From Saccostrea echinata (Eukaryota): a stretch of DNA of 64,000 nt. Positions 1 to 64,000 of the stretch are shown piece by piece; the stretch's first letter is position 1; every line of letters begins with the position of its first letter. The stretch lies in contig NW_026889754.1 in assembly GCF_033153115.1 (NCBI RefSeq), positions 17,670,001 to 17,734,000 on the forward strand, given 5' to 3'. The notes under the pieces are model-generated. The model worked only from the letters and a program-made list of their open reading frames with translations, made no database searches and was not told where the DNA came from. The position numbers and the translations under genes were made by a program.

Positions 1-547
1 GTTGTTTGGCTGAAATTTGCTTCATCATAGAGAGCGACCCCCTTTCCCCCTTTCCCCACCATATCGCTATACATTGCATTTATTTGCTTCATCAGATGTA
101 TTAACCTTACATTTCTTATTCAAAGATGCTTTGATGTCCTCCTTATTTAATAAAAGATATTATATGTAATTCAAATTTTAATATTTTCTACTTGAAGAAC
201 AAAGCGAAAAAAAAAAAAACCCTTCGTATTTGTTATGCTAGATTTAACCTTCCTTTCATACACATTATCATTTATAGAACACCAATTACCGCTTTTCATC
301 ACTGAAATATGTTAGTACAAGAAAAATCTCTTTATACGTTGCTCGTCAATAAAAGGTCCAATGGTTTTTAATAATTTTCCTAAAGAAACCATTTAACCTA
401 CCGAAATGAATACTAGGGTAGCAAAAGGTTATCACACAATTCCACTTGGAGCAGATCAAATCTGGGTTTTATGGAGGAACCATTTTCCTGTTAAATCAGA
501 TGAGGAATTTGGTACAGAAGTAGAAAAATCATATTCCTTTCGATATC

Positions 548-3500
548 TTAATATCTCACCACTATGAACTTTCGAGGACCAGATATAACTCTGAAATAAT
601 ATGACCTTCTACTTGTTGTCACTTTAATAGGGTTTAGTGACCTACAACTGGACCCCACAACCCCTTCCAGACCCACATTAACAAGATAACGAGTATTGTT
701 ATAAACAAAAACGTTGACTAAAAATGAAAGTTTGAAAATTTTTATTTGCATGAATATCGGATTAAGATAAAATTTTAAAATAAAATGAACAGTTAATATC
801 CTGAAAAAAAGTCATGATAACTAGACCCTCCTTACCTGCATGTGATACAGATCCATCAGCGGACGAAGTTACTGAAAGAAAATGTAATTCTTAAAAATTA
901 TTCTATGACATTTACATAATTGCATGACATTTTTTATAACAAAAAATTTGTTTTGACCAGATGTTCTGAACTCTACCATTCAAACAAAGGGGACCTTCCC
1001 ATCCAAGTTCACATCCCTGTTCACAGATTCCTTGGATCTTTGAGCAGGATGTACCATTTTTACAATGGCCACAGTCAGATGAACAGTTTGATCCGTACTT
1101 GTATTCCAGACATTCTGAAAGTCACAAAAATGTTCTCATAACTTAAGGATGTTTAAATCAAAGATTTTATGTCAGATAAGCTTAATATAAGCTTTTGTGT
1201 CAATGTTAAAAAAATCCAGTGACAGCTGCATTTCCAGTTTGAAGGAAGTTTGCCTGAGTTTCTCCACAGGAGTCTATTCTTCTTTTTTAATGATGTTGTC
1301 ATAAAAAAGCTTTCCATTTTTGGGGGATTTCTTTTTTTTTTTTTATTTTCTTGATATATTAATATGACATATTTGTTGTCTTTCTTAGTTTTATATAAAT
1401 GAGTTCCTTGTTTTTGTCTTACTTGAAATGGTTAATGAATGTACATAAAGTCGAATTCTTTCAGAAAGGAAACGTATGCAGCTTTTTTTTTTTTTTTTTT
1501 TAAATTTCTTATGATATTTCTAGAAATTTAGTTGAAAGCTCAACTAATGTATATGTTAAGAATGGATAGAAAAATAACGAATTATGTTAGCTTAGCAAAT
1601 GTAAAACACTTAAATTAAACTTTTAAACGCAATCAGGTGATTGTTGAGAAACTGAGTAAATAAACATTTATTGGCATAAAAAACGGATTAGAAGTAATGG
1701 ACAGGATTTTATTCTTCATTAATTTCTTGTATGATTTTTATACACACTGCCTGAGGATGGTGGAACTTAAATTTCACAGTTTGTACATTTTTTTACGAAA
1801 AACAGATAAATGAATCTCTCAATATTTGAAAATCATTGGCCATAAATTGAAGAATCTTGAAACGTCAATGTTCCAACAGATTTACTTGTTTTCTCATCCT
1901 CTCCACGTATAATAAGTTAATTAAAACAAATTGATATACCCGATACAGAAATAAATTTTTTACATGTAGGTATATGGTTGAAATTTGTACTGTGGGTTTG
2001 GAGAATGAATAAGAAATGTGATCAAAAACACACCCTTTTCACCTCAGGAAACACGACAGGCGAAACTGGATTTTAAAAAATTATTACACCAGTGAAACAG
2101 ATTCTATAAAATAATTTACCATCACATTTCGAACCACTCCACCCTTCTTCACATCCTTGAGGACAGAGCCCGGTCAATTTGTCACAATGTGTCCTATTTA
2201 AACAATTTCCACAGCTTTCCTCACAGAATTCTCCGTAATACCCATTTACACATGCTGTTATGAAAAATAGAGTGATTTTTTTTAGTTTGTATCTTTTTCT
2301 TGTTGTCGAAAGAAAAGTCAATTGTTTTCCTTTAGATAATTTTGCAAAGAGTTAATGTATAGGTCGACTCTAATTGTCAAAGTTGATCAAATTGGCAATA
2401 AATGTATCCCTTCCCTCAAACGGTTTTTAAAAATAATTTTTTTTTTTATCTTATTCGATTTCTTACAACAATGAGGTTGTTCCATAGAGGTGTTGTTGCA
2501 CCCATATATACAAGAACCATTGAAAGCGTCGCATTGTCCATTGTGGCATCTTGGATTGCATGATGTACAGTTTTCTCCATAATGTTGGGATGGACATCCT
2601 TAAAATAAATTCAGATCAAGCAAACGAGTTAATTCCTTTGGATGACAGTACAAAATGATGAGCAAAATCAACATTGTGTGTCTAGTATGTCTTCACCTGC
2701 TTTGTCGTTTTTAAGAAAACATTTTTCGCGTGTTTTTTTTAAAGATTGATATTGATTTAAACTGATTTTACAGAATGTTATCCAAGTCAACATACCTATC
2801 ACATTAACTTCACATATCTCAATAGTAGCGAATGAAGGTTCATATCCTGTACAACTTGTTTTTAGGGGAGGATCCTTAGAGTTGTACAAAGCTATGCCCT
2901 GAGTCACTTTATTGACGGTGATGTTCATAACACGGCTGGGACAGGTTGAATGATCCTGAGTGAACACTCTTTCTCCAACACAATACGGTGGAATAAAGGA
3001 AGACTCATTGAACACAAATACCGAGAATCCTGTGTTCCTGTTTATAGCTGAAATTTTAGAATATACAAAATAACATTCCTTCTATATTGATTTTATTCAG
3101 TACTTGAAAGAAACACAGATAGTGATTTGATTTATTGCAAACATTTATAGCAGGAGAAATGTTAGGGACGGAGGAGGGTAAATAACGGTGGAAAGTATTC
3201 ATGCGATCACCATTTTGTTTTCTTATATTTATCAATATCACATTGATTTCTAAAATGCATGTTCATGCAATTCTTCAACCAAATAAAAATATTTCTATGC
3301 CTTCAGGTTTTGATATAGCAAGGATGTGTTTTGAGCAATAGTATCCCTTGACCATGCCTTTGACTTTGCCAATCCACCAATAATTTTACATTTATAAAAA
3401 AAAACAAATAGTAAAATATTAACATTCAGTGTAATTTTCTTTATGAATTCCATTTCCAATCGACGAAGTTCAAATCTCTAAAACATACGCGAAATCTTGT

Positions 3501-6500
3501 CACCGAGCGGTAGAATACACAGTAGGAAATATATGCATTTTCAATACTCTTGGAACACCAAAATGTATATTGTTTTGGCTCAATTTAATTAAAAAAAATA
3601 CCCTCGTAAATTATCGTAAAATTATAACAACTGTGCGTTTAAAATTAATTTGTCATCGTTTTTTCTCGAAATGTTCATTTGCGTTATTTAGCTTTCCAAC
3701 GTCACAAACGGCTCTTACGTCTATTAAGCACACCAGTTCTAAAAAGGCGATAAATTCATATAAAAGATAAAGGCAACAAACAATTATGAAGAGAGAAAAT
3801 TTGTGAATGTATAATTATATAATAACGCGCGGTATTCACGACCGACGATATAAAAAAAAATGCAATGCTTAATTAAATCACAATTCTTAAATGACATTTG
3901 TATAGGAAAACGAAAAACTTACTTGAATTTCGGAAAAAGATTTCCAAATAAGCTACATTAGACATGAGTTTTAGCGATAATTTCCACCAAGCCTCTCTGT
4001 AATGATCCTTAGCAAGGGTTAAGCTACACGTGCTTTCACCACGCTCCTCTTCAAGATATCCGTCAACTGCTTTGTCTGCTAAGTTAGTTACGTAAGAGTG
4101 ACTCTGTGATGCCACACCGGAATAAGCGTTTTCTTGACTAAGATTTTCTGCAAGGAATTCACACATCTCTTACAATATATTTCATTACAAAGATATAATT
4201 TTAGGCTTCTTTTTAAATAATTTATTATTAGCAGGTATTTGATTTATAATATGTTTTATTCATTCATCACATGTAATTCTGAATGCTCAAAAAATAACAA
4301 AAATATGCACGAAAGTTTTTTTTTATATGTGTTAGTTTCCAAAGTATGCTATGGGCCGATTTTCCCCGAACCTTGAAATATATATTGATGTTTACCTGAC
4401 GCACAAGTAGAGAACTGTACGCGCTTCATGAAATATGCCTGTGTGACAAGTCTGTGTGATTTACACACCAATAACTCACACAAAACTTAAAAACATTCCT
4501 TAATTGAGGGTATGCCCTTGCAATATAACGATTTATTACGACACTTCTATTACCCTTCAATGAATCTGCATACAAAGATACGGCAGTATCGCTTGTCTAG
4601 AGAATGTACGGGAAGTATATGAATAAAATCATAAAATAGACATCGCATCCAAGTTGATGGCCTCTTATATATCTGCAAATAATATTTTATTCAATTACAA
4701 AATACATTTTTCATTGTATAAAATATAACTTAATCCGCCTCTCACTGCTTACAAACTGCGTCAAAGAGCAAGGGCCATTCAGGTCTTTTTTGGCCCCATT
4801 AATTTCTGAAAAATTAAAACTGCGTACTTTTAGTCGACAAGGCAATAAATATCACTTAAACACTTGATGACTGAATTTCTACTAAAATTGACGTAATTTT
4901 TTTTTGCTAGTCAATGCATTATGACGTCATGAATTGCTTCATTATTCATATATTCCGAATATTTCCTTAAAAATGGCCAAAATATGATGCTATTTCAATA
5001 TTTTGTATAAATCACAACCTCCGATCCATAATGTGCAAATATATTATGAAAGAACTGCTTATTAAGATTACAAAACATCCTTTAATTTTTGGATCAAGCA
5101 GCGTGCTCATATTTTAATTCTTTGTTGAAGGTTCTAAAATTCACCTGTTTTCTGCAAAATTCAAGAACATTGCAATTTCACACAACCTGTTTTCCAGTAC
5201 CTGGACTCTTTAGAAGAAACCTTTATATACAAACTGAAAGTGCAAAGTCTCTTCTTTATATATTGATGTTGAAAAAGGGACACAATGTGTAAGTGGATAA
5301 ATTGGTTTATCTACAGGGCCATTTTATGCATAAAGTGAACCTAGCTCTTTTACGATATGACGTCACATTGACAAGTGCATTGCGATCAATGAATCGTTTA
5401 TATATTGCTGTGTGGGATTTAACCAACGACAAAAATACATGCAATAGTACGTACTGACGTAGTTTAAAGCTATCCTACAGATTAAAATAGCAAATCATTT
5501 CATTTTGTGGTAATTTGAAGAACATATACTTTTGTGTGATGTCATAGTAAGCATTTCCCGTATCACTCGGCACACCTCGGTCGATTCGAACCTCAATCTA
5601 TCCTCGGCTGTATCATGTAAACTTCCATTGAACCGGAGCTACTTTATACGCAAGATGGCTGCGCCCTACATTAACACGTGCACAGTGTGCTGAATTCGAT
5701 CCGTTAACAAACATGTGATTATGTAAAGATACTAAGTACATTTTTCTTGGTAAATGTTATTCTTAGTGTTACCTAAATGCTTTTGAAAATTTTTATTGTA
5801 CATCATATGCATGTTTATTATCGTTTTCAAAGCGTTACGTTTTCCCTAAGCGGTAAACTTGCAGCCTTATCACAAATGTTAAGCGGAAACGCATATCATG
5901 TTTCCTCGTACAGCCGAGGTTTGATGAAGGTGACGAATCAGCCGAGGTTTGCCAAATGTTCCCGTATAAATTCGGCCCCGCCTCCTTATTGTAGCCTTAA
6001 CTGTGCTGCGTACGGCCAAATGCAGAACCACGGGGTCTGGAGGAAACTAGGCCCCTAAATGCAAGGCATGCATGACCCACCGGTGAGTGGATATGCCCTT
6101 GTGTCTGCAAACCTAGCCCCTAGCTATGGGTCAAATAGCCTCACTGCCTTGTAGGAAGGCTTAGGAAAGTCAAAGGCTATGGAAGAAAATCCAGACAGAA
6201 AATTCGTGTACATGGGCAGGAAAGCAATTAAACACAATCTTCTAAGGGAAGGACAACCCTGAAAGAAAACCACTGGCCCTCCGAGTTCAGAGGGTTATGC
6301 TAAGGGCCAGCAACCCTAACATGGAAGTCTCTGGGGACGGCCTAATATGCTGACCAGCACGAAGAGGACTAAGTAAAGTAAGTAATACAAATAGCAGAAA
6401 TTTCAGAAACAGCCAACATTCATTCTTCCGTGGGACTCCGATTCATCCACAATACGTGCAACATCGTCGAGATGGTCCGCCGTTTCCAATTTATAATTAT

Positions 6501-9500
6501 TTCGATAAGTATTTAGAAGATACAATGGGACTTGGTACTCATCTCTAACCAGTATTTAATTTAGTGACACTAACAAAGTTTACCGATGGTGTGTCAATTA
6601 TTTCATCATTTAATTATTTATAAATTATTATTATTATTTTTTTTTTATAGTTTATTGTTTTATCTTTTCATTATCATTTTTTTTCTTTATTTTTATTTTA
6701 TTTTTTTTTTATTATTATTTACTTTCTACTGTCGAATAAATAAATTTTATGCACACACTAGTCGAAAGTAAATTTTACACACACTTCCATTATTTCTATG
6801 AAATAAAACTTTCAGGTCATGAACCACGCAATAGGAATAAACACCCATTCTATATTGTGAGCAGCCTCCCTTTAAGACTAGTTTTCTGCTGTTAATTTAA
6901 TACAAAATTTTTCATCCAAAAGCTCTCCTGCCCTACTTTATGTGTTGCATTACGATTTATCCTCCCCTCCCCCTCCACGTGTTGCATTACGATTTATCCT
7001 CCCCTCCCCCTCCACGTGTTGCATTACGATTTATCCTCCCCTCCCCCTCCACGTGTTGCATTACAATTTATCCTCCTTTCCCCCTCCACCGTTTTATATA
7101 TACACAAGCTTGAAATCTGACGTTGAAAAACTGCTTTGCTGCGATGAGACAGGCGGCGCATTGGACTATGCTCAAATGTTCTATACTTGAATCCACTCCT
7201 TTCAAGGCCGTAACTTTGCTCAAATTTTAGTGAGGCAAGGGATCTGAGACCACTCGAGTCCCAAATGAGTCCAAGATAGTGTCCTGAAAGGTGTTCGTAG
7301 TGGGTGGGTGAGTTACCGAAAGCTGGGTTTTAGTCAATTAAGAACTTAATCTTTGAAGTTTTTCTGTTTTTATTTATTTACATGCGTTCTAAACGATAAT
7401 GAAGCACCTGGTGGGATGATCAATTTACTGAAATTGAAAAAAAAAATTGAGGTTTTAATTTACTACGAAGACACACATAATTAATTAAAGTTAAAAGTAA
7501 AACTTTCTTCACTTTTCAGAAAACTTCAGAATTTTAGTGAGGCATTTACCTCACTTGCCTCAATGGTAGTTACGGCCTTGCCTTTAGAAACGCATGAGTA
7601 ATTAATGTCTACACCGTAGCAAGCCACGGGTTTTGTGCCTATTCTTTTCCACTTCGGAAATCAAATGAACCCAAAATCCATGACTTGCGACGGTGAAAAG
7701 TCTGGTACCATATGGATATCTTTCCCGGTCTTCAGTATATTAAAACGACAGAAGCGGTTTTTTTTCTAAGTATGTTGAGAAGTGAACTAAAAAATCGGGC
7801 AGAAAACGTTGTCAAGTGAGACTGTGCTACTCCATTTGAGAGGGCAGACGAAAAACAAATCCATAGAAATATAGGACTGGTGATATTTAATCATTATTAT
7901 TGGATACTTGTACGTGTCTGATTTTATGCGCATATTTTGATAATAAATCCTATTATGAAAATAATATTTTTCACAGTTATATCTTCAATGCTACAGATGA
8001 ATCAATTTGATTATGGTAATTAGGGTATTTCCCACAGGCACTTGTTTGGTATATAGGGCACCCCCTCCTTTCTCTTTTCACAAGATGTAACTCAATTTCA
8101 GCTCAACTCAATTTCACCCCCCCCCCTCTTCCTTCCACACACACATACACTTCAAGCTTGTATTTTATTAATTATCAATTATTAACCTTATTTAACATGA
8201 AATTGTTCGCTTTGAGAGACTTTTTTCCTTTTCTAATAAATCGCTCCAGACGTCCATCGTCGAGTGTCTATTTCAAACTACTCATTTATTCCTCGATTAT
8301 TACCTCAATACATTTTAAGGACTTTACAGAAGATACATCAACTTCTGGTAAGAGTTATAATATACGATAAAATAAGAGTCTTCGAACTTTTCATTCTGAG
8401 CCAAAAAAAAAAAAAAAAAAGAAAAAAAAAAAGAAAAAAAAAACTTAACCCTTGAAGAAAGATGGGAGAGGAGGGGGTGGTTAAGGCAAGGCAGTTTCCT
8501 TATTCAATTTTCTTCAGATACATGATTCTTCTTACCATTTTACAAGGGGTCCGTTTTCTTAAAAAGGGGTGTTTTCCAAGGTCAATTTTTCGTTACTTAA
8601 CGTCAGAAAGTTATTACGCTAAAAAATCAACAAGGGGGAGGGGGCCTCTAGACCTCTCAAAATTTGATATATGAGGCGGATCTAAGTTAAGAAAACTTAT
8701 ATAAAGGTGTATGATGGTATATTTCACACCACTGGTATTTGAATATAGGCAATGTTACGGAAATATATCTTACATATAATAAACTTATGTGCACAGTGCT
8801 CATAATGTACACATGTGATTCGAAATACCCTAATCTGTAGAGAGCTACATAAGTATGTTCATAATTATTTTTTTTTCATTTTTGCCGTGCAATTGCAGTT
8901 TAATTAAAAGCAATTTACATTTAAGGTTTTTTTAAGCTTGCTACATTGTTATTATATAATATTTTATGTTTCATATATCAACGACATAAGACAACTTGTC
9001 ATAAAAGCTTCTTAAACGGTTATTCATCGGCAAGGATAGGATCGTAAGTTTATTGATTAGGCCGGTGTAAAGACGAATAATGAACCCCATAGAATAATGA
9101 CCGGGGTCATTTTTTAACGACAAAAAATGATCCCCCAGCCGTAGAAAAAAAATAATTTTTTGAAGAAAAAGAGCCCTAGGGGTCATAATTTTATATGTGC
9201 GTCCTATTCAAAATTGCCCCCCCCCCATTGGAAAAGAACCCCTTTTCCAAAAGAGTGAAACACAATTTATAACAGGTGATTGATGCCAAGATTTGAACCT
9301 TAGTGTTTAATACTTCTAAAGTTATACCCTTTTTGATCAAAACTGGACGAAAGCGCATTTAAAATGCAGTAAAACAGCATTGCATTTACATGCATATTTC
9401 TATCTTTTAAGCCTACTGTGTTCTCAGCAAATCGCAAAATGGCTAATATTGGTTATAACTCTTAAGGTAATCTCCTTTTATGACTGTCTTCCATTTGTTT

Positions 9501-11916
9501 CATATTTGGATATTTGACTGATTATAGACATTCATATCTAAATAATAGACAAGCGGGATGTTCTAGGTTCTCAATAGTAATTCAGCATGCTTTGAGTACG
9601 ATCAACTTTTTTTTAAAAAAGTGAATAAAAAAATGAATGAGATAAGTTTTTGGAAATAAATGTGCAATGTAATATGAAAAAAAAATATTTTGAATGACAT
9701 AAAAAGCTGTGCAAATGAGGTAGAACATCGCAAATGACATAATATCACGTGCGAACGACATACTGTGGATATATTTCCTAACGATAAAAAAAAGGTGAAG
9801 ATAACGAACAAGGATGATTTTAAAATATCCATAAACTATACAATTCTGTTTATAGGGCATAAAAAAGGACCCCTGAAAATTTCAGAGGTACATGTAGGAA
9901 CAGGTGCCTAGAAAGAGTAAACATCCCCTGTTGACCCGTCACACCCGCCGTTAGCCCTATGAATAAATCAGGGGACATTCCGTTGTCGAATTTAGTATAG
10001 AAAAAAAAAAAGCCAAGCAGGTGACCCACTTATAAGTTATATTTGTTAACAGGGTCATTGATACGACGATTGAATTTAGGAAATGCTGACTTAAAACGAG
10101 GTTGTTTAAACACCTGTAACATCACGTTACATGTATCTGTCAGTAGCCTGCCTCGATTTAAAATTAACCGTGTTCTTGGGTATCGAATAATTTGGTAGAC
10201 GTTAACATCATATGCAAATGATTGCGGAATATTACTACATAAAGAAGGAAAGCTGAGGATGGAAAAACCTGAAGTCATCCCGCTTGTCAGACAATTTAGT
10301 TGTTATTTGGTCTTTTCGTCTATAGTCAGTAGGACGTCCAAATATTAAGCAGACGTTGCAGACATAAAAAGGACATGAAATTTCTGCATGTCTGAAATAT
10401 ATACAACCGTATAATATGCATTCAATTTTATTTATAAACAGTGGTCTGTGGTAATTTCTTTTCAAATACTATAGGAATAATAAAGAAGAATCCCAGTAAT
10501 AAACATATTGCTACGCCTGACATTTTTATTTTCTACATTGCACAAAAACTAGATTTCAAATGCAAAATTAACACTGTTTATGCTTATGATAACTCCGATT
10601 CCATCACAAATGTAAATGTAAACAAGAAACTTGACATGTTTGCTTGAAGACCTTACTGTTATTCTTAGGTTTCTTTTCCACTATTTTTATTATTGTTTTT
10701 TTCCTACCAATTTTGTGCACGCGAGCTCTCGGAAACGGCTCATTTGATTTTCATGAAACTTTCAGGTCTGGTAGAACATCAAAAAATCTAGATATATATA
10801 TTTTTTCATTTTGATGACGTCACTTCTTGTCCGGAGATTTCTGCGATTCAGTGATATTTAGAGGGTCACTTTGTCCGCTCGTTTTCTAAAGAAACACTTA
10901 TAATAGGAACTTGATATTTTCAGTGATGATAGAGCAATGTTTATAAATGTGTACTTAGTAGTTCATCTTCCCGGAAGTGCCGCACGTTGGCGCTCGGTAT
11001 GCTCTGAAAATAGTCATATTGAGATTATCAAATTTTTTAGCATTTTTTCAAGAATATCTCTTTACTTGTAAATATTTTGTTAAAACCTATTGAACAAAAG
11101 TTGTGCAGAATGAGAAGCTCTTTCATTTGATATCAACAAATAGGGGCTGGCCCCTAAAATAAGGGATCTACAAGGGCTAAAATATTTTTCTTAATATCTC
11201 AAAAACTATTGAGAATTTGTGATACATCAAAGAAGCAAAATTGTTCAAAATGACAAGTAGAAGCGAATAAGATTGTCGAAAGTCGTCAAATGACGTCACT
11301 TCCGGCCAAAACGGAAGTAGTTAGAAAATGAATATTTTTACTGTATTCGACATATTATTGGTTAATTTATGTAAGCAGAAGCGTCCAACCAAATTTTTCA
11401 TCCCTCGACATCACTTCCGGTCAAACCGGGAGTAGCCAGAAATAGCTTATTTTGCAGGTTTTGATGCAAAACTGAAATTTTAAAGTCACTGGAGACGTCT
11501 TAACTCATTCCTTTCTTTTGTTGACGTCCCTTCCAGTCAAAACAGGACGGAAGACTCGTTGCTTTGCAACGAGCTTTGTTCAAGCTATCTTTTTATTTTT
11601 GTTTGTAATAGTTGCTAATTGAGTCATCTCCAGTGCAGAGTTGTGCAAAGTACAGCGGTAAGGTAAATTAAGGAAACGCGGGGTGATTCGACACAGTGTA
11701 AATGGTATTTTTCCAACAACCACTTGGACTACTGTCACAAAGTAAATGGTGATATATACATGTGGCTACTTGAAATATAAACGTTTTTGTACTTTTGAAT
11801 GCATGATAACATAAAAAAGATATTTGAAAGATTTATTTATCACTTACATGTATCAGGACAAGATATATTGAGGAATGATAAACTTGTACGTAGTGCATTC
11901 TGAACCATGCAACCAT
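548..11916 (-). CDS. Gene B: paralogous F-type-lectin-like + 3 EGF-like protein (MEGF/SCARF-like); 3' end uncertain
   Basis: Exons 11848-11916 (MVAWFRMHYVQVYHSSIYLVLIH, tentative), 4396-4438 (AYFMKRVQFSTCAS, tentative), 3923-4147 and 2796-3047 (lectin-like), 2467-2598, 2120-2254 and 977-1114 (EGF), 836-871 (VTSSADGSVSHA), and a candidate last exon 548-717. Clear homology to gene A, e.g. [11 protein letters not shown] and [14 protein letters not shown] are identical. Confidence 0.75.
977..2598 (-). CDS. Gene B EGF-like exons (2467-2598, 2120-2254, 977-1114)
   Basis: [34 protein letters not shown]..; CVNGYYGEFCEESCGNCLNRTHCDKLTGLCPQGCEEGWSGSKCD; ECLEYKYGSNCSSDCGHCKNGTSCSKIQGICEQGCELGWEGPLCLN. 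All are phase 1-1 with GT-AG boundaries. Confidence 0.9.
2796..4147 (-). CDS. Gene B F-type-lectin-like domain exons (3923-4147, 2796-3047)
   Basis: GVASQSHSY..ADKAVDGYLEEERGESTCSLT..AWWKLSLKLMSNVAYLEIFFRNS|TINRNTGFSVFVF..IEICEVNVIG. Intron positions are the same as in gene A. Confidence 0.87.
4766..5347. mobile_element. Non-autonomous Spy-like DNA transposon (582 bp)
   Basis: Termini GAGCAAGG...CCTAGCTC are flanked by AAA and TTT with no TSD. An inverted copy lies at 28415-28991. Confidence 0.7.
5569..5953. mobile_element. MITE with ~45-bp imperfect TIRs
   Basis: ggcacacctcggtcgattcg..cctcggctgta versus tacagccgagg..cgaatcagccgaggtttgcc. Confidence 0.55.
5974..6385 (+). mobile_element. Short non-autonomous RTE-clade retroelement derivative (5'UTR fused to 3' tail)
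   Basis: GC-richer island with an RTE-5'UTR-like stretch (ggccctcc..gagggtt..gggccagcaaccc) and a 3' end acgaagaggac(taag)n. Confidence 0.45.
6942..7090. repeat. 37-bp minisatellite, ~4 copies
   Basis: Repeats of gtgttgcattacgatttatcctcccctccccctccac. Confidence 0.9.
7203..7580. mobile_element. MITE
   Basis: 13-bp perfect TIR CAAGGCCGTAACT/AGTTACGGCCTTG, with CCTTT on both sides and an internal repeated ttttagtgaggca. Confidence 0.7.
9860..10315 (-). mobile_element. Degenerate Penelope-like retroelement fragment
   Basis: Frameshifted TTKLSDKRDDF../FSILSFPSLCSNIP..AY..QIIRY motif typical of the C-terminal part of PLE RTs, followed by the common gtgtgac(c/g)ggtc(g/a)acaggggatg..ggcacctg segment. 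Confidence 0.65.
10643..11580 (-). mobile_element. Helentron-type non-autonomous element (HINE-like)
   Basis: gaagacctt subterminal motif, (TTA)n tract and terminal hairpin ctcgttgc-ttt-gcaacgag. Same architecture as 30010-32124 in the opposite orientation. Confidence 0.55.
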
Positions 11917-12280
11917 TGAAATTCCCGACAAGGTAATGGTTCATTCTTAATTATAAACTATAGACAAATGATTACAAAATGTGCTACAAATGCAATCTTT
12001 ATATTTTTAACTTATGAACAGATTGTATCCCGTACGAATTTGTTTGTGTTCGCATTTGAAAAATAAAAGGTGATATATACTTTTCCTACGAAAATGCTGT
12101 GTATAATCATGTACGCTAACGTATTTTTATTTCCGGACTTATTATTTATAAAAAAAAAAAATTAATACTGTTCCCACTCAATAACCGTTAAGCCAATAAT
12201 TTTATACACAAAATATTAAAGTGATTATGCATGGGAAAATATTTAATTTGATCAAAGTTTACTGATTTTCAATAAAAAAT

Positions 12281-12523
12281 AGTCGCCCGCGTGGGGCAGT
12301 GGTTAGGGCGTTTGCTCTAGTGTCGCGGTGTAAGATGATCTTTCGGACGAGATAGTATAAACGGATGTTCCGTGTCGCAATAGGTGCTGGCACGAAAAAG
12401 ATCTCTGCTCAATGGCCCTGAGTGCCAATTTGCAGCCCTCCACCGGCAAGTGGTGGCGTCTCCATAAGAGTAAAAAATTCTCGAAAGGGACGATAATAAA
12501 CAAACAAACAATCAAACAAACAA
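12281..12523 (+). mobile_element. tRNA-derived SINE
   Basis: A-box gtggggcagtggttag, shared core ctgctcaatggccctgagtgcc and a (CAAA)n tail. Confidence 0.75.
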
Positions 12524-13928
12524 AACAATGAAAAAGATTTCGCTGAGCAGCTGGTGTTTAGCGTAGTTGTGTGACGTCACCATTGCATATTACTTCATTT
12601 TTGCATAATTATAAGTAGCTTTGATCTCATTGTAAACAAAACATAAAGGACTTCCAAAAAAACATTGTTCAAAAATCGTAAAATTTCTCGGTCGTTTATA
12701 GCAGAGAATAACGTACTTTGTTCTTTATGTTTGCTTTGGACTATTCTTTGAATTTCATGATTATATCACCGAGCAAAATTAACATTTTTGAAATAAATAA
12801 CTTCAAACTTCTTATTATATTATACTAAATTTGGGCGTTTATCTGTTAAATTCTCTATCTATTATTATTGTGTGTCCACTGTTTAATTGATTGTGTCTCA
12901 TTCTCTTTGAAGCAGGATTAAGACATTCCAGTTGACTTTGAGTGACTGTCAAAAGAATTGATACTCGTTAGGTGTAAATGCCTCAGGACCTGTTAATCTT
13001 ATATCAAAAACTTTGTTTATATAATTAATTAGCATTTTTTTATGTCCATTCTATCAAAGAAACACACCTGTCCATCAATTAATTCAGCCAGTGTCATAAT
13101 TCAGTTACTGTTTACTCTCTATCTAGCAAAAATCTATTTCCATTATACCTTCTTCAGTTTGGAGGCCCGATGCTCGAACGGCCACATCCTACTTGATGGG
13201 ATAAAACTTGTAAACTATTGTTGAAATTCATGTTGATTGTTATTTACCATCTTCTATAGTAAATTCGGAAATCTGATTTTACCAGTTCTTGGACTTTATA
13301 TTGGAAGACCAAAAGGAATACGGCACCTTTCTTATTTCCATTATAGTATGACCCACAGCGCTGCTACATATTACCCGCCAACATTCCCTTTTCCCAGTTT
13401 GTGCTTAAAATGCGAATATAGTCCACGAATTGCTTTTATAACTTTATAAACAAAATCTACCTGGTTATAATTACATTAATCTACAAAAACGCACTTTTGC
13501 TTGAAATGTTAAAGCGCGTGTGATACAGAAGTGAATGTCTTTAACCAGAATAAATACATATTTTTTTTCAATGCCTTGCAACAAAATACATTACCCAGAC
13601 ATTTTGCTCCGCCAAGAAAAAGAAATGCAAGATAAAATGACGTAATGGATTTCTCCATTTTGCGGCTCTTTTAATCCACAGAAACGTTCCACTGTGAAAT
13701 GACTAACGAAAAATGAGGAAGTATATTTTTTTAATTGTATATTGACACTAGGCATGTAAATTCGATTAATTAATTACATGTAACAATAGAAAATATAAAC
13801 ATTTACCTGAGGTCAAGTAATTTCTTCCTCAAACTACACATGCATTTGTATATTTTGCTCAGCCTGATCTCTCGAGTTTCATTATTTGAAAAGGACACAT
13901 GCAAATGAATCTGAAAGACAGGACTTCG

Positions 13929-63324: not shown

Positions 63325-64000
63325 TAAATTTACCTGAGCTGAGAAGATTAGTGAAATTTTCTGGCCATCCGATGTCCATCTTTGTATTTACCCAATTGAT
63401 CGTAAGACTGTCTCTCAGTCCTTCTGTAAACTATTTTCTAATCCTTTTAGAGAACCATGCAAGCTTCGTCCAAAGTTGACATAAATCAGCCTTGGGAAAA
63501 GGGAATTCAAGTTTGATCTAATGGGCGGCAAACATTCCTTTCTATGAAAATAAAATCAAGAAATGGCAACATATGGAACATATAAAATGAAATTTTTGAG
63601 GTATGTAAGTTCTTAATATTAGTCCCCAGGGATAGAGTAGGACCACAAGAAAGTATCAAACTTGGATATTGGAATAGATAGCAAAAAACCTGATAACGAA
63701 AAAACTAGACTAGAAAATATTACACTAATATATAGGCTTCCAAAAATAATGTTTATTCTAAATTGATCAAATCATAGCCCCTGTTGTAGGGTGTGGTAAA
63801 ATATGGTATTAAAATGTTCTTTGGAATACATCGAAAAAAATATAAATGTTCTTCTTAAGGGAAAAATTGGACCAGAAAGCATGAAACTAACAAGTATACT
63901 TCAAGGCATTGTGTAGGAATTGTGTAGACTCTATTTTTTTTTTTCAAATCTAATCATTGCGCACAGTAGTAGCCTGAGGCCACAGTATGATCAAAGTTTT
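63325..64000 (-). mobile_element. Decayed Helentron-type element (reverse orientation)
   Basis: acctgagctga..ccttgggaaaagggaattcaagtttg is the reverse complement of the 3' part of 15249-16834. Confidence 0.5.

Follow-up and report, generated by a model that had tools for sequence, protein, structure and literature searches.

Neighboring oyster genes for receptors with related lectin-fold heads, one with predicted phosphatase domains and one with an ITAM-like tail

Two genes, here called A and B, lie in tandem on the minus strand of a 64,000-nucleotide stretch of Saccostrea echinata DNA (the window). Gene A is predicted from its sequence to encode a type I receptor tyrosine phosphatase with a lectin-fold head, a stalk of 13 EGF repeats, a transmembrane (TM) segment, a first phosphatase domain (D1) whose motifs are intact and an inactive second domain (D2). 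Gene B, whose candidate first exon lies about 1 kb downstream of the gene A stop, codes for a membrane protein of type I in which a related head is followed by three EGF repeats, a short Ser-rich linker, a TM segment and an ITAM-like tail; it has no phosphatase. We hold this anatomy of the two genes with high confidence. The features are as follows, in window positions; negative numbers lie beyond the left edge of the window.

Gene A (all exons on the minus strand)
60322 to 60391, minus: exon 1, read from the sequence, with ATG at 60391, a signal-peptide-like start and a phase-1 GT donor
59929 to 60159, minus: head exon 1, the first half of the lectin-like domain
56906 to 57160, minus: head exon 2
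39282 to 56740, minus: stalk of 13 open EGF-type exons, from ORFs and cysteine patterns
56740 to 56606, minus: EGF1, with a GC donor
55778 to 55644, minus: EGF2
39413 to 39282, minus: last EGF exon
38849 to 38954, minus: TM exon with a phase-2 donor, from our own hydrophobicity scan rather than a dedicated predictor
37640 to 37774, no strand: assembly gap (N) bordered by repeat DNA, within the intron that separates the TM exon from the juxtamembrane exons
36034 to 35928, minus: juxtamembrane exon, phase-2 acceptor and phase-1 donor
34754 to 34606, minus: juxtamembrane exon, phase-1 acceptor
23522 to 26994, minus: PTP D1 exons, from tblastn, Pfam exon by exon and the sequence
22029 to 19361, minus: PTP D2 exons
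about 14781 to 14713, minus: last coding exon

Gene B (all exons on the minus strand)
13595 to 13658, minus: candidate exon 1 from a pattern search, with a signal-peptide-like start and a phase-1 GT donor
3923 to 4147, minus: head exon 1
2796 to 3047, minus: head exon 2, its donor backed by an RNA joint (L001 4097/4098 to 4295/4296)
2598 to 2467, minus: EGF1
2254 to 2120, minus: EGF2
1114 to 977, minus: EGF3
871 to 836, minus: Ser-rich exon of 36 nt
835 to beyond the left edge of the window, minus: last intron, acceptor at -231/-230
from -232 (C5:17669768; L001 1268), minus: terminal exon with TM segment and tail, stop at L001 972-970

Results

The initial annotation of this locus had placed A and B in tandem on one strand and had given A 13 EGF exons, a TM and PTPs. 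All of this was confirmed, with EGF exons from 56740 to 39282, a TM exon and two PTP domains (PF00102). The number 13 counts exons that are open in the genomic sequence rather than exons used in mRNA. Within the stalk, a cassette of three exons is present three times between about 53260 and 42284. The EGF cysteine pattern is found in every stalk exon; PF00053 scored 19.5-27 bits in family proteins against a cut-off of 21, and the EGF2 exon of gene B, at 12.1 bits, was well under it. A single TM helix separates the ectodomain from the phosphatase domains of gene A, and its exon, which is in frame with the juxtamembrane exons, is kept in the paralogs L2 (61%) and L3.

Active tyrosine phosphatases are recognized by the catalytic signature HCx5R and the WPD loop. 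D1 of gene A has both, as WPDHD and as VHC|SAGVGRTG, the latter intact over a phase-2 intron. In the corresponding motif of D2, VISKDGAGVTG, the catalytic Cys is replaced by Ser and the Arg by Val. Searched exon by exon, PF00102 scored 33.1 and 46.6 bits in D1 and 26.3 and 31.3 bits in D2 (cut-off 20.9), and 356.5 bits in the homolog P0013. Named oyster receptor protein tyrosine phosphatases (RPTPs) are 60-85% identical to the gene A exons. All searches were run exon by exon or with database proteins, rather than with a joined A or B protein.

The frame of gene A is continuous across the assembly gap, because the phase-2 donor at 38849 meets the phase-2 acceptor of the exon at 36034-35928. In paralog L2 the TM and juxtamembrane exons are likewise present and in the same order. 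It is just conceivable that a small exon lies hidden inside the gap. The 301 bases to its right belong to a repeat that occurs at least 105 times in the genome (1359 first-look candidates), often arrayed with a period of about 352 bp. A tRNA-derived SINE was considered for this flank and rejected, since ARAGORN found no tRNA in 37000-38400; it is a multi-copy repeat instead.

Gene B was followed in Logan contigs from four runs, presumed to be RNA, of one study with two samples; such contigs are blind to abundance and cell type. Its three EGF exons and the Ser-rich exon, reported in the initial annotation, are joined in these contigs by GT-AG joints (2796/2598, 2467/2254, 2120/1114 and 977/871). 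A further GT-AG joint, 836/-232, carries the transcript out of the window. This joint (L001 1268 to 2336) is present in runs X3 and X4, and in run X1, from the other sample, a matching loose end of 15 nt is the end of the Ser-rich exon. Translated, the terminal exon gives a TM helix and then a tail of some 70 residues inside the cell, which ends in ...YSEVDSVEEDPDYLEIHL and is followed by a stop. The tail holds two YxxΦ motifs 8 residues apart, YSEV-x8-YLEI, the first of which ends in V. The candidate first exon of gene B resembles the N-termini of P0021 and P0063.

The initial annotation had ended gene B differently, with an acceptor at 717, a TAA at 548 and an AATAAA at 84-79, and had suggested that the product may be a secreted or non-signalling decoy or ligand-capture partner; a splice from 836 to TM and PTP exons past the window edge was named as what would contradict it. 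The acceptor, the stop (550-548) and the AATAAA exist, but not as the main end of gene B, whose splice from 836 reaches the TM exon and no PTP exons. Between the gene B stop and the head of the next gene, about 17 kb downstream, there is no PTP exon. What does stand is that a long phosphatase receptor adjoins a short paralog that has a related head but no phosphatase. In practice, the gene model is corrected: B is anchored in the membrane, and its 3' end lies beyond the window. The exon once proposed at 717-548 and the AATAAA at 84-79 fall within the last intron of this model.

A and B share the two head exons and EGF1, at amino acid identities of 64-65% (head exon 1), 65% (head exon 2, 83 aa) and 68-70% (EGF1). 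In line with the initial annotation, phase-1 intron positions match at both ends of head exons 1 and 2 and at the EGF1 acceptor; the EGF1 donor of gene A, a GC donor (CAG|gcaag), lies 3 nt later than that of B. The head of P0006, from the same species and modelled with neither PTP nor TM, is 76-84% identical to that of A. By this sequence comparison, A and B do not appear to be a close pair. Their head identity of about 65% is far below that of classical paired receptors, so the two may not see the same ligand.

On the heads, Pfam scores were all under the cut-off, both in exons and in family proteins; the weak PF00754 match in head exon 1 of gene A reached 19.9 bits. The structure of the head was modelled with AlphaFold on a family member, P0003, rather than on A or B themselves, using 34 aligned sequences (pLDDT 84.2, pTM 0.80). 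The top Foldseek matches were CBM32 modules and F-type lectins (4zz5, 3cqo, 2j22, 3lei and 1k12; E 1e-8 to 7e-7), with E 2e-8 to 7e-7 for 3cqo, 1k12, 2j22 and 3lei. The fucose-binding motif of F-type lectins has been given as HX24RXDX4(R/K) (PMC5712786), and it occurs in 0/29 family heads. A cation-type motif, hhDGx, is present in 27/29 heads (14/29 in its strict form). The head is modelled as a fold of the F-type lectin/CBM32 kind that is without the fucose-binding motif.

A and B belong to a large tandem oyster family, in which heads of one kind come with either of two 3' cassettes, one made up of last EGF, TM and two PTP domains and the other of a YKYG-type EGF, TM and ITAM-like tail. At least 68 matches to head exon 2 were found in the genome (30 on C5, 37 on C17 and 1 on C33), and C17 is possibly a haplotype copy. 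Heads are intermingled with PTP exons over 17.36-18.54 Mb of C5 and over 0.98-2.76 Mb of C17, and the C5 cluster includes at least 8 PTP exons. In 324 kb of contiguous DNA, read from the approximately 1.2 Mb of that cluster, there are 3 long genes, at least 4 short ones and additional fragments; counts outside these 324 kb are lower bounds. Genes of this kind are already present as predictions in public annotation, where their names are generic: oyster relatives of B are called MEGF10 or 'cell death abnormality protein 1-like', relatives also go by scavenger receptor class F, and the oyster relatives with phosphatases are called RPTP kappa/epsilon/alpha/T-like. Our search of article texts found no description of mollusc RPTPs and receptors with ITAM tails that have a lectin-EGF ectodomain in common.

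The tails of the short forms are about 29% identical apart from their double-tyrosine spacing, which is kept. A motif of the form Y..[LIVM]x6-9Y..[LIVM] is found in 17/19 of them, and with exactly x8 in 16/19; shuffled tails gave means of 0.51 (loose) and 0.14 (x8), and the observed counts were reached in 0/2000 shuffles. As the tails are homologous, this speaks for conservation and not for independent recurrence. The motif is missing from P0063, the nearest named relative of B, and from P0066. The ITAM consensus consists of YxxL/I, 6-8 (up to 12) residues and a second YxxL/I (PMC6994640). Twelve of the 19 family tails have this strict form; in B the spacing and the second motif fit, and the first is YxxV rather than YxxL/I. 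In several tails a third YxxΦ can be seen by eye 8 residues further on. That the tail of B is a widespread exon was considered and rejected, with 8 genome matches listed at E <= 0.01: the tails diverge fast and keep the tyrosine motif.

We also considered whether long and short forms are isoforms made through hidden ITAM-tail exons. This was rejected, as 12 tblastn queries, 10 of them tails and 2 EGF exons, revealed no tail exon inside A, L2 or L3. In a tree of head exon 2 (32 rows, 84 columns; 10/29 inner branches unsupported), 9-10 changes are required to account for the PTP and ITAM labels; starred, supported branches force at least 7 of them, and shuffled labels need 10.4-10.6. Supported sister pairs with opposite tails include P0060/P0070 (100/99), P0073/P0077 (99/83) and P0059/P0075 (96/88), and close PTP/ITAM sisters occur in several oyster species. 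As far as the head phylogeny can be read, tail type appears to have been switched many times relative to it.

The initial annotation had suggested that stalk length might segregate the two proteins at cell contacts. In 4-5 of 7 independent PTP/ITAM pairs on the head tree, the PTP member belongs to the longer class of stalk; in no pair does it belong to the shorter. The direction of this trend is consistent with the suggestion and supports it weakly, the trend not being significant (two-sided sign test, median p 0.0625).

Discussion

A and B look like members of a built-in on/off receptor family, with phosphatase tails set against tyrosine-motif tails. The best explanation overall is probably that A is the phosphatase member and B its ITAM-like counterpart within a paired logic. 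The paired-receptor idea of the initial annotation thus survives in altered form, with the decoy role of B gone. That the long and short forms act as functional antagonists is a separate and more tentative proposition, which we regard as possible rather than probable.

A different account of the same family has a fair, though smaller, chance of being correct. A and B may be mere neighbors in a fast-evolving tandem array, each with a task of its own in, for example, adhesion, development or scavenging, with tails mixed by unequal crossing-over or gene conversion and no antagonism between them. The low identity of the two heads favors it, as does an array rich in fragments and broken copies, among them a gene C with an in-frame stop; exon shuffling is common in tandem arrays, and the stalk-length trend falls short of significance. 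What weighs on the other side is the number of tail flips on supported branches and the recurrence of close PTP/ITAM sisters in several oyster species, together with a tyrosine spacing kept in tails that otherwise share little. Repeated flips and a conserved spacing fit selection that keeps both outputs on similar heads.

It is less probable that the short tails carry sorting or endocytosis signals instead of ITAM docking sites, which would make B an uptake receptor of the SREC/MEGF10 kind. YxxΦ is also an AP-2 sorting motif, the first motif of B ends in V, and relatives are publicly named scavenger receptor class F and MEGF10. A single sorting signal, however, needs no such spacing, yet x8 is kept in 16/19 tails and a third YxxΦ follows in several; moreover, receptors of the Draper/MEGF10 type themselves signal through ITAMs (PMC6219719).

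The decoy reading, in which B ends through 717 at the TAA at 548 with the AATAAA at 84-79, can draw on the presence of those elements, on a same-species relative (P0006) modelled without a TM and on the fact that a rare secreted isoform could be missed by contigs; it is nonetheless very improbable. Contig depth is zero over -149 to 750 in all 4 runs and 836 is joined to -232 in both samples, so that an exon at 717-548 was rejected as the main 3' end for want of RNA support. The 717-548 ORF had no Pfam match, and paralogs that share the 3' layout of B terminate in TM-plus-tail exons. Least credible of all is that B is a decaying pseudogene, for although neighboring copies are damaged (head exon 2 of gene C contains a TGA, and stops occur in several head fragments), the examined exons of B are all open and GT-AG spliced in RNA contigs, and its copy on C17 shows 99-100% protein identity.

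Under the preferred reading, with A as phosphatase and B as ITAM-like counterpart, the heads would bind a glycan-like surface ligand. Src-type kinases would phosphorylate the paired tyrosines of the short forms, and the phosphorylated tails could then recruit a tandem-SH2 kinase of the Syk/Shark type, like Draper/MEGF10 and oyster CgIgR. An oyster ITAM receptor is reported to bind CgSyk, and an ITAM-Syk pathway has been reported in an oyster (PMC6994640). The long forms might carry their phosphatase to ligands of the same type, or their taller stalk might keep them from close contacts; either route would set a signalling threshold. The logic would be that of paired receptors, except that the inhibitory enzyme is built into the receptor in cis and not recruited via an ITIM.

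In its fullest form, it is hypothesized that oysters possess a hard-wired paired-receptor system, in which a lectin-fold head was repeatedly coupled with one of two outputs, an ITAM-like tail or, on a taller EGF stalk, a covalently fused tandem phosphatase, and in which ligand would directly set the local kinase/phosphatase balance by co-clustering or size exclusion. We consider this version speculative and rather unlikely to hold in full. If true, it would be an invertebrate counterpart of both KIR-type pairs and the CD45/ITAM kinetic-segregation circuit within one gene family. Paired activating and inhibitory receptors are regarded as a hallmark of vertebrate innate immunity, with inhibition through phosphatase-recruiting ITIMs; a mollusc would then have arrived independently at the same logic, with the phosphatase as part of the receptor itself. 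Concrete functions would also follow for dozens of oyster genes now called 'MEGF10-like' or 'RPTP kappa-like'. The family would offer a natural test system for kinetic segregation, since its phosphatase and its ITAM-like receptor have a head in common and stalks of different length, and the idea is directly testable because oyster hemocytes, recombinant tails and an oyster Syk are available.

Comparison with known systems

Taken alone, the head resembles F-type lectins and CBM32 modules in its predicted fold and hhDGx motif, and differs from them in having no fucose motif and Pfam scores below the cut-off.

Draper, CED-1 and MEGF10 resemble B in being type I membrane proteins whose EGF stalk, of the MEGF/laminin type in their case and a candidate for that type in B, is followed by a short tail with paired tyrosines; the paired tyrosines (ITAM) of their tails recruit a Syk-family kinase. 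In place of their N-terminal EMI/Nimrod part B has a lectin-fold head, and no Pfam match to an EMI domain was found in the window exons or 10 family proteins. Unlike theirs, the tail of B is without NPxY; some paralog tails carry ENPxxY. The tyrosine spacing also differs, being x8 in B, while Y934 and Y949 of Draper are reported 15 residues apart. For Draper, it is reported that Shark is recruited by the ITAM and that triggering involves keeping a bulky RPTP out of the contact (PMC6219719).

Gene A is built like CD45, RPTP alpha/epsilon and Ptp69D, with a signal peptide ahead of a large ectodomain, then one TM segment, a D1 whose motif is intact and a degenerate D2. Unlike classical RPTPs, it has a lectin-fold head and MEGF-like EGF repeats rather than fibronectin, Ig or MAM domains, and its ectodomain is shared with non-phosphatase paralogs of the same cluster.

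As a family, these genes resemble the vertebrate paired receptors KIR, Ly49, PIR, SIRP, Siglec-5/14 and CEACAM1/3, which are likewise clustered and fast-evolving and combine related ectodomains with opposite tails. The fold differs, being lectin plus EGF in the oyster and Ig or C-type lectin in vertebrates. On the inhibitory arm, the oyster receptor would have a covalently fused phosphatase, whereas vertebrate receptors recruit SHP-1/2 through an ITIM. On the activating arm, the oyster receptor would carry the ITAM-like motif itself, whereas vertebrate receptors borrow theirs from an adaptor. A and B also differ from vertebrate pairs in that their heads are only about 65% identical, and closer PTP/ITAM pairs are found elsewhere in the family. 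Repeated exchange of tails during evolution, as described for vertebrate paired receptors (PMC3533184, PMC5112662), is common to both.

Results

Gene structures

Genes A and B, the long lectin-head receptor with tandem PTP domains and its short neighbour, both lie on the minus strand; the initial annotation had placed them in tandem on one strand. The S. echinata genome comprises 923 Mb; the window (C5:17670001-17734000) is AT-rich (G+C ~33%), and the named proteins closest to it all come from oysters.

Features of genes A and B (negative coordinates lie left of the window edge)
60391-60322, minus: A exon 1, with ATG and signal-like start
60159-59929 and 57160-56906, minus: A head exons
56740 to 39282, minus: thirteen A EGF-type exons
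38954-38849, minus: A TM exon
37640-37774: N run (assembly gap)
36034-35928 and 34754-34606, minus: two A juxtamembrane exons
26994-23522, minus: A D1
22029-19361, minus: A D2
near 14781-14713, minus: A last coding exon
13658-13595, minus: B candidate first exon, ~1 kb downstream of the last coding exon of A
4147-3923 and 3047-2796, minus: B head exons
2598-2467, minus: B EGF1
2254-2120, minus: B EGF2
1114-977, minus: B EGF3
871-836, minus: B Ser-rich exon

The 3' end of B was examined in four runs that come from two samples of a single study, carry the label 'RNA?' and are available as Logan contigs. Of the words sampled from L001, the stretch from window -1499 to 3000, each run contains 5-13%. 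The contigs show five joints on L001 whose ends read CT..AC, which is GT..AG for the minus strand, and which connect head exon 2, EGF1-3 and the Ser-rich exon. Position 836 is spliced to -232 in contigs of runs X3 and X4 placed on L001, and a contig of X1, from the other sample, stops at -232 with a 15-nt overhang equal to the end of the Ser-rich exon. Contig depth from window -149 to 750 is zero in all four runs. The initial annotation was largely right about this locus, but the terminal exon that it proposed for B, at 717-548, lies within that interval and is wrong. Translation of the exon at -232 gives a TM helix and then a tail ending in ...NTYSEVDSVEEDPDYLEIHL, followed by a stop, and one contig continues past the stop into the 3' UTR. 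A tblastn search with the PTP exons of A gave no match in the interval from B's stop to the next head, 17 kb on. We term the tail ITAM-like on account of its motif, YSEV-x8-YLEI. The suggestion that B may be a secreted or non-signalling decoy is not upheld. B's 3' UTR also holds a GAT-rich microsatellite (L001 836-927, window -664 to -573), which was skipped as a repeat in contig placement. With only ~1 kb from A's last coding exon to B's candidate first exon, the 3' UTR of A would have to lie almost against the promoter of B, and A-B read-through transcripts are conceivable.

In A, D1 and D2 both scored above the PF00102 cut-off in an exon-by-exon scan. D1 retains WPD and VHC|SAGVGRTG, the latter split by a phase-2 intron, while D2 reads VISKDGAGVTG, with both the catalytic Cys and the Arg substituted. 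The stalk contains a three-exon EGF cassette in three tandem copies (window 42284-53260), and EGF1 has an apparent GC-AG intron (CAG|gcaag) at 56604-56605, one codon past B's GT donor.

The assembly gap follows A's TM exon, which closes in phase 2. The next coding exon, 36034-35928, begins in phase 2 and closes in phase 1, and 34754-34606 begins in phase 1. The former exon has 56% protein identity to its counterpart in L2, a long paralog whose TM and juxtamembrane exons occur in the same order. Because the phases match across the gap and the exon order agrees with L2, the gap is intronic and the frame is continuous without its sequence; a tiny exon may nevertheless lie within 37640-37774. The 301 bases right of the gap match a repeat of which at least 105 copies were scored (first-look candidates, 1359); it frequently forms arrays of ~352 bp period, and the presence of this repeat here probably explains the gap. 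A ~350 bp unit occurs twice at window 37775-38385, ~351 bp apart; copies of the gap-flank repeat are 93-96% identical on many contigs, and 352-bp-period arrays occur on, for example, C29, C25 and C9. DNA left of the gap matches a repeat in an intron of L3, another long paralog. No tRNA-like gene was found in the flanking DNA.

Relationship and fold of the heads

For both head exons and at the EGF1 acceptor, A and B have the same intron positions and phases. Amino acid identity is 64-65% for head exon 1, 65% for head exon 2 and 68-70% for EGF1; the heads are related and not, as had been claimed, the same. P0006, a protein model of the same species with neither a PTP domain nor a TM segment, reaches 84%, 76% and 80% identity with A in these three exons.

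Pfam returned only sub-threshold F5/8-type-C matches to the head. The head of P0003, a family protein, was modelled from 34 aligned family sequences (pLDDT 84.2, pTM 0.80), and the Foldseek neighbours of the model are CBM32 modules and F-type lectins (E 1e-8 to 7e-7; TM-scores normalised to target <=0.81). The fucose motif of F-type lectins is HX24RXDX4(R/K) (PMC5712786); this motif occurs in 0/29 heads, and the cation-type hhDGx in 27/29. The modelled head therefore belongs to the lectin-fold class. The head is rare, with 53 of 1.84 billion representative proteins matching exon 2 at E <= 1e-3.

Genomic clusters

The genome contains 68 matches to head exon 2, of which 30 lie on contig C5, 37 on C17 and one on C33; the family is clustered. 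The PTP exon has >150 matches genome-wide, at least eight in the C5 cluster and at least ten in the C17 cluster. Predicted receptor phosphatases are greatly expanded in this genome. Among the matches listed, the 48-aa PTP exon forms dense tandem runs on C6, C27, C18, C48, C58 and other contigs.

Over 324 contiguous kb of C5, the minus-strand order is broken copies, a short gene whose tail resembles that of B, a second short gene, L3, L2, very-short-form remnants, A, B, the short gene C and gene D. Short genes have a YKYG-type EGF exon and then a single TM-plus-tail exon at the 3' end; long genes have a different last EGF exon, a separate TM exon and 3' PTP exons. No tail exon was found hidden inside the long genes.

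Between L2 and A, head fragments and a TM-plus-tail exon lie at C5:17736384-17740054 (window +66.4 to +70.1 kb). This exon matches the tail of P0001, a family member of 300 aa with a single EGF, at 50-62% identity, and the element is a minimal short form or a remnant of one. Gene C (window -17140 to -25908) has the same head, approximately five EGF exons, a TM exon and the tail YDEL-x9-YHEI-x8-YQEI. An in-frame TGA interrupts head exon 2 and a conserved Cys is changed to Phe; C is probably a pseudogene or null allele.

The second cluster spans C17 0.98-2.76 Mb. In this cluster, the stretch C17:1508545-1513035 contains a DNA copy, 98% identical, of the first 1500 bases of the window; at the protein level, B's head exon 2 is 100% and B's tail 99% identical there. 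PTP exon spacing on C17 is unlike that on C5. The C17 cluster may have arisen by segmental duplication or be a haplotype copy.

Short tails

Of the nineteen short-form tails compared, four are encoded in the S. echinata genome and 15 belong to database proteins from several oyster species. Y..[LIVM]-x6-9-Y..[LIVM] occurs in 17 of the nineteen, exactly eight residues separate the tyrosine motifs in 16, and 12 have the strict L/I form. Shuffled tails gave means of 0.51, 0.14 and 0.14, and the observed counts were reached in 0/2000 shuffles. P0063 and P0066 are the tails lacking the double motif. Since the tails are homologous, the excess represents conservation of the double-tyrosine motif amid otherwise strong divergence; those of B and C are only ~28-29% identical.

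Exchange of 3' cassettes

Head exon 2 was used for a maximum-likelihood tree (32 rows, 84 columns) of 25 database proteins whose tails are known and seven C5 genes, excluding 28 database matches without a TM segment, taken as fragments. PTP/ITAM labels need 9-10 changes on this tree and shuffled labels 10.4-10.6; the starred branches by themselves require at least seven. In several species, proteins with opposite tails form supported sister pairs, and A clusters with L2 and one ITAM-type protein (99/94). The head phylogeny demonstrates, at the sequence level, that 3' cassettes were exchanged repeatedly in the family. In seven independent PTP/ITAM pairs, the PTP form is in the longer-stalk class in 4-5 and in the shorter in none (median p 0.0625). 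Median stalk length is 374 aa in 10 PTP forms vs 242 aa in 15 short forms, with overlapping ranges.

Discussion

The decoy reading of B fails, yet the idea of paired receptors survives in a stronger form at the level of the family. Public annotation already predicts such genes, with the generic names RPTP kappa/epsilon/alpha/T-like, MEGF10, CED-1-like, SREC-like or laminin beta-1-like, and literature searches at title and abstract level turned up no account of PTP/ITAM pairing on a common head. We infer by analogy a paired-receptor family whose functional core would be antagonism. Short forms would signal via tyrosine phosphorylation and a Syk-type kinase, and long forms would counter them through co-clustering on the same ligand or through size exclusion. 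The proposed signalling of the short forms resembles that of Draper, which proceeds via tyrosine phosphorylation and a Syk-type kinase (PMC6219719); an oyster Ig receptor signals likewise, through CgSyk (PMC6994640). Size exclusion of the long forms would find its parallel in the bulky phosphatase Ptp69D, which the Draper article shows to be kept out of the contact (PMC6219719).
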